From contig DATKXU010000082.1 of assembly GCA_035528905.1 (NCBI GenBank), positions 57,838 to 121,837 of the forward strand: a stretch of DNA of 64,000 nt, written 5' to 3'. How positions within the stretch are numbered: position 1 is the first letter of the stretch; each line of letters begins with the position of its first letter. Of the stretch, positions 1-64,000 are shown piece after piece. Source of the stretch: Armatimonadota bacterium. GTDB lineage: Bacteria; Armatimonadota; UBA5829; DTJY01. The position numbers and the translations under genes were made by a program. Under the pieces are notes generated by a model. The model saw only the letters and a program-made list of their open reading frames with translations, searched no databases and was not told the origin of the DNA.

Positions 1-2
1 TC

Positions 3-1205
3 GGCTGGTGGGCGCACTACGTCTTCAATACGGGCTTCATCTTGTGGAATTTGGGCAATCACTATCGCCTCACCGGTGACCGCGCATGGCTGGAGCAGGT
101 GATCCCGAACATGATCAGGGCTTGCGACTGGCTGGCCGAGCAGCGCAGGACCACCGTGGCGAAGGGTTTGAACGGGCGGCCTGTGATGGAATCCGGCTTC
201 TTCCCGCCGTGTCGCCTTGAGGACGAAGGCCGCTGGTTCTATTGGGTGATGACGAACGGCTACTCCTACCTGGGCATGAGCACGGCAGCGGAATTGCTTG
301 CGGAGATCGGCCATCCTGATGCCGGACGAATCGCAGATGAGGCGAAGGCTTACCTGAAGGATCTGCGCCGGGGAATCGGCGAGAGCATCGTGCGCTGCCC
401 GGTCATGAGACTCCGCGATGGGAGCTATGTGCCCTATATCCCCAAGCACCTGTACCAGCGCGAGAGGTCAAAAGGTCATTACGAAGCCGAGCTGGGAGCT
501 TTGCACCTCCTGACTGACGGCGTCTATAAGCCTGATAGCCGCGAGATGGACTGGACGCTTGCGTTCCATGAGGACGTCGTCTATATCAGGGCGTGGAAGG
601 ACTCGATCATCTCCTACACAAACATCGAGCGTGACTGGTTCGACCTTGGTGGCTACGGCAAGACTCAGCCGTATCTCGCGCATACGCAGCTCGCCTACCT
701 GCGCCGGGATCAGCCGAAGCTCTTCCTGCGCTCTTTCTGGAACCAGCTCGTCGCCCAGAACTTCAGCGACGTGAACGCCTTCCCGGAGCACATCTGCTGG
801 CACGGACTGGCCGACTGCAAGACCTACGAAGAGGCTATGTGGCTCCAGCAATTCCGATCAATGTTAGTTCTGGATGAGGATGGCAAGCTGCGCCTGTCGG
901 TCGCTGCGCCGCGGGAGTGGTTCGAGGACGGAAAGACGATTTGTGTGAAGAACGCGCCGACCTTCTTCGGCCCGGTGAGCTATGAGATTCGCTCGGCGGC
1001 GAAGAGCGGCACGATCAAGGCTCGCATAGAGTTCGCGCCTCGCAAGAGGCCGAAGAGCTTCAACATACGCTTCCGGCATCCGAGCGAGGCGCGGATGAAG
1101 CGCGTCACGATGGACGGCAAGCCGTGGCGCCACTTCGACGCCGCAAACGAGACAATAGAGCTGCCCGTGCGGAAGGCAGCGTTCGAGGTGGTCGCTCACT
1201 ATTAG
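3..1205 (+). CDS. Glycoside-hydrolase-like protein, C-terminal portion; 5' end lies outside the window
   Basis: ORF is open from the first in-frame codon of the window (GWWAHYVFNTGF...). The aromatic-rich sequence with a C-terminal beta-sandwich-like tail resembles (alpha/alpha)6-barrel glycosidases. Family not recognised with confidence. Confidence 0.35.
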   Translation, partial: GWWAHYVFNTGFILWNLGNHYRLTGDRAWLEQVIPNMIRACDWLAEQRRTTVAKGLNGRPVMESGFFPPCRLEDEGRWFYWVMTNGYSYLGMSTAAELLAEIGHPDAGRIADEAKAYLKDLRRGIGESIVRCPVMRLRDGSYVPYIPKHLYQRERSKGHYEAELGALHLLTDGVYKPDSREMDWTLAFHEDVVYIRAWKDSIISYTNIERDWFDLGGYGKTQPYLAHTQLAYLRRDQPKLFLRSFWNQLVAQNFSDVNAFPEHICWHGLADCKTYEEAMWLQQFRSMLVLDEDGKLRLSVAAPREWFEDGKTICVKNAPTFFGPVSYEIRSAAKSGTIKARIEFAPRKRPKSFNIRFRHPSEARMKRVTMDGKPWRHFDAANETIELPVRKAAFEVVAHY

Positions 1206-1338
1206 GCGCTACAAGCAGTCCGGTAATAGGCCGCAGACTGCATGATTGGTATGAGCGTATGGGAGAATGGGGGAAACCTGGAATTTTGAGACTTGAAACC
1301 CGGATCCTTCAGGCAGTACGCATCACGAGTATGACCTG

Positions 1339-2370
1339 CTAGATCCGCACAATGACACGGAGCGCTCCGTCCTTCCGGTCGCGTGCGATCTGGAAGGCTT
1401 CGTCCAGTCGCTCAAGAGGGAAACGGTGGGTAATATAGGACGCAAGGTCTGCCTTGCCCTCTTCCACCAGCCGGATCGCGCGGCCAAGCGTGTCCTTGCT
1501 CCTTCGAAGCAAGCGAATTGTGAGCCCTTTGCGCCGGACGGTGCCCGCTCCGAGGACAATGCGGTCGTCGCTCGGGATGCCGCCCAGGATCACAAGCCCG
1601 CCCGGGCGAACCATCTCAGTAGCCTGGACGACGGCGTCGTTCTCGCCGGCAGCCTCGAAGACGATATCCAGCCCTTCCCTGCCAGCGGCCTGCGTCACAG
1701 CCTCCGCAACGCTCGCGTCACGGGCATCGAAGACCCGGCCTGCGCCCAGGCGACGTGCAAGCTCCAGGCGCGCGGGAATGAGATCGGTCGCGAACGTCTC
1801 GCCGCAACCGGCGGCCCTCGCAGCCTGTAGAATGGACAGGCCGATCGCGCCTGCCCCGAGCACCCCGATCGTCTTGCAGCGGATGTCGCCGGCTATGTCA
1901 ATCGCATATACGCCGATCGCTAGCGGCTCGAGCATCGCAGCCTCGCCCATGCTGATGGAACCGGGTATTGGCTCTACAAGCCGAGCAGGCCAGGTCAGGA
2001 ACTCGCGGAACCCACCGTCCGTCGGCGGCGTGCCGCAGAACCTCACGTTCGGGCAGATGTTGTATGCGCCTTCAGCGCAAATATCGCATTGATAGCAAGG
2101 GACTCCGGGCTCGACGGCGACCCGGTCGCCGGGCTTCACATTGGTCACGCCAGAACCAACCTCGGCAATAACTCCTGCAAACTCGTGGCCGAGGATGAGC
2201 GGCTCGGTCATGACCGTGTCGCCCATGTGCCCGTCCTGGTACCAATGGACGTCGGATGCGCAGATCCCGACCTCCCTTACTTCTACTAAGACCTCACCCA
2301 GGCCCGGTACCGGCCTCTCAACCTCCACCAGACGGAAATCACCCGGCGCATATAGCTTCGCCGCTCGCAT
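1339..2370 (-). CDS. Zn-dependent alcohol dehydrogenase, MDR superfamily (sorbitol / L-threonine dehydrogenase-like)
   Basis: GHEFAGVI catalytic-Zn motif, structural-Zn Cys cluster (CYQCDICAEGAYNIC), GxGxxG Rossmann motif (GVLGAGAIG); 343 aa. Confidence 0.85.
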   Translation of the reverse strand: MRAAKLYAPGDFRLVEVERPVPGLGEVLVEVREVGICASDVHWYQDGHMGDTVMTEPLILGHEFAGVIAEVGSGVTNVKPGDRVAVEPGVPCYQCDICAEGAYNICPNVRFCGTPPTDGGFREFLTWPARLVEPIPGSISMGEAAMLEPLAIGVYAIDIAGDIRCKTIGVLGAGAIGLSILQAARAAGCGETFATDLIPARLELARRLGAGRVFDARDASVAEAVTQAAGREGLDIVFEAAGENDAVVQATEMVRPGGLVILGGIPSDDRIVLGAGTVRRKGLTIRLLRRSKDTLGRAIRLVEEGKADLASYITHRFPLERLDEAFQIARDRKDGALRVIVRI

Positions 2371-2562
2371 AGATCACCTCTGAAAGACAAGGCACGAGTT
2401 CTGACGCGTGACCCTTCGGCATATTCGACGACGGCGCGTCGCGTACCTCTGAGGATTCTGGCAGACAGGATTACCCCGCAGTCGGTTGGTGGGTCGGCCA
2501 TGAGGAAACCTTACGAGGCCAAGACGCAGTCACCACAAGGCGTCAGGACGCTGCTGTGACTC

Positions 2563-2895
2563 CTAATCGCCGGGGAGACCGTCGGTGGACGAGAGCATGT
2601 TGAATACGGTATCCAAGCCGGAAATCCGGAAGATCCTCAGCACCGTTCCCTTCGCACCGCAGATGCTTAGACGGACACGCTCCCCGGCGGACTCACGCGC
2701 CCTAATCAACACCTTTATGCCCTCGGAATCCAGATAGGAGCATTTTTCCAGATCAACTGCAAGGTGCGTCCCGCCAGCGGTGATGAGCTGCTGAAGGCAA
2801 GTGTCAAGATCCGGCGCAGTGTATACATCAAGGTCACCCAGGACCCTCACGATCGAGGCATTACCTCGATATTGCACATCCAGTGCAAAACGCAT
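2563..2895 (-). CDS. STAS-domain anti-sigma-factor antagonist (SpoIIAA-like)
   Basis: 110 aa. ...CSYLDSEGIKVLI... carries the conserved phosphorylatable Ser/Asp-Ser region of STAS proteins. Confidence 0.75.
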   Translation of the reverse strand: MRFALDVQYRGNASIVRVLGDLDVYTAPDLDTCLQQLITAGGTHLAVDLEKCSYLDSEGIKVLIRARESAGERVRLSICGAKGTVLRIFRISGLDTVFNMLSSTDGLPGD

Positions 2896-3067
2896 CGGCT
2901 ATCCCCGCATCTTTCAAGGGATTGGCGCCATCCGTGGCTCGCCGGACAACGCGAGTATCGCTGTATTCACAGGTTAGCACTAACCAGCAGAAAAGTCAAG
3001 CGGTTTATTAGAATAGATCGCCATTAGGTAGCCGTCAATGACCGGTGGGCAAACCCCGGCCTCTGTC

Positions 3068-4810
3068 CTATGCGTGGCAGACGCCGCACCGCCGGCACTT
3101 ACCGACTATACAGGCAGGAGTGGGCGCAGCGTTCATCGCACGCTCGTACTCCCGCCAAAGATACTGCTTCCTGACACCCAGGTCAAGGTGGTCCCATGGG
3201 AACACCTCATCCTTGTGCCGGGCTCTCTGAGCATAGAAAACCGAGCTAACGCCCGCCTTCCGAAACGCCGCCCGCCAGCTAACATCCTCTCGATTCAGGA
3301 TCAGCAGAGCATCTTGCAGCCGACGGTCACCTCTCGCGAGGACTCCTTGCACCACCGCCTCCCGTGCGCTCTCACCCGCAACCTCGACAGCCCTTATGGA
3401 CGAGAGAGACCGACGCAGGCTGGACATCTTCTCTCTCAACTGCTTCTCGCTGTCCATGGAAGCCCACTGAAAAGGCGTCCAAGGCTTCGGGACAAAGCAG
3501 CTTATGGAGACGATGAGCTTCTCCCACGGGAACATCCCAGCAATATGCGACATCACATACGGAATCCCGGCCAGGTCTTCGACGGACTCGGTCGGGAGGC
3601 CCACCATGAAGTACAGCTTCAGCCTGCGGAATCCTCCATCCCAGGCGGTGGCAGCAGCGCCGAATATCTCCTCGTCGGCCATCGCTTTGTTTACGGCCAA
3701 CCGAAGCCTGGCGGTTCCCGCCTCAGGCGCGATCGTCAGTGTCTCATGGCCGCCCTTATGGAGGGTCTCGGCGATGTCCCGATTGAGCGTATCCGCGCGG
3801 GTAGACGATATCGAGAAGAGCCGCCCGCGCTCAACCAGCGACCGGCAGATCGAGAGAGAACTCGGATGATCGAATATTGACGGGCTGAGAAGCCCAATCC
3901 TTGGGTGCCGGACGGCACGCTCGGCAGCTTTCTCCTCTATCCGGCGGATGCCGCCAAGCACAGCCCGCGGCGAGATCGCCCTCGGAGGCAGGTACGCGTA
4001 GCCCGCCATACAAAAGCGGCATTGACGCCCACACCCTCTGGCAACCTCCGCCAGAACCATACTCGAGAATTCGGTCTCCGGCGTGAGTATCGCGCTCGTC
4101 GCCGGATACGCTTCGAGCGACGGGGCCCAGCGCCGTCGCACCCTCTCGGGAACCCCAGAAGTTGTCCGCACCCGCCGGATCGTACCGTCTTCCTTGTACT
4201 CCGGCTCGTAGAACCGGGGAACGTACACGCCGCCCACTTCAGCCAGTTTCAGGAGAAGCTCCATCCGGTCGCTCTGCTGGTATTCGAGCAGCACACGGGC
4301 CAGACCCGGCAAAACCTCTTCCGCCTCGCCGATCACGAACGCATCTATGAACGGGGACATAGGCTCCGGATTGAACGTCGCCGCCGGGCCGCCAGCGATG
4401 ACGAGCGGAGAACCTTTCCGGGCGAAACGCAGGCTCGAGGTCTCCTCCAGCCCGGAAAGCGTGAGCATCCTCAGCACATTGGGATAGTCGAGCTCGTATG
4501 AAAGCGAGAAAGCGAGGACATCGAAGTCGCGCACCTTCGTCCGGGATTCCATGGTGAAGAGCGGCGATCCGGACCGTTTGAGGTCATCTAGATCGGGTGG
4601 GTCAGGCAGAAAGACGCGCTCGCAGACGACTTCCTCATGGTCATTCAGCAGCCTGTAGACCACCTGAAACCCGAGGTTGGACATGCCTACGTAATACGTG
4701 TTGGGAAACGCCAGCGCGAACCTGAGCCTGCCTGCATGAGACTTGTAGACAGTCCCGACTTCCCTGCCCAGGCGCTCCCTGGTCTTCCCAATCAACCGCC
4801 GTGCCGCCAT
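3068..4810 (-). CDS. Radical SAM protein, TIGR03960-like (uncharacterised radical-SAM-linked family)
   Basis: CxxxCxxC (CGRQCRFC) radical SAM motif. N-terminal RLRFALAFPNTYYVGMSNLGFQVVY is typical of this family. Start moved to ATG 4810 (MAARRLIGK); the track ORF begins inside an upstream hairpin. Confidence 0.7.
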   Translation of the reverse strand: MAARRLIGKTRERLGREVGTVYKSHAGRLRFALAFPNTYYVGMSNLGFQVVYRLLNDHEEVVCERVFLPDPPDLDDLKRSGSPLFTMESRTKVRDFDVLAFSLSYELDYPNVLRMLTLSGLEETSSLRFARKGSPLVIAGGPAATFNPEPMSPFIDAFVIGEAEEVLPGLARVLLEYQQSDRMELLLKLAEVGGVYVPRFYEPEYKEDGTIRRVRTTSGVPERVRRRWAPSLEAYPATSAILTPETEFSSMVLAEVARGCGRQCRFCMAGYAYLPPRAISPRAVLGGIRRIEEKAAERAVRHPRIGLLSPSIFDHPSSLSICRSLVERGRLFSISSTRADTLNRDIAETLHKGGHETLTIAPEAGTARLRLAVNKAMADEEIFGAAATAWDGGFRRLKLYFMVGLPTESVEDLAGIPYVMSHIAGMFPWEKLIVSISCFVPKPWTPFQWASMDSEKQLREKMSSLRRSLSSIRAVEVAGESAREAVVQGVLARGDRRLQDALLILNREDVSWRAAFRKAGVSSVFYAQRARHKDEVFPWDHLDLGVRKQYLWREYERAMNAAPTPACIVGKCRRCGVCHA

Positions 4811-4851
4811 ACATGCCTCACAAAAGAAACGAGCAAACTGGCTTCCAGCGG

Positions 4852-4920
4852 CTGGTTCATAGTTGCTGGAGGAAAGGAGCCTGATCGGCACACATCCGCT
4901 TTCCAGCAACTATGAACCAG
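4852..4920. repeat. 19-bp perfect inverted repeat (ctggttcatagttgctgga ... tccagcaactatgaaccag) with a 31-nt loop, between the ftsZ stop and the radical SAM start
   Basis: Read directly from the sequence. No U-tract on either strand, so not a canonical intrinsic terminator. Confidence 0.6.
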
Positions 4921-4970
4921 CCACTAGAGATGCAGTTTGCTCAGTTCTTGCGTGTTGGAACGATCTGCTG

Positions 4971-6023
4971 TTATCTACGTCGCAGGAACGCCGGAATGTC
5001 CAACTCCTCGGCCACTCCGTCCACGGAAATCCGCTCGCGAGCCGCCATACGCTCCGACCTGACAGCACGACCGCCATCGAATCCCGTGGCGAGGACGGTC
5101 ACCTGAATCGAGCCGTCGAACCGGTCGCTGATAACCGTGCCGAAAATGATGTTCGCCTCGCGCTCGTCCGTAGCCTTGAAGATGACATCGGCAGCCTCGT
5201 AAACCTCCGCGAGTGTCAGGTCCGAGCCGCCTGTGATGTTCATCAGCACGCCCCTTGCTCCATCAATGGTGGTCTCCAGGAGCGGGCTCGCGATGGCGGC
5301 CTGGGCGGCTTCGACTGCTCTGTGCTCGCCCGTAGCCTGACCTATGCCCATGAGCGCGGACCCAGAGTCCGCCATAACAGCCTTCACATCGGCGAAATCC
5401 ACATTGATCATGCCGGGGATAGTGATTATGTCGGAAATCCCCTGGACGCCCTGCCTGAGCACGTCGTCCGCCATTCGGAAGGCTTCCAACAGTGTGGACT
5501 TCTTTTCAGTAACGCTGAGCAGGCGATCATTCGGGATCACGATAATCGTGTCCACCTTGTCTCGCAGGGAATCAATCCCCTCTTCCGCCACCCTCGCTCT
5601 CCTCGGACCCTCAAAGCTGAACGGCTTCGTGATGACTCCCACGGTCAGAGCGCCCAGTTCCCGAGCCATCTGAGCGACGATAGGCGCCGCGCCCGTCCCG
5701 GTGCCGCCGCCCATACCGGCCGTGACGAACACCATGTCCGCGCCTTCGAGCGACTTCTTTATATCCTGCTTGCTCTCCTCGGCCGCATTGCGCCCGATCT
5801 CCGGGTCGCCGCCAGCGCCCAGGCCCTTCGTCAGACTCTGCCCGAGCTGCAGTTTCTCCTCAGCACCCGACGCGCTCAGGACCTGAAGATCGGTGTTCAT
5901 TGCCAGGAAACCAACGCCGGACACGCTACACTCTATCATGCGGTTGACAGCGTTGGTACCTCCCCCGCCGATGCCTACAACCTTGATCGCCGCACCGTGG
6001 TCGTAACCTCCTGCCTGTGCCAT
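4971..6023 (-). CDS. ftsZ: Cell division protein FtsZ
   Basis: GGGTGTG tubulin signature and NTDLQVL motif; 350 aa; sits at the end of the dcw cluster. Confidence 0.97.
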
Positions 6024-6061
6024 TTGCTATGCCCCCCTTTTCTTTTTGAAAACTGTAAAAC

Positions 6062-7300
6062 CTACTCTCCGCCAATTCTGGCAAACAACTCTCTGACTCT
6101 CTTCACTATGCCAAGCAGACCAACGCCGCCGTCATCATCCGCTGCGTGCTCTGCATAGTGCCGGATCCAGAACAGCACGAGGCCTACGGCCGTCGCACAC
6201 GCCGGGCTGCTGACCGCGTCTACGAGGCCGCCCACACCACCGGGTATGCCCTCTCGGGCTGGCAGACCGGTTACTCTCGATGCCAGCTCCGGCAGCCCTT
6301 CGAGCTGCGAACCTCCCCCGGTCAGCACCAGCCCGGCCGGTATGCGGTCCTCGCATCCGGCTTCTTCAACTCTCTGCATGACGAGCTGGCAAATCTCGGC
6401 CATTCTGGGCTCGATAATCTCCGCGAGCACTCTTCTCGGAAGCCGCCTAGTCACCATGCTTCCCAGGCTCGCGACCTCGAATGGTTCGAGTCCGTCAGCG
6501 CCGTCGAGCAGTGCGCGGCCATGTTCGATTTTGACGCGCTCGGCCTCATCAATGGCAGCACGCAGGCCGATGGCAATATCCCTTGTGACATGGTTGCCGC
6601 CCACGGGAATTGCCGCCGAGTGATAGATCTGGCCGTCCAGGTAGACAGCCATATCGCTGGTGCCGCCGCCGATATCCGCCAAGGCTATCCCCAGGTCCTT
6701 CTCCGCAGGGAGCAGCACACTCTCACCAGTGGCTATCGGCTCGAGGATGGTTGCCTCGACCGATAGGCCAGCCATGTGCACACATTTTACCACATTCTGG
6801 ATAAAGCTGGAAAGCCCCGTAACGATGTGGGTTTCAACCTCCAGCCGATTACCGTGCATTCCGACGGGCGATCGTACTCCAACCTGGCCATCTACGGAGT
6901 ACCAGCGCGGAATCGCATGTATTATCTCCCGGTCCGGCGGCAGGACGATGACCCTGGCCGAGTCGAGCAAACGGCCAACATCATTGGCTGAAACCTCACT
7001 CGACGGGTGCGTGATTGCGACCACGCTGCGGCTGTTCAGAGAGGCGATATGTTCCCCGGTGACGCCGACCAGCACCGAATGCGCTTCCGCGCCCGCCATT
7101 CTCTCGGCCTTACCGACTGCGTCTCGGATGGCAGCCGTCGTTGACTCCAGGTCAACTACCACGCCCCTCCTCAAACCGGCGCACGGGCTGATGCCAACCC
7201 CGATGACTTTCGCCTGGCTGTCCGGTTCAGCCTCCGCGATAACAGCGCAGACTTTCGTCGTGCCCACGTCGAGGCCAGTTATGAGATGAGTGTGCGCCAC
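6062..7300 (-). CDS. ftsA: Cell division protein FtsA
   Basis: Actin-like ATPase: N-terminal GLDVGTTKVC, DIGGGTSD phosphate-2 motif; directly upstream of ftsZ. Confidence 0.95.
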   Translation of the reverse strand: MAHTHLITGLDVGTTKVCAVIAEAEPDSQAKVIGVGISPCAGLRRGVVVDLESTTAAIRDAVGKAERMAGAEAHSVLVGVTGEHIASLNSRSVVAITHPSSEVSANDVGRLLDSARVIVLPPDREIIHAIPRWYSVDGQVGVRSPVGMHGNRLEVETHIVTGLSSFIQNVVKCVHMAGLSVEATILEPIATGESVLLPAEKDLGIALADIGGGTSDMAVYLDGQIYHSAAIPVGGNHVTRDIAIGLRAAIDEAERVKIEHGRALLDGADGLEPFEVASLGSMVTRRLPRRVLAEIIEPRMAEICQLVMQRVEEAGCEDRIPAGLVLTGGGSQLEGLPELASRVTGLPAREGIPGGVGGLVDAVSSPACATAVGLVLFWIRHYAEHAADDDGGVGLLGIVKRVRELFARIGGE

Positions 7301-7313
7301 GCCGCCTACCTGC

Positions 7314-7670
7314 CTATTGTTCCTTCTTGGCCAAAGCGATCTTGGTCAGCCAGTACCGACGAATGAGCGACACGTTCAGGAAGATCCTACCGCCGATCAC
7401 CACGACAGCGGCCAGGAAGAGATCAACGCCCACCTGTTCTCCGATGTAGGCCAGAAGAACAGCGAGAAGCGTGTTCGCCAGGAAACCCGATATGAAGATG
7501 TCGGTTTGGAATTTCTCCTCGATGCCGGAGCGTATCCCGCCTATTATCGCATCCAAACCCGCCAGAGTAGCCAGGGAGAGATAGCTTGCGTAGGCCGCCG
7601 GCACCGTGACATCGAGGAGATAGATCGCCGCGAAACCTCCGATAAGTCCGATCAACGGCAGCAGGACCAT
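7314..7670 (-). CDS. sbp: Small basic protein Sbp (DUF1290), division-cluster membrane protein
   Basis: 118-aa, 3-4 TM, basic C-terminus; lies between the DUF881 gene and ftsA, as in Firmicutes divIB-ylxW-ylxX-sbp-ftsA. Confidence 0.55.
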   Translation of the reverse strand: MVLLPLIGLIGGFAAIYLLDVTVPAAYASYLSLATLAGLDAIIGGIRSGIEEKFQTDIFISGFLANTLLAVLLAYIGEQVGVDLFLAAVVVIGGRIFLNVSLIRRYWLTKIALAKKEQ

Positions 7671-7672
7671 TT

Positions 7673-8491
7673 CTAGTGCTTCCTTTCCGAGTCCACCGGC
7701 GCCGCATATAGGAACAGGGAACTGGTACTCCCGGAGTAGGCCGAGACAACCACATGGTCTCTTCGTTTTACCTTCACCATCTGCGACGCAAGCCCCTTGG
7801 TCGCACGCCAGTTATCGAGAATGCCGTTTGGCATCCTGAGCCCTGATTCCAGAGTGTTCGGCGGACCGACGGCTGTTATGACAAAAGGAGAGGCCATATC
7901 AACGTGATTGATCTGTATCGAACCTCCGACGCAACGTACGGCAGTTGAAGCGATGATGCGCTGTTCAGTATCCAGGTCGCGTATGCTTATCGCCTCCGCT
8001 CCGTTTGCGAAGAGCTCGTTTACGATATCGCGAATGTCCATGTCGTGGACTATGTAGTCGTCCTTGAGCACCGCCAGCGTGTCAGCGGGTATTCGGCCGA
8101 GGTAGTCTTGCAGGGTAACCTCCACGCCTTTGCCTTCCACGGGCATCAGGCCTGCGAGGAGTTTGACCCTCTGCAACTCCTCGGTGATGAGCCCGACCTC
8201 GGTCGTCTTCTTACCCCGGGCTTGCTGATAGTCGTCAATCTTCGCACGCAGGTCCGTAATCTCATTCCGCAGGAGTTTATTCTTGTCCTTCTCGTCAAGC
8301 AGTGCCTGTGCGAGCCCAGAAAAACGCGTGGTGGGGATACCGGAAATGCGTCGAACGCTCCACTGTGTTTTCAGTGCGGCGGCGAGAAGCATACCCAGTA
8401 TGAGACTTAGTATGGTCACCTGCCAAATCCATCCGCTGCGCTTGGGGTCGAGCGGTGCCATAGCCGAACAGTGCCTCCTGCAAGAGGACAT
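7673..8491 (-). CDS. DUF881-family (YlxW/YlxX-like) division-associated protein
   Basis: N-terminal TM, then coiled coil, then a C-terminal domain with AEAISIxD-type motif; position between ftsQ and sbp matches the Firmicutes ylxW/ylxX locus. Confidence 0.55.
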   Translation of the reverse strand: MSSCRRHCSAMAPLDPKRSGWIWQVTILSLILGMLLAAALKTQWSVRRISGIPTTRFSGLAQALLDEKDKNKLLRNEITDLRAKIDDYQQARGKKTTEVGLITEELQRVKLLAGLMPVEGKGVEVTLQDYLGRIPADTLAVLKDDYIVHDMDIRDIVNELFANGAEAISIRDLDTEQRIIASTAVRCVGGSIQINHVDMASPFVITAVGPPNTLESGLRMPNGILDNWRATKGLASQMVKVKRRDHVVVSAYSGSTSSLFLYAAPVDSERKH

Positions 8492-8689
8492 ACTCCCACT
8501 TCATTGGGGGACGGTAACGGAAGCCGGACCAGGCGCATGCGCCGCGCTGCAAACAATCGCCACCCGAAACCCTTCCGCGAGACGTCACGGGTGTCCAGTG
8601 AGAAGTTGCTTCTCGATACGCAGCAGGCTGTCAACGGCAGCATTCGGGACGGCCGACCAACCCAGAGAACCGCGTGGAAGCAGAAAAGG

Positions 8690-9469
8690 CTATTCCTTGT
8701 ACTTCAATGCGGGAGCCTCAGGAACAGTCAAATCTATATACGCCCCGCGCTGCCGAAACTCAGGAATCTGCTCAACCACCCGCGCGGCCATGTCGAGCTT
8801 GGCAGAAAGCTGCTCTGGCCTTCCCAGCTTGACCTGAAATCCGTCGCGAACATTTAAACACAAATCATTGCTTTGGTCAACGGTTATTTCGGCGACCTGG
8901 AAAATCTTTTTTTCGCGCACGAGAAGCAAGCACTTCCTGGCAGTGTTAAACGAGGAAGCCCTTATGGGGCGGCCAAGTACGATATGCCGCGGCACTTTGC
9001 ACGAGAGAATCGGCACCCCCGCTTTCGGATGCTCGGCGACGCGGAATGGCACCCCCGTAGAGTCAACCTCATACACGGCGCCGGTCGCATTCAGTATGAG
9101 ATCGGGCGTCCGCTCCACAATACGGACGATCAGTATATCCGGCAGCCTCCGATAGAGCCGTACTTCATTCACAACCGGATTCTCCATCACCCGATCAGCC
9201 ATAGCGCGTTTGTCTATGCGGAATATGTTCGTGCCTGGCCGCAAGCTGAGTCGCCGCGAAATGTCGTTGGAGGCGACCGTCTCGTTGCCAGTGAACCGTA
9301 TCCTCTTGATGCTGAACCACGGGGAGGTAAACGCGGCCACTCCAAGTTCGACCAATAGCATCACGAACAGCGCGGAGAGGATAAAGCGTTTCGCGTTGAG
9401 GACGTATCGCTTCCGGGCCCTGCGGCGAGCAAAGGATACTGGCTCGGAGCGTCTCTTCATGAGAGTCAT
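8690..9469 (-). CDS. ftsQ: Cell division protein FtsQ/DivIB (POTRA domain)
   Basis: Single TM followed by a POTRA-like segment (IKRIRFTGNETVASNDI...); follows ddl in the dcw order. Confidence 0.85.
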   Translation of the reverse strand: MTLMKRRSEPVSFARRRARKRYVLNAKRFILSALFVMLLVELGVAAFTSPWFSIKRIRFTGNETVASNDISRRLSLRPGTNIFRIDKRAMADRVMENPVVNEVRLYRRLPDILIVRIVERTPDLILNATGAVYEVDSTGVPFRVAEHPKAGVPILSCKVPRHIVLGRPIRASSFNTARKCLLLVREKKIFQVAEITVDQSNDLCLNVRDGFQVKLGRPEQLSAKLDMAARVVEQIPEFRQRGAYIDLTVPEAPALKYKE

Positions 9470-10470
9470 TCCTTTTCCAGCGCGTATCCGATAAGGCGGT
9501 CGAGAAGCTCAGGGAATTCGATACCGGCGGCCTGGGCTGCGCGCGGAAGCAGGCTGGTCGGCGTCATGCCCGGGATCGTGTTCAATTCGATAACGTAGAT
9601 ATCGTCGCCCCGAACCATCATGTCCGTCCTGGACATGCCTCGGCATCCGAGTGCCTTGTGGCAAGCGAGGCCGAGCTCCTCCGCCCGGCGATACAGATGC
9701 TTGGGGATGCGGGCGGGTACGATCTCCTCCGTGGCTCCGGGCGTGTACTTCGAGTAATAGTCATAGAAGCCGCCTTCGGGCACGATCTCGATCAGGGGCA
9801 GTATCTGCGGCTCGTCGTTTCCTATAACCGCTGCAGTAATCTCCGTTCCTTCGATGAACTCTTCCAGGAGGACATCATCGTCATAGGAGAAGGCCAGATC
9901 AAGGGCGGAAGGAAGATCCGAAGCGGTGCGCACAATGCTCAGTCCTATGGTAGAGCCCTGCTGGTTCGGTTTCACGACGACGGGATAGCCCAGCTCCCGA
10001 CCGATCCGCCGTGAGAGAGAATGCATATCGAACGGGCGCCGTATGGCTATTCCCTTTGGTATAGGGATGCCCTCGTGCTCCAGCATCTTCCGGGTCATTA
10101 TCTTATCGAGTGCCAGGGCGCTGGCCAGCACGCCCGACCCGACGTACGGGATCCCAAGCAGTTCGAGCAGGCCCTGTACGGTGCCGTCCTCTCCGAACTT
10201 CCCATGCAGAGCTATGATGACCACGTCAGGCTTTGGCTGAGAGCCATCAGGGCGAAGGATGTAGTCGAGCGGCAGCATCTCACCGGAAGCCGCAGACGAA
10301 CGGCATCTTCCGATTTCGGGCGATCCCATGCCGAAGCGAGCCGCGTCTACCGCCAAGGCGTTGTACTTGTCAGGATTCAGAGCGCCCAGTATCATCCTGC
10401 CGGTTGACAGAGATACCTCGCGCTCCTCGGATTTGCCACCCATGAGCACTGCGACATTAAGCCTGCTCAA
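9466..10470 (-). CDS. ddl: D-alanine--D-alanine ligase
   Basis: ATP-grasp motifs, N-terminal VAVLMGGKSEEREVSL, C-terminal ELNTIPGMT; overlaps ftsQ by 4 nt. Confidence 0.95.
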   Translation of the reverse strand: MSRLNVAVLMGGKSEEREVSLSTGRMILGALNPDKYNALAVDAARFGMGSPEIGRCRSSAASGEMLPLDYILRPDGSQPKPDVVIIALHGKFGEDGTVQGLLELLGIPYVGSGVLASALALDKIMTRKMLEHEGIPIPKGIAIRRPFDMHSLSRRIGRELGYPVVVKPNQQGSTIGLSIVRTASDLPSALDLAFSYDDDVLLEEFIEGTEITAAVIGNDEPQILPLIEIVPEGGFYDYYSKYTPGATEEIVPARIPKHLYRRAEELGLACHKALGCRGMSRTDMMVRGDDIYVIELNTIPGMTPTSLLPRAAQAAGIEFPELLDRLIGYALEKE

Positions 10471-10474
10471 CGCG

Positions 10475-11401
10475 CTACCACTCCCCTACTAACTGTATCT
10501 CGGGCTCCAGGGCTATGCCGAACTCGTCCATCACCCGGCGCTGGAGGATCATCATCAGCTCGTGGACATCCACGGCGGTGGCGAGGCCCGTGTTCTCAAT
10601 AAAGTTCGCATGTTTGCTCGATACGCGGGCTCCACCAACCTGCATCCCCTTTGCGCCGATGGCCTCCAGAACCTGTCCAGCATATCTACCCGGCGGGTTC
10701 TTGAAAACCGACCCGGCGGTTCCCACGCCGACCGGCTGGGTGCGCCTGCGACTAAATAGCAGAGCCTTCACGATGCCGTCCACGTCCGTTGGACCCTCGC
10801 GGCGCAGGTTGAAGACCGCCTCCAGGATGATCAGCCCGCTGCCGGGAACCATGCTCCCCCTGTATCTCAACCCCAAGTCGGAGGCGGAGAGCTCGCGCAG
10901 CACTCCATCAGCATCCATAGCTGTCACGCTCGCCAGTGTGTCCTTTATGCATCCCGCAGGTGTCCCTGCGTTCATGCAGATAGCGCCGCTCACGCTCCCG
11001 GGGATTCCCACCAAACCCTCAAGGCCGCAGAGGCCGCTGCCAAGGGACTTGCGCACGGCTCTGGACAGTCTTGCCGCCCCGCCCGTCCTAAGCTCACAGC
11101 CCTTAATACGGACCTTATCGAAACCCGATCCGAGCTGGACAACCAGACCACGGATCCCGCGATCGGCTACCAGCACGTTGGTTCCGGCGCCCAGCACAAA
11201 GAAAGGAACAGACTCCGCGTTCGCCCAGCGACGCAGAGCCTGGAGGTCAGGAACACCGCTGGGTACCGCGAAGATATCGGCCGGCCCGCCGATCCTGAAC
11301 GAAGTATGGAGCGCCATCGGCTCGTCGAACATGAGCAATCCCTGGATTTCGGGAGCGGACCCGCCGAGACAACGAGCGCCCGTGTTCATCGAAGTTCCCA
11401 C
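10475..11401 (-). CDS. murB: UDP-N-acetylenolpyruvoylglucosamine reductase
   Basis: FAD-binding PCMH domain (FRIGGPADIF..., GAGTNVL); 308 aa. Confidence 0.93.
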   Translation of the reverse strand: MGTSMNTGARCLGGSAPEIQGLLMFDEPMALHTSFRIGGPADIFAVPSGVPDLQALRRWANAESVPFFVLGAGTNVLVADRGIRGLVVQLGSGFDKVRIKGCELRTGGAARLSRAVRKSLGSGLCGLEGLVGIPGSVSGAICMNAGTPAGCIKDTLASVTAMDADGVLRELSASDLGLRYRGSMVPGSGLIILEAVFNLRREGPTDVDGIVKALLFSRRRTQPVGVGTAGSVFKNPPGRYAGQVLEAIGAKGMQVGGARVSSKHANFIENTGLATAVDVHELMMILQRRVMDEFGIALEPEIQLVGEW

Positions 11402-11431
11402 TTCTCCGTATGTCCCTCCCTTGAATACAAG

Positions 11432-12826
11432 CTAAGTCACCTTCTGGGCCATGTTCAAACGTGCGAGCACCGCTTCCGCCGCCGATCTGATATCGCCGGC
11501 GCCCATCACGACGACCAGATCGCCCGGTTTCAGTACGGGAATGAGCTCATCCGCCAGGCGTTCCTCGTCGGCGACAAATCGCGCTCTGCCCGGCACGTCC
11601 TGATTAATCAAGCCGGCGATCATTGCCGCGCTCACGCCTGGCATCGGCTTCTCCCTCGCGGCATAGATCTCCGTGAGGAAGACTACATCCGCCTCCCTCA
11701 GGCTCTTGGCAAAGTCGCCCGCCAGGAGCTGCGTTCGGCTGTACAAGTGCGGCTGGAACACGGCCACCATGCGCCGTCCCCAGGTTCGTGCAGCGGCGAG
11801 CGTCGCCCGAATCTCGGTCGGGTGGTGCGCGTAATCGTCCACCACCATGATTCCGTTGGCAGTCCCCAGCACCTCAAACCGACGGCCGGCTCCGTGGAAG
11901 TCGCCCAGCGCGTCACGGATGGACTCAGGATCAGCGCCGAGCTCGCAGCCGACAGCAATCGCAGCCAGCGCATTTTGCACGTTATGCAAGCCCGGGACAC
12001 GCAGACTGAACATTCCCAGGCTGCGGCCCCGAAGGGCCACCTGGAACGAGGGCTCTGGTGTCGCGGCATCCACATCGCGAGCACGGCAATCCGCATCCTC
12101 GCTGAGGCCATAAGTCACGATCCGCCTGCCGATGGCCGGGATGATCTCACGCACGTTCGGGCAGTCAATGCACATCACGGCGCAGCCGTTCGCCTCTATC
12201 TGACACAGGAACTTGCGGAAGCTGCTGACGACACCCTCGAGAGAGCCGTGGTAGTCCAGATGATCGCCCTCGATATTCGTCACGACGGCTATTCGCGGCG
12301 CGAGCTCGAGGAAAGAGTTGAACGCCTCGCACGCCTCGGCGACGAACAGATCGCTCTGCCCCAGCTTGGCATTGCCGTTCAGAAGCTCCAAGTCGCCGCC
12401 GATCAGAACGGTCGGATCCAGCCCGGCGGCCTCCAGGATTGCGGCCAGCATCGCTGTTGTAGTGGTCTTCCCGTGCGTGCCGGCAACCGCAATCCCCACA
12501 TTACCCGACATCAGACAGCCCAGCATCCTGGCTCTGGACCAGACGGGAATGCCATCAGCCCTTGCCGCGACTAGCTCAGGGTTGTCGTCCGGCACGGCAG
12601 CCGAGGCCACTACTAAATCTGCACCGCTCACATGCGCACCGTCGTGACCGGTGAATACAGTGACCCCGAGCGGCGCGAGCCTCTCGGCTGCCGCGTCCGG
12701 ACGCAGATCGGAGCCGGTGATCCGGTAGCCCATCTGAGCCATAACTATGGCAAGGGCGCTCACTCCCGCACCGCCGATTCCAACCATATGGACTTGTGCG
12801 CTTTCAGGTATGTCTGGCTTACGCAT
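11432..12826 (-). CDS. murC: UDP-N-acetylmuramate--L-alanine ligase
   Basis: HMVGIGGAGVSALA N-terminus; Mur ligase P-loop GTHGKTTTT. Confidence 0.95.
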   Translation of the reverse strand: MRKPDIPESAQVHMVGIGGAGVSALAIVMAQMGYRITGSDLRPDAAAERLAPLGVTVFTGHDGAHVSGADLVVASAAVPDDNPELVAARADGIPVWSRARMLGCLMSGNVGIAVAGTHGKTTTTAMLAAILEAAGLDPTVLIGGDLELLNGNAKLGQSDLFVAEACEAFNSFLELAPRIAVVTNIEGDHLDYHGSLEGVVSSFRKFLCQIEANGCAVMCIDCPNVREIIPAIGRRIVTYGLSEDADCRARDVDAATPEPSFQVALRGRSLGMFSLRVPGLHNVQNALAAIAVGCELGADPESIRDALGDFHGAGRRFEVLGTANGIMVVDDYAHHPTEIRATLAAARTWGRRMVAVFQPHLYSRTQLLAGDFAKSLREADVVFLTEIYAAREKPMPGVSAAMIAGLINQDVPGRARFVADEERLADELIPVLKPGDLVVVMGAGDIRSAAEAVLARLNMAQKVT

Positions 12827-12876
12827 ATAGTCACCGCGGAATGCGTGATGCGTATTGCGTAATTACGTGATACGCA

Positions 12877-13980
12877 CTACGCGATACGCCCTGCGATAGC
12901 TGCTATGTCTCTGGCCGCGTGGGGCTTGCCCAGCCTTCGGCTGGCTTCCGCCATCTTCGCCAGATCTGCCGGCGACTTCAGGAACCGCTCGACGACACCG
13001 GTAAGGAGCTCGGGGCTGATCTCCGCGTCGCTTATCACTATGCCCCCACCCTTTCGCGCGACGAACTCGCCGTTATACCTCTGGTGGTCGGCATAAGCAT
13101 AAGGGTACGGCATAAATATCGCGGGAAGCCCGACCGCCGTTATCTCCGCTACGGTTGACGCTCCGCATCTGCTCACCACGAGGTCGGCTGAGCCGTAAGC
13201 CGGCCTCATGTCATCAAAGTAGGCATACACGCGATAGCCGTCCCACCCGGCCGACTCTCTGCGAGCTTCTGCTTCCTCGTAGTTTCGCTCTCCCGCCTGA
13301 TGGAGCACCTGAACGGGCAGCTCGCTCAACAGCGGAATCGCGTCCGCAATGACATTGTTGAGCCGCTTGGCGCCCTGGCTCCCTCCCAGCACCAGGATCG
13401 TGAATCTGCCCGGTTCAAGACCCAGCGCCGTCCGAGCATCCTCCTTGACCGGCAGGCTCAGAAGCTCCAGGCGAATAGGCAGCCCGGTCACGAACGTCTT
13501 GCCTGGCGGGAAGTACCGGGTCGAGTCCTCAAACGTCACGCAAATCTTGCAGGCAAACCTGCTCAACCACAGGTTCGTGCGTCCAGGAACGGCGTTCTGC
13601 TCGTGGATGATTATTCGCCCTCTTCGCAGGGCCTGCGCCAGCAGCACGGACGCCGATACATAGCCGCCCGTCCCGATCACAACGTCCGGTTTGAACCTGT
13701 TCAGCGCTCCCAGAGCCTCGGCAAGACCTCTGGCGAGCGCGGCTGCGGTCAGAACCGTGCCCGGCGAAAAGACCCTCTTAAGCGGCCGGCTGGTCAACCC
13801 GCAGAACGGTATCCCCGCTGCTGCGGCCAGCCGTGCTTCCAGGCTGTTCCTACTCCCCAGGTAAAGCAGCTCACAATCCAGCCCGCCGGGACGAGCTGAG
13901 CGCAGGGCTTCGACTATACCGATCGCCGGATAGGCGTGGCCTCCGGTGCCGCCCCCCGTTAACACGACTCTCATACTCAT
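12877..13980 (-). CDS. murG: UDP-GlcNAc:undecaprenyl-PP-MurNAc-pentapeptide GlcNAc transferase
   Basis: MSMRVVLTGGGTGGHAYPA G-loop. Start trimmed to ATG 13980; the 5' end still overlaps the ftsW 3' end by ~110 nt. Confidence 0.92.
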   Translation of the reverse strand: MSMRVVLTGGGTGGHAYPAIGIVEALRSARPGGLDCELLYLGSRNSLEARLAAAAGIPFCGLTSRPLKRVFSPGTVLTAAALARGLAEALGALNRFKPDVVIGTGGYVSASVLLAQALRRGRIIIHEQNAVPGRTNLWLSRFACKICVTFEDSTRYFPPGKTFVTGLPIRLELLSLPVKEDARTALGLEPGRFTILVLGGSQGAKRLNNVIADAIPLLSELPVQVLHQAGERNYEEAEARRESAGWDGYRVYAYFDDMRPAYGSADLVVSRCGASTVAEITAVGLPAIFMPYPYAYADHQRYNGEFVARKGGGIVISDAEISPELLTGVVERFLKSPADLAKMAEASRRLGKPHAARDIAAIAGRIA

Positions 13981-15094
13981 AACTCTCGATAGGCCCTGGG
14001 TATCTGGAGACCGCGAGCAAGATGCCCACACACAGCAGGTTCATCGCCAGGGATGAACCTCCATAGCTGATGAATGGAAGCGGCACACCAGTAGCAGGGA
14101 CAGATGATGTAACCACGTACATGTTCAGGAGCGCCTGCCCGCATATCAAAGCGCTGATACCCCCGGCCAGCAGCCTGCCGAAATCGTGCCTCGTGCGGTA
14201 AGCCACCGTGAATCCCCGCGCCCCAAAGCAGAGGAAGAGCCCGGCGACTACCAGAGTGCCGATCAAGCCCATCTCCTGCCCCAGCACTGCCAATATGAAG
14301 TCCGTGAACTCCGCCGGTAGGTAGAACAGCTTCCCACGGCCCTCGCCCACACCAACGCCAAGTACCCCTCCCGAGCCCAGTGCGATTAGCGACTGACAGA
14401 CCTGGTAGCCGCTGCCGTGATAGTCCTCAAATGGATCAACGAACGAGAGTATCCTCTCACGCCTGTAGGGTGAGGTCAAAATGAGCGCAGACCCCAGGAC
14501 GAAGGCAATGGCGAGCACGAGCGCGAGATGACGCTTCCGAGCGCCCGCTATATAAACCATGGCCAATGCCGTGCACGTCAGCACGATCGTCGTGCCCATA
14601 TCCGGCTGCGCCATAACGAGCGCACCTATTAGCAAGAGTGGAGCCAGCGCCGGCACCAGCCCGTGTTTCCAGTCGCGTATGTCCCGCTTCTTGGCCGACA
14701 GCAGGGCAGCCAGATACACAATCAGGCCCAGCTTGGCGAACTCCGACGGCTGGATAGTAATACTCCCCACTCTTATCCACCGCCTGGCTCCATGCACCAG
14801 GACGCCGAATCCAGGCACGAAAAGCAGCGCCAGACCGATGATCGAGAGAAGCAGCAGAACCAGCCCCCACCGCCGGAGCTTCCAGTAGCGCACGTACATG
14901 GCCAAGAACATCGCTACTATGCCAGCGAGCGCATATACAGCCTGGCGCTTTAGGAAGTAGAAGCTGTCGCCACCGGTGTACTTGACCTGACCGGCACGGC
15001 CGTAGCTGGCATCGAACACCATGAACACGCCGATGACGAGAAGCGCGATCGTCAGGCTGAAAAGCCACATATCGGGCAATCTCTTCGTGTTCAT
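13871..15094 (-). CDS. ftsW: Peptidoglycan glycosyltransferase FtsW (SEDS family)
   Basis: 10-TM SEDS protein with the conserved LPFISYGGSS motif. Start set at MNTKRLPDMW (15094), which abuts the murD stop. Confidence 0.9.
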   Translation of the reverse strand: MNTKRLPDMWLFSLTIALLVIGVFMVFDASYGRAGQVKYTGGDSFYFLKRQAVYALAGIVAMFLAMYVRYWKLRRWGLVLLLLSIIGLALLFVPGFGVLVHGARRWIRVGSITIQPSEFAKLGLIVYLAALLSAKKRDIRDWKHGLVPALAPLLLIGALVMAQPDMGTTIVLTCTALAMVYIAGARKRHLALVLAIAFVLGSALILTSPYRRERILSFVDPFEDYHGSGYQVCQSLIALGSGGVLGVGVGEGRGKLFYLPAEFTDFILAVLGQEMGLIGTLVVAGLFLCFGARGFTVAYRTRHDFGRLLAGGISALICGQALLNMYVVTSSVPATGVPLPFISYGGSSLAMNLLCVGILLAVSRYPGPIESYEYESRVNGGRHRRPRLSGDRYSRSPALSSSRRAGL

Positions 15095-16500
15095 TGCTGT
15101 ACTCCCATTCGGTCCGCCAGCGCAACCACAGCAGCTTTGAAAACCTGGCCGCGGTGTTCGAAATCGCTGAACATATCGAAGCTTGCACAGCCCGGAGACA
15201 GAAGAACCGTGTCTCCCGGTTCGGCGTGCTGCCACGCGACTTCCACAGCCTCTTCCATAGAGCGCGCAGAGCTGATGCGGTCGAAACCGGCGCTACGCGC
15301 CGCTGCTTCGATCAGGCCGGCATCCTCCCCGATCAGCACCACATGCTTGGCATACCGATTGAACGCCTCGCCGAGGGGCGCGTAATCGCTGCCTTTGCCT
15401 TTGCCCCCAGCTATCACGATGGCGGGCCTCCCTATCGCCTCCAGAGAGCGAACCGCCGCAACCACATTGGTACACATCGAATTATTGAGAAACTCCACGC
15501 CGCCGATCTGCGTCACCGGCTCCAGCCTGTGTTCCAACGGCTCGAATGCGTCGAGAGCCTCCTGCACGCAGTGTCTGCCTGCTCCGAATGCGATGGCGGC
15601 CGCGGCTGCCGCGAGCACATTCTCGAAATTATGCGTGCCGCGCAACTTCATCGCTGCCGTGTCGCACACGAACTGCTCCTCGCCCTGTGCCCTGATCCAG
15701 ACCTCGCTTCCCCTGGCAAATGTGCCCGCCTCCACTTCCCGCGTGCGGCTGAACTGCCAGACCTGGCTCTTGATGCCGAGGGCAAACGCCATCACGCGGG
15801 GATCGTCCGCATTCAGAATGGCGTAGTCCGCTGTCTCCTGATAATCGAATATGCGAGCCTTGGCATGCACGTACTCGTGCAAGCCAGCGTGCCGATCCAG
15901 GTGGTCCGCAGAGATGTTGAGAAGCGCCGCCACCCTCGGCCGAAACGTGCTTATCCATTCCAGTTGGAACGAGCTGATCTCTGCGACGATGGCCTCGGAG
16001 GCCGACGCACGGAATGCAGCTCTCACGAGGGGCAGGCGGATTTCCGCAGCCACGATGTTTCCAGCCACATATACCTGCCTGCCATCGCATTTCAGGATTT
16101 CGCCTATGAGAGCGGCAGTCGTAGTCTTTCCATTTGTCCCGGTGACGGCGATTATAGGCGCGGGAGAGATCCTGTATCCCAGCTCAATCTCAGACATTAT
16201 GGGTATGCCGCGGTCTCCCGCCATGACCAGGCCCGGGCACGCATCCGGCACACCGGGACTCGTGACAACGATGTCCGCCATGCCGATGCCTTCGTAAGCG
16301 GCCGGGCCGACTCTCGTCTCCAGGCCGAGCTCGCGCACCATGTTCAGCGCATCTTGAAGTTCCGCCGCATCCTTGTGGTCGTGCAAGATCACAGTCGCGC
16401 CGAGGGAGCTGAGCACCTCAGCCGCCGCGAGGCCGGACCTCCCCATGCCGATGATGTGCGCTCTCTTGCCGTAGAAATCCGTCTGCTTGCTCAATCCCAT
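15091..16500 (-). CDS. murD: UDP-N-acetylmuramoylalanine--D-glutamate ligase
   Basis: N-terminal Rossmann segment (IIGMGRSGLAAA) and Mur ligase P-loop GTNGKTTT. Start set at MGLSKQTDF (16500), overlapping the mraY stop. Confidence 0.92.
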   Translation of the reverse strand: MGLSKQTDFYGKRAHIIGMGRSGLAAAEVLSSLGATVILHDHKDAAELQDALNMVRELGLETRVGPAAYEGIGMADIVVTSPGVPDACPGLVMAGDRGIPIMSEIELGYRISPAPIIAVTGTNGKTTTAALIGEILKCDGRQVYVAGNIVAAEIRLPLVRAAFRASASEAIVAEISSFQLEWISTFRPRVAALLNISADHLDRHAGLHEYVHAKARIFDYQETADYAILNADDPRVMAFALGIKSQVWQFSRTREVEAGTFARGSEVWIRAQGEEQFVCDTAAMKLRGTHNFENVLAAAAAAIAFGAGRHCVQEALDAFEPLEHRLEPVTQIGGVEFLNNSMCTNVVAAVRSLEAIGRPAIVIAGGKGKGSDYAPLGEAFNRYAKHVVLIGEDAGLIEAAARSAGFDRISSARSMEEAVEVAWQHAEPGDTVLLSPGCASFDMFSDFEHRGQVFKAAVVALADRMGVQQ

Positions 16501-17468
16501 AATCGCAATACCCCAACCCAGGCAAGCGCCGCGAGTGAAATCAAACCCTGCAGAATCCAAAGCCTGGTTACGATCTTCTGCTCGGCCCAGCCGGAGAGCT
16601 CGAAATGGTGGTGGATCGGCGTCATCTTGAACACGCGCCTGCGCGTGGTCTTGAACGATACCACCTGTATCATGACTGAGAGCGCCTCAATTGCGAAGAT
16701 CGCTCCGACGATGAGAAACAGGAACTCTCTCCTGCCGGCGATTGCGATACCCGCGAGGGCTGCTCCCAGGGCAAGTGAACCTATATCGCCCATGAACACC
16801 CTCGCCGGATTGCAGTTGTACCACAGAAAGCCCAGGCATCCTCCTGCGAGCGCCCACGCCAGTATCACCAGACCCAGGTTGGCACCATGCGCGCCGAGCA
16901 CCAGTGCACCAAGCGTCGAGGCCGCTATGGTAACCAGCCCTGCCACAAGGCCGTCAAGCCCGTCCGCCAGGTTGACCGCATTCGACATGCCGACTACTAG
17001 GAGAACCGCGAACGGGTAATAGAGCCACGCGAGATCAATTGTCCTGTCGCCCCATAAAGGTAATACGGTCGGATAGACGGCTCGGTTAGCATTTACCCAT
17101 AGCACGAAGCCGATTGCTATCAGAAATTGCACGAGCAGCTTCTGCCTGGCTTTCAGGCCGAGTGACTTTCCCCGCAGAGCGATCAGATAGTCGTCCACAA
17201 ACCCCAGTGCGGCAAATGCCAGCGTCATCAATACGACAGCCCATACCCTGGGATCGGTCATCCGACAAACCGCTACGCCGACGGCAGCCCCGATCAAGAT
17301 AATGAGGCCGCCCATTGTGGGCGTGCCCTGCTTCTCGCGATGCCGTTCAGGCGCGTCTTCGCTTATCGTCTGACGCAGTTTCAGCCCGGCCAGCACGCGA
17401 ATCACTCTCGCGCCGACAGCCATGGAAACCACGGCTGCCACCAAGAAGGCCGCAGCAGCGCTAGTCAC
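16491..17468 (-). CDS. mraY: Phospho-N-acetylmuramoyl-pentapeptide transferase
   Basis: Polytopic membrane protein with PTMGG and VNLADGLDGL motifs. Confidence 0.95.
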   Translation of the reverse strand: MTSAAAAFLVAAVVSMAVGARVIRVLAGLKLRQTISEDAPERHREKQGTPTMGGLIILIGAAVGVAVCRMTDPRVWAVVLMTLAFAALGFVDDYLIALRGKSLGLKARQKLLVQFLIAIGFVLWVNANRAVYPTVLPLWGDRTIDLAWLYYPFAVLLVVGMSNAVNLADGLDGLVAGLVTIAASTLGALVLGAHGANLGLVILAWALAGGCLGFLWYNCNPARVFMGDIGSLALGAALAGIAIAGRREFLFLIVGAIFAIEALSVMIQVVSFKTTRRRVFKMTPIHHHFELSGWAEQKIVTRLWILQGLISLAALAWVGVLRLWD

Positions 17469-18858
17469 TCAGCAGCACCCTCACTATCTCCTCCATCTTC
17501 ATGGCACGCGAACCCTTGACTAGAACGGCATCGCCCTTAGCGAGCTGCCCAGCCAGCTTCTGCGCAGCCTCGGAGCTGTCGGCACAGGACTGGATTCTAT
17601 CCTCCGGAAACCCGGCGCCTCTCGCACCATCGCCGATCATCTTGCCAAGCGGCCCCACGGTGACCAGCATCTGAACATCGCTGCACGCAAGCGAGCCGCC
17701 GATGTCTCTATGGGCCTTCGGGGCATAGCTGCCCAATTCGAGCATGTCGCCAAGCACGGCGATCTTGCGCTTACGCCCAGTGAGCGCATCCAGGGTTTTC
17801 AGAGCGGAAAGCATCGAGGCGGGGCTCGCATTATACGCGTCATTCAGGATTATGTAGCCTGCCTTGGATTTGACCAACTCCATCCGCATGGCAGGCGGCG
17901 AGAAGCTCTCCAATCCATCGCGGATCGTGCCCAGATCTACGCCCATCCCGACGGCGGCAGCAGCCGCAGCCAGGGCGTTGTAGACGTTGTGATGCCCAAG
18001 AACCGGCATCTTAACCGAGACAGCACCGCCTTCAACTAATAGAGCAAAGCTGTAGCGCCCCAGACTCGAGCACTTGATCCTGGCGCCGACCACATCCGCG
18101 CCTTTGCACGATCCGAAGCTGACAACCCGACCGCTAAACCGGCGCCTCATGACCTCAAAATAGCCGTCTTCGGCGTTTATCACCGCCAGCCCGTCTGGAG
18201 GCAGCTCCTCGAGCAGCTCCGCCTTCGCGTTTGCAATCGCGCCCTGCGAACCTAATCGCTCGATATGCGCAATTCCGATGTTCGTGATGATGCCCACCGA
18301 CGGCCCCGCAATGGATGCGAGCCGCCGTATCTCCCCCAGGCCGCGCATCGCCATTTCAAGCACGGCCACATCATAACTCCGATCCAATCGGAAAAGCGTG
18401 AGTGGAACTCCTATCTCGTTGTTGAAGTTTGCCGCGTTCTTCAGCACCTTCCACTTTCGGGCCAGGATGGATGCCAGCATCTCCTTCGTCGTCGTCTTGC
18501 CGACGCTGCCGGTTACTCCTACTATACGCACATCGAACTTGTTTCGGTAGTACCTGGCGAGATCCCCCAGCGCCCACAGCGGGTCGTCCACCTTCACGAC
18601 AGCCACGGAGCGGTGTGAGGGTGCCGCGCTCTCATCGGAAATCACAACGCCGGCGGCGCCGGCCTCGGCTGCAGCGCCAACGTATCGGTGCCCGTCGGCG
18701 CGCGCCCCCTTCAATGCAAAAAAGAGATCGCCCGGCTTAACGGTCCGCGTATCAGTGCTGACCCCCACTACGCACGAGGAAGAGTCTCCCAGCAGGAGTT
18801 CTCCCTCCACAGCGGTGACTATCTCATGGACGAACAGCTTCTCCAAGGCGCTATCCAC
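17461..18858 (-). CDS. murF: UDP-MurNAc-tripeptide--D-alanyl-D-alanine ligase
   Basis: Mur ligase family, GSVGKTTT P-loop; sits between murE and mraY. Confidence 0.92.
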   Translation of the reverse strand: MDSALEKLFVHEIVTAVEGELLLGDSSSCVVGVSTDTRTVKPGDLFFALKGARADGHRYVGAAAEAGAAGVVISDESAAPSHRSVAVVKVDDPLWALGDLARYYRNKFDVRIVGVTGSVGKTTTKEMLASILARKWKVLKNAANFNNEIGVPLTLFRLDRSYDVAVLEMAMRGLGEIRRLASIAGPSVGIITNIGIAHIERLGSQGAIANAKAELLEELPPDGLAVINAEDGYFEVMRRRFSGRVVSFGSCKGADVVGARIKCSSLGRYSFALLVEGGAVSVKMPVLGHHNVYNALAAAAAAVGMGVDLGTIRDGLESFSPPAMRMELVKSKAGYIILNDAYNASPASMLSALKTLDALTGRKRKIAVLGDMLELGSYAPKAHRDIGGSLACSDVQMLVTVGPLGKMIGDGARGAGFPEDRIQSCADSSEAAQKLAGQLAKGDAVLVKGSRAMKMEEIVRVLLSD

Positions 18859-20332
18859 TTCCAGAGCCGCAGAGCAGCTCGCGAACTACTTCACGGTCGT
18901 CGAAATGCACTGTTCGGTCTTTGAATATCTGGTAGGTCTCATGCCCTTTGCCCGCGACGAGAACCAGATCGCCTGCTCCGGCGGCGTCGAGCGCGCGCTT
19001 GATGGCTTCGAGGCGATCCACGATCGCCTCGACACTCGCTCGTTCGTCCATACCGGCAACGATCTCATTGATGATTGCCTGCGGCTCCTCACTTCGAGGA
19101 TTATCAGAGGTAACTATGCACAAATCTGCAAGATCGGAGGCTATCTTACCCATGACCGGGCGCTTCATCTTGTCTCTGTCGCCGCCGCAGCCGAACACCA
19201 GTATGAGCCGCCCGCGGGTCAGCTCCCTGGCCGATTTCAGGACGTTCTCAAGGCTGTCAGGGCTGTGCGCGTAGTCCACGATGACCGCGAAATCCTGGCC
19301 GCAGTCAACGGACTCGAATCTCCCATCCACCGCGCGTATGGACTCCAGGCCGGATTTGATCTGCTCCGCCTCGACCCCGAGTGACAAGGCTGCGCCGATC
19401 GCAGCCAGCGAGTTGTAGACGTTGAAGATCCCACCAAGGCTGAGAGCGACGTGAAACTGTCCTGCCGGACAGAGAACGAGGAATGACACGCCCTTCGCAT
19501 TGACCGATACGTTCGTACCCTGGACATCAGCAGGATTCCGGATCCCGAAGGTGAGTATGTCGCCGTAAGTGGCGCGGCAGACGCGCTCGCTCCTCGGATC
19601 GTCCGCATTGATCACCGCAGTGAACGGTTTCTTCGACGCACGGGGATAGCTATCGAATAGCATGAGCTTTGTTTCAAGATAGTCCTCTATCGAGCCGTGG
19701 AAATCCAGGTGGTCATGTGTCAGGTTGGTAAACACTCCGACGTCGTACTCGCAGCCGTCTGTTCGGTGCATCGCCAGCGCATGCGACGATACCTCCATGG
19801 CAGCCGCAGCTACCCCTTCGGATACCATGCTTGCCAGCAATCCCTGGAGTTCTACAGCCTCTGGGGTAGTACGTTCCAACGGGACGGGCGCACCGCGGAT
19901 TCGAGCGCCGAGGGTTCCTATGACGCCTGCGCTGAGGCCAGCCTGCCGCAGCACGCCTTCGATGAGATAGGTCGTCGTGGTCTTGCCTTTCGTCCCGGTG
20001 ACGCCAACGAGCTTCAATCTGCGCGATGGGTAACCGAAAAAGTGATTTGCGAGGATCGGCAGAGCCCGCCGCGTGTCAGGTACAGCGATAAGAGGCACAT
20101 CCAGGCGGAAGGCTTCGATACGCTTGGGGTCATCAGCCATCACGGCACATGCCCCGGAATGGAGCGCCTCGTCCACAAAGTCGTGGCCATCAAACTGTTG
20201 TCCGCGTGTGCTTACAAAAAGCGCCCCCGCGGTGACGCACCTGGAATCATATGCGATCGAGCTTATGTCCGGGTTTCCCGACCCGATCTGGCGCTTTTCT
20301 TCCAGCGGTTCGACTAATTCGCTTAGCAACAT
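18851..20332 (-). CDS. murE: UDP-MurNAc-L-Ala-D-Glu--2,6-diaminopimelate ligase (DNPR motif indicates meso-DAP type)
   Basis: GTKGKTTT P-loop; C-terminal DNPR motif (TSDNPRSEEP) specifies meso-DAP rather than Lys. Confidence 0.92.
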   Translation of the reverse strand: MLLSELVEPLEEKRQIGSGNPDISSIAYDSRCVTAGALFVSTRGQQFDGHDFVDEALHSGACAVMADDPKRIEAFRLDVPLIAVPDTRRALPILANHFFGYPSRRLKLVGVTGTKGKTTTTYLIEGVLRQAGLSAGVIGTLGARIRGAPVPLERTTPEAVELQGLLASMVSEGVAAAAMEVSSHALAMHRTDGCEYDVGVFTNLTHDHLDFHGSIEDYLETKLMLFDSYPRASKKPFTAVINADDPRSERVCRATYGDILTFGIRNPADVQGTNVSVNAKGVSFLVLCPAGQFHVALSLGGIFNVYNSLAAIGAALSLGVEAEQIKSGLESIRAVDGRFESVDCGQDFAVIVDYAHSPDSLENVLKSARELTRGRLILVFGCGGDRDKMKRPVMGKIASDLADLCIVTSDNPRSEEPQAIINEIVAGMDERASVEAIVDRLEAIKRALDAAGAGDLVLVAGKGHETYQIFKDRTVHFDDREVVRELLCGSGSG

Positions 20333-20522
20333 CGGCCGAGACTCCCTCCGAACGTGGACTATCAGACTACGGACAGGGGATCCAGGGAACCACTCCTACT
20401 CGTGCATCCACGTGTGGGCGAATCCACACGCGAATCCCGCAAACCCCTGCCTGAGAATTATAGCATACGAATAACCACCTGTGAATCGTGAGCGCCGAAC
20501 GCCAAGGAACCGGTCGTGGTTC

Positions 20523-22334
20523 TCAGCCTCGCATCTCGCCATGGCTGGGAGAGCCTCTCCTGCCCCCTCCCTGGTCGGTTTTCCCCGTCCCTCCGGCTAC
20601 CGGGGCTGCTTCCGAAGTCGGGTCGTCCGGCGGGACCTTCATGTGCCACATAGCCTTCCTGGCCACGCTTTGGAATACGGGCGCAGCGACCGTCGCTCCC
20701 CAGTGAATCCCCTTGGGCTCATCCACCAACACGAAGATCACCACGCGCGGATCGGAGATCGGAAGAAACCCGACGAACGATGCGACAAACTTGCCGGAAG
20801 CATACCCACGTCCCGTAGTGCTGGCCTTCTGGGCGCTGCCGGTCTTGCCGGCAACCCTGTACCCATCCACCCTCGCCGTCTTGCCTGTGCCACCGCTGAC
20901 CACCGCACACAGCATCTCGGAAACCAAGCCGGCCGTTTCCTCAGACACCACGCGCCTGACCGTGTGAGGCCCGAAAACCTTTTCGGGCCTGCCATCGGGA
21001 AATCGCATCTCTTTGACGACGTAGGGACGCATCAGCACTCCGCCATTGGCGACGGCGGCATATGCCCTGGCCATCTGCAGCGGAGTCACTGCGATGCCCT
21101 GCCCAAAAGCGATATTTGCGAGACGGACGTCCGCCCAGTCCTGCCAGCGGTCGTGCCAGCCGCACACCTCGCCGAGCAGCCCCGAGCCAGGCTTCTCGTA
21201 GAGACCGAATGCCTTCTCGTATGCGTAGAGCTTCTCCTTGCCCAGCCTGAGTCCTATGCCTGCCGCGCCCATATTGCACGAGTAGCGAAGCACTTTTGCG
21301 ACGTTGCAGGCGCCATGCCCGTTCATGAATGGCGGGTGCAGCGAGCACCTGATCGTGCGCCGACCGATGCGCATGCTCCCGCTGCAGTAGAAGGTATCGT
21401 CCAAATCAATGGCTTTCTCCTCAAGGGCAGCACATGCGGTCACCGTCTTCAGGGTTGACCCGGGCTCGTAAAGGTCCGTAACTGCGCGGTTTCGACGACT
21501 GGCCGGGTCCGATTTGCCCACCTCGTTCGGGTCGAAGGTCGGCATGTTCGCCAGCGCCAGGATCTCGCCCGTTTTCGGATCCATGACAACGGCCGACGCG
21601 CCTGCCGCGCTGTATGTGGAAAACGAATCCTCCAGATACGTCTCCAGGGCGCGCTGGATAGTGCTGTCAATCGTGAGCACCAGGTCATCGCCGTGGACTG
21701 GCTCGACGCGCTCTCTTCGCGACCCGGGGATGATCTTGCCCCTGGCATCTCTTTCCGCGATGCTGTATCCGTCGGCTCCACGCAGCTCCTTGTTGTAGCT
21801 CTTCTCCAGGCCCGCAATACCGCGGCCGTCCACGTCGGTAAACCCGATGATGTGAGACGCCAGGCCGCCACACGGGTAAACGCGCTTCATGGCGCGGAGG
21901 ACATCTATTCCAGCAAGCTTGGCCTCTTGCACCTCAGCGCCGACTTTGGCATCAATCCCGCGCAGGAGGTAGAAAGGCTTGGCCCGGCTGTCCAGCTTCG
22001 CCAGGAGTTCGCCGGTTTCCCAACCTATGAGGGGCGCCAAGCGGGCCGCCGTGGCGGCCTTATCCCTGACCGCAGCCGGACGCACGCCGATGTCGTATGC
22101 GTCTACGGTAGTCGCGAGCCTATTGCCGTTCCGATCATAGATAGTGCCGCGCCCGGCAATGAGCTTGGTCCGTGCGACGATCAATTCCTCTGCCTTGGCC
22201 TTGAAGTGAGGGGCACGAATAACTTGAATGTAGAATAAGCGGGCTGCAAGCACGAGGTAGGCTATTGCCAGCAGGTAGAACAACTTCTTGGTACGGCGCT
22301 GGACGAATTGGTCGTAAGATAGGCGACGCTTCAA
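20523..22334 (-). CDS. ftsI: Penicillin-binding protein, class B transpeptidase (FtsI/PBP3-like)
   Basis: N-terminal TM anchor, PBP dimerisation domain, STLK (SxxK) active-site motif; position between ftsL and murE. Confidence 0.9.
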   Translation of the reverse strand: MKRRLSYDQFVQRRTKKLFYLLAIAYLVLAARLFYIQVIRAPHFKAKAEELIVARTKLIAGRGTIYDRNGNRLATTVDAYDIGVRPAAVRDKAATAARLAPLIGWETGELLAKLDSRAKPFYLLRGIDAKVGAEVQEAKLAGIDVLRAMKRVYPCGGLASHIIGFTDVDGRGIAGLEKSYNKELRGADGYSIAERDARGKIIPGSRRERVEPVHGDDLVLTIDSTIQRALETYLEDSFSTYSAAGASAVVMDPKTGEILALANMPTFDPNEVGKSDPASRRNRAVTDLYEPGSTLKTVTACAALEEKAIDLDDTFYCSGSMRIGRRTIRCSLHPPFMNGHGACNVAKVLRYSCNMGAAGIGLRLGKEKLYAYEKAFGLYEKPGSGLLGEVCGWHDRWQDWADVRLANIAFGQGIAVTPLQMARAYAAVANGGVLMRPYVVKEMRFPDGRPEKVFGPHTVRRVVSEETAGLVSEMLCAVVSGGTGKTARVDGYRVAGKTGSAQKASTTGRGYASGKFVASFVGFLPISDPRVVIFVLVDEPKGIHWGATVAAPVFQSVARKAMWHMKVPPDDPTSEAAPVAGGTGKTDQGGGRRGSPSHGEMRG

Positions 22335-22455
22335 CGCTCCACCCCGAGATGAGTCATGGCCGCCGCCTGCAGGAGCCGGCTCGCAACCCTACGATGTCAT
22401 AAGCCCACTCCTCGAACGACGTAATGCGGGGGAGCCCAGGCCACTACCCCGAAGT

Positions 22456-22851
22456 CTATCTCATATCCTGGCGCTCCACATTCCGCGCTACGCGAGGTTC
22501 GCGAATGGACTTCAGATACGCCATCTTGCTTCCCTGGACCATTCCGTTCGCAAGGGCGAATCCCTCGATGTCATCGGGCTTGCGAATAGCATCCAGGTTC
22601 AGTCGCAGCGACTCGTTTTCGATACTCACCGCCCTGAGGCAGCCTAGGAGGTCGCTCTTGTGATAACCGTTCTCCGTGGCTCTGGCGTATGCGCCGACGT
22701 ATACGCTGAGCACGAAGGAGACGGCCACCGCCAATAGGAGCACGCAGGCCATGCGGCTCCGGACCAACATACGGAGAAGGCTCTTCCGCCTGCGCCCTCT
22801 GGGTCGGCGATCAATCGGAAGCAGTACCTCATGCCTCCTCTGTGCCAACAT
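22456..22851 (-). CDS. ftsL: Cell division protein FtsL / septum-formation-initiator family
   Basis: 131 aa, basic N-terminus, single TM, short coiled coil. Call relies mainly on the position between rsmH and ftsI. Confidence 0.5.
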   Translation of the reverse strand: MLAQRRHEVLLPIDRRPRGRRRKSLLRMLVRSRMACVLLLAVAVSFVLSVYVGAYARATENGYHKSDLLGCLRAVSIENESLRLNLDAIRKPDDIEGFALANGMVQGSKMAYLKSIREPRVARNVERQDMR

Positions 22852-22894
22852 CTGCCAGTCACCTCTTCCCCAACCGAAAGTGTAAACCTGTCCA

Positions 22895-23830
22895 TCAAAT
22901 CTTCTCAGCCGCCCTTAATCTGGCGCTTCTCGCCCTCGGGTTCACGCGGATTTCGTCCTCAGACGGAACCACTGGGCGCTTCGTGAGTATTCTGATTCTT
23001 CTCTCAGCTCCGCATGCGCATACCGGAAGGGCGGAAGGGCAGACACACCTTCCGGCTTGCCTTGCAAAGGTTTGCTTGACTATCCTGTCCTCCAGCGAGT
23101 GGTAGGATATGACGCACACCCTTCCAGACCGTGGCAGCAGGTGGATCGCGGCGTCCAGACCCGCCTGCAGCGATTCCAACTCACGATTCACAGCGATTCT
23201 GAACGCCTGAAACGTCCTGGTCGCCGGATGGATTGTTTCCGTCCTTGCGCCGGCTGGTATCGCCGCCAGGATGACCTCAACGAGTTCTGAGGTTGTCTCT
23301 ACGGGCCGCCGGGCGCGGCGCTCTACAATGAACTTTGCTATCCGTTTGGCCCACCGCTCCTCGCCGAACTTCCACATGAGCTCAGCGAGCCGGCGCTCAG
23401 ACAGTGAATTAACCAGCTCTCGCGCGGTGACAGTCTGCGCTGTGTCCATCCGCATATCAAGCGGAGCCTCGTACCTGAAGCTGAATCCCCTCTCGGCCGA
23501 TTCCAACTGACGAGAGGATACTCCAAGGTCGAACAAGACCCCGTCAGCCGCTTGCAAGCCAAGTCCGGCAGCGATCGCTTCCAGGTCCACAAAATTGCCT
23601 TTCTCAAGGATCACATTCTCGGAATAAGGCCCGAGGTATCGGGCCGCAGCACGCAGCGCTTCTTCGTCACGGTCAATCCCGACCAGTCTACCGCCCGGGA
23701 GGATGCGCTTCACGATCTCGAGTGCGTGGCCGCCGCCGCCCACAGTGCAGTCGATGAACGTCTGCCCGCTCTGCGGCTGCAGAGAGCTCAACACTTCCGC
23801 CACCATCACGGGCTTGTGGAACTCACGCAT
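22895..23830 (-). CDS. rsmH: 16S rRNA (cytosine1402-N4)-methyltransferase RsmH/MraW
   Basis: N-terminal HKPVMVAEVL, SAM motif DCTVGGGGH; second gene of the dcw cluster. Confidence 0.95.
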   Translation of the reverse strand: MREFHKPVMVAEVLSSLQPQSGQTFIDCTVGGGGHALEIVKRILPGGRLVGIDRDEEALRAAARYLGPYSENVILEKGNFVDLEAIAAGLGLQAADGVLFDLGVSSRQLESAERGFSFRYEAPLDMRMDTAQTVTARELVNSLSERRLAELMWKFGEERWAKRIAKFIVERRARRPVETTSELVEVILAAIPAGARTETIHPATRTFQAFRIAVNRELESLQAGLDAAIHLLPRSGRVCVISYHSLEDRIVKQTFARQAGRCVCPSALPVCACGAERRIRILTKRPVVPSEDEIRVNPRARSARLRAAEKI

Positions 23831-23842
23831 GGCGAACTCGCG

Positions 23843-24271
23843 CTATCCGATTCCAAGCTCTCGGGCAGCCTCGCCGATTGACTCGTCGGTCATCGAGGAA
23901 GTCACCTCTTCCCATTTGGGCTTGCTCCAGATCTCAATCCGATTGCCCGTCCCCACGATCGTTACTTCCTTGTCAATCGCCGCGTATTCCCTGAGGTTCA
24001 GCGGGAGAGCTATCCTGCCTTGCGCATCAGTGGTCCCATCCACCGCGTCGGCGGAGAAAAACCTTTGGAGGCGAACTGCACCCGGATCGAGCATCGGCTG
24101 TGCCTTCAGGCGCTCGTCCAGGTTGCGGAACTCCTCTTCCCGGAATACCCAGAGACACCTATGCAGGCCCTTGGTGATCACGAATTTCTCGCCCAAGAGG
24201 AGCCGAAACTTCTGAGGAATGATTATTCGGCCCTTATCGTCCAGGTTGTGCGTGAAGCCTCCACGGAACAT
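23843..24271 (-). CDS. mraZ: Transcriptional regulator MraZ
   Basis: Duplicated MraZ half-domains (MFRGGFTHNLDDKGRIIIP... and ...DAQGRIALPLNLRE). Start set at ATG 24271, preceded by GGAGG; the long upstream extension in the track ORF is not credible. Confidence 0.92.
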   Translation of the reverse strand: MFRGGFTHNLDDKGRIIIPQKFRLLLGEKFVITKGLHRCLWVFREEEFRNLDERLKAQPMLDPGAVRLQRFFSADAVDGTTDAQGRIALPLNLREYAAIDKEVTIVGTGNRIEIWSKPKWEEVTSSMTDESIGEAARELGIG

Positions 24272-24314
24272 CCCCCAGCCTCCATCGGGTCGCCCTCCGA
24301 CACCACTTGCTACC

Positions 24315-24343
24315 CTACTATACCGGCGCACTAGCAGTTTGTC
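24315..24343 (-). promoter_or_regulatory. Putative sigma70 promoter of the dcw operon (TTGACA-N17-TATAGT on the minus strand)
   Basis: On the minus strand: TTGACA at 24343..24338, 17-nt spacer, TATAGT at 24320..24315, about 45 nt upstream of the mraZ start. Confidence 0.5.
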
Positions 24344-24597
24344 AATCACTCTGCCATGACAGGCCGAAGAATTTTCCTGGAACTTTTCTGGCGGGGAGTG
24401 GCACTTCTGCAATTCCAGGACCGATACTCGCAAGCCCGCTTGCCTAGGAGTAAATAAAGGGATATGTGGGGTCATACTTGGTTGCCAGCAGAGGGTACAA
24501 CATTCCGCACGCGCGCGTCCAGGAGTGGATGCTAGCGCAAGCAAATTCACAGAATCGCCACTGGTTGGTCGTATCTCAGGGGAGAGGATTGCCGAGC

Positions 24598-25335
24598 TTA
24601 CTCCAACGGCGGAATCTCGGAAAGCAGCCTTTGGGGAGAGTAGCACTTCACATGACAGTCTGCAAACAAGACATTCGACCCGCTGACATGACGCGTGTGA
24701 GACTCGGATCCGATCGCTCCGGCCTCATATGTGCCGGCGGGCGCATTGGCGTAGGCAACATCCATCATGCCCTCCGGCGTCTGCACAAACGTGAAGCTCG
24801 AACAATCAGCCATCATCATTGCGCCGGTTGGTGCGGACAGCACGCTAACCTTGGGGCCGTACCACGTATAGCCGGACCCGCCTCCCGGGCCGCAGTGATA
24901 TGTCAACTCAAGATTGAGCCCGAAACCGAATGGCATGCCGTTGAACGTGTCAACAGTACCTACCTCCGCAGCCTTGCACCGCATCACTTCCGAGCTTTTC
25001 AAGTACCGATACAGCTGGCCGATCCAGACAACGTCCTCTGGGCCGGCGATAGTTCTGGGAGACGTTGCGCCGAAGAATCCCGACAGTTGTGAAAGATCCT
25101 GTGCGGGCATCGTCTCTTCCCAGTCCTGCTGGTACAACTGAAGCGCCATGCCGCACTGTCGCAGGTTCGATATGCAGACCGTCTGGCGTGCGACACCCCT
25201 GGCGCGGGCAAAAGTCGGGAAAAGCATGCTCGCCAGCACCATGATGATGGACATGACAACCAGAAGCTCTATCAACGTGAAACCGCACCGTTTTGCAGGT
25301 GGAGCAGTGCAGCGCAATCCAAAACGGGTCGCCAT
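24598..25335 (-). CDS. Prepilin-type N-terminal cleavage/methylation domain protein with DUF1559 (H-X9-DG) domain
   Basis: Leader then GFTLIELLVVMSII (type IV pilin-like class III signal); C-terminal HVSGSNVLFADCH matches the H-X9-DG motif. Start set at ATG 25335, preceded by GGAG. Confidence 0.85.
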   Translation of the reverse strand: MATRFGLRCTAPPAKRCGFTLIELLVVMSIIMVLASMLFPTFARARGVARQTVCISNLRQCGMALQLYQQDWEETMPAQDLSQLSGFFGATSPRTIAGPEDVVWIGQLYRYLKSSEVMRCKAAEVGTVDTFNGMPFGFGLNLELTYHCGPGGGSGYTWYGPKVSVLSAPTGAMMMADCSSFTFVQTPEGMMDVAYANAPAGTYEAGAIGSESHTRHVSGSNVLFADCHVKCYSPQRLLSEIPPLE

Positions 25336-25545
25336 AGCCCCCATCTCCGAACCAAACTCTGAGCGCATCTTCGGCACGGGCTTGAAAAGCTAACTCCAGC
25401 AACAGTGCTGCGCGCTACTCGCTGATTCATATAGTTTGACTGCCATTCACGCGAAAACGTTTCATATCCGAGCGCCAGCACTTTTCAAGACACGGCCACA
25501 AATCCCTACTAATGGAAAACGCCTGATGCATTCACGGAAGAAAAC

Positions 25546-26544
25546 CTACCCGGCCTTCGCTGCCTCTAGCGACTCAGTGACGACGGCAAACACCCCCATG
25601 CGTCGGAACTTCTGATACCGCTGCTCGACCAGCTTCTTGGGCGAGAGCTTCTCCACCGCGGCGAGGTTGCGCACGATGGCAGCCTTGACGTTCGCCGCCG
25701 CAACTTCATAGTTCCTGTGCGCACCGCCCAGCGGCTCAGGGACGATCTCATCTAACACGCCGTACTCAAGACAATGCTGCGCTGTGATCTTCATGGCCTC
25801 GGCTGCCTCTGGGGCCCTCTGGGGATCGCGTTGGAACTCGGAGAGGATCGCGGCACAGCCCTCAGGAGGAATCACCGAGTAGATCGCGTGCTCCTGCATG
25901 AGGATTCGGTCTCCGACAGCGATGCCCAGGGCGCCGCCGCTTCCTCCTTCTCCCGTCACGGCGACAATCACCGGAACCTTCAGCACCGACATCTCGCGCA
26001 TATTCCGGGCGATGGCCTCACTTATCCCGCGCTCCTCCGAGCCGAAGTTGCAGTCCGCCGCTGGAGTGTCTACGAAACTGATGATCGGGCGACCGAACTT
26101 CTCCGCCATCTTCATCAGGCGGAGGGCTTTCCGGTATCCCTCGGGCTTCGCGCATCCGAAGTTGCGGAACTGCCGCTCTTTCAGGTCGCGGCCCTTTTGC
26201 TGGCCGATGACCATAACCGGCTTCCCATCCAGGAAGCCAAACCCGCCGATGATCGCCTTGTCATCTGCGAAGAGCCTATCGCCGTGCAGCTCGACGAAAT
26301 CGTCGAAAATGGCGCGGACGTAGTCTAACGTATAGGGCCTGTTCGGATGCCTGGCCAGGAGCGTCTTGTCCCACGGAGTAAGGTTGGCGAATATCTCCGC
26401 AATAAGCCGATCTCTATGTTCCTCGAGTGCGGCTATCTCTGCACTTCGGTCTACCCCTTCCTGCTCGGAAACCTGCTTCAACTGGGCGATATTGGCATCC
26501 AGCTCGGCGATAGGTTTTTCGAAGTCAAGGACGTTAAGCGCCAT
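25546..26544 (-). CDS. accA: Acetyl-CoA carboxylase carboxyltransferase subunit alpha
   Basis: AccA signature throughout (GGARMQE-like region, FGxPxxEGY). Start at MALNVLDF overlaps the accD stop. Confidence 0.93.
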   Translation of the reverse strand: MALNVLDFEKPIAELDANIAQLKQVSEQEGVDRSAEIAALEEHRDRLIAEIFANLTPWDKTLLARHPNRPYTLDYVRAIFDDFVELHGDRLFADDKAIIGGFGFLDGKPVMVIGQQKGRDLKERQFRNFGCAKPEGYRKALRLMKMAEKFGRPIISFVDTPAADCNFGSEERGISEAIARNMREMSVLKVPVIVAVTGEGGSGGALGIAVGDRILMQEHAIYSVIPPEGCAAILSEFQRDPQRAPEAAEAMKITAQHCLEYGVLDEIVPEPLGGAHRNYEVAAANVKAAIVRNLAAVEKLSPKKLVEQRYQKFRRMGVFAVVTESLEAAKAG

Positions 26545-27419
26545 TACTGCCTCCGCGCGCCGCAATCGAGCAGCTTGATCAGAGTGTCCCTGATCTCCCT
26601 GCGGGGAAGTACCATGTCAACCATCCCATGCTCCAACTGCCATTCCGCAAGACGATATCCGGGCGGCTCCTTGAGCACCTGGGCCTGCGCTGCAACCCGC
26701 TGGCCTGCAAGGCCGATGAGCGCCCCGGGCTCAGCTATGATAACATCCGCCAACATCGCAAAACTGGCATGAACCCCAGCCATCGTAGGGTCGCCAAAGA
26801 TCGCGATGTACATCAGCCCAGCCCGGTCGAACTGCGCCGCGGCCGCGCTCGTTTTGGCCATCTGCATCAGCGAGATGATGCCCTCTTGCATGCGCGCGCC
26901 ACCAGACGTATTCACTATCAGAACGGGCAGCCTCTCATCCATGCCCCGCTCAAACGCACGGGTCACCTTCTCACCGTAGACCGATCCCATGCTGCCGCCG
27001 AGAAACCCAAAATCGGCTACCCCAATCACGACAGGCTGACCGCCGATCGCCGCGACCCCTGTGACCATGCCATCGTTCAGACCCGAAGCAGTTTTCCATT
27101 TCTCTATCTTCGACTCATATGCGGGAAAATCGAGTGGATTCACGCTGACCAGATCAGTGTCCATCTCAACGAAGCTGTCTTCGTCCACAGTGATCGCCAG
27201 GCGCTCGGCAGCCCCCAGCTTGAAGTGATAGCCGCACCTGTTGCAGACTCTTAGGTTCCTCTCAAGCTCTTTGCTGAAGAGTATCTCGCTGCACTTCGAG
27301 CACTTGGTCCAAAGCCCGTCCGGCAGGGCGTCGAGCTGTTTTCTGACGGCCTTGTTAGCAGCTTTCGATCTTCTCTTGAACCAGCCACCGGGTGACATTA
27401 CCCTACCCCATTCTGCCAA
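26544..27419 (-). CDS. accD: Acetyl-CoA carboxylase carboxyltransferase subunit beta
   Basis: N-terminal Zn-ribbon CSKCSEILF...CNRCGYH followed by the carboxyltransferase domain. Confidence 0.93.
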   Translation of the reverse strand: MAEWGRVMSPGGWFKRRSKAANKAVRKQLDALPDGLWTKCSKCSEILFSKELERNLRVCNRCGYHFKLGAAERLAITVDEDSFVEMDTDLVSVNPLDFPAYESKIEKWKTASGLNDGMVTGVAAIGGQPVVIGVADFGFLGGSMGSVYGEKVTRAFERGMDERLPVLIVNTSGGARMQEGIISLMQMAKTSAAAAQFDRAGLMYIAIFGDPTMAGVHASFAMLADVIIAEPGALIGLAGQRVAAQAQVLKEPPGYRLAEWQLEHGMVDMVLPRREIRDTLIKLLDCGARRQ

Positions 27420-27546
27420 ACGAGTTCAAAACGTGGATACAGAATACCCGATCCACCTGAAAAAAGCAAGCAGCGGGGCATCGGGCATGGGAGACTTGGC
27501 GACCGGGCGAAAGGGAGAATGGGTGAATGGGAGAAGGGGAGAACAT

Positions 27547-27592
27547 TGAACGTTCAACATCCAGTATCCAGCATCAAGCATCCAGTATCTAG
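27547..27592. repeat. Perfect palindrome TGAACGTTCA followed by two direct repeats CATCCAGTATC spaced 21 bp apart, upstream of the hppA promoter
   Basis: Read directly: tgaacgttca(27547-27556) acatccagtatccagcatcaagcatccagtatctag. Confidence 0.5.
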
Positions 27593-27645
27593 AATCACGC
27601 GGGACGATCCGCACACGGTACGCGGGCTGCCTTACGAGGCATTGG

Positions 27646-27674
27646 TTGACATCGGGGAAGCAGGCCACTATAAT
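27646..27674 (+). promoter_or_regulatory. Consensus sigma70 promoter (TTGACA-N17-TATAAT) for hppA
   Basis: TTGACA at 27646-27651, 17-nt spacer, TATAAT at 27669-27674; leaves a ~90-nt leader with a small hairpin (ccggcg...cgccgg) before the start at 27772. Confidence 0.6.
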
Positions 27675-27771
27675 CGGAAGGGTTTTTCGGGTAATCTGAA
27701 TCCGGCGGTTCTCTCGCCGGAACAGGTTGAACACAGCCTGATTACTCGTTCAGAAGGGAGAATTGTGAATC

Positions 27772-30183
27772 ATGCTTCACGCATCCGAGGGCGCCCGGCC
27801 ATTCAGCTACTCGAAGACGGCGGCCTTCTCAGTGCTCGGCGTGTTCGCCTTGGCGGACGGCGCCCGGGCGTCTGAGGCCATCGAGCTTCCGGCCTTTGGC
27901 AGCTTCGAGAACTCGATCCTATGGGTGGTCTTCTTCTCCGCCATCGTCGGCATCCTATTCGGGCTGGGATGGCTGCTCAAGGTTCTGAAAGAGAGTCCCG
28001 GCTCGGCGGCCATGCAAGAGGTATCCGCGGCGGTCCAGGAAGGCGCGATGGCCTACCTGAAGCGCCAGTTCAAGACGATGATCTGGTTCGTAGCGCTAAT
28101 CACCATCGGCCTCTATTTCCTGTATAAGCCTATCTACGCGAGGCCGCAGGAAGCCGCGGTGCCGATAGGGGTTTCCATCGCCTTTCTAATGGGCGTATTC
28201 GCCTCCTACATTGCCGGCTTCGTAGGCATGTATATGGCCGTGCGCGCGAACGTCCGCACTGCGAATGCGGCGCTTTCCAGCTTCAAGAAGGCACTGGCGA
28301 TCGCATTCCAGGCGGGCGCTGTATCGGGCATGGCGACCGTCGGCCTGGGACTCCTCGGCGCGACGATCATCTTCTTCATCTTCCAAGAGCAATCCATGAA
28401 GGTTCTGATCGGCTTCGGCTTCGGCGGATGTCTGGCAGCTCTTTTCATGAGGATCGGAGGCGGCATTTACACGAAGGCGGCCGACGTCGGCGCTGACCTC
28501 GTAGGGAAGATCGAGAAGGGGATCCCCGAGGACGACCCCAGGAACGCGGCGACCATCGCGGACAATGTGGGCGACAACGTGGGCGACTGCGCCGGTATGG
28601 CGGCCGATGTATTCGAGAGCTATGAGGTTACGCTGGTGGCAGCGATCATCCTCGGCGCGGCGGCTGCAGGCGCAGTCGGCGCAGGTAATGTGACGAAGCT
28701 CATCATGTATCCGCTGCTGGTTCGCGCGGTCGGAGTCATAGCCTCCATAATAGGCGTGTTCATGGTTCGAGGGCGCGACGACAGAGATATAGACCCGATG
28801 AAACCGATCAACATCGGCTTCTGGGGATCGGCGATCCTGGCGACGATTGGCTTCAGCGCGGTGAGCTACTGGATGTTCAAGGGCGGCATAGGCCAGTTCA
28901 AATGGTGGCAGTTCGCCGGCGCGAACTTCATGGGCATTGTACTAACGCTGGTGATCGGCAGGTTGACCGAGCACTTCACCGATATTGACAAAGGGCCTGT
29001 GACTGAGGCCGCATATGCCACCAGAACCGGCCCTGCCACTCTCATTCTGACCGGCTTTGCGAGCGGCCTGGAATCGAGCGTCTGGTCAATAGTGGCGATC
29101 GCCGGTGCGATATTCGGATCCTATCTGATATTCGCGGGAAATGCCGCTCTGGCGGCCTATGGAATTGCTCTTTCGGGCCTGGGGCTGCTGACCACGACCG
29201 GCTACATCCTGGCGATGGACACCTACGGCCCGATCTCCGACAATGCAAACGGAATCTTCGAGATGTCCGGCGCGCTCAGGGAGCAGGGCGAAGACTCTCC
29301 TGCCTCCAGGATCGTCGCGAAGCTCGACGCGGTGGGCAACACAACCAAAGCGCTGACCAAGGGGTTTGCGATCGCGACCGCCGTCATCGCCGCGACGGCA
29401 CTTTTCCGCTCCTTCATGGCGGACGCCAACCTGCTGGAAATCGGCCTCCACATCGAGTGGACGGAAGTCTTTATCGGATTCCTCATCGGCGGCGCAGTGC
29501 CGTTCCTGTTCTGCTCGTTCGCCATCAAAGCGGTGAGCCGCGCTGCCTTCCTGCTGGTAGAGGAGGTGCGGCGGCAGTTCCGCGAGCATCCGGGCATCAT
29601 GGATTTCAAGGAGAAGCCCGACTACGCCCGATGCGTGGCAATCAGCACCGCGGCCGCTCAGAAGGAACTTCTCGGCCCTGCAATCCTGGCTGTGGCGACT
29701 CCAATCCTGGTGACATTCGGACTGGGGTACACGGACCCTATGCGCGGCGCGGCGGCATTGGGAGGCTATCTCGCCGGAGCGATCCTGACCGGCCAGCTCA
29801 TGGCCGTCCTGCTTGCGAATTCAGGCGGCCTGTGGGACAACGCCAAGAAGAAGATCGAAGCGGGCCTATTCGGCGGAAAGGGCACTGAGTATCACAAGGC
29901 CGCTGTGGTAGGCGACACCGTCGGCGATCCGTTCAAGGACACCGCCGGCCCGGCGCTGAACCCGCTGATCAAGGTCATGAACCTGGTCGGCATCCTGGCC
30001 GCCCCGATCGCCATTGCTCCGATCGCCCCTGCTGTGAGAACTGCAATAGTGCTGCTAACCGTATTCGCACTTGCCGCGGCAGTCGCATTCAACAAGCGAG
30101 GCGGCATCACGGTCCAGGGGGAAGTCGTAGCGGAGGCGCAAACCGCGGTGGAAGACCTGCCGGAGCCCATCGAGAGCAAGTAG
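27772..30183 (+). CDS. hppA: Membrane-bound proton-translocating pyrophosphatase, K+-independent type (GNTTKA)
   Basis: 803 aa, ~16 TM; motifs GGG(I/V)YTKAADVGADLVGK and DNVGDNVGDCAGMAADVFESY; GNTTKA (Lys) marks K+-independent H+-PPases. Confidence 0.95.
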   Translation: MLHASEGARPFSYSKTAAFSVLGVFALADGARASEAIELPAFGSFENSILWVVFFSAIVGILFGLGWLLKVLKESPGSAAMQEVSAAVQEGAMAYLKRQFKTMIWFVALITIGLYFLYKPIYARPQEAAVPIGVSIAFLMGVFASYIAGFVGMYMAVRANVRTANAALSSFKKALAIAFQAGAVSGMATVGLGLLGATIIFFIFQEQSMKVLIGFGFGGCLAALFMRIGGGIYTKAADVGADLVGKIEKGIPEDDPRNAATIADNVGDNVGDCAGMAADVFESYEVTLVAAIILGAAAAGAVGAGNVTKLIMYPLLVRAVGVIASIIGVFMVRGRDDRDIDPMKPINIGFWGSAILATIGFSAVSYWMFKGGIGQFKWWQFAGANFMGIVLTLVIGRLTEHFTDIDKGPVTEAAYATRTGPATLILTGFASGLESSVWSIVAIAGAIFGSYLIFAGNAALAAYGIALSGLGLLTTTGYILAMDTYGPISDNANGIFEMSGALREQGEDSPASRIVAKLDAVGNTTKALTKGFAIATAVIAATALFRSFMADANLLEIGLHIEWTEVFIGFLIGGAVPFLFCSFAIKAVSRAAFLLVEEVRRQFREHPGIMDFKEKPDYARCVAISTAAAQKELLGPAILAVATPILVTFGLGYTDPMRGAAALGGYLAGAILTGQLMAVLLANSGGLWDNAKKKIEAGLFGGKGTEYHKAAVVGDTVGDPFKDTAGPALNPLIKVMNLVGILAAPIAIAPIAPAVRTAIVLLTVFALAAAVAFNKRGGITVQGEVVAEAQTAVEDLPEPIESK

Positions 30184-30225
30184 GGCTTGGCGCTTCGTCA
30201 TAGTAGGCATGGCTAGAAACACCGA

Positions 30226-30257
30226 GGCCGGGGGTCTTGTGATCCCCGGCCCTTTTA
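30226..30257 (+). terminator. Intrinsic terminator of hppA (GGCCGGGG / CCCCGGCC stem followed by TTTT)
   Basis: 8-bp GC stem 30226-30233 / 30244-30251 with 10-nt loop and a T-tract at 30253-30256. Confidence 0.7.
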
Positions 30258-30457
30258 TGTGCTGGACCCCCATAGTGCAATCCTGTAACGACTTGGAGTT
30301 GTACACTCGTTACATCAGAGCAGGAAAAAAGTGCCTTATGGTGAATCATCTATACAAGGGTCACATTAGGGCATGGCTGGTAGCTTGTGTAAGTACAGAT
30401 GTTTTCTCTAATGTCAGCGCCGATAACGCCGTAGTACCAGTATAGGAGGGGATACTA

Positions 30458-31525
30458 ATGCGACGCAAGGCCGCTACAAAGCCGGACGAGGCGAGCACCA
30501 CCGCCACAGCCCCCATCGAACCGGGAGGTGTGTTCATAAGCCACGTCCACGAGGACGAGCCTCTTGCCGAGGCTTTTGAATTACTTATCCACAACGTAAG
30601 CGCTGGTGTAGTCCCCACTTTCAGATCAACCGCAAAACAGTTTGGTGGGGGAATCCAATACGGCGAGGAATGGTTCCGCTGGATATGTGAAAGCGTAAAC
30701 AAGGCAAAGCACATTGTAGCTCTGCTGACTCCGGCAAGCGTAAGTCGTCCGTGGATTCTATTCGAAGCCGGCCTGGGAAAAGGAAAGTCTGATGGTGTGG
30801 TTTTTGGTGTCGGACTTGGAATTTCCCGCGAAGATGCCTATAAGGGGCCTTTTGCTGCGCTTCAAAACTGCGGCGCAGAAGAAAAAGAACTGGTAAAGCT
30901 GTGCAAGGAATTAATCGAGGGAACTCAGGCAAAACCACGTGACGAGATGATCAGCAAATGTGTTGCGGAATTTCGCGCTACGGTCGAGGCGCATTTCGCG
31001 AACCAGAAATCAGGAAAGAAGGCAAGCGAAGATCCGACCAGCGTTGCGGTCTTTCAAGCGTTGGAAGAAATGAAGCTCATGCTCCGGGATCAAACCCGAA
31101 TGTTTGAAACGGATATGCCAAGGTTTCCCAGGCGAGACCGCGACATTGAGCGCCTTACTATGGTTGTCTTTGAACACTCCGGATTGCTCGAATCTGAACC
31201 AAAACTGCACTTAGCTTTCCTCGCAGGGCTCGCTACTGAACTAGGATACTTCTTCGTAAAGCCGCTTGTCGATTACATAGTAAATTCAAAACAAGCCATC
31301 CCAGGGGAACGTCTTGATGGAATGCACTTCTTGCTGCATGATATGTTTATGCGCCTGGAACCCCGCGGCAAGATGGATCACCATTTGCTTAGAACCATTG
31401 AGCAGGCGCTTCATACACGCCTCGACCAAAGGCTCAGCTCTAAAAACACCGGTTCGCCAGGGAAGTTCACCCCCTCAACTGCCTTAAGGTCAAGGGTTGC
31501 GAAGGCCCGGAGCGACAATCCGTAA
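30458..31525 (+). CDS. TIR-domain protein (bacterial TIR NADase-like) with uncharacterised C-terminal ~200-aa helical domain
   Basis: [16 protein letters not shown] matches the bacterial TIR (D/V)FISHAxEDK box; [12 protein letters not shown] and [10 protein letters not shown] match the WxxxE catalytic-Glu region; RBS AGGAGGGG upstream; gene GC ~50% against ~63% flanking. Confidence 0.8.
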
Positions 31526-31628
31526 GACCGGGAGTTTTGGCTGCCAGGCTGCCAGATGGACATCAGCAGGAAGAAGTTACCTGAGTGGTGAAATGTATGA
31601 TCCGATCCTGCAGAGGAGGATAACCTCC

Positions 31629-31928
31629 ATGAGCTTGCACATCCACGTTAATCCCGAGCAGATAGCCGACTTTTGCCGTCGCAACCATATCCGCAGGCTA
31701 GCTTTCTTTGGGTCGGTTTTGACAGATGAATTTCGCCCGGACAGCGACGTTGATGTTCTGGTGGAATTCGAGCCGAATTACCGCGTCGGTTTGCTGCGCA
31801 TGGCCGAAATGGAAATAGAACTTTCCCGCATCATCGGGCAGAAAGCAGATATGCGGACCCCCAATGACCTGAGCAGGTACTTCAGAGATGAAGTTGTAGC
31901 GAAAGCTGAGGTGCAATATGCTGCCTAA
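31629..31928 (+). CDS. mntA: Nucleotidyltransferase-domain antitoxin MntA (minimal NTase, type VII TA)
   Basis: GS-x9-DxD NTase motif ([22 protein letters not shown]). Start set at ATG 31629, preceded by GAGGAGG; overlaps hepT by 11 nt. Confidence 0.8.
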
Positions 31929-32262
31929 AGACGATGCTATTCGTTTGCGCCATATGCTGGAGGCCGCGCAGGAAGCCGTTGCATTCACCAACAATCGAAA
32001 CAGACAGGACCTCGACGCTGATCGCATGCTAACTTTTGCGCTTGTTCACGCTATTGAGATAATCGGAGAGGCAGCTTCAAAGGTTAGTGCTGAGGGACGA
32101 TCAGCTTGTCCACGTTTACCTTGGACAAGTATTATCGGCATGCGAAACCGACTGATTCATGCGTATTTCGATATTGATCTTGACCGCGTCTGGGAAACGG
32201 TTACTGATGACTTGCCACCATTGATGGCCAAACTGGAAGCGATCATCTCGAAGAACGATTAG
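31918..32262 (+). CDS. hepT: HEPN-domain toxin HepT (DUF86)
   Basis: Rx4HxY HEPN RNase motif (RNRLIHAY); 114 aa; overlapping arrangement with the NTase gene typical of HepT/MntA. Confidence 0.85.
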
Positions 32263-33050
32263 ACTTAGGGCAGCCCTCAAAGTCCCGAATCATCCGCATT
32301 CTGCCCTAGCAGAATCAATTGTTCCAGCCGTTCCACCAGGCTGCGGATCGGGCGGCCTGCGGTATCGGGCCGGCTGGAAAGCTGCCGATACCTCTCCACT
32401 ATCTCCCGACGAACCTCCTGCGGCAAGATCGGGACTAGTATTGACTTTATCCGGTCGAAGTTGATTCCACACGGGCCGACGCCGCATTTCTCGCGGTGGA
32501 TCTGAAGGCGGGCGAACCGCGTTTGCAGGTAGACCGCCAGGTACTCCGGCTCTACATCTCTGACACGCACGAGATTGATGTGCTGGCTGATATTGCACGG
32601 CTCGTCCGAGTAGAAGACCGCCGCCCGGCCGATGCACCCTACCCCACTGTTTGCCAGAAGCAGGTCGCCCTTTTGTAGTCGGCTCCGCGCCGGATCATTA
32701 CGAGAGCCTGGTGGCACAAACCGTTCGGGTGAACGGATATCCACCCCGATCACGAAGCCCTCGCCGGTTGTGACGAGGTTCGCAGGTGTCAGCAGCCGGA
32801 CGCCGGATTCCGCCAACTCCCGTTTCCCCACCTGGCCGTAAGTCGTGTACTCGATCAATTCGCCCAAAGTGACCGCGTTCGGCAGGCCCCTCAGGAGGCG
32901 GAGGTTTTCGGTGTATTTACGGTGATAGTAGGCAGGATCCAATCTGTCGCCTGGGGACAAGATTTCCGCCGGAAAGACCACCCACGGCAGGCATTCGATT
33001 TCGGACTTGTCCGCCGGAGCCTTGGCATAGGAGGATTTGGGATTTCGGGT

Positions 33051-33178
33051 TGCGGATTGACCTACCCCCCTTCCTGCCTCCCCCCGAAGCGGAGGGAGGA
33101 GCACCTTCTCCCCTCTCCGCATCGGAGAGGGGCCGGGGGTGAGGTTTGGCTCGTCGGCTGCCGACCACTGTGCAAAAT
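33051..33178. repeat. Dispersed ~100-130-bp repeat, copy 1, inside the methyltransferase reading frame
   Basis: ~96% identical over ~95 bp to 47251-47355 (gcggagggaggagcaccttctcccctctccgcatcggagag...gaggtttggct.gtcggctgccgacca.tgtgcaaaat). Contains palindrome GTCGGCTGCCGAC and an imperfect hairpin; copy 1 has a 26-bp C-rich insertion. Confidence 0.75.
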
Positions 33179-33641
33179 CGGCGAACTGCTCGGCCAGGCG
33201 CTCAATTCCAGCCTGCCAGGAGGCACGAGATTCGAGTGCGGCGCTGAATACACGGCCCGGAAGCGCAGGATTCCTCTGGAAAACCAATACACTGGCCTTC
33301 GAAGCCGCGCCGGTGCGGTAAAACGTGTGCCGGGGAAGGCTGACAATCGCCCTGATCGCCGCGCGGCTCGAGAGCCATTCACGCACGTAGGAAAGCCGTG
33401 CGTTCGCCAGGATTCCGTCAGGCACAACCATCGCGACGTATCCGCCCGGCCTCGCAAGCTGCCAGAAGCGCTCCAGAAAGAGCACCTCGATCCGATACTT
33501 GGCGAGATCGGCGGCGTGTTGTCCATCCCGCCATATCGTGAAGTTTTCCCTGATGGCGCGAGCGAGCTGCTCGAAGTCCGGCGACGATCTCAGGCTCAAT
33601 GTGCCGAATGGAGGATTGCCGACGACCCAGTCGAAAGGAGT

Positions 33642-33684
33642 ATGGGGGTATGGGAGTGTGGGTGGATGGGAGTGTGGGTGGATG
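33642..33684. repeat. Tandem 16-bp duplication (ATGGGAGTGTGGGTGG x2, partial third) adjacent to a G5 tract, inside the methyltransferase
   Basis: Read directly: tatgggggtatgggagtgtgggtggatgggagtgtgggtggatg. On the coding strand it encodes the His/Pro/Thr-rich linker HTPIHPHSHTP. Confidence 0.8.
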
Positions 33685-34016
33685 TAGTTCTGTCCACATC
33701 TCCCAGTACGCATAAGCCGTCGCCGATGAAAAGGTTCGCGCGGCCCAGCAAGCCGTTTTCTTTCCAGGCTGCCGCCATCCGATTGTCTTTCTCGATGCCG
33801 AAAAGCCGATCTGGAGAAGTAATGCCGTGCTCCAGGGCATAGGCCAGAAAAGCACCTTCGCCGCACGCAGGGTCAATAATGCGCGGACACCGGGCATTGG
33901 AATCGAGGGCTCGGAGCATACGGTAGCACAGTTCGACTACCGGCTCGGGGGTGAAGTACTGGCCGAGCATCCTGGCGCGATCCATGCCCTGATATAGCAC
34001 AGAAACCCGCGCGTGG

Positions 34017-36029
34017 TCAACAGCCGACGCGAAGCGTCCTTACAACGCCGCCTTTCAAATCCGTGCGCATCCAGATTGCGTCGCCGGTAAACTCGAAGCC
34101 CAGGAATCGCTTGACCCTGCCGACCATCTCCTGCTCGTGGCAGATAACGAAAATGTCCTCGCATTCGGGAAGACGGATGGAAATCGCGGATATCTGTCCG
34201 GGGCGGGGTTCCGTTTCGTCTATCGTGCACCTCAGCGGCCGGACTTCCGGAACAACAGTTTTGCCCGCAGGAGACGGATAGAGCACAGTCTCAAAGGCTA
34301 TCGGCGCTACGCAAGTTCTGGTGAAAACCGCCGTGGGGGCAGGCTCGCGCTCGTTGTACTGGTAGGAAACGAATCCCAGAACAGGCGTCTCCTCCGCCTC
34401 AACAATGCGAACTTCCGCGTCATCCGACCTCACCACAGCCAAGTTCGCGGCATCAGGAACGTCGGTTCGAGCGAAACCCCTGCCCGCCGCAACTTTTCCC
34501 GGCACGAAATGCCAGAGTTGCTCGAACTTGTGCTCGCCATCGCCCCTCAGGAGATCAATCACAATCCAGTATTCCGGCTTAACGAAGAAGACCTTCCGAA
34601 TATGGGCCACGGAGGCGTCGTTCTGCGGCCCGAAGCCCTCGTCGTATGCACCTTCGGCATAGTCAAACTCCGCCGACGACACCCACCGATTACCTGGCGC
34701 AGGCGCCTTCACGACCCACCTGCTCGGATCGGTTGCTGCGCGGTTCTGGCCCATCCCATCCACGAGGATAAGATTATGCCCGCCCGCCCCATGAAAAGGC
34801 GCTCCAACGTGATAAGAGTAGCGCCCGGGATCCACAACAAGCGCCCTGCCATAGGCGCAGACCTCGATATTCAGCTTGTCTTCGTGCTGGTGCCGCTCGC
34901 CGAAGGGCCCGGCATCCATCATCAGATACAAATCCTGCGGACCATCGCCGGTTCGCATGCAAGATATCCCGGCGTAGGGGAAGAAGACGGAATCGCGCTC
35001 CCGCTCGATTTCCAGCAGAGCCTTGGTCTCCGGCGCCTTGTCCGCGCCGAGCGAGATAGCCGGCTCCACAATCCAGTAAGACGCGCTGCCCAGGTCGGAG
35101 TCGTTGATCATCGGCCAGTTTGCGTCGGGCCGCATGATGCCGGCATTGAACTGCATCATCCTCCTCAGCCCATCATAGTACTCTGCTGGAAAATCGAATC
35201 CGGGAGCGATCCGTTTCAGGACTATCGGCTGGAGGAAGTTCCAGAGACTGAGGGTATGGTAGGAGGCCGTCAACTCGAACTGAGCGCCGTCCGGGTATAC
35301 CTGTGCCGCCATTCCCTCGGACAAGCGTCCGATCGCCGCCTCGCGCCACTCCGGGGCATCCCTGAACTCCGGAAAAAGCGCGCCGACGTGCAGAAGGCCG
35401 TTGTTCTCCATAAGAGTCCAGTTGCAGGCCGTCGGGAACTTCAGCAGATAATCGGCGTGGTCGGCGAATGACTTCAGCATCAGGATCCGAGCGTCCACGG
35501 TGAAGCTGGGCGAGTTTCTGAAGAAATGCCAGGCCATCGGCCACGAGCTGAGCATCCGGATGCCCGCCTCTATCGTGCGCCAGGCCGCGCTGTCGTTCGC
35601 ACACTCCGCCGGGACAGGGTTGCTGATTACCCAGTCGGCGACGATTTCATTGAAATCCGCGGCGTATTCCTCATCCCCGGTGCGCTGATACTCCTGAGCG
35701 AGCGTCTGGAAGAAATAGTGGCGGTTCAGTACCCACGTCCACTCGCGGTCGCCAAACGGATTAGTAGCCCAGGCGATCTTGCCTTCCAGCTGAGCCGTTT
35801 TCAGAAGAATGGTGAACTTCCGCGCCAGGATTTCATCGGCTGTTGCATCATCCTGAAACACGAACAGCCTTTGCTCCAACTTATCAGAATACCAACCGGG
35901 CTGCCCGCGGGTCCTATAGTACTCGACAAGCAATCCCTTTGCCCGGTTGCAGTTCCCGGACGTCACCGCTGCCTTTACAGCCTCCAGGCCGGGGCGCTCA
36001 AGGTCCAGCAGATCAAATACATCCAGCAC
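34017..36029 (-). CDS. Heparinase II/III-like polysaccharide lyase (alginate-lyase-like N-domain + heparinase II/III domain)
   Basis: 670 aa. WATNPFGDREWTWVLNRHYFF is alginate-lyase-like; central HQHEDKLNIEVCAYGRALVVDPGRYSY resembles the heparinase II/III HxHxD region. Confidence 0.7.
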   Translation of the reverse strand: MLDVFDLLDLERPGLEAVKAAVTSGNCNRAKGLLVEYYRTRGQPGWYSDKLEQRLFVFQDDATADEILARKFTILLKTAQLEGKIAWATNPFGDREWTWVLNRHYFFQTLAQEYQRTGDEEYAADFNEIVADWVISNPVPAECANDSAAWRTIEAGIRMLSSWPMAWHFFRNSPSFTVDARILMLKSFADHADYLLKFPTACNWTLMENNGLLHVGALFPEFRDAPEWREAAIGRLSEGMAAQVYPDGAQFELTASYHTLSLWNFLQPIVLKRIAPGFDFPAEYYDGLRRMMQFNAGIMRPDANWPMINDSDLGSASYWIVEPAISLGADKAPETKALLEIERERDSVFFPYAGISCMRTGDGPQDLYLMMDAGPFGERHQHEDKLNIEVCAYGRALVVDPGRYSYHVGAPFHGAGGHNLILVDGMGQNRAATDPSRWVVKAPAPGNRWVSSAEFDYAEGAYDEGFGPQNDASVAHIRKVFFVKPEYWIVIDLLRGDGEHKFEQLWHFVPGKVAAGRGFARTDVPDAANLAVVRSDDAEVRIVEAEETPVLGFVSYQYNEREPAPTAVFTRTCVAPIAFETVLYPSPAGKTVVPEVRPLRCTIDETEPRPGQISAISIRLPECEDIFVICHEQEMVGRVKRFLGFEFTGDAIWMRTDLKGGVVRTLRVGC

Positions 36030-36642
36030 GGCCCTGCCTCCTTATGCTCTGGCATCTTAGACCTTAAACGCGGCTTGGGAACACACCTCCCTACCAACAA
36101 GAAAACGGCCGTTCCCATGGTTCATGAGAACGACCGTGCGAATGAGAATGCGATACCGGGCAGCTTGGCCGCGGTATCCAGGTCTCAGACAGCCTGGTCT
36201 ACGGGACTAGGACGGGATACTCGGAACGGCTGAATTCAGACGCGGATGCTTGGCTCTCAGGAGGGGCTCCCAATATCTCCCCGATCGAGGGACGCAAGAT
36301 CGCCACTAGAAAGGAAGACCACCGAAGGCTGCGGTTGCAACAAACACAGGACTCTTCATCAGACTGGTTCAAGGCACCGCACCAGAAGCACTTTTCCACC
36401 TGTACTTACTCCTTCCCGTTCTGCGCCAGGGTACGAGGTTAATACCCAAGGCAACAGTCTCCCAAACCTGCCATCTCTGCCCCGGCAGGCCAGGAGTTGT
36501 ACTTATGCCATCCGTGGGATGACAGAGGCACCTCACATAGAGGGGGCTGCAAGATTCATGCCAGTATTAATGCTGGCATTGAATTTCTAGCAAAAATACC
36601 GGGTAGACGTTCATGTACTAGAAAACATTTCAAAGGGGCCGG

Positions 36643-36676
36643 GGATGGAGTATTGGAGTAGTGGAGTGTTGGAGTA
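36643..36676. repeat. Four tandem 8-bp repeats GGAGTnnT (ggagtatt ggagtagt ggagtgtt ggagtaat) in the 670-bp intergenic gap
   Basis: Read directly; member of a G-rich micro-repeat family also seen at 27520, 33642 and 46262. Confidence 0.7.
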
Positions 36677-36701
36677 ATGCCTTCCCGCGGGTTGTGAGCA
36701 G

Positions 36702-36986
36702 CTAGGAATCGGAGTGCCCAGCCAGGTGGCGATGAATGTCCTCGCGCGAGATTCCCGTGATCTCAAACACCTTTTCTCGGCTCGCGGCACCGGTGACGAG
36801 CGTGACATGCGATTTCTTCACGCCCAACTGATCGGCCAGGAACTCAATGCAGGCTTTGTTCGCGGCACCCTCAACGGCCGGAGCGGTGACCTTGACACCA
36901 AGCACATCGCCCTGCCAGCCGGTGATCTGATTCCGAGAACTTCGTGGATTTACGCGAACTTTGAGGAGCGTTCTCTGTATGGACAT
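36702..36986 (-). CDS. yggU: DUF167 / YggU-family protein (UPF0235)
   Basis: 94 aa; LKVRVNPRSSRNQI...GVKVTAPAVEGAANKACIEFLADQLGVKKSHVTLVTGAASREK matches the YggU signature. Confidence 0.8.
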   Translation of the reverse strand: MSIQRTLLKVRVNPRSSRNQITGWQGDVLGVKVTAPAVEGAANKACIEFLADQLGVKKSHVTLVTGAASREKVFEITGISREDIHRHLAGHSDS

Positions 36987-36987
36987 G

Positions 36988-37386
36988 TCAGCTTCCGACT
37001 ACTCTGCGATAGACGTCCTCAGCCTCTTCGCTCCCTGACTTCGGCTCGAATCTCTCGAACCGTCCGCTGCTGAGGTAGAGCGTGCCCTCCTGTCCGACTC
37101 GCGCGGCCTCATAGGTGGCGGATTCGACTTTGTACTCGCCCTGCCGTCCGTCGAACTGGAAGGTGAGGAGGCGCTCGACGGCAGGCCGAGCCTCCGAGCC
37201 TTTTGACGGCAGAATGTTCTCACGCGTCTCGATTACGCGCGCAGAGAACCTCTGGAGGCGACCGGCCCGGTTGCGTTTCCACTCCTGGTAGCCTCTGCGC
37301 CATGCGAAAAACAGGAGCATCCAGAGGATGACCGCATATATCACCAGGATTACACCCAACGTCGTCGAGCACATTCCGCTAGCCAC
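36988..37386 (-). CDS. Small membrane-anchored hypothetical protein (possibly DUF2500-like)
   Basis: N-terminal TM followed by ~100-aa soluble domain; 1-nt gap to yggU. Confidence 0.4.
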   Translation of the reverse strand: MASGMCSTTLGVILVIYAVILWMLLFFAWRRGYQEWKRNRAGRLQRFSARVIETRENILPSKGSEARPAVERLLTFQFDGRQGEYKVESATYEAARVGQEGTLYLSSGRFERFEPKSGSEEAEDVYRRVVGS

Positions 37387-38890
37387 CTGTCAGTATCAGA
37401 ATCAGCACAAAGAGCACGCCGTTGTTCAAGCCATGCGCCACCGCTGACGAGAGCAGCGAGCCCCTCTCATGGAAGAGTGTTGCGAATACGGACCCCAGCA
37501 CAAAGATGGGCAGGAACTGAACCGGCAGCGGGTGCACCGACGCAAAAACCGCCGCCGAGAGCACAATCCCCGCCGCGACACTCCACTTTGCACGGAAGCT
37601 GTTGAACAGCACGCCTCGGAAGAACAGTTCCTCCACAAACGGAGCTATCAGGACAGCGAGAGCGAACAGAATCGCACGGCCGACAAGGGTTTCCGTCTCG
37701 GCAAACAGTGGAATCACCGGGTTAGTCGGGCTCTCCACAAATCGGCCCACGAACCGGGATATCACCCCGGCGATAAGCAGAAGCGGAAGCGCCGCCGCGT
37801 AGCCACCTATCCCCCAGAGGATGTCGCGGAACGGATTTCGCGTCGTAAAGCCAACAAGGCGCCAAGACCATCCGACGGAGCGCAGTCGGTAGGCGAGATA
37901 GAGCAGCGCCAGAAGTCCTGACAGCACGTACACGCACGCGGTGAACAAGGCCTCCGCTGTAGGGCTTGCCTCACCCACTACGGCCATGCGGGCTCCGGCG
38001 ATTACCCCCGCGGTCATCTGCGTGACGACCGTGACGGCCAGATAGACGACGAATGCCTCAAGCAGAAGCCCTGCCCTCAGTTCCCGGACATAACCGGCTG
38101 GTTCCCGGACAGCGGCTTCAGCGCGCTGACCCCCCTTCCGCAGAACATACCATCTGAGGAGCACCACCCCGATGAGGCCAAGCAGCCCCAACAGCGCCAG
38201 GAGGCTCAGCAGCGATCCGACGGTCCAGGCTGCGGATCCAGCTGCCGCAAGGCGTGCCTTCTCTGCCGCACCGGGCATCCCTGCGCGCCTGAAGAGATCC
38301 GCCAACGCAAGATGCTCGTACCAGCCGAGATCCAGGCTGCGTATTCTCGCTGCGTAGGCACGGACCTGCGCGGGCAGAAGCGTGCGGCGGCTCAAGTATA
38401 TGTCACGCCACATCGCTGCTTCGCCCTGCAGACCCCGGCGCGTGTGTAAGTCAAGGCGTTCCCTGACGGCGAGCTGCTCGATGGCCGCAGCGCGCTCCGA
38501 AGGATACTGAACGATTATAAGCCGGCGTAGGTTCTCCGGGGACGGCTTCTCAGCAACTGCACGCCGGTATAGAGCAATGGCCGATACCCTCTGCGCCTCC
38601 TCGAAGGCCTCGATTCGCTGCTCTAGTCCGCGATTCGCCGGCAGGGAGGACATCCACCGCCGGTAGGCATATGACAGCTTCATCGAGACATCGCCTTCGA
38701 GCGCCGATTCCTGCATCGCCGGTTCCTCTCCAGCCTGCAGGCTCAGCCGCTCCACTACACCGATGAAGATCAGCAGCGCCGCCACGAGGACGAGAAACAG
38801 GACAAACCTGCCCCGTGGGTAACCCGCGGGCGGATAACCTTCATAAGCTTGAGGGCTGCTAGGTTCTTCATCCACCGGCTCTATCCTCAT
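37379..38890 (-). CDS. CPBP-family intramembrane metalloprotease (CAAX protease / Abi family) with long N-terminal extension
   Basis: C-terminal EELFFRG, FxxxH (FASVH) and HGLNN motifs of PF02517; ~350-aa N-terminal domain with additional TM segments. Confidence 0.75.
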   Translation of the reverse strand: MRIEPVDEEPSSPQAYEGYPPAGYPRGRFVLFLVLVAALLIFIGVVERLSLQAGEEPAMQESALEGDVSMKLSYAYRRWMSSLPANRGLEQRIEAFEEAQRVSAIALYRRAVAEKPSPENLRRLIIVQYPSERAAAIEQLAVRERLDLHTRRGLQGEAAMWRDIYLSRRTLLPAQVRAYAARIRSLDLGWYEHLALADLFRRAGMPGAAEKARLAAAGSAAWTVGSLLSLLALLGLLGLIGVVLLRWYVLRKGGQRAEAAVREPAGYVRELRAGLLLEAFVVYLAVTVVTQMTAGVIAGARMAVVGEASPTAEALFTACVYVLSGLLALLYLAYRLRSVGWSWRLVGFTTRNPFRDILWGIGGYAAALPLLLIAGVISRFVGRFVESPTNPVIPLFAETETLVGRAILFALAVLIAPFVEELFFRGVLFNSFRAKWSVAAGIVLSAAVFASVHPLPVQFLPIFVLGSVFATLFHERGSLLSSAVAHGLNNGVLFVLILILTGG

Positions 38891-38893
38891 GCT

Positions 38894-39169
38894 CTATCTC
38901 CATAATAGCCGCGGCAGGAATTGAATCACAACTTGCCTGACGATGCCGAGCGCTATGATCGCCAGAACGGGTGAGATATCCAGTCCGCCCGTCTTATGAG
39001 GCGGCACAAGGCGGCGGAATGGCTGCAGGACGGGCTCCGTGATCCTTTCCACCCACCTAGTTATTCCCCGGTACCGCCAGGTAACCTCAGGAATCCAGGA
39101 AAGAACCGCCCGCACTATGATGAGCGCTATCAGGGCGTTGATCGCCAGGTTCACTATGCCGAATAACAT
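38894..39169 (-). CDS. yggT: YggT-family (YlmG/Ycf19) membrane protein
   Basis: 91 aa; RAVLSWIP...ITEPVLQPFRRLVPP..GGLDISPVLAI matches the YGGT signature. Confidence 0.85.
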   Translation of the reverse strand: MLFGIVNLAINALIALIIVRAVLSWIPEVTWRYRGITRWVERITEPVLQPFRRLVPPHKTGGLDISPVLAIIALGIVRQVVIQFLPRLLWR

Positions 39170-39374
39170 CGCGTCGTATCCTATCTGATATGCCCGCTGC
39201 CCTACCTAGCAAAATCCCCCAGTCCTGATGGACGGGGGCATACGTATTGCGTGATGCGCATTGCGTAAGGGACGCCGGGTTTCAAGTTCCAGGTTTCGAG
39301 TTTCCGCTGCGGCGCATTGAGAATTCGGCGTTCTCCCCGGTCCACCCATTCCCCAATCGCTGCAGTCTGCCAAA

Positions 39375-40199
39375 TCACCGGTCCTTCTTCGGCTTGCCGA
39401 GTTCCGCAGCACGGTTGGCTGCGGCCGTCACCGCCTCTATAGCGGCGGACCGGAACCCGGAGCCTTCGAGGCTCGCGACACCGGCAACGGTAGTGCCACC
39501 GGGGGTCATCACGCGGTCGCGGAGTTCCGCAGGATGGGCGCCGGTCTCCAGCACCATTCGGGCCGCACCGGCTACGGTCTGCGCCGCCAACACGAGAGCG
39601 GTCTCCCTCGGAAGTCCCATGCGGACTCCGCCGTCAGCCAGCGCCTCTATAAAGATATATACATATGCCGGACCGCTGCCGCTGAGACCCGTCACGGCGT
39701 CTAACTTATCCTCGGCGACCTGAACCACTCTGCCGACTGCACCGAATATCTGGGATGCAAGCTCCCTGTGCACTGAAGCAGCGAATTCGCCGGGAGCGAT
39801 GGCACTTGCTCCCTCGCCTACGAGACACGGGGTATTCGGCATCACTCGGACGACAGGGACATCCGCTCCGAGTTTGCTCTGGATCGAGTCAATTCTAATT
39901 CCCGCAGCGATAGATACGAGAAGCTGATGGGGTTTGAGGACGCCGCCGATCTCTGCGAGGACTTCGTGAACTACATGCGGCTTGACGGCGAGGATGATGA
40001 TATCGGAGGACTGCGCCACGGATGCGTTATCCGCCGTCGCAGTTATACCAAGCTCTCTCCGGCAGAATTCGCGCCTGCGTTCGTCGGGGTCCGACGCGCT
40101 GATTTGCGCCGGGCTTACTCCAGCCTTTAGTAAACCGCGCCCGATGGCTTCCGCCATCGTTCCCGCGCCTATGAAGCCGATTCTCTTGTTCTCAAGCAA
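39375..40199 (-). CDS. proC: Pyrroline-5-carboxylate reductase
   Basis: IGFIGAGTMAEAI Rossmann start; conserved C-terminal dimerisation region with PGGTT. Confidence 0.92.
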   Translation of the reverse strand: MLENKRIGFIGAGTMAEAIGRGLLKAGVSPAQISASDPDERRREFCRRELGITATADNASVAQSSDIIILAVKPHVVHEVLAEIGGVLKPHQLLVSIAAGIRIDSIQSKLGADVPVVRVMPNTPCLVGEGASAIAPGEFAASVHRELASQIFGAVGRVVQVAEDKLDAVTGLSGSGPAYVYIFIEALADGGVRMGLPRETALVLAAQTVAGAARMVLETGAHPAELRDRVMTPGGTTVAGVASLEGSGFRSAAIEAVTAAANRAAELGKPKKDR

Positions 40200-40213
40200 G
40201 GTATTCGCTCGCC

Positions 40214-40660
40214 TCAGGAACTGCGCTCGAACAGCACGGGGGATACTTTGTGCATATCGTCCGGCAGGTCAATCAAGACGTTGCTCGGCGCGAAGAGATA
40301 CACGCGGTCGCCGACCTTCTCCACAAAGCCATTTAGCGCATACGTGACCCCGTTAAGAAAATCTATGATCCGCTCGGACATCTCCGGCGTTGTCTTCTCG
40401 AGGTTTATTATCTGCTGCCGGCCGTCCTTAAGGCCATCGGCCGCCAACCTTGCATCGTCGAATGACTGTGGCAATCTTACAGACACATGATTCACCCTCG
40501 TCGAATGAAGTCTCAACGTTACCGGTCGCTTCCTTGCCTCCCCGACGACCTCCTCGACATCCTCATACTCCTCCTCGAGTTCGCTGATGCCGATCCTTTC
40601 CTTGAACCTCGCCCACAGGCTCCTCTGCTCCAGTTCGTCCGTGGACATGTTATTGCCCAT
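40214..40660 (-). CDS. sepF: Cell division protein SepF
   Basis: 148 aa; C-terminal DUF552 core (IINLEKTTPEMSERIIDFLNGVTYALNGFVEKVGDRVYLFAP); sits between yggS and proC. Confidence 0.88.
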   Translation of the reverse strand: MGNNMSTDELEQRSLWARFKERIGISELEEEYEDVEEVVGEARKRPVTLRLHSTRVNHVSVRLPQSFDDARLAADGLKDGRQQIINLEKTTPEMSERIIDFLNGVTYALNGFVEKVGDRVYLFAPSNVLIDLPDDMHKVSPVLFERSS

Positions 40661-40752
40661 CGCACATCCTCCTTCCCGCTATGTGCGCCGCGCCCATCAA
40701 ACTGAGAAACCGACCAACCACAAAGCCCTAAGAGCCGGGCTGATCGCACTCG

Positions 40753-41436
40753 CTAACTGGGCCGCTGCTCCCGTGGGCCGAAGATCGCTGTGCCGATCCT
40801 CACCATGTTCGACCCTTCTTCGATGGCTACCTCGAAATCCGCCGTCATCCCTATCGAGAGCCACGTCCTGTGCTCTCGCGGCAGCCGATCCCACAGTCCC
40901 CGGAGCGTCACAAATGACCGTCGGATAACGGAAGGCTCATCCACGAAGGGAGCCATCCCCATCAGACCCTTGAGCGCTACGCTCTCGATGCCGGCGGCTG
41001 CCTCGCAGAACGCAAGCACATCCGCAGGCTGCACGCCGAACCTAGATGCCTCCCCGGAGATGTTGACTTCCACAAGGATCCCGGTATGCTTCCCCAGGGC
41101 CAGCGAGCGCCTGCCGATCTCCTCCGCGAGATGGATGCTGTCTACGCTCTGGATTAGATCGAAGATCGGCACTGCATGCCGGACCTTATTGGTCTGCAAG
41201 TGGCCGATCATGTGCCACCGGACGGCCCTGCCCATTACACCGTACTTGAGAACGGCATCCTGGACGTAATTCTCCCCGATATCCGTGACGCCTGCCTGGA
41301 TCGCCTCCTGAATCGCCTGGACATCCACCGTCTTCGTCACAGCTACGAGGGCTATGCGCTCCGGGTCGGTCCCAGCCCGCGCCGCTGCATCGGCTATGCG
41401 TCTTCGAACTTCCAGGAGGTTCTCTGCGACCGACAT
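40753..41436 (-). CDS. yggS: PLP-homeostasis protein YggS/YlmE
   Basis: Alanine-racemase-N-like TIM barrel; VTKTV (PLP Lys) and GHLQTNK motifs. Confidence 0.92.
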   Translation of the reverse strand: MSVAENLLEVRRRIADAAARAGTDPERIALVAVTKTVDVQAIQEAIQAGVTDIGENYVQDAVLKYGVMGRAVRWHMIGHLQTNKVRHAVPIFDLIQSVDSIHLAEEIGRRSLALGKHTGILVEVNISGEASRFGVQPADVLAFCEAAAGIESVALKGLMGMAPFVDEPSVIRRSFVTLRGLWDRLPREHRTWLSIGMTADFEVAIEEGSNMVRIGTAIFGPREQRPS

Positions 41437-41586
41437 AGCGCCATCCTAGAAACCATCCAGCCACACCCGGCGGCCGGTGACTTCAGCCACAACCACTTCG
41501 TCGGCAAGGGCCAACTGCCTCGCACCCGCAGAGATTATAGCACAAAAGGAAGGCATCAACAATAAGAAAAGGACGGACTGACGAAC

Positions 41587-42375
41587 TTATTTTCTCGCGA
41601 CGAAGAACACGCGGTCGCTGCGCTTGGTCGCCTTTCTGAACGTGTAGGCATGGTAGACGCCGAGGGTCGGCAGCCCGGCGGAGCTCAGCATCTCCACGAT
41701 TTCTTCCTCATCATACGCGCGCTGGTGGTGCACGACCTCGACCCGCTTTTCTGCGCCGCCACGCCTGTATCTGAAATCCATCTGTATGCGGCAGATTCGA
41801 GCCATCGGGTCGTACGAACTGCGCCAGTCATAGATGAGCGAAGATTTGCTGCCGATATTGCTCTGATCGAACAGCCCGATAGCCAGAGCGACGTCCGTGT
41901 TCATGTCGAAGACGAGCAGCCCGCCGGGCTCGAGATGCTCCGAAATCCGATAGAACGCCTCTTGAAGCGCCGACGACTCGAGGATGTAGTTCAGGCTGTC
42001 GAACAAGGAGAGCACCAGGTCGAACCGGCGGCCCAGGCGCAGTGAAGAGGCATCCTGCACATAGTAGTCCACTGGGAGGCCCACTTCATCAGCCCGACGC
42101 CGAGCGAGCGCTATCATTGCAGGGGAGATATCAGCGCCCGCGACACGACGGCCTTCCTCCGCGAGCAGAAGACTCATGCTGCCGGTACCACAACAGAGGT
42201 CGAGCACCGTGCCAGGATGGCAGTCGAACCGCTCCAGGATGCGATGCACATAGGCGACCCACGAGCGGTACGGCACTCCCGACATCAGCTCGTCATAAAG
42301 AAAAGCAATCTTGTCGAACTGCGAAGCCGGACTGGAGGTTCCTTCCGTGTAGTTGGACGCACGCCCTCTGCTCAT
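41587..42375 (-). CDS. Class I SAM-dependent methyltransferase
   Basis: VLDLCCGTGSMS motif I and downstream motifs II/III. Confidence 0.8.
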   Translation of the reverse strand: MSRGRASNYTEGTSSPASQFDKIAFLYDELMSGVPYRSWVAYVHRILERFDCHPGTVLDLCCGTGSMSLLLAEEGRRVAGADISPAMIALARRRADEVGLPVDYYVQDASSLRLGRRFDLVLSLFDSLNYILESSALQEAFYRISEHLEPGGLLVFDMNTDVALAIGLFDQSNIGSKSSLIYDWRSSYDPMARICRIQMDFRYRRGGAEKRVEVVHHQRAYDEEEIVEMLSSAGLPTLGVYHAYTFRKATKRSDRVFFVARK

Positions 42376-42459
42376 GCAGATAGTGTATCATAACGGACCG
42401 GATAAATGAACACGCAGGGATAACGCCGGCATGTCCCGGACGGGAGTCGGGACAGTCAT

Positions 42460-43188
<729 letters not shown>

Positions 43189-43195
43189 TCACAGA

Positions 43196-43693
43196 TCACT
43201 TAGCCGACCCGGACTCTCCCTGCCCGGCCTCTTCTCCCTCAAGCACCAGCCGGCCTGGCGGGCGCACATATCCCCGGCCGGGCTCCTCAGTCGGCCCCAC
43301 AAGCTGGCTGGACCAGTACTCGTAATACGGCTCGTACATCGGCGCTCCCTCATGGAATTCGGGCGCCAGCGCTATGCGCTCCTCGTGCGTGAGGATTCTC
43401 GCCTTATCGTCCACGACTTCGATCTCCTCCACGGGAACGAGCACCCGCTTTCCGCCGTATCCCCCGACCCCACTGAATGTGATCGCAGCCATCTCCACCT
43501 GCCGATCGCGCGGGTTCACATAGAGATCGTCCACCGTGCCCACTTCATCGCCCTTCGGGTTGATCACCGGACGCCCGCGGATATCGGGGTAGTGCTCCAG
43601 AAACTCCTCCTGATCTTCGAGGTCGCTGAGGCGTTCGAGTATCAAAGGCTCCTGAGTGCCGGGCTCCTCCATTGATGTCTCTGTCATGCGCAT
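43196..43693 (-). CDS. PRC-barrel domain protein
   Basis: RGRPVINPKGDEVGTVDDLYVNPRDRQVEMAAI...KRVLVPVEEIEV matches the PRC-barrel fold. Start set at internal M (MRMTETS). Confidence 0.55.
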   Translation of the reverse strand: MRMTETSMEEPGTQEPLILERLSDLEDQEEFLEHYPDIRGRPVINPKGDEVGTVDDLYVNPRDRQVEMAAITFSGVGGYGGKRVLVPVEEIEVVDDKARILTHEERIALAPEFHEGAPMYEPYYEYWSSQLVGPTEEPGRGYVRPPGRLVLEGEEAGQGESGSAK

Positions 43694-43793
43694 CACCCCC
43701 GAGCGAATCTGCCATAGGATTTGTTCCCGCTCGGAAAGACGGGCAAACTCGACACTACCGGATATGAATTCGCTGGTGCTGCAGCCGCCTTCC

Positions 43794-44780
43794 CTACCTT
43801 GGCAGGCATTTCCTCCGCCGCATGACACAGGTTCCAGCCAAGGAAATCAGCCCTGTGGCAAAGCAGATCAGCGAGCACGGCTCCGGCACAGGCACGATGG
43901 TAGATATGACGCCGACTGCATTGCCGCCGTCCGTCGCTCCGCCCACCAGCATCGAAAAGCTGTTGTCCGATGGGTTGCAGCGCAGAGTAGTGAGCGTGCA
44001 CTCGCTGGACGCGAAGGCAGTGGCCGCAGTGGATCCGTTCAGCAGGCGATACAGGACCCCACCGCTCGTGAAGAACACGTTTCCAAGGGCATCCATCTCC
44101 ATGTCGGCTGGCGGATTGACGCTGGCGAGCACCTGGCCATCAGCCTGCGTCAGTGAGCCGCTGCCGATGGCTCCCGCCACCTCGGCTTCGTCGAATCTCA
44201 GAATCGAGTCTCCACCAGCCGCGTATGCCGTCTCGTACAGCAAGTTATCCTGCGCATCAAATGCCAGCGGGCCGGAATACCCGCTCAGACCGGTTACAAC
44301 CTCATCACCAGCACCGTCGAAGAAGAACAATTTCTGCCCGGCCCAACCAGGATTGGCTGAAACAAATGCCTGTCCGAGCGAATTGAACTCAAGGTCGTAG
44401 TTGTTACCCAGCGTTCCCATCATTGCCGGATTGCTGCCATCCAGCCCCATGCTCCAGATGGCACCATTGGAGCTCTCTCCGAAGTAGATCGTGCTGTCTC
44501 GGACTTTGACAAACGAGCCATAAACCGAGTCTTTGAAGGAGTACAGAGGGGCGCCGACCACTCCAGCCTTCGTTACCTCGACAACATCCTGGCCGATGAA
44601 CGCGACAAAGTTGCCGCTGGGAAGCCTGTCGAAACCATACACGGACCAGGCATATGGGATCGGAAACACCGTATCCTGGACTGTATAGCCCACAGGTGCA
44701 TCAACATAGGCAGCATGAGCCTGCCCGACCATGAGCAGCAGGGCGGCACATGCGAGAAGCAACCGACATTTTGTATTCAT
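43794..44780 (-). CDS. PEP-CTERM sorting-domain protein, beta-propeller-like
   Basis: Signal peptide (LLLACAALLLMVGQAHA); C-terminal VPVPEPCSLICFATGLISLAGTCVMRRRK matches the PEP motif, TM helix and Arg cluster. Confidence 0.75.
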   Translation of the reverse strand: MNTKCRLLLACAALLLMVGQAHAAYVDAPVGYTVQDTVFPIPYAWSVYGFDRLPSGNFVAFIGQDVVEVTKAGVVGAPLYSFKDSVYGSFVKVRDSTIYFGESSNGAIWSMGLDGSNPAMMGTLGNNYDLEFNSLGQAFVSANPGWAGQKLFFFDGAGDEVVTGLSGYSGPLAFDAQDNLLYETAYAAGGDSILRFDEAEVAGAIGSGSLTQADGQVLASVNPPADMEMDALGNVFFTSGGVLYRLLNGSTAATAFASSECTLTTLRCNPSDNSFSMLVGGATDGGNAVGVISTIVPVPEPCSLICFATGLISLAGTCVMRRRKCLPR

Positions 44781-44874
44781 AGGAATCTCCTTTCCAAAAG
44801 AGACATAATCCAGTCGAGCTTGTGTCCAGCGCAGAGAATCAAGACGGATGAGACTATCTCCTCACAGTCACCTC

Positions 44875-46407
44875 CTATTCCGGCACAACAATCACGTCGG
44901 CCTGCTTCCTTACTCGCACAACCGGGGTCAAGTCAGGCTGTCTGTCGCCGACCCCCGTGACTACAACGTACTCGCCTTCGCCCGGCGGCGTTAGCCCGTC
45001 ACACCGCACCTTCAGCCCCGGATCGGGAAGGGAGCCATCGTTCACGTAGAAGCATGCGGAGCCGACGGCCTTGACGCGCCCACAAGTCGTCACAAGCAGG
45101 CCGATATTGCTCAGCCCGGCGCCGCCGACTCTATCCGCCGGCATGCCGAGCACCTTCGGGGGGTCGCCCGACGACACAAAGTACACGGAAGCCTTGTCGA
45201 GGAACCGCTCGCCATTGAGCGTGCTCAGAATGCCTATGACATCCACGCGATCGCCTTCCGCTGCCGAATCGCTCGTCTTCACGCGGATTCCGGACGAGCG
45301 CTGTTCCTCCTGGACGTACAACTCCCCATCGAAAACGGCGCTGACCACTTTCTGAGAGAGCGAGATCACGCTCCCATCAGGTTGGCTCTTCGCAGGCCCG
45401 ATGCTCTGACCGCCCGGCAGGGGCGACACGTCCGACACCGCATCAATCTCCGCCGAAATCTCGCCAAGCTCGCCCGCCGAATCTCCCGCGAGGGCATCCG
45501 TGATCCGTATGAAGTCGAAATACGGAATTTGGGCATACACATATGGAGCCACCGGCACACCGGGCGAAGTCTGCTTCACCGCGGCCGCTATGTCGAAAGC
45601 ATCTCCGCCGCCCGAACCTTCATCAATCAATAGGCTCTGTGGATCGCCCGCGTAGCTCTGGCGATCCGGCACTGTGTAAAACTCCTCGGGCGTTTTCCCC
45701 GGCGGCAATCCAAGGGTCGGCGTGTACTCGGCATAGTGCCGGAGCACAGTGCGCGAGTCGCCGGTATCGCAATTCGGGGCCGGGGAGCCGACCAGCTCTG
45801 ACGGGAGCTTGTTCGGCAGCACCAGGAACCACTCGTCGTCCGGGAGGCCGTTTCCGTTCGCGTCCATGCTGATCTCGACGAAGGCGGGCTCCTGCCAGCG
45901 ATGCCCGGGGTCGCCGCTTACCCAGGTCGGGTTGCCGAATACGATGAAATCCAGGCCGTGCGGGTTCCTTGGATCGTCCCAGACCGGCCGATTGAAGTCG
46001 AGCGTGATCCAGCCGTGATCGCCCAGCGTGACGAGGGAGCTGTTATCCGGGGCGGTTGCCGAAATCCCGTATGGCCGCCCGAGCGCCCGCTCACGATCGT
46101 TGAATCGCGAGTCATTAACCCACTGCCCCGGCCCTGGCTCATACTCGATCACGCAGTCGGCGAACGGCCACGCGCCAGCCCATGCGTTAACCGCCAAGAC
46201 GCCAAGCAGACAAAGGAAGAGAGACTGCAGACGGCAGATCCGCCTCAGGCGGAACTGCAGATGATGAGTGACGAGTGAGGAGTGATGAGTGATGGGAGAT
46301 GGTATTCCTCCCCCCTCTCCCTTGCTCCCGCTCTTCCATTGTGCGCCCGGACCCCTGGATCCCTGGACCCCTGGACCCCTGATTCCCTTAGTCCTTCGAC
46401 TCCACAC
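44875..46407 (-). CDS. Hypothetical membrane-anchored/secreted protein with Gly/Pro/His-rich N-terminal tail
   Basis: ATG at 46407; hydrophobic anchor LQSLFLCLLGVLAVNAWA after a low-complexity tail encoded by micro-repeats; no recognisable domain. Confidence 0.45.
   Translation of the reverse strand: MWSRRTKGIRGPGVQGSRGPGAQWKSGSKGEGGGIPSPITHHSSLVTHHLQFRLRRICRLQSLFLCLLGVLAVNAWAGAWPFADCVIEYEPGPGQWVNDSRFNDRERALGRPYGISATAPDNSSLVTLGDHGWITLDFNRPVWDDPRNPHGLDFIVFGNPTWVSGDPGHRWQEPAFVEISMDANGNGLPDDEWFLVLPNKLPSELVGSPAPNCDTGDSRTVLRHYAEYTPTLGLPPGKTPEEFYTVPDRQSYAGDPQSLLIDEGSGGGDAFDIAAAVKQTSPGVPVAPYVYAQIPYFDFIRITDALAGDSAGELGEISAEIDAVSDVSPLPGGQSIGPAKSQPDGSVISLSQKVVSAVFDGELYVQEEQRSSGIRVKTSDSAAEGDRVDVIGILSTLNGERFLDKASVYFVSSGDPPKVLGMPADRVGGAGLSNIGLLVTTCGRVKAVGSACFYVNDGSLPDPGLKVRCDGLTPPGEGEYVVVTGVGDRQPDLTPVVRVRKQADVIVVPE
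46349..46388. repeat. Five tandem 8-bp repeats GGAyCCCT, and an adjacent GAGTGATGAGTGATGGGAG block (46262-46302), at the 5' end of the 44875..46407 gene
   Basis: Read directly; encode GPGVQGSRGPGAQ and HHSSLVTHH in the N-terminal tail. Confidence 0.7.
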
Positions 46408-46414
46408 TCTCTCA

Positions 46415-47224
46415 TCACCTCAGGTCAAAGAGTTCATTACTGTCCGGGCCGAACCAGCCGATCCTGAACCGCTCATTATCGCCGCCGTACGCACTCCGCG
46501 CAGTGAAGGTCATCTCCTCCGACGTCACATGCCCGTCACACCAGGCGACCAGCGTCCTTTCGTTGTGTCGGAAGTGAATTGACGGCGTATAGCGATAAGA
46601 AGTGGGCTGGCCGTCCGGACCGAGGATATACGGAGGCTCGCAGAACGAGTACTCGGTAACGTGCTGCTGCGGATAGTCCTGCGCGATGGCGGTGTCTGTG
46701 AACATCACCGTCCGGCTCGGATTTCGCACATGGCACACGCGGGCTGCCACGGTGCTGGAGCGCATATCGCTCCAGCCGTACTTCCAGTAGCTTCCGCCTA
46801 TGTAGTCATCGTTGTACCCGTAACCGCCGCATCCAGCCTCGAACGCATTGGGCGAGTAGGAATCCGAGGCATCCATCGCCGGACATATCTTCAGGCCACT
46901 GGATCTGCCCAGGTACTGCCAGAGCGGACCTTTCTCCGGGTCGAACGCCGCACTAGGCGACGGACGCCAGCCGTGCCAGCGCCAGTGACCTCCGCCGGAT
47001 GCGAAGATATCGCACGCGGCAGGGACAAACCGCCCATCGTAGTCCTGGGAATACATCTGGTTTGCCATCGCGAGCTGCCTCAGGTTCGAAGCGCATTTCG
47101 CTTTGTAGCCAGCCCGCCTCGCAGACGCGAGAACCGGGAACAGTATCGAGGCCAGAACTCCAATTATCCCAATGACCACCAGGAGCTCGATGAGGGTGAA
47201 GCCGATTGTGGATTGCGGACGCAT
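46415..47224 (-). CDS. Prepilin-type N-terminal cleavage/methylation domain protein with DUF1559 (H-X9-DG) domain
   Basis: GFTLIELLVVIGIIGVLASILFPV N-terminus; C-terminal HFRHNERTLVAWCDGHV H-X9-DG motif. Start set at MRPQSTIGF (47224); the upstream in-frame extension is the dispersed repeat. Confidence 0.85.
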   Translation of the reverse strand: MRPQSTIGFTLIELLVVIGIIGVLASILFPVLASARRAGYKAKCASNLRQLAMANQMYSQDYDGRFVPAACDIFASGGGHWRWHGWRPSPSAAFDPEKGPLWQYLGRSSGLKICPAMDASDSYSPNAFEAGCGGYGYNDDYIGGSYWKYGWSDMRSSTVAARVCHVRNPSRTVMFTDTAIAQDYPQQHVTEYSFCEPPYILGPDGQPTSYRYTPSIHFRHNERTLVAWCDGHVTSEEMTFTARSAYGGDNERFRIGWFGPDSNELFDLR

Positions 47225-47250
47225 CCTCCGTAGCTTTAGCGAAGGAGGAG

Positions 47251-47355
47251 TGCGGATTGCCCAAAGCGGAGGGAGGAGCACCTTCTCCCCTCTCCGCATC
47301 GGAGAGAAGCCGGGGCTGAGGTTTGGCTGGTCGGCTGCCGACCAGTGTGCAAAAT
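47251..47355. repeat. Dispersed ~100-bp repeat, copy 2 (5' leader of the DUF1559 gene)
   Basis: ~96% identical to 33051-33178 minus that copy's 26-bp insertion; immediately followed by a terminator-like hairpin. Confidence 0.75.
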
Positions 47356-47359
47356 GAAA

Positions 47360-47405
47360 CCGGGCTCTCGTCTGAGCCCGGAAGCTTTTTTCGACGAGAG
47401 CCCGG
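47360..47405. terminator. Bidirectional terminator-like nested hairpin (CCGGGCTC/GAGCCCGG followed by TTTTTT on the plus strand; 13-bp outer IR ccgggctctcgtc/gacgagagcccgg)
   Basis: Inner stem 47360-47367 / 47374-47381 then aagctttttt; outer 13-bp perfect inverted repeat 47360-47372 / 47393-47405. Confidence 0.5.
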
Positions 47406-47766
47406 CATAAGTTACCGATAGCGCGCTTCGCCATCTTTGCCTCCGAAGACGGTCCGATGCTGCGAAGCAGGCAGGTCTTCTGACTTCCGGATCAGCCGAT
47501 GTCCGGCTCCTTCCCAGAGCATCTTCGCCCCAAATCTGAGAGCTAGCTCCAGTGGTTTCTGCCGAACCCGTACCCGGTTACAGCGGCGGGCCCGTGACGG
47601 ACTTTCACCGTCTTCCCTCATCACCTCCCGACGCAATCCAGGGAGGCGCCTGCTCGCACGGATATTCAATTATCGAGAAGAGTCTACCACAGCGGAATTG
47701 GCCTGTCAAGCATCCTTGCAGACATTTTCAAGCAGCCGGGGAGCCAGCGCCGCTAGAATCCGTGCA

Positions 47767-48597
47767 CTAGAATCCCAGGATGAGCGTAACGTAGTAGTAG
47801 AAGAGAGGCGCGGCGAAGAGCAGGCTATCGAAGCGGTCGAGTATTCCCCCATGGCCGGGCAGAATGCTGCCGAAATCCTTTATGCCGAGGTCGCGCTTGA
47901 TGCCAGATTCGGCAAGGTCGCCAATCAGGCTGGCGACACCGATACCGATCCCCAGGACAGCGGCATTCGCCCAAGGCATCGCCATCGCTCTGCCCATTAT
48001 CAGGCTCATGAGGATCGAGGATGCGAATCCGGCAAATGTTCCCTCCCAGCTTTTTCCTGGGCTGAGGACTAGCGCGAGGCGATGGCGGCCCCATTTTCGC
48101 CCCACGAGGTACGCGCCGGTGTCGGCGGCCCACGCTGCGAAAACGACGAACAGCACCAGCCATGCGCCGCTCGGGACAGGCCAGGGAACCCCCCGCAAGT
48201 GGAAGCTGCCCTGTATGCTCCTTATCCCTACCAGATAGCTGAAAAGCCATCCGACGTAGACAGCGCCGAGGAACGTGCTGCCGAGGTTTTTGATCGGAGC
48301 GCGGTTCTTGCGAAGAAGCTCGATGGTCAGCGTAGCGATCACGAACACGGTCAGAACTCCAGGGAGGCTGAATCGCTCCGCGTGGAACTGGTGCCTGGCA
48401 GCAAAGAGGAAGAGGAAAGCGGAGGCAAGGCCGACCCATTCCTGGGGCTCGGCTCCGGTCTGGCGGACACCTCGATAGAACTCGTGCAGCCCGATGATGG
48501 AAATCAGCCCCACCCCCAGGATGAAGGGAAGGCCGTTTTCCACAAATACCAGAATGAGGAGGAGCGGTATGCCGATAAAGCCGCTTACAAATCGCAT
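47767..48597 (-). CDS. cdsA: Phosphatidate cytidylyltransferase
   Basis: Multi-TM protein with C-terminal CTP-transferase signature GIKDFGSILPGHGGILDRFDS. Confidence 0.88.
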   Translation of the reverse strand: MRFVSGFIGIPLLLILVFVENGLPFILGVGLISIIGLHEFYRGVRQTGAEPQEWVGLASAFLFLFAARHQFHAERFSLPGVLTVFVIATLTIELLRKNRAPIKNLGSTFLGAVYVGWLFSYLVGIRSIQGSFHLRGVPWPVPSGAWLVLFVVFAAWAADTGAYLVGRKWGRHRLALVLSPGKSWEGTFAGFASSILMSLIMGRAMAMPWANAAVLGIGIGVASLIGDLAESGIKRDLGIKDFGSILPGHGGILDRFDSLLFAAPLFYYYVTLILGF

Positions 48598-48739
48598 GAC
48601 CAACGCGCAGTACCTCCAACAGTGCGTTCCATCCGTCTCAAGCGGCATGGCAGCGGGCACATTATAGCACAGCTCAGCGTTGAAGGCAATGTAGTGCTTG
48701 GTCCTCGGTCCGTCGTCCTAGGTGGCTGGCATCCTTCCC

Positions 48740-48768
48740 TTTACTAGGACGCCTGCTTCTGCTACAAT
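48740..48768 (+). promoter_or_regulatory. Putative sigma70 promoter upstream of proS (TTTACT-N17-TACAAT)
   Basis: -35 at 48740-48745, 17-nt spacer, -10 at 48763-48768; leaves a ~130-nt leader. Confidence 0.35.
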
Positions 48769-48902
48769 TCGGTCAAGGCGTTCCGGGCGTCGTTACCAAA
48801 GAAGCATGGGGCAGCGTTCGGGATTTCCGGATACCGGCTGCCAGGGCGACCGAGCGGAAGGTTTCATCGCCGGCGGCTCAACTTCTGTAGAGGCATACGA
48901 CA

Positions 48903-50615
48903 TTGCGATATTCACGTCTCTTTGCACCCACACTGAGGGAGATTCCGGCGGATGTGGAAATGACAAGCCACCGCCTGCTGCTGCGCGCCGGGTTCATTCG
49001 CCAGACCGCTGCGGGGGTCTACAGCTTCCTGCCGCTCGGCTGGCGCGTTCTGGACAAGGTGTCAGACATCATCCGCGAGGAAATGAACCGCGCCGACGCG
49101 CAGGAATTGCTCCTGCCGGCTATCAACCCCCAGGAATTGTGGGCGGAGAGCGGCCGCGAGGCCACGATGCACGACGTACTCATCGGCTTCAAGGACCGTA
49201 AGGGCACGCAGTATTATCTCGGCCCTACCCATGAAGAGGTCATCACCGACCTTGTGCGGCACAGTGTACAGTCATATCGCGATCTGCCCCTGAACCTGTA
49301 CCAGATCCAGATGAAGTTCCGCGATGAGCCCCGTCCGCGCGGCGGATTGGTGCGAGCGCGCGAGTTCCTGATGAAGGACGCTTACTCTTTCCACACGGAC
49401 GAAGCAAGCCTGGATGCCACGTACATGCAGATGTACGACACGTACGCGGCAATCTTTCGGCGCTGTGGGCTAAATACGATCGCTGTAGACGCAAGCGCCG
49501 GCGCTATCGGCGGCAAGGAGACGAAGGAGTTCATGCTCCTGACTGAGTCCGGCGAGGATGCCATCCTCCTATGCCCATCCTGCGGATATGCGGCGAACCA
49601 GGAGATCGCCGATTTCCGCATCGTCATCCCGGAGCCGGCGGAAGCCCCAAAACCAAAGGCCAAAGTGGACACGCCGGGAGCGCACACCGTCGAGCAGGTA
49701 TGCGACTTCCTGCACGCGTTCCCCGAAAGGCTTGTGAAGACGCTGATCTACATGGCCGATGGCAAACCGGTAGCAGCGTTGATCCGAGGCGATCACGAGC
49801 TGAACGAGGGACGCTTCCGCGTCCTTCTGGGCGCGGCACAACTGGAGATGGCTGCACCTGAGCAGATACAGGAGGCGACCGGCGGCCCGATGGGATTCAG
49901 CGGCCCTGTGGGTCTGAAAGTTCCCATGTACGGAGACGAGGAGCTTCGCGGCATGGTGAACTTCGTCACCGGAGCCAACGAGACGGATGCGCACCTAGTT
50001 AATGTCAACTGGTCGGATATCGAAGGCGAGATCGCGTGGGCGCGGCTCAGGCTCGCGGGCGCAGGTGACATCTGCCCGACTTGCGAGACGCCTTTCGAGG
50101 AGCACAGGGGCATGGAGCTGGGACACATCTTCAAGCTGCGCTATGCGATTTCCGAGCCGCTGAATGCAACTTTCACCGACGAGGACGGCAGCGAGAAGCT
50201 GATCATCATGGGCTGCTACGGCATCGGAGTGAGCCGAATTCCGGCCGGCGTCGCCGAGGCGAGCAACGACGAAAACGGGCTTATCTGGCCGATGAGCATT
50301 GCTCCGTTCCAGGTGCATGTCATCGCCGCAAACGTGACGGACGAAGCCCAGCGTGCGCTGGCCGAGCGCGTTTACCAAGACCTCTGCGAGGCGGGCATCG
50401 AGGTGCTCTACGACGACCGCGAGGAGCGGGCAGGCGTCAAGTTCAACGACGCCGACCTAATCGGCGTGCCCCTGCAGATCGTCGTGGGTAAGACCGCTGC
50501 GGAGGGGAAAGTCGAGATCCGCGACCGCGCGACCAAGACCCCCGAGATCGTCCCCGCTGACGAGGCAGTAGCGAACATCGGCAGGCGAATCAAGCAGCAC
50601 CTCGAAGCCCGGTAA
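48903..50615 (+). CDS. proS: Proline--tRNA ligase (bacterial type, with INS editing domain)
   Basis: Class II aaRS motifs; N-terminal MRYSRLFAPTLREIP...; 570 aa is consistent with the bacterial form carrying the editing insertion. Confidence 0.96.
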   Translation: MRYSRLFAPTLREIPADVEMTSHRLLLRAGFIRQTAAGVYSFLPLGWRVLDKVSDIIREEMNRADAQELLLPAINPQELWAESGREATMHDVLIGFKDRKGTQYYLGPTHEEVITDLVRHSVQSYRDLPLNLYQIQMKFRDEPRPRGGLVRAREFLMKDAYSFHTDEASLDATYMQMYDTYAAIFRRCGLNTIAVDASAGAIGGKETKEFMLLTESGEDAILLCPSCGYAANQEIADFRIVIPEPAEAPKPKAKVDTPGAHTVEQVCDFLHAFPERLVKTLIYMADGKPVAALIRGDHELNEGRFRVLLGAAQLEMAAPEQIQEATGGPMGFSGPVGLKVPMYGDEELRGMVNFVTGANETDAHLVNVNWSDIEGEIAWARLRLAGAGDICPTCETPFEEHRGMELGHIFKLRYAISEPLNATFTDEDGSEKLIIMGCYGIGVSRIPAGVAEASNDENGLIWPMSIAPFQVHVIAANVTDEAQRALAERVYQDLCEAGIEVLYDDREERAGVKFNDADLIGVPLQIVVGKTAAEGKVEIRDRATKTPEIVPADEAVANIGRRIKQHLEAR

Positions 50616-50968
50616 AGAACGTAACGGAAAACCAACTGCCTGCGCACGACCATCTCCGCTGCTCCGACAGTCGCCTGGCGCGCTGCCTGATCGGAGGCAG
50701 GAATAGACTCTCCTCTGTACTCCCCGATGGCTTATCTTGCTTCCCGCCGCGTGTAACCAATCTCCCGCGAATGCCACGATCCCTACACAACAGCAAACCC
50801 TTTCCAGCCAACCCTACATTCCGCCCATCTGTAAAAATTACGGGAATTTTCCCCTAAACCGGCTCATTTGGCCCGGAACTTGCAACTACACCCGGTAGGT
50901 CAAGCGCTGTGCAAGCAAGTTTCAGAGCTGGCACGGCAATCCTGACCTGCGAAAGGGTGGTAGTTCTG

Positions 50969-51691
50969 ATGTTGTTACGTCGTCTTGTGATCCTATCCTT
51001 GTGCCTGCTGTTGCTGTCTGTCGCAGCGGCAGAGGCAGCAAAGGTGCGAATGCCACCAGGCTCGTTCCTGACGAAGCCCGTCGGCAGTCCGAGCGAGCTC
51101 GCCAATCTTGTTCAGACGGACAAGGTCGTTGCACAGCGGTTTTCGAAGCACTTTGGCATGGATCCCTCCTCTCTGGCCGAGTACTTCAGGGATAACCTGA
51201 AGTTGACCACGCTGGCCAAGTCGGGCCAATACAGAGTGTACTTCATTACGAAAGGCGGAAAAATCACCCTGCATAAGAAGAGGCTGAAGGCCGGTACGAA
51301 GATGTTCGTGGCGTGGAACGGCCAGTTGATCCTCGAGGGGAGATGCGGCAACCCGATGACTAAGACCCTGCCGCAGCGACCGAAAGTTTCAGTGGTTCCA
51401 GAGCCGCCTCCAACTACCCCGCTAGCTCCGACTGCTGTGGTGGAACCGGTACAGGTTGAAATTCCACCGCTGGCGCCTGAACCCGAGGTGGAAGTTCTGG
51501 CTGAGCCTCCGATCGAACTGGTGACAGCTCCGGCAGCGCGATGGCTTCTCCCCGCACTGCTGGGAGCGGGTGCGATCGGCGCACTGGGCGGAGGAGGCGG
51601 TGGCGAGCCGGTTCCCGAGCCTACAGGGCTGCTTGTGCTGAGCCTTGGCGGAGCGAGTCTGTTCTTTTACTCCTGCAAGCGGCGGCGCTGA
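50969..51691 (+). CDS. PEP-CTERM sorting-domain protein
   Basis: Signal peptide (LLRRLVILSLCLLLLSVAAA); Pro-rich linker; C-terminal PVPEPTGLLVLSLGGASLFFYSCKRRR. Start set at ATG 50969. Confidence 0.7.
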   Translation: MLLRRLVILSLCLLLLSVAAAEAAKVRMPPGSFLTKPVGSPSELANLVQTDKVVAQRFSKHFGMDPSSLAEYFRDNLKLTTLAKSGQYRVYFITKGGKITLHKKRLKAGTKMFVAWNGQLILEGRCGNPMTKTLPQRPKVSVVPEPPPTTPLAPTAVVEPVQVEIPPLAPEPEVEVLAEPPIELVTAPAARWLLPALLGAGAIGALGGGGGGEPVPEPTGLLVLSLGGASLFFYSCKRRR

Positions 51692-51760
51692 GCATTCAAG
51701 CGCTCGCGGGCAAGAGAGACGAAACAAGAACGAGAAGCATGAGAGAGGTATGAGAGTAGC

Positions 51761-52435
51761 ATGAAGAAGTTGTTGGTTTACGCGAGAATTTATCTACTGG
51801 TTGGGCTGTTGCTTGCGCTGACCATTCCTGCCCAGGCAGTGTCCTGGAACGCGGCAATAACCCAGGGATTGACTTCCGTGGACGTTCTCTGGGATCCGCC
51901 GGCCAGTACGTATACGTGGACGCTGAATAACCTGAGCGGCACGCCCGATTGCCCGTACCCGGACGAGACTGTGCTGGTCTGGTCGCTTCAGCCGTTCAAC
52001 GTACGTGAGCCGGCTGCAACTACTCCGCCGCCGGGATGGACCTGGGATGATTCCTCCGGCGCATGGCAGTGCTACGAGATAGAAAACGAGCCCGACAAAT
52101 ACTACACACCGCCCGCCATCGAACCGGGTGGCTCGCTGACGTTTATCTACGTCTGCGACCCCAGCGGAAGCATGATCAATCCCTTCCCTCCGGATTACGA
52201 GGGCGACCCGATAAACGACATCGGCTTTATCTCACACGTAGCCGCTGTCGTCCCCAGGACGGAGCCGATAGACTACAACCTCCCCTGGGTTCCCGCTGAA
52301 TCCCAGTATGGAGACACTTGGTACGACCGTTCGGACTACACCACCACTGTCGTCCCTGAACCCGCCAGCGCAACAGCGCTGGGAGCCTTCGGGATACCGC
52401 TGGTCTTAGCCTTCCTCAGGCGCAGACGCAGTTAA
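51761..52435 (+). CDS. PEP-CTERM sorting-domain protein
   Basis: Signal peptide MKKLLVYARIYLLVGLLLALTIPAQA; C-terminal VPEPASATALGAFGIPLVLAFLRRRRS. Confidence 0.75.
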   Translation: MKKLLVYARIYLLVGLLLALTIPAQAVSWNAAITQGLTSVDVLWDPPASTYTWTLNNLSGTPDCPYPDETVLVWSLQPFNVREPAATTPPPGWTWDDSSGAWQCYEIENEPDKYYTPPAIEPGGSLTFIYVCDPSGSMINPFPPDYEGDPINDIGFISHVAAVVPRTEPIDYNLPWVPAESQYGDTWYDRSDYTTTVVPEPASATALGAFGIPLVLAFLRRRRS

Positions 52436-52657
52436 TTGATCGTCGGTGCGCTCCCGTGGGGAGCGCACTGTCTAGCGAAACGGGGCACCTTCCGGCACGC
52501 GGTACAAAGCGGTTTCAGAGCCGCGCTACGGGCGGGTACAATCGGACTGAGTATTGTACCGGAAATGTCCGAGACGTGGCGTCCCGCTCCGGAAGACCTC
52601 CGGCAGTGAAGCAGGATTGATCCTGTATCACTGCCCGAACACAGGAGGTACGGTGCC

Positions 52658-53839
52658 ATGTTCCGCACAAGATTATCAACAATTGCGCTTACGGCGTCCC
52701 TCATCATTTCCCTCGTCGTGCTGCAAGCTGCGGTCCCACTCCCTGTCCACAGCGACGAAGATGCGAGAAAGCATGAGATTGAGATGGGACGGGAGGCTGC
52801 AGCCGAGGTCGAGAAGGAAAACAAACTCGTAACCGACCCCCAGATGAACGAGCGAGTTAACACGATAGGCCAAAGGATTGCGGCTGTGGCGAACTCGGAG
52901 CCCGTGCCGGCGACCTATGGCAGGCCGGACGTCTACCGATTCGACTACAAGTTCAAGGTCATTGATGACAACAGCGTAAATGCCTTCTCGCTCCCTGGCG
53001 GCCTCGTCTACGTGCACACGGGTCTCCTGAACTACGTGCAGTCGGATCATGAGCTGGCAGGCGTACTTGCCCACGAGATCGCCCACGCATCTCACCATCA
53101 TGTAGCCCAACTGCTGAAGCAGCAGAGCAGACTTGACGCGCAGATGGCGTTTGTCCTGCTGGCAGGCGTGGTGACCGGGGTAGACACGGAGGATCTGGGC
53201 AACCTGCTGATCGGCGCGCAGCTCGTGAGAATTGCGAGAGGCAGTCGCTACGGCCAGAAGGCTGAGGCGGACGCAGACGCGACAGCCGTGATCTATGTCG
53301 AGAAAGCCGGCTACAACCCGGTGGGAACCCTCACTTTCCTGGAACGGCTCGCCAGCGACTACGCCAACGGGCCGAACCTGGACATGGGCATAATGCAAAC
53401 ACACCCGGCAACCCGCGCCCGCAGCAAGTCCGTCCTGGGTCAGATAAGGTCGCTGGGTCTCCCGGTCAACAGGCGTGCGGTCGCGGACGCGCTGAAGGCC
53501 AAGACCGAGCAGGTTACCGTGGAAGGCCAACCGATCACCCAGGTGAAGCTGGGGGACAACGTGCTGTTTGAGCCGGCGCCGATAGACGATGCGGTCACTT
53601 CCGAACAGCGGGCGGAGGCCATCGCGACGAAGGTCAACCAGCTTTTGGATTCCGAGCCTCTGCTGCGGGAAGTAGCTCTCAGCTCAGACGGGCGAACGGT
53701 GCTCGCCCGCGGCGAGCCGATCATAGTGGTGACGGCCCAGGACAGCAGCCTTTACCAAAAGCCTGTCAGCGAGGTGGCAGCACAAGCCGCGGCCGTATTG
53801 AAGCATGCGATCTGGCAGGAAATGATACACAGACTGTAG
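52658..53839 (+). CDS. Secreted M48-family zinc metallopeptidase
   Basis: Signal peptide; HEIAHASHHH (HExxH) plus downstream Glu of the M48/HtpX-BepA-like fold. Confidence 0.85.
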   Translation: MFRTRLSTIALTASLIISLVVLQAAVPLPVHSDEDARKHEIEMGREAAAEVEKENKLVTDPQMNERVNTIGQRIAAVANSEPVPATYGRPDVYRFDYKFKVIDDNSVNAFSLPGGLVYVHTGLLNYVQSDHELAGVLAHEIAHASHHHVAQLLKQQSRLDAQMAFVLLAGVVTGVDTEDLGNLLIGAQLVRIARGSRYGQKAEADADATAVIYVEKAGYNPVGTLTFLERLASDYANGPNLDMGIMQTHPATRARSKSVLGQIRSLGLPVNRRAVADALKAKTEQVTVEGQPITQVKLGDNVLFEPAPIDDAVTSEQRAEAIATKVNQLLDSEPLLREVALSSDGRTVLARGEPIIVVTAQDSSLYQKPVSEVAAQAAAVLKHAIWQEMIHRL

Positions 53840-53963
53840 CGCCCACAGCGATTCGCAAGCAGGTTGGGACATTCTCTCGCTCCCTCGGTCTCCCCATCGC
53901 CCATTCTCCCAGTCGCCCCGTCGCCTGCGCGTTTAGGCCTGAGCGACTTGGGGTACACATGCC

Positions 53964-53999
53964 ACCGGCAGGCCAGCAAGCCAACATACCTGCCGGTTT
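53964..53999 (+). terminator. Intrinsic terminator after the M48 peptidase gene (CCGGCAGG / CCTGCCGG stem followed by TTTT)
   Basis: Stem 53964-53971 / 53988-53995 with 16-nt loop, T-tract 53996-53999. Confidence 0.6.
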
Positions 54000-54035
54000 T
54001 CCACATTGACAACCCATCTATTGGAGGAATCAGAC

Positions 54036-54437
54036 ATGGCCGAGTTTGTAAATCCGTTTTCCGGTGCAGTGCCACGCAAGATGACGCAGAGCGAGCTGGC
54101 GCGGGCAATCCTGCTCGACATCGCCGCAGAGCTGGAGGCCGTCCATCTTTACCTGGCCCACATGGACGCCACAGACAATGAAGACGCGAAAAAGGTGCTG
54201 TATGACATAGCGCTCGAGGAGTACGTCCACGTTGGGGAGTTCACTAGCGTCCTATATCGGCTGGACCCAACCGCTGCGACGAAGGCACAGGAGGGCTTTG
54301 CGGAAGTGCAGGACTTGCTCGCCGGCCGCGCCCCGGCTGAGGTGACTACGACGACCGAGACTGCGTCCGTAGAGAAACCCCAAACACCGGCGCCCGAGGG
54401 CCTCACCGTCGGCAGCCTGATTGGAGCCGAGCAGTAG
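54036..54437 (+). CDS. Ferritin-like protein of the EncFtn type with putative C-terminal encapsulin cargo-loading peptide
   Basis: Two ExxH di-iron half-sites (AELEAVHLY, EEYVHVGEF) in the EncFtn pattern (compare EELEAVDWY...EEKEHAAM); flexible Ala/Thr/Pro linker; C-terminal EGLTVGSLIGAEQ resembles the targeting consensus (SLGIGSLK / LTVGSL). Start set at ATG 54036, preceded by GGAGGA. Confidence 0.55.
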   Translation: MAEFVNPFSGAVPRKMTQSELARAILLDIAAELEAVHLYLAHMDATDNEDAKKVLYDIALEEYVHVGEFTSVLYRLDPTAATKAQEGFAEVQDLLAGRAPAEVTTTTETASVEKPQTPAPEGLTVGSLIGAEQ

Positions 54438-54466
54438 CAAGAGGAGCAGCGGCCGGCTGCCAGCTG

Positions 54467-57400
54467 CTACTCCGCCTTCTCAACGGTAATCGCCATGACC
54501 TTGATGGCCGGATTATTCGGCAGAGACAGAGATGTCAGCTCGGCTTTGGAATCCACCGAGAGAACGTAGTGGTTCAGGTAGCACGCCTGGCCTCGTTGGT
54601 CCGCGTCCGGCGAATGCCGGTGCAGGCAGACGAAAGCAGGATGCTCCCCGTGCTTCGGCGCTTCGTTCCACGCGCTGAACTGAACCGTCGAAGCGGCCTT
54701 GCTCCCATTGTACGTCAAAGCAAACTCGCCGGTCGTGTCCTGCGTCGCCAGCGCCAGAACGTGGACAGCCGCATACCGGCCGGGCTTCAGCACGACCGAC
54801 TGGCCCTTGCAAGATACGGCGTTCTTCGCCCCGTCGGCCTTGGACGGGTACCTGAACGATATCCGCCTCGATGATTCCAGGCCTGCGCCCTGAGCGGATG
54901 TCCAGAGCCCGCACGGCCACAACTTGTCAGGAGCAGCAACCGCAGTTACCTGCGGAGGAATAAACTCCGCGGCAAGGCTGAGGCCGGCACCATCCGCATC
55001 TCCGTCCGCCCGGTTCGCATCGAAGCTGACCACATCCGAGTCGAACAGTTGCGTCAAGTCCTGCACCGCCAACTTGCCATTTGTGACTTTCACAGGCACG
55101 ACGAGGATATCGCCGCCGCGCGTATTCGCCGAGGTCGAGACCCATTTGTCTCCGTGGGCGAGATCCCACACCAGGTAGTACTGGCCGTCGTATGGGGGCG
55201 GCGTCACAGAGGCTTTCACGATAACCCGCTCGCCCGGACGCACATCCGTCGGCAGCCGCGTCTTTGCGCCATCCCAGATGGCTTCTATCCCATCCAGGTA
55301 GTACCAGTGGTATCCGACGCTGAATTCGGCCTTGGTCCAGACATCCGCTCCCGCGTTCTCGATGGTGAGGCTGACCTTGCACTGCCTGCCCGCCGGCATC
55401 TCTCCTGGGCTGTCGTTCGCGACAAACCTCGGGCCGTAGTCATCCGCGAGTACCTTCACTGCCTCCTGGCCGAAGCGCACCGGAACGCACTGGCCGTCCG
55501 CCTGAACCATTTCCCAGGAGAGGACATAGGTCCACAGATCGTTCTGTGTCCACACGGGAATCGGTGCGCCGTCCTGGCTTGCGACTTTCACAGGCACGGT
55601 TAACTCGATCGCCCGGCCAGGCTCCAAGTCCGCCGCCAAATCCGCAGTGCCTGCGCATCCCGGCAGGCTCTCAACCGAATCCTCGGAATCCTTGCTCAGG
55701 TGGACGGATGCCTTCCGCCAGCGATAGCCCAGCTTCAGGTCGCCCGCCTTCCAAGTGGCGGCGCCGTCGTTTCTGAGCTTCACACTGACATCGTACGCCC
55801 CACCGGACTTCACGAGCGTGGGCAGCGTCGAACCAACCAGGCTGAAGCCAACGGCGGGCGCCGTGCCTATCTTTACCGGCACACACAGGGGCACGTCTCC
55901 GCCGTTTGAGAACCACTCATCGCGCGAGCGGACAAGTTCCCATCGAAGCTCGTAGTCACCCTCAGGGAGGGGCTTGCCATCCTGGTCAGCAGATCGAATG
56001 CCAATCGTCTTTTCCAGCACATGCCCCGCGAGAACAGTCTCCTGAAGCGGCAGCCGTGCCCCAGAGTCGGCAAACAGAGTACCATCCTTGAACCACCGGC
56101 CGGCAAGGAATACGCCTTGCAGTCCGGGATACCATGGCCTTGTGCCAGCATTCTTAACTGCCAGCGTCACCTGATAAAGCGCCCCGGGCGGCATCACAGA
56201 TGGCGTATTGTGCTTGAGGAACTTCGCATCATACGCCCGCATGCCGTTGAAGCGGAGCATGTTGATCTTGGTCAGGCTGACGTACTGGTTGCCATACTCG
56301 CTGCTGGGACAGATGTCGCTTCCCTCGTGAAGCTCATTCCAGCCGTCCACGATCACCCAGTCGGGCGCCTTCTCAATCAGGGCATCCCAGTCTTTCTTGT
56401 ACGTATCCCCGCCCACTCTGGACCGCATCGGCGTCCCAAGCCGGACAGCCGAATCTTCGTATCCTGCTCCAACTCCGGCAATGCGTATCCAGCCGGTCTC
56501 ATCGAACTGCAAGCCCAATCCTGCTCCGTAGTTCGAGTATCCATCCATTACAGCCGCCTTGGGCCGGAAGTCCGAATGGCCGATCCAGATGAGCTTGCTC
56601 CCGTCGAAATCCTTCGCAAACCGCTCGCCGCAATACTCCACGAAGCCAGCGTCCAGATCGCTGAACCGCGAAGCCGTGTACAAGACCACAATATAGGCCG
56701 GCTGTCCGCCCCTCTCCAGGGGAAGTTGAACGGCCGCCCGGAACTCGTCCGGCACCTGGAGGAAGAAATCCTTGATCATGCCGTAAAAGGTCTCCTTGAC
56801 CTCGGCGTCCTTCAGGTCGGGCGTGCCCCCGTATTGAACCCACATGCCGCTTGTATCGTTGAACATTGCCACAAGAGGGTAGCTCTTGCCCTCGGCTTTC
56901 AACTCCTTCAAAGCCTGCACCATGCAATTCAGGCCCTTCGAGGCAAACTGTTTTTTGGTGGCGGCCGCTCCCCAGTATACGGGGATTACCACGTCTATTC
57001 CGGCGTTACTGATATTGGTAAGCTGGTCCTTATGCCACTGCATACGGTCGTGTGAGAACCAAGGGCCGACTCCTTCGAGAGGGTGGTCGGTGAGCTCGCT
57101 ATGTCCATCCATATCGCGCACGTGGCTGAACGGAGCTTCGCGGCGCTCGTCGGCCTGGTACCAGTAGAAGTAGTGGGTCAGCGCGAGCTTCTCGATCATC
57201 AATCTCTTCCCTGACACGACACCGGGCGGCTCAGGTTTGGTCACCTGGAAGCGCATATCCCGAATCCACTCACCCGGACCAAGGTTCCCATCAACAAGCG
57301 GCGCCCTGCGAGTGACCTTACGGCAGACGATAGCGCTGTCTTGCCGGGCGATTATAGTAGGAGTATCCACGAACTTTACAGTCCCCCACTTTGCGGGGAC

Positions 57401-57955
57401 GTGCACATCCTCCTCGCTTGCCGCCTCGGGCGAGAGGCTGACAAACCCCGTATTCTCACCTCTCATCCGGCAGATCACGTTGAAGCCCATGACCTGTCCC
57501 GGCGACGGCGGGCCGCCCATCTCCTTCCACGGCATGGCAAGCTCTACGATGTAGCCGATGTCCCGGTCATACGACCTGTTCACCGTGCCTTGGACTCTTC
57601 TGGCGCATTTGAAGGTGAAGATCTTCTTGGGCTTGGGCGATCCGTTCTCGCCGACTACGAAGCTGGAACCGCCTCCTGCACTGACTGACATTTGGAAAGT
57701 ACTCGGCGTGCGATTAGGCGCACGCTGGTTGTCCGTCTCCAGAAACACCTCAACGCAGTCATCTTCCCACGGGTTCGACATGTGGGTAGTGTTGGTGCTC
57801 ACCACGTCGGGATCCTGGACCTCGAATGCCGCGTAGAAAAAGGAGTCATCCCATATGGTGTAGCAAGTCACTTTGTCTGCGGCACGAGCAGGCAAGCAGA
57901 ACATGAGGGCAAGCAGGAGGAATAGACACGTGAATATGCGCAAATTCTGCATCAT
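54467..57955 (-). CDS. Large secreted multidomain glycan-active protein (N-terminal CBM9-like domain, GH99-like central domain, repeated Ig-like domains)
   Basis: Signal peptide; CBM9 signature (TIWDDSFFYAAFEVQDPDVV...WEDDCVEVFLETD); central DGWNELHEGSD resembles the GH99/GH71 NEWHEG motif; three ~100-aa repeats (..KNAGTRPW.., ..RNDGAATWK.., ..ENAGADVWT..). Confidence 0.55.
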   Translation of the reverse strand: MMQNLRIFTCLFLLLALMFCLPARAADKVTCYTIWDDSFFYAAFEVQDPDVVSTNTTHMSNPWEDDCVEVFLETDNQRAPNRTPSTFQMSVSAGGGSSFVVGENGSPKPKKIFTFKCARRVQGTVNRSYDRDIGYIVELAMPWKEMGGPPSPGQVMGFNVICRMRGENTGFVSLSPEAASEEDVHVPAKWGTVKFVDTPTIIARQDSAIVCRKVTRRAPLVDGNLGPGEWIRDMRFQVTKPEPPGVVSGKRLMIEKLALTHYFYWYQADERREAPFSHVRDMDGHSELTDHPLEGVGPWFSHDRMQWHKDQLTNISNAGIDVVIPVYWGAAATKKQFASKGLNCMVQALKELKAEGKSYPLVAMFNDTSGMWVQYGGTPDLKDAEVKETFYGMIKDFFLQVPDEFRAAVQLPLERGGQPAYIVVLYTASRFSDLDAGFVEYCGERFAKDFDGSKLIWIGHSDFRPKAAVMDGYSNYGAGLGLQFDETGWIRIAGVGAGYEDSAVRLGTPMRSRVGGDTYKKDWDALIEKAPDWVIVDGWNELHEGSDICPSSEYGNQYVSLTKINMLRFNGMRAYDAKFLKHNTPSVMPPGALYQVTLAVKNAGTRPWYPGLQGVFLAGRWFKDGTLFADSGARLPLQETVLAGHVLEKTIGIRSADQDGKPLPEGDYELRWELVRSRDEWFSNGGDVPLCVPVKIGTAPAVGFSLVGSTLPTLVKSGGAYDVSVKLRNDGAATWKAGDLKLGYRWRKASVHLSKDSEDSVESLPGCAGTADLAADLEPGRAIELTVPVKVASQDGAPIPVWTQNDLWTYVLSWEMVQADGQCVPVRFGQEAVKVLADDYGPRFVANDSPGEMPAGRQCKVSLTIENAGADVWTKAEFSVGYHWYYLDGIEAIWDGAKTRLPTDVRPGERVIVKASVTPPPYDGQYYLVWDLAHGDKWVSTSANTRGGDILVVPVKVTNGKLAVQDLTQLFDSDVVSFDANRADGDADGAGLSLAAEFIPPQVTAVAAPDKLWPCGLWTSAQGAGLESSRRISFRYPSKADGAKNAVSCKGQSVVLKPGRYAAVHVLALATQDTTGEFALTYNGSKAASTVQFSAWNEAPKHGEHPAFVCLHRHSPDADQRGQACYLNHYVLSVDSKAELTSLSLPNNPAIKVMAITVEKAE

Positions 57956-58082
57956 TGCGACATCCTTTCAAGAGCGGTGGGTAGAAGAATAAAGGAATGG
58001 GAGAAAGGCAGTGGGAGAGAAAAAGTTGCAGAGATGTCCCATTCCCCCATTGCGCAAGTCTCCATTTCCAAAATACCTTACG

Positions 58083-59240
58083 TCAGCGGCTAATCTTTTG
58101 CACGAACCTTGCCATGCGCTCCATCGCCTGCTGGATGTTCTGCAGGTTGGTCGCATAGGAGCAGCGGATATATCCCTCACCGCACTTGCCGAACACATTG
58201 CCCGGCACGACCGCGACCTTTTCCTCATACAGCAGGCGTTCGGAAAACTCATCCGAGGACAGGCTGGTGCTCTTTATGCAGGGGAACGCGTAGAATGCGC
58301 CCTTTGGGTCTAAGCAGTCCAGCCCCATCTTGTTCAGGCTGGCTACAATCAGGCGCCGTCTGCGGTCGTACTGCCGGAGCATTTCCGCCGTATCGCCTTC
58401 TCCGTTCTTCAGTGCCTCTATCGCAGCCATCTGGGCGGTGATCGGAGCGCACATGATTATGTACTGATGGATCTTCATCATGGCCTCGATCACCTCGGGG
58501 TTGGAAGCCGCATACCCTATGCGCCACCCGGTCATCGCGAAGGCTTTCGAAAAACCATTGAGGTATATCGTTCGCTCATAGGCACCATCCAGGGAAGCAA
58601 CGCAGGTATGCTCGACGCCGTAGATGAGCTTGTCGTAGATTTCGTCGCTTATGATGTACAGATCGTGGGCTTTAGCGATGTCCACCAGCGCCTGCAAATC
58701 GTCCCTGGGCATTATTGCCCCGGTCGGGTTGCTCGGAAAGCTGAGCATGATCGCCCTGGTCTTCGGAGTCACTGCGCGGTCTATCTGCTCGGGCTTAGGG
58801 GCAAATCCGGTCTCAGGGCCGGTGCTGACAGACACGGGCACGCCGCCCGCGAACACCACGCAGGGCTGGTACGCGACGAAACAGGGCTCGGGAATGATGA
58901 CTTCCTCGCCCGGCTCGAGGATCGCCCGCAGAGCGAGGTCTACCGCCTCGCTCACTCCCACGGTTATCAGGATTTGATTCTTCGGATCGTACCTTACACC
59001 GTACTTGTCCTCGATGTAGGCCGACAGCGCCTCGCGGAGTTCGAGCAGCCCGTAGTTGGACGTATAGGTGGTGTATCCCTTTTCGAGGGAATAGATGCAC
59101 GCCTCGCGGATGCGCCAGGGCGTGACGAAGTCCGGCTCTCCCACGCCGAGAGAGATCACGTCCTCCATCTGCGAGACGATATCGAAGAACTTCCGAATGC
59201 CGGAAGCCGGAACCGATTTGACTCTGCTTGAAATATGCAT
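58083..59240 (-). CDS. PLP-dependent aminotransferase, class I/II (aspartate aminotransferase-like)
   Basis: GIRKFFD N-terminal motif; PLP Lys region SKAFAMTGWRIGY. Start set at MHISSRVK (59240). Confidence 0.88.
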   Translation of the reverse strand: MHISSRVKSVPASGIRKFFDIVSQMEDVISLGVGEPDFVTPWRIREACIYSLEKGYTTYTSNYGLLELREALSAYIEDKYGVRYDPKNQILITVGVSEAVDLALRAILEPGEEVIIPEPCFVAYQPCVVFAGGVPVSVSTGPETGFAPKPEQIDRAVTPKTRAIMLSFPSNPTGAIMPRDDLQALVDIAKAHDLYIISDEIYDKLIYGVEHTCVASLDGAYERTIYLNGFSKAFAMTGWRIGYAASNPEVIEAMMKIHQYIIMCAPITAQMAAIEALKNGEGDTAEMLRQYDRRRRLIVASLNKMGLDCLDPKGAFYAFPCIKSTSLSSDEFSERLLYEEKVAVVPGNVFGKCGEGYIRCSYATNLQNIQQAMERMARFVQKISR

Positions 59241-59302
59241 CGTTGTCCTACACGGTGCGTGATACATGAAGGAACTGCTGCCCTCGCGCATTACGGACTG
59301 CC

Positions 59303-59782
59303 CTATGGCGTGATGGCGAGGCGCCTGTCGCCCTCCGGAGCCTCGAAGATGACCCCGTCCTCCTTGTATCTCTTCAGCAGGAAGTGTGTATTGGTTGACT
59401 GAACGCGGTCAATCGTGGCCAGCTTCTCTGCCACGAAGAACGCTACCTCCTTCATGGACTTGCCGCTGACCTGAACGCGCAAATCGTGCGGACCCGACAC
59501 AAGATACACCGCCCGAACCTCAGGGAAGCGGTATATGCGCTCGGCCACATCATCGAACCCAACCCCGCGTTCCGGGGAGACTCTGACATCAATGAAGGCA
59601 ATAACCGGCTCCTCCCCCAGTTTTTCCCAATCTATGACCGTCTTGTAGCGCCGGATGATCCCCTTCCGCTCATATTCCTCAATGGTTGCTTTTACCTCAT
59701 CCGGTGACTTACCAGTCATGGATGCGATTTCTTCGGCGCTCAGACGGCAGTCTTCCTCCAGGATTCTCAGTATCTCTTCCAT
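59303..59782 (-). CDS. Lrp/AsnC-family transcriptional regulator
   Basis: N-terminal HTH (ILRILEEDCRLSAEEIASMTGKS) plus RAM domain; typical pairing with the adjacent aminotransferase. Confidence 0.9.
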   Translation of the reverse strand: MEEILRILEEDCRLSAEEIASMTGKSPDEVKATIEEYERKGIIRRYKTVIDWEKLGEEPVIAFIDVRVSPERGVGFDDVAERIYRFPEVRAVYLVSGPHDLRVQVSGKSMKEVAFFVAEKLATIDRVQSTNTHFLLKRYKEDGVIFEAPEGDRRLAITP

Positions 59783-59902
59783 ACAGATAGTCCTTCCTGC
59801 ATTGGGGATTTGCAGCTTGACTATAGCATCGAAGGGTCATCATTGTCAACGTCAACCCGGCCAGGATCGGCTCAGCAGGAGCTTCGCCCTCCCGTGGCTG
59901 AA

Positions 59903-60904
59903 TTACTTGCCGCCGCGAGTGAGCTGATCGAGGATGACGGCGGCGAGGATGACAAAGCCCTTCGCCACCATCTGGTAGAACGCGGAGACGTCGAGCAGAC
60001 TCAGCCCGTTGTCCAGAACGCCGATCACCAGGGCGCCGATGAGCGTCCCCAGAACAGTTCCCCTGCCGCCCATCAGGCTTGTGCCGCCGAGGACAACCGC
60101 CGCGATGGCGCTCAGCTCGAACATAATCCCCGATTTCGGATCGCCGGAAGCGAGCCGCGTCGCCAGGAGCATTCCGCTCAGCCCGGAGAGCATCCCGCAG
60201 AGTGTGTACACCTGAAGCTTCACGCGATTTACACTCACACCAGAGAGCCGCGCCGCCTCTTCGTTCCCGCCGATAGCGTAGACGTGCCTGCCGAAGTTCG
60301 TGCGCGAGAGGATGACATAGCCGACCGCTACTATGAGCAGCGCGATCAATACCAGCGACGGGATGTGCAGAAATGGGACATCTGACGCGCCGAGATCGCC
60401 AACTTCGGGCGGCAGCGGGCTTACGGGCCTCCCGTCCGTGTAGACGTAGGCCAAGCCTCTGGCAATGGTCATCACCGCGAGGGTGGCTACGAACGGAGCC
60501 ACGCGAAACCGTGTGACCACCAGACCACTGAATGCGCCACAACCGCTTCCTATCACACCTGCGACCACGGCCGACAGCGGAATCGCCAGCAGCATCGGGA
60601 GCTGTGGTATCAGCGGCAGGGAACCAATCGAGAAACCATCCCTCAGGAACGTCATGGAAATGACGCCTGCCAGGGCCAGCACGGATCCCACGGAGAGATC
60701 AATGCCTGCCGTAATGATGACAAAGGTGAGTCCGACGGCGAGGATCGTGTTTATGGCTATCTGGCGGGAAACGTTCGCAATGTTCTCGGGCGTGATGAAA
60801 ACGTGCTTCGGCGTCTTCCAGGTGAAATAGGCGCAGAGCAGCACGAGGAAGATGACGATCCCGTACTGGGATACGTTCCTGAGGACACTGTTCGGCTTAC
60901 CCAC
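59903..60904 (-). CDS. Sugar ABC transporter permease (RbsC-like)
   Basis: 10-TM ABC-2-type permease with the conserved EAA-like loop region; 333 aa. Confidence 0.88.
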   Translation of the reverse strand: MGKPNSVLRNVSQYGIVIFLVLLCAYFTWKTPKHVFITPENIANVSRQIAINTILAVGLTFVIITAGIDLSVGSVLALAGVISMTFLRDGFSIGSLPLIPQLPMLLAIPLSAVVAGVIGSGCGAFSGLVVTRFRVAPFVATLAVMTIARGLAYVYTDGRPVSPLPPEVGDLGASDVPFLHIPSLVLIALLIVAVGYVILSRTNFGRHVYAIGGNEEAARLSGVSVNRVKLQVYTLCGMLSGLSGMLLATRLASGDPKSGIMFELSAIAAVVLGGTSLMGGRGTVLGTLIGALVIGVLDNGLSLLDVSAFYQMVAKGFVILAAVILDQLTRGGK

Positions 60905-60907
60905 GAA

Positions 60908-62410
<1,503 letters not shown>

Positions 62411-62548
62411 TCTTCTTTCCTCGTACTCGTGCTTACCAGTCAGTTATCAGCTGTCAGCTAAAAACTGCCCTCACCGACATGACTCCGAACACTCTTGATA
62501 CCGGATTCACGAGTGAGAGTAGGATTCATAAGTAGGAATCCCCGCGTC

Positions 62549-63496
62549 TCACTTTGTCTCCGCCTCGAGGGAGGCCTTATCGATTATGCCGACCTCGACG
62601 GGCACCTTCTTCGGGACCTGTTCACCGTTAAGGTACTTCACTACCATCTCGATCATCGTCGAGCCGATCTCGCGCGGGTACTGGACTGCATCCGCCTTGA
62701 GAGGGGTCCCCTTCAGGATCTCCTCCCTGGCTTCGGGATCGCCGTCATAGCCTACGATGACGACGTCCTTCCTCTTCGACTGCCGAAGTGCTGCGAGCGC
62801 CCCGAGAGATGTGCTGTCGTTGATTGCGAAGACGCCGCTTATGTCCGGGTGCGACTGGAGCATGTTCTCCATGACGCTCATGGAGGTCGTCCGCTCGCCG
62901 TCTCCCGGCGGCCTGGCCACTATCTTAATGCCTGGGTACTTGGAAATCGCCTCCACAAACCCCTTGGTTCGGTCAACCACGCTCATGACCTTCGGATGGT
63001 CAATAATGATGATTTTGCCTTTGCCTTTCAGCAGCTTGGCCATGTACTCGCCGGCGACGCGGCCGCCTTCAACGTTATCCGATGCAACATGGCAGACCAC
63101 ATCCCCGCTGTTCGCGGCGATATCCGCAGTGAAAACGGGAATGCCCGCCTTGTTTGCACGCGTGATAGCCCCGCCGATGGTGTCTGAATCAACCGGGCAG
63201 ACCACGAGCGCATCCACATGCTGGGTTATGAAGTTCTCGATCTGCGACTGCTGCTTCTCCATCTCAAACTGCGCGGACTGGATGTTGAGCTTGACATTGT
63301 GCTCGGCGGCGGTCTCCCTCATCGCAGCTTCCAGCTCCTGGTAGAAGGGATGCTCCTTGGTCAGAAGCGTCACGCCGACCGTGTAAGCCTTCCCGCCACC
63401 CTTAGCGCCAAGCTGCTTCTTCCCACACGAAGCTATTCCGACAGCCAGCGCAACACTCATCACCACAACGATTGCATAAAATGATCTCCTCTTCAA
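62549..63496 (-). CDS. Sugar ABC transporter substrate-binding lipoprotein (RbsB-like periplasmic binding protein)
   Basis: Signal peptide with lipobox (GIASCG); type I periplasmic binding fold. Confidence 0.85.
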   Translation of the reverse strand: MKRRSFYAIVVVMSVALAVGIASCGKKQLGAKGGGKAYTVGVTLLTKEHPFYQELEAAMRETAAEHNVKLNIQSAQFEMEKQQSQIENFITQHVDALVVCPVDSDTIGGAITRANKAGIPVFTADIAANSGDVVCHVASDNVEGGRVAGEYMAKLLKGKGKIIIIDHPKVMSVVDRTKGFVEAISKYPGIKIVARPPGDGERTTSMSVMENMLQSHPDISGVFAINDSTSLGALAALRQSKRKDVVIVGYDGDPEAREEILKGTPLKADAVQYPREIGSTMIEMVVKYLNGEQVPKKVPVEVGIIDKASLEAETK

Positions 63497-63556
63497 ATGA
63501 CTGCCCCCTCTCTATCCGAAATCCTCTACGCCTCCAGAACATGACCGGTTCCGGCC

Positions 63557-64000
63557 CTACTTCGGCTGCTCCTGACCGGCATCCGCGCCTGGCACCAGAG
63601 GAGCCGCCCCTGCGTCCGGCGCGGCCTTCTCTCCACCCTCCGAACCAGGCGGAGGCGGCACCCTGCCCTCCAACCGATCAATGGTTTGCTTTATGAACGG
63701 ATTGTCCGGGTACTTCTCAAGAAGCTTCTTAAGTATCTCCAGAGCTTTCCCCTTTTCTCCCTTTCTTTCGTAAACCGCTGCCACTCTGAACTGAAGGAAC
63801 GTGTCATCGGGTTTGGCCTTCACAGCAACCTCATACTCAGCCAGCGCATCGTCGAGTCTATCAATCCCTTCCAGATAGTGGGCAAGGGAGACCCTCGCCG
63901 CCGTGTCATCGGGATTCTTCTCAAGCATGCCCCGGAGGAACTTGATGGCCTCGTCGTGCTTTCCGGCATTCCGGTAGACTTCAATCAATGCCTGCTTTGT
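63557..64000 (-). CDS. Tetratricopeptide-repeat protein, C-terminal part; 5' end outside the window
   Basis: TPR-like helical repeats (AxxYLEGxxRLDDALAEYEVAVKAKPDD...); reading frame stays open to the window edge. Confidence 0.6.
   Translation of the reverse strand, partial: TKQALIEVYRNAGKHDEAIKFLRGMLEKNPDDTAARVSLAHYLEGIDRLDDALAEYEVAVKAKPDDTFLQFRVAAVYERKGEKGKALEILKKLLEKYPDNPFIKQTIDRLEGRVPPPPGSEGGEKAAPDAGAAPLVPGADAGQEQPK

What the first reader, a model, noticed from the sequence alone, without database searches (positions are those of the whole stretch)
54036..54437. EncFtn-like mini-ferritin with apparent C-terminal encapsulin targeting peptide, but no encapsulin shell gene in the window
The protein has the EncFtn-style pair of ExxH motifs, a long disordered Ala/Thr/Pro linker, and ends in ...EGLTVGSLIGAEQ. 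That closely resembles family 1 encapsulin cargo-loading peptides (GSL-containing, e.g. LTVGSLR / SLGIGSLK). In known systems the HK97-fold shell gene is immediately downstream. Here the downstream gene is a convergent 1162-aa glycan-active protein and the upstream gene is an M48 peptidase. Either the shell is encoded elsewhere (a split cargo/shell operon) or this is a shell-less relative that retained the tag.
Basis: partly seen in the sequence, partly recalled or inferred. Interest (0 to 1): 0.6.

Follow-up and report, generated by a model that had tools for sequence, protein, structure and literature searches.

The report
Encapsulin ferritin cargo gene without shell
This gene encodes a small iron-oxidising protein with a conserved address tag for loading into a bacterial protein nanocompartment, and throughout this bacterial group (Armatimonadota) it sits apart from the compartment's shell gene, as its best-studied relative also does.

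Summary
Window 54036-54437 (+) encodes a 133-aa protein that passes NCBIfam's EncB-family cutoff. Its closest solved relative is M. xanthus EncC. The predicted fold matches encapsulated ferritins, and E32/E62/H65 are invariant. After a disordered linker it ends in ...GLTVGSLIGAEQ, matching the shell-binding peptide LTVGSLR resolved on EncB/C/D. The tag is not a chance match: among 100 homologues, pairwise identity is 0.90 in the tag, 0.20 in the linker and 0.78 in the domain.

No family 1 shell gene is in the window, the ~9 kb upstream of it, or beside any Armatimonadota-type homologue (0 of 21 loci with room downstream). More distant tagged relatives have the shell directly downstream (7 of 7). 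Tagless relatives never do (0 of 26).

This is an EncC-type cargo gene unlinked from its shell, as encC (MXAN_4464) is from encA (MXAN_3556).

I could not find the shell elsewhere in this genome, because no tool could search a chosen genome. That step is inferred from tag conservation.

Verdict: new member of a known kind, modest interest.

The parts
54036..54437 (+). Gene for a 133-aa EncC-type encapsulin ferritin-like cargo protein (coordinates include the stop codon)
   Evidence: ORF and sequence. The identical 133-aa product is called on 9 public contigs. NCBIfam NF058679 EncB_fam scores 111.8 bits against a cutoff of 90. PDB 7s8t EncC matches at 2.6e-25.
54023..54027 (+). Shine-Dalgarno-like GGAGG, 8 nt upstream of the ATG
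   Evidence: Read directly from the sequence. It supports ATG 54036 as the start rather than the upstream TTG 54006.
54036..54326 (+). Ferritin-like (EncFtn) domain, residues 1-97: an extended N-terminal NPFxGxVPRKMT segment followed by three helices (18-44, 49-76, 78-97)
   Evidence: AlphaFold2 pLDDT is 88-97 over residues 11-100. Foldseek top hits are P. furiosus EncFtn, M. xanthus EncC (50-52% identity), then R. rubrum and H. ochraceum EncFtn and EncB.
54129..54131 (+). Codon for Glu32, predicted ferroxidase-centre ligand (helix 1)
   Evidence: Invariant in 30 homologues. It aligns with the conserved Glu of EncC, EncB and P. furiosus EncFtn. The ligand role is inferred by homology.
54219..54230 (+). 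Codons for Glu62-Tyr-Val-His65, the canonical ExxH ferroxidase-centre motif (helix 2)
   Evidence: E62 and H65 are invariant. They align with EEREH of EncC, EEKAH of P. furiosus and EEKEH of EncB.
54135..54146 (+). Codons for Glu34-Ala-Val-His37, a second ExxH that is specific to this clade
   Evidence: Invariant in the Armatimonadota-type clade. EncC has D..N, and P. furiosus and EncB have D/E..N at these positions. Function unknown.
54327..54401 (+). Disordered Ala/Thr/Pro/Glu-rich linker (residues 98-122)
   Evidence: pLDDT is below 50 from residue 103. Linker length is 21-44 aa among homologues, and mean pairwise identity is 0.20.
54402..54419 (+). Targeting peptide core Leu-Thr-Val-Gly-Ser-Leu (residues 123-128), followed by IGAEQ
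   Evidence: It aligns with the C-terminal LTVGSL of EncC. LTVGSLR is the peptide resolved bound to EncA (PMC11126975). It is present in 103 of 120 homologues with mean pairwise identity 0.90.
52658..53839 (+). Context only: upstream M48 peptidase gene, a recurrent neighbour in this clade
   Evidence: PF01435. It lies near the cargo gene in 8 of 27 Armatimonadota-type loci. No functional link has been shown.
54467..57955 (-). Context only: convergent 1162-aa CBM9/DUF5010 protein gene, the most conserved neighbour; its stop lies 29 nt from the cargo stop
   Evidence: PF06452 and PF16402. Present in 12 of 27 Armatimonadota-type loci. It is not a shell.

Best explanation
The gene encodes an EncC-type encapsulated ferritin-like protein.

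Shown: family membership, the fold, invariant E32/E62/H65, a disordered linker and a conserved C-terminal LTVGSL peptide.

Inferred by homology with EncC/EncB and other EncFtn proteins: two-helix subunits pair to build di-iron ferroxidase centres at dimer interfaces and assemble into a decamer. The decamer oxidises Fe2+. It cannot store iron itself, so it works inside a family 1 encapsulin shell. It is tethered there by the LTVGSL peptide docking into the luminal pocket of the shell protein.

Inferred from conservation, not shown: the shell gene exists elsewhere in this genome. In the Armatimonadota clade the cargo gene has become unlinked from the shell gene, as encC is in M. xanthus. It now sits in a conserved housekeeping/envelope neighbourhood (M48 peptidase, convergent CBM9 giant protein).
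For: Identity:
- NF058679 scores 111.8 bits against a cutoff of 90.
- EncC 7s8t matches at 2.6e-25 over residues 5-128, tag included, and at 8.4e-30 with the family profile.
- The fold hits are all encapsulated ferritins.
- E32, E62 and H65 are invariant.

The tag is functional:
- 103 of 120 homologues carry [LF]T[VI]Gx[LM].
- Mean pairwise identity is 0.90 in the tag, 0.20 in the adjacent linker and 0.78 in the domain.
- The peptide matches LTVGSLR, resolved by cryo-EM in the EncA pocket (PMC11126975).

The tag predicts a shell elsewhere in the family:
- In cargo-first loci from other phyla, 7 of 7 tagged homologues with at least 900 nt downstream have a family 1 shell gene within about 50 nt. 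An eighth has a partial shell at a contig end.
- 0 of 26 tagless homologues have one.
- 4 of 4 shells looked up from that subclade have the cargo gene directly upstream.

Unlinking is clade-wide:
- 0 of 21 Armatimonadota-type loci with room downstream have a shell, and 0 of 10 with at least 8 kb on both sides.
- About 348 kb of flanks were screened. These include two complete chromosomes, OY970325.1 and OY760504.1.

Precedent: encA is MXAN_3556, encB is MXAN_3557 and encC is MXAN_4464.
Against: No shell gene was found for this genome or for any Armatimonadota genome.

- The EncA search returned only Myxococcota.
- None of the 30 shell-cluster representatives I looked up by name was labelled Armatimonadota; about half had an organism name.
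- A profile of the cargo-adjacent shells returned Planctomycetota-type operon shells.
- These searches list only the best 120-150 of 811-1368 hits, so this is weak negative evidence.
- The 2021 encapsulin census text and held supplements do not mention Armatimonadetes.
- Tagless orthologues exist at the same syntenic slot, so the domain can evidently do something without the tag.
- Pfam EncFtn-like and TIGR04535 score below their cutoffs.
Confidence: 0.75

Rival explanations
1. Shell-less relic. The Armatimonadota lineage lost the encapsulin shell. The protein now acts as a free cytosolic ferroxidase or oxidative-stress protein, and the tag persists without a partner.
For: No shell was found beside any of 27 distinct Armatimonadota-type cargo genes. 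None appeared among the shell hits I could list. Tagless orthologues at the same locus show the domain is kept without the tag in some lineages. Free tagless relatives about 100 aa long are common in other phyla.
Against: A partnerless 6-residue peptide after a linker evolving at 0.20 identity would not stay at 0.90 identity across a clade whose domains have diverged to about 69%. Where the tag has been lost, the whole linker and tag are gone. That is the expected outcome once selection is relaxed. From established knowledge of EncFtn, the decamer has no storage cavity and relies on the shell.
Confidence: 0.12
2. Repurposed tag. The conserved LTVGSL peptide binds a different partner in Armatimonadota: a very divergent HK97-type or other compartment, a membrane or envelope factor, or a protease adaptor.
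For: The failure to find a canonical shell. A conserved but unexplained neighbourhood with an M48 peptidase and, in L007, ECF sigma/anti-sigma and Metal_resist genes. A clade-specific invariant E34/H37. Several tagless variants end in -AA, which hints at alternative C-terminal signals.
Against: The tag is the same peptide that binds family 1 shells in M. xanthus. It matches the tags of sister lineages that do have adjacent family 1 shells, e.g. GLTVGNLKS in L030 and TTVGSLL in L069. No conserved unknown protein of shell size accompanies the gene. No other shell family is in the window.
Confidence: 0.06
3. Chance resemblance. The protein is an ordinary rubrerythrin-like or ferritin-like protein whose C-terminus merely looks like a targeting peptide.
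For: Pfam hits are all below threshold and include Mn_catalase, COQ7 and Rubrerythrin.
Against: The NCBIfam family-level hit is above its cutoff. The 50-52% identity match to EncC includes the tag. The tag is conserved in 103 of 120 homologues. The motif occurs only twice in 128,000 six-frame positions of the window.
Confidence: 0.01

Closest known systems
Myxococcus xanthus EncC (MXAN_4464; PDB 7s8t)
   Same: Best sequence and near-best structural match, at 50-52% identity. It has the same N-terminal NPFxxxVPRKMT segment, the same E/ExxH ferroxidase residues, a disordered linker and a C-terminal LTVGSL tag. Its gene is also encoded far from the shell gene encA, MXAN_3556.
   Different: The phylum differs (Armatimonadota versus Myxococcota). 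This clade has invariant E34/H37 where EncC has D/N. The residues after the tag are IGAEQ rather than Arg-Arg. The partner shell is unidentified. It is not known whether an operon-encoded EncB-like primary cargo exists.
Operon-encoded EncFtn-type cargo with a downstream family 1 shell (found here in Planctomycetes, Chloroflexi and Deltaproteobacteria loci L026-L030 and L066-L070; classically R. rubrum Rru_A0973 and H. ochraceum)
   Same: Same fold and ferroxidase residues. A C-terminal T[VI]G[SND][LM]-type tag. These are the sister lineages of this cargo, at 52-62% domain identity.
   Different: In those loci the shell gene follows within about 50 nt. Here and throughout the Armatimonadota-type clade it does not. 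R. rubrum and H. ochraceum proteins are much more distant in sequence (E = 0.03-0.19 even with the profile), and their tag is SLGIGSLK.
Pyrococcus furiosus EncFtn-shell fusion (PFC_05175; PDB 2e0z, 5n5e)
   Same: Second-best sequence match and best fold match for the ferritin-like domain. A similar natural fusion, P0351, appeared among the shell representatives.
   Different: There the domain is fused to the shell protein and needs no tag. Here it is a separate protein with a linker and tag, and its gene is unlinked from any shell gene.
Other cargo proteins encoded away from the shell: M. xanthus EncD, and M. tuberculosis BfrB (proposed)
   Same: These are tagged proteins encoded outside the shell operon (PMC11126975; PMC8346489).
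   Different: They are unrelated folds with different functions (flavin ferric reductase; 24-mer bacterioferritin).
Firmicute IMEF cargo (Q. thermotolerans)
   Same: The tag consensus G(S/T)F(L)TVGSLI(L) is very close to this protein's GLTVGSLIG.
   Different: IMEF is a four-helix-bundle protein lacking ExxH. NCBIfam TIGR04536 scores only 13 bits here.

Membership tests
EncB/EncC family of encapsulin ferritin-like cargo proteins (NCBIfam NF058679) | Sequence scores above the curated family cutoff | tested here: met
   111.8 bits against a cutoff of 90, covering residues 1-128 and profile positions 1-117 of 117.
EncB/EncC family of encapsulin ferritin-like cargo proteins (NCBIfam NF058679) | EncFtn two-helix ferritin-like fold | tested here: met
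   The AlphaFold2 model has pLDDT ~97 over the helices. Foldseek top hits are 5n5e, 7s8t, 5da5, 5n5f and 7s5c, with probability 0.99-1.00.
EncB/EncC family of encapsulin ferritin-like cargo proteins (NCBIfam NF058679) | Ferroxidase-centre residues: Glu on helix 1 plus ExxH on helix 2 | tested here: met
   E32, E62 and H65 are invariant in 30 homologues. They align with EncC, EncB and P. furiosus residues.
EncB/EncC family of encapsulin ferritin-like cargo proteins (NCBIfam NF058679) | C-terminal family 1 targeting peptide after a flexible linker | tested here: met
   GLTVGSLIG aligns with EncC's RLTVGSL. It is conserved in 103 of 120 homologues. The linker is predicted disordered.
EncB/EncC family of encapsulin ferritin-like cargo proteins (NCBIfam NF058679) | A family 1 (PF04454) shell protein encoded in the same genome | tested here: inconclusive
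   Absent from the 64-kb window, from about 9 kb further upstream, and from all Armatimonadota-type loci. The rest of the genome could not be searched. The database searches for an Armatimonadota shell were uninformative.
EncB/EncC family of encapsulin ferritin-like cargo proteins (NCBIfam NF058679) | Decamer assembly, ferroxidase activity and physical encapsulation | not testable with these tools
   This needs biochemistry or cryo-EM. It is inferred only from homology to EncC/EncB (PMC11126975; PMC12746231).
TIGR04535 'encapsulin-associated ferritin-like protein' (ferrit_encaps) | Sequence scores above the curated cutoff | tested here: not met
   70.1 bits against a cutoff of 125. It is related but not a member of this narrower subfamily.
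Pfam PF22277 EncFtn-like | Sequence scores above the gathering threshold | tested here: not met
   17.7 bits against a threshold of 27, matching residues 20-66 only. A few homologues carry a precomputed PF22277 hit. The fold nevertheless matches.
Canonical two-gene family 1 encapsulin operon (cargo gene immediately upstream of the shell gene) | Shell gene adjacent to the cargo gene | tested here: not met
   The downstream gene is a convergent CBM9/DUF5010 protein and the upstream gene is an M48 peptidase. 0 of 21 Armatimonadota-type loci have an adjacent shell, against 7 of 7 in sister lineages.

The most novel reading that the evidence does not exclude
The Armatimonadota clade has no family 1 encapsulin shell at all. 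Its strictly conserved LTVGSL peptide then tethers the ferritin-like decamer to a different, so far unrecognised partner, such as a highly divergent shell or an envelope/stress-response factor. That would be a case of a cargo-loading peptide being re-used outside encapsulins.
Probability: 0.07. Interest if true: 0.75.

Novelty: new member of a known kind. Interest (0 to 1): 0.3.

Why it matters
The find extends the M. xanthus EncC situation, a tagged ferritin-like cargo encoded away from its shell, to a whole clade of a poorly studied phylum. Neither the 2021 encapsulin census text nor any paper in the searched library mentions that phylum in this context.

Censuses that define cargo by adjacency to a shell gene will miss such genes. 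A tag-based search would recover them.

The clade also offers a natural experiment. Orthologues at the same chromosomal slot either keep or have lost the linker and tag. If tag presence tracks shell presence across genomes, that would be clean comparative evidence for how cargo-shell dependence evolves.

In itself the gene is an ordinary iron-handling or oxidative-stress component.

Tried and rejected
1. Shell in the window. tblastn with T. maritima and M. xanthus shells gave nothing. EncA-clade and combined HMMs with filters off gave nothing. Pfam on shell-sized and unknown ORFs gave nothing.

2. Database search with EncA for an Armatimonadota shell. The best 120 were all Myxococcota.

3. EncA-clade profile against the 50%-identity representatives. 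There were 1368 clusters. I looked up 30 representatives by name and found Chloroflexota, Bacillota, Aquificota, Clostridia, Phycisphaerae, Atribacteria or no name, and no Armatimonadota.

4. Hand-made degenerate DNA patterns for shell motifs. KDFxLxWRD occurs in only 45 of 150 representatives and FRVxExLxLRIKxP in only 16 of 105. Both are too variable. The trial scan on viral contigs gave one hit.

6. Profile of six cargo-adjacent shells (A4). The best 120 were Planctomycetota-type shells. None lay on the 5,366,867-bp or 3,780,622-bp Armatimonadota chromosomes. Four that I checked are classical operons.

7. Viral-contig scans for miscalled shells from the same metagenomes gave nothing.

8. 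Looking beyond the window ends. About 9 kb further upstream holds respiratory and glutamate-synthase genes and no shell. The downstream look-up returned only a short JGI contig.

9. Search for a conserved unknown neighbour that might be a cryptic shell. The only extra 'family' was alternative-frame ORFs over the GC-rich cargo gene.

10. Promoter/terminator scan. There is no plus-strand sigma-70-like promoter or terminator around the gene, which is uninformative for this phylum.

11. Literature search for Armatimonadota plus encapsulin, linocin or nanocompartment found no papers.

Full report
WHAT IS THERE

Window 54036-54437 (+) is a real gene. An ATG lies 8 nt after a GGAGG, the product is 133 aa, and the stop is TAG at 54435-54437. 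Exactly this product is called on nine public contigs up to 172 kb long, all with the same neighbours. One source labels it a hypothetical protein (VMX94_09030) of an Armatimonadota MAG. The mechanical ORF list starts at an upstream TTG, but all homologues start MPEF/MAEF at the ATG.

WHAT THE PROTEIN IS

- NCBIfam places it in the EncB-family encapsulin ferritin-like cargo proteins: NF058679, 111.8 bits against a cutoff of 90, full length.
- It falls below the cutoffs of the narrower TIGR04535 model and of Pfam EncFtn-like and Rubrerythrin.
- The closest solved protein is M. xanthus EncC (7s8t). The match is 2.6e-25 alone and 8.4e-30 with a family profile. It runs from the N-terminal NPFxxxVPRKMT segment to the C-terminal LTVGSL.
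- An AlphaFold2 model built on 30 homologues has three confident helices (18-44, 49-76, 78-97; pLDDT about 97) and a disordered tail from residue 103.
- Its best matches among solved structures are all encapsulated ferritins: the P. furiosus EncFtn domain, EncC at 50-52% identity, then R. rubrum and H. ochraceum EncFtn and EncB.
- E32, E62 and H65 are invariant in the family alignment. They align with the ferroxidase-centre Glu and ExxH of EncC, EncB and the P. furiosus protein.
Only the second is the canonical motif. The first is invariant within this clade, but the characterised proteins have D/E..N there.

IS THE TAG REAL?

The protein ends ...PAPEGLTVGSLIGAEQ. LTVGSLR is the peptide shared by EncB, EncC and EncD. 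Cryo-EM resolved it bound in the pocket between the N-helix and E-loop of the EncA shell protein (PMC11126975; tag table in PMC11202242).

- Among the 120 best homologues (59-100% identical), 103 carry [LF]T[VI]Gx[LM] near the C-terminus.
- The segment between the domain and the tag varies from 21 to 44 residues and cannot be aligned.
- Over 100 homologues, mean pairwise identity is 0.78 in the domain, 0.20 in the 12 linker residues before the tag, and 0.90 in the tag hexamer.
- The motif used to pick tags fixes T and G. Even so, the free positions are far narrower than the motif allows: L 97/F 6, V 102/I 1, L 99/M 4.
- In the window's whole six-frame translation a TP-like hexamer occurs twice, and only this ORF has it at a C-terminus.

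The tag is therefore under purifying selection, which implies a binding partner.

IS THERE A SHELL GENE NEARBY?

No. Three methods found nothing in the window:
- tblastn with the T. maritima and M. xanthus shell proteins. Both sequences were written from memory. I checked only the EncA sequence, which matched PDB 4pt2 over its full length at 643 bits. The T. maritima sequence was not checked against the PDB, though it did detect the real shells in other loci.
- HMMs of the EncA clade with HMMER filters off.
- Pfam on the shell-sized and unannotated ORFs.

The rest of the window is housekeeping: the dcw/mra cluster, acetyl-CoA carboxylase, an H+-pyrophosphatase, prolyl-tRNA synthetase and an ABC sugar transporter. 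There is also a small restriction-modification/TIR-like islet. About 9 kb further upstream on the 172-kb source contig also holds no shell.

THE FAMILY-WIDE PICTURE

I fetched cargo-homologue loci with up to 10 kb of flank from the species-representative genomes (35 loci) and from JGI metagenomes (36 loci). I added loci from exact-protein look-ups and screened all flanks with shell HMMs.

| Cargo group | Tag | Loci assessed | Shell gene found |
|---|---|---|---|
| Armatimonadota-type (domain identity ≥69% to ours), 27 distinct tagged sequences | LTVGSL-type | 21 with ≥900 nt downstream | 0 |
| same group | LTVGSL-type | 16 with ≥1.5 kb on both sides | 0 |
| same group | LTVGSL-type | 10 with ≥8 kb on both sides | 0 |
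| More distant relatives (52-62%) in Planctomycetes, Chloroflexi, a Deltaproteobacterium and unnamed metagenome contigs, cargo-first loci | T[VI]G[SND][LM]-type | 7 with room downstream | 7, starting within about 50 nt |
| Tagless ~100-aa relatives (Thermodesulfobacteriota, Dictyoglomota, Akkermansia and others) | none | 26 | 0 |

- About 348 kb of flanks were screened around the Armatimonadota-type genes. They include two complete chromosomes, OY970325.1 and OY760504.1.
- An eighth tagged distant relative shows a partial shell at a contig end.
- Four shells of that subclade, looked up independently, all have the cargo gene directly upstream.

Outside Armatimonadota, then, the tag predicted an adjacent shell in every assessable locus. 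Within Armatimonadota, the tagged gene has been relocated away from any shell gene. My own calculation from these counts (Fisher's exact test, 0/21 against 7/7) gives p of about 1e-6.

The recurrent neighbours in Armatimonadota are the convergent CBM9/DUF5010 giant protein (12 of 27 loci), an aminotransferase, an AsnC regulator and an M48 peptidase. None is shell-like, and no conserved unknown accompanies the gene.

IS THE SHELL ELSEWHERE IN THE GENOME?

I could not settle this, because no tool could search a chosen genome. The indirect routes were:
- An EncA query returned only Myxococcota.
- An EncA-clade profile against 50%-identity representatives found 1368 clusters.
- Of the 30 representatives I looked up by name, none was labelled Armatimonadota; about half had an organism name.
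- A profile of six cargo-adjacent shells returned Planctomycetota-type operon shells. None lay on contigs with the lengths of the two Armatimonadota chromosomes.
- Scans of viral contigs for miscalled shells found nothing.

Each protein search lists only its best 120-150 hits, so these negatives carry little weight. The 2021 census and the searchable literature do not mention Armatimonadota encapsulins.

MOST LIKELY MECHANISM

Shown: family membership, fold, metal ligands, disordered linker and a conserved tag.

Inferred by homology (PMC11126975; PMC12746231): subunits pair to form di-iron ferroxidase centres and assemble into a decamer that oxidises Fe2+. The decamer is tethered inside a family 1 shell by the LTVGSL peptide, and the shell lumen holds the ferric mineral.

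Inferred from selection on the tag, and from the tag-shell association in sister lineages: the shell is encoded elsewhere in this genome.

I put 0.75 on the whole chain and at least 0.95 on the identity of the protein.

RIVALS

- Relic tag without a shell (0.12). This is hard to square with 0.90 tag identity next to a linker at 0.20.
- Tag re-used for another partner (0.06).
- Chance resemblance (0.01). This is refuted by the evidence above.

COMPARISON WITH WHAT IS KNOWN

The closest system is M. xanthus, where encA is MXAN_3556, encB is MXAN_3557 and encC is MXAN_4464. The nearest characterised homologue is thus itself a cargo encoded far from its shell. EncD, and as proposed M. tuberculosis BfrB, are further examples.

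What is new is modest:
- It is a clade-wide unlinked arrangement in a phylum not covered by the census.
- The clade carries a specific invariant E34/H37.
- Some orthologues at exactly the same chromosomal slot have lost the linker and tag (P0113 in L094). That gives a direct comparative test of cargo-shell dependence.

VERDICT

This is a new member of a known kind, with interest 0.3.

Noticed in passing
L094 10001-10309 (protein P0113); also P0102, P0103, P0106, P0107, P0109, P0116, P0117, P0119, P0120: Some Armatimonadota-clade orthologues lack the linker and tag entirely. P0113 sits at the same syntenic slot (M48, cargo, convergent CBM9 giant, aminotransferase, AsnC). Eight of the 17 tagless hits end in -AA (e.g. 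KPVKAAA, QQAA, HKAA, DEAA), which resembles C-terminal degradation signals. I did not test this further.
   Followed up: partly
window 54135-54146 (residues E34-H37): E34 and H37 are invariant in this clade. EncC, EncB and the P. furiosus EncFtn domain have Asp/Glu and Asn at these positions. This could be an extra metal-binding or electron-transfer residue next to the ferroxidase centre.
   Followed up: partly
window 50909-51691 (+) and 51761-52435 (+): Two adjacent genes encode proteins with hydrophobic N-termini and PEP-CTERM-like tails (…VPEP…hydrophobic stretch…RRRR/RRRRS). The one tested (50909-51688) has no Pfam match, and public gene calls show none for either. They recur near the cargo gene in several related loci.
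   Followed up: partly
window 30458-31522 (+) and 32280-33866 (-): A protein with a sub-threshold TIR_2 match (26.2 bits against 28) sits next to a fused N6-methylase/Eco57I/specificity-domain protein. This is probably a small anti-phage defence islet.
   Followed up: no
window 43797-47434 (-): Three consecutive genes of 328, 510 and 339 aa. The first two have no Pfam match. The third has a prepilin-type N-terminal methylation motif. Function unknown. They are not conserved next to the cargo gene in other genomes.
   Followed up: no
L007 4151-9959 (chromosome OY970325.1): In this complete Armatimonadota genome the cargo gene follows six same-strand genes: an ECF sigma factor, a zf-HC2 anti-sigma protein, an STN-domain protein, an M48 peptidase, an unannotated 214-aa protein and a PF13801 Metal_resist protein. 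That suggests an envelope or metal-stress regulon. L010 also has zf-HC2/STN genes nearby.
   Followed up: no
protein P0048 (C-terminus): This homologue ends in CLLYTSPSPRD. By my own reading that is the translation of the Illumina Nextera adapter, so the contig end would be adapter-contaminated and the missing tag an artefact. I did not check this with a tool.
   Followed up: no
L022 (CAYZFJ010000220.1, 2993 bp): This contig is binned as 'uncultured Myxococcia' but carries an Armatimonadota-type cargo gene (77% domain identity, LTVGSL tag). It is probably a mis-binned short contig.
   Followed up: no
proteins P0351, P0243, P0255, P0285, P0302 (shell-family representatives): Several family 1 shell representatives carry N-terminal extensions. 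P0351 is a natural EncFtn-shell fusion whose N-terminal domain matches this cargo at 9e-16. P0243 has CxxCH haem-binding motifs. P0285 and P0302 have His-rich N-termini.
   Followed up: partly
window 54438-54466: Only 29 nt separate the stop of the cargo gene from the stop of the convergent 1162-aa gene. No terminator-like hairpin was predicted on the plus strand, so the converging transcripts may overlap.
   Followed up: no
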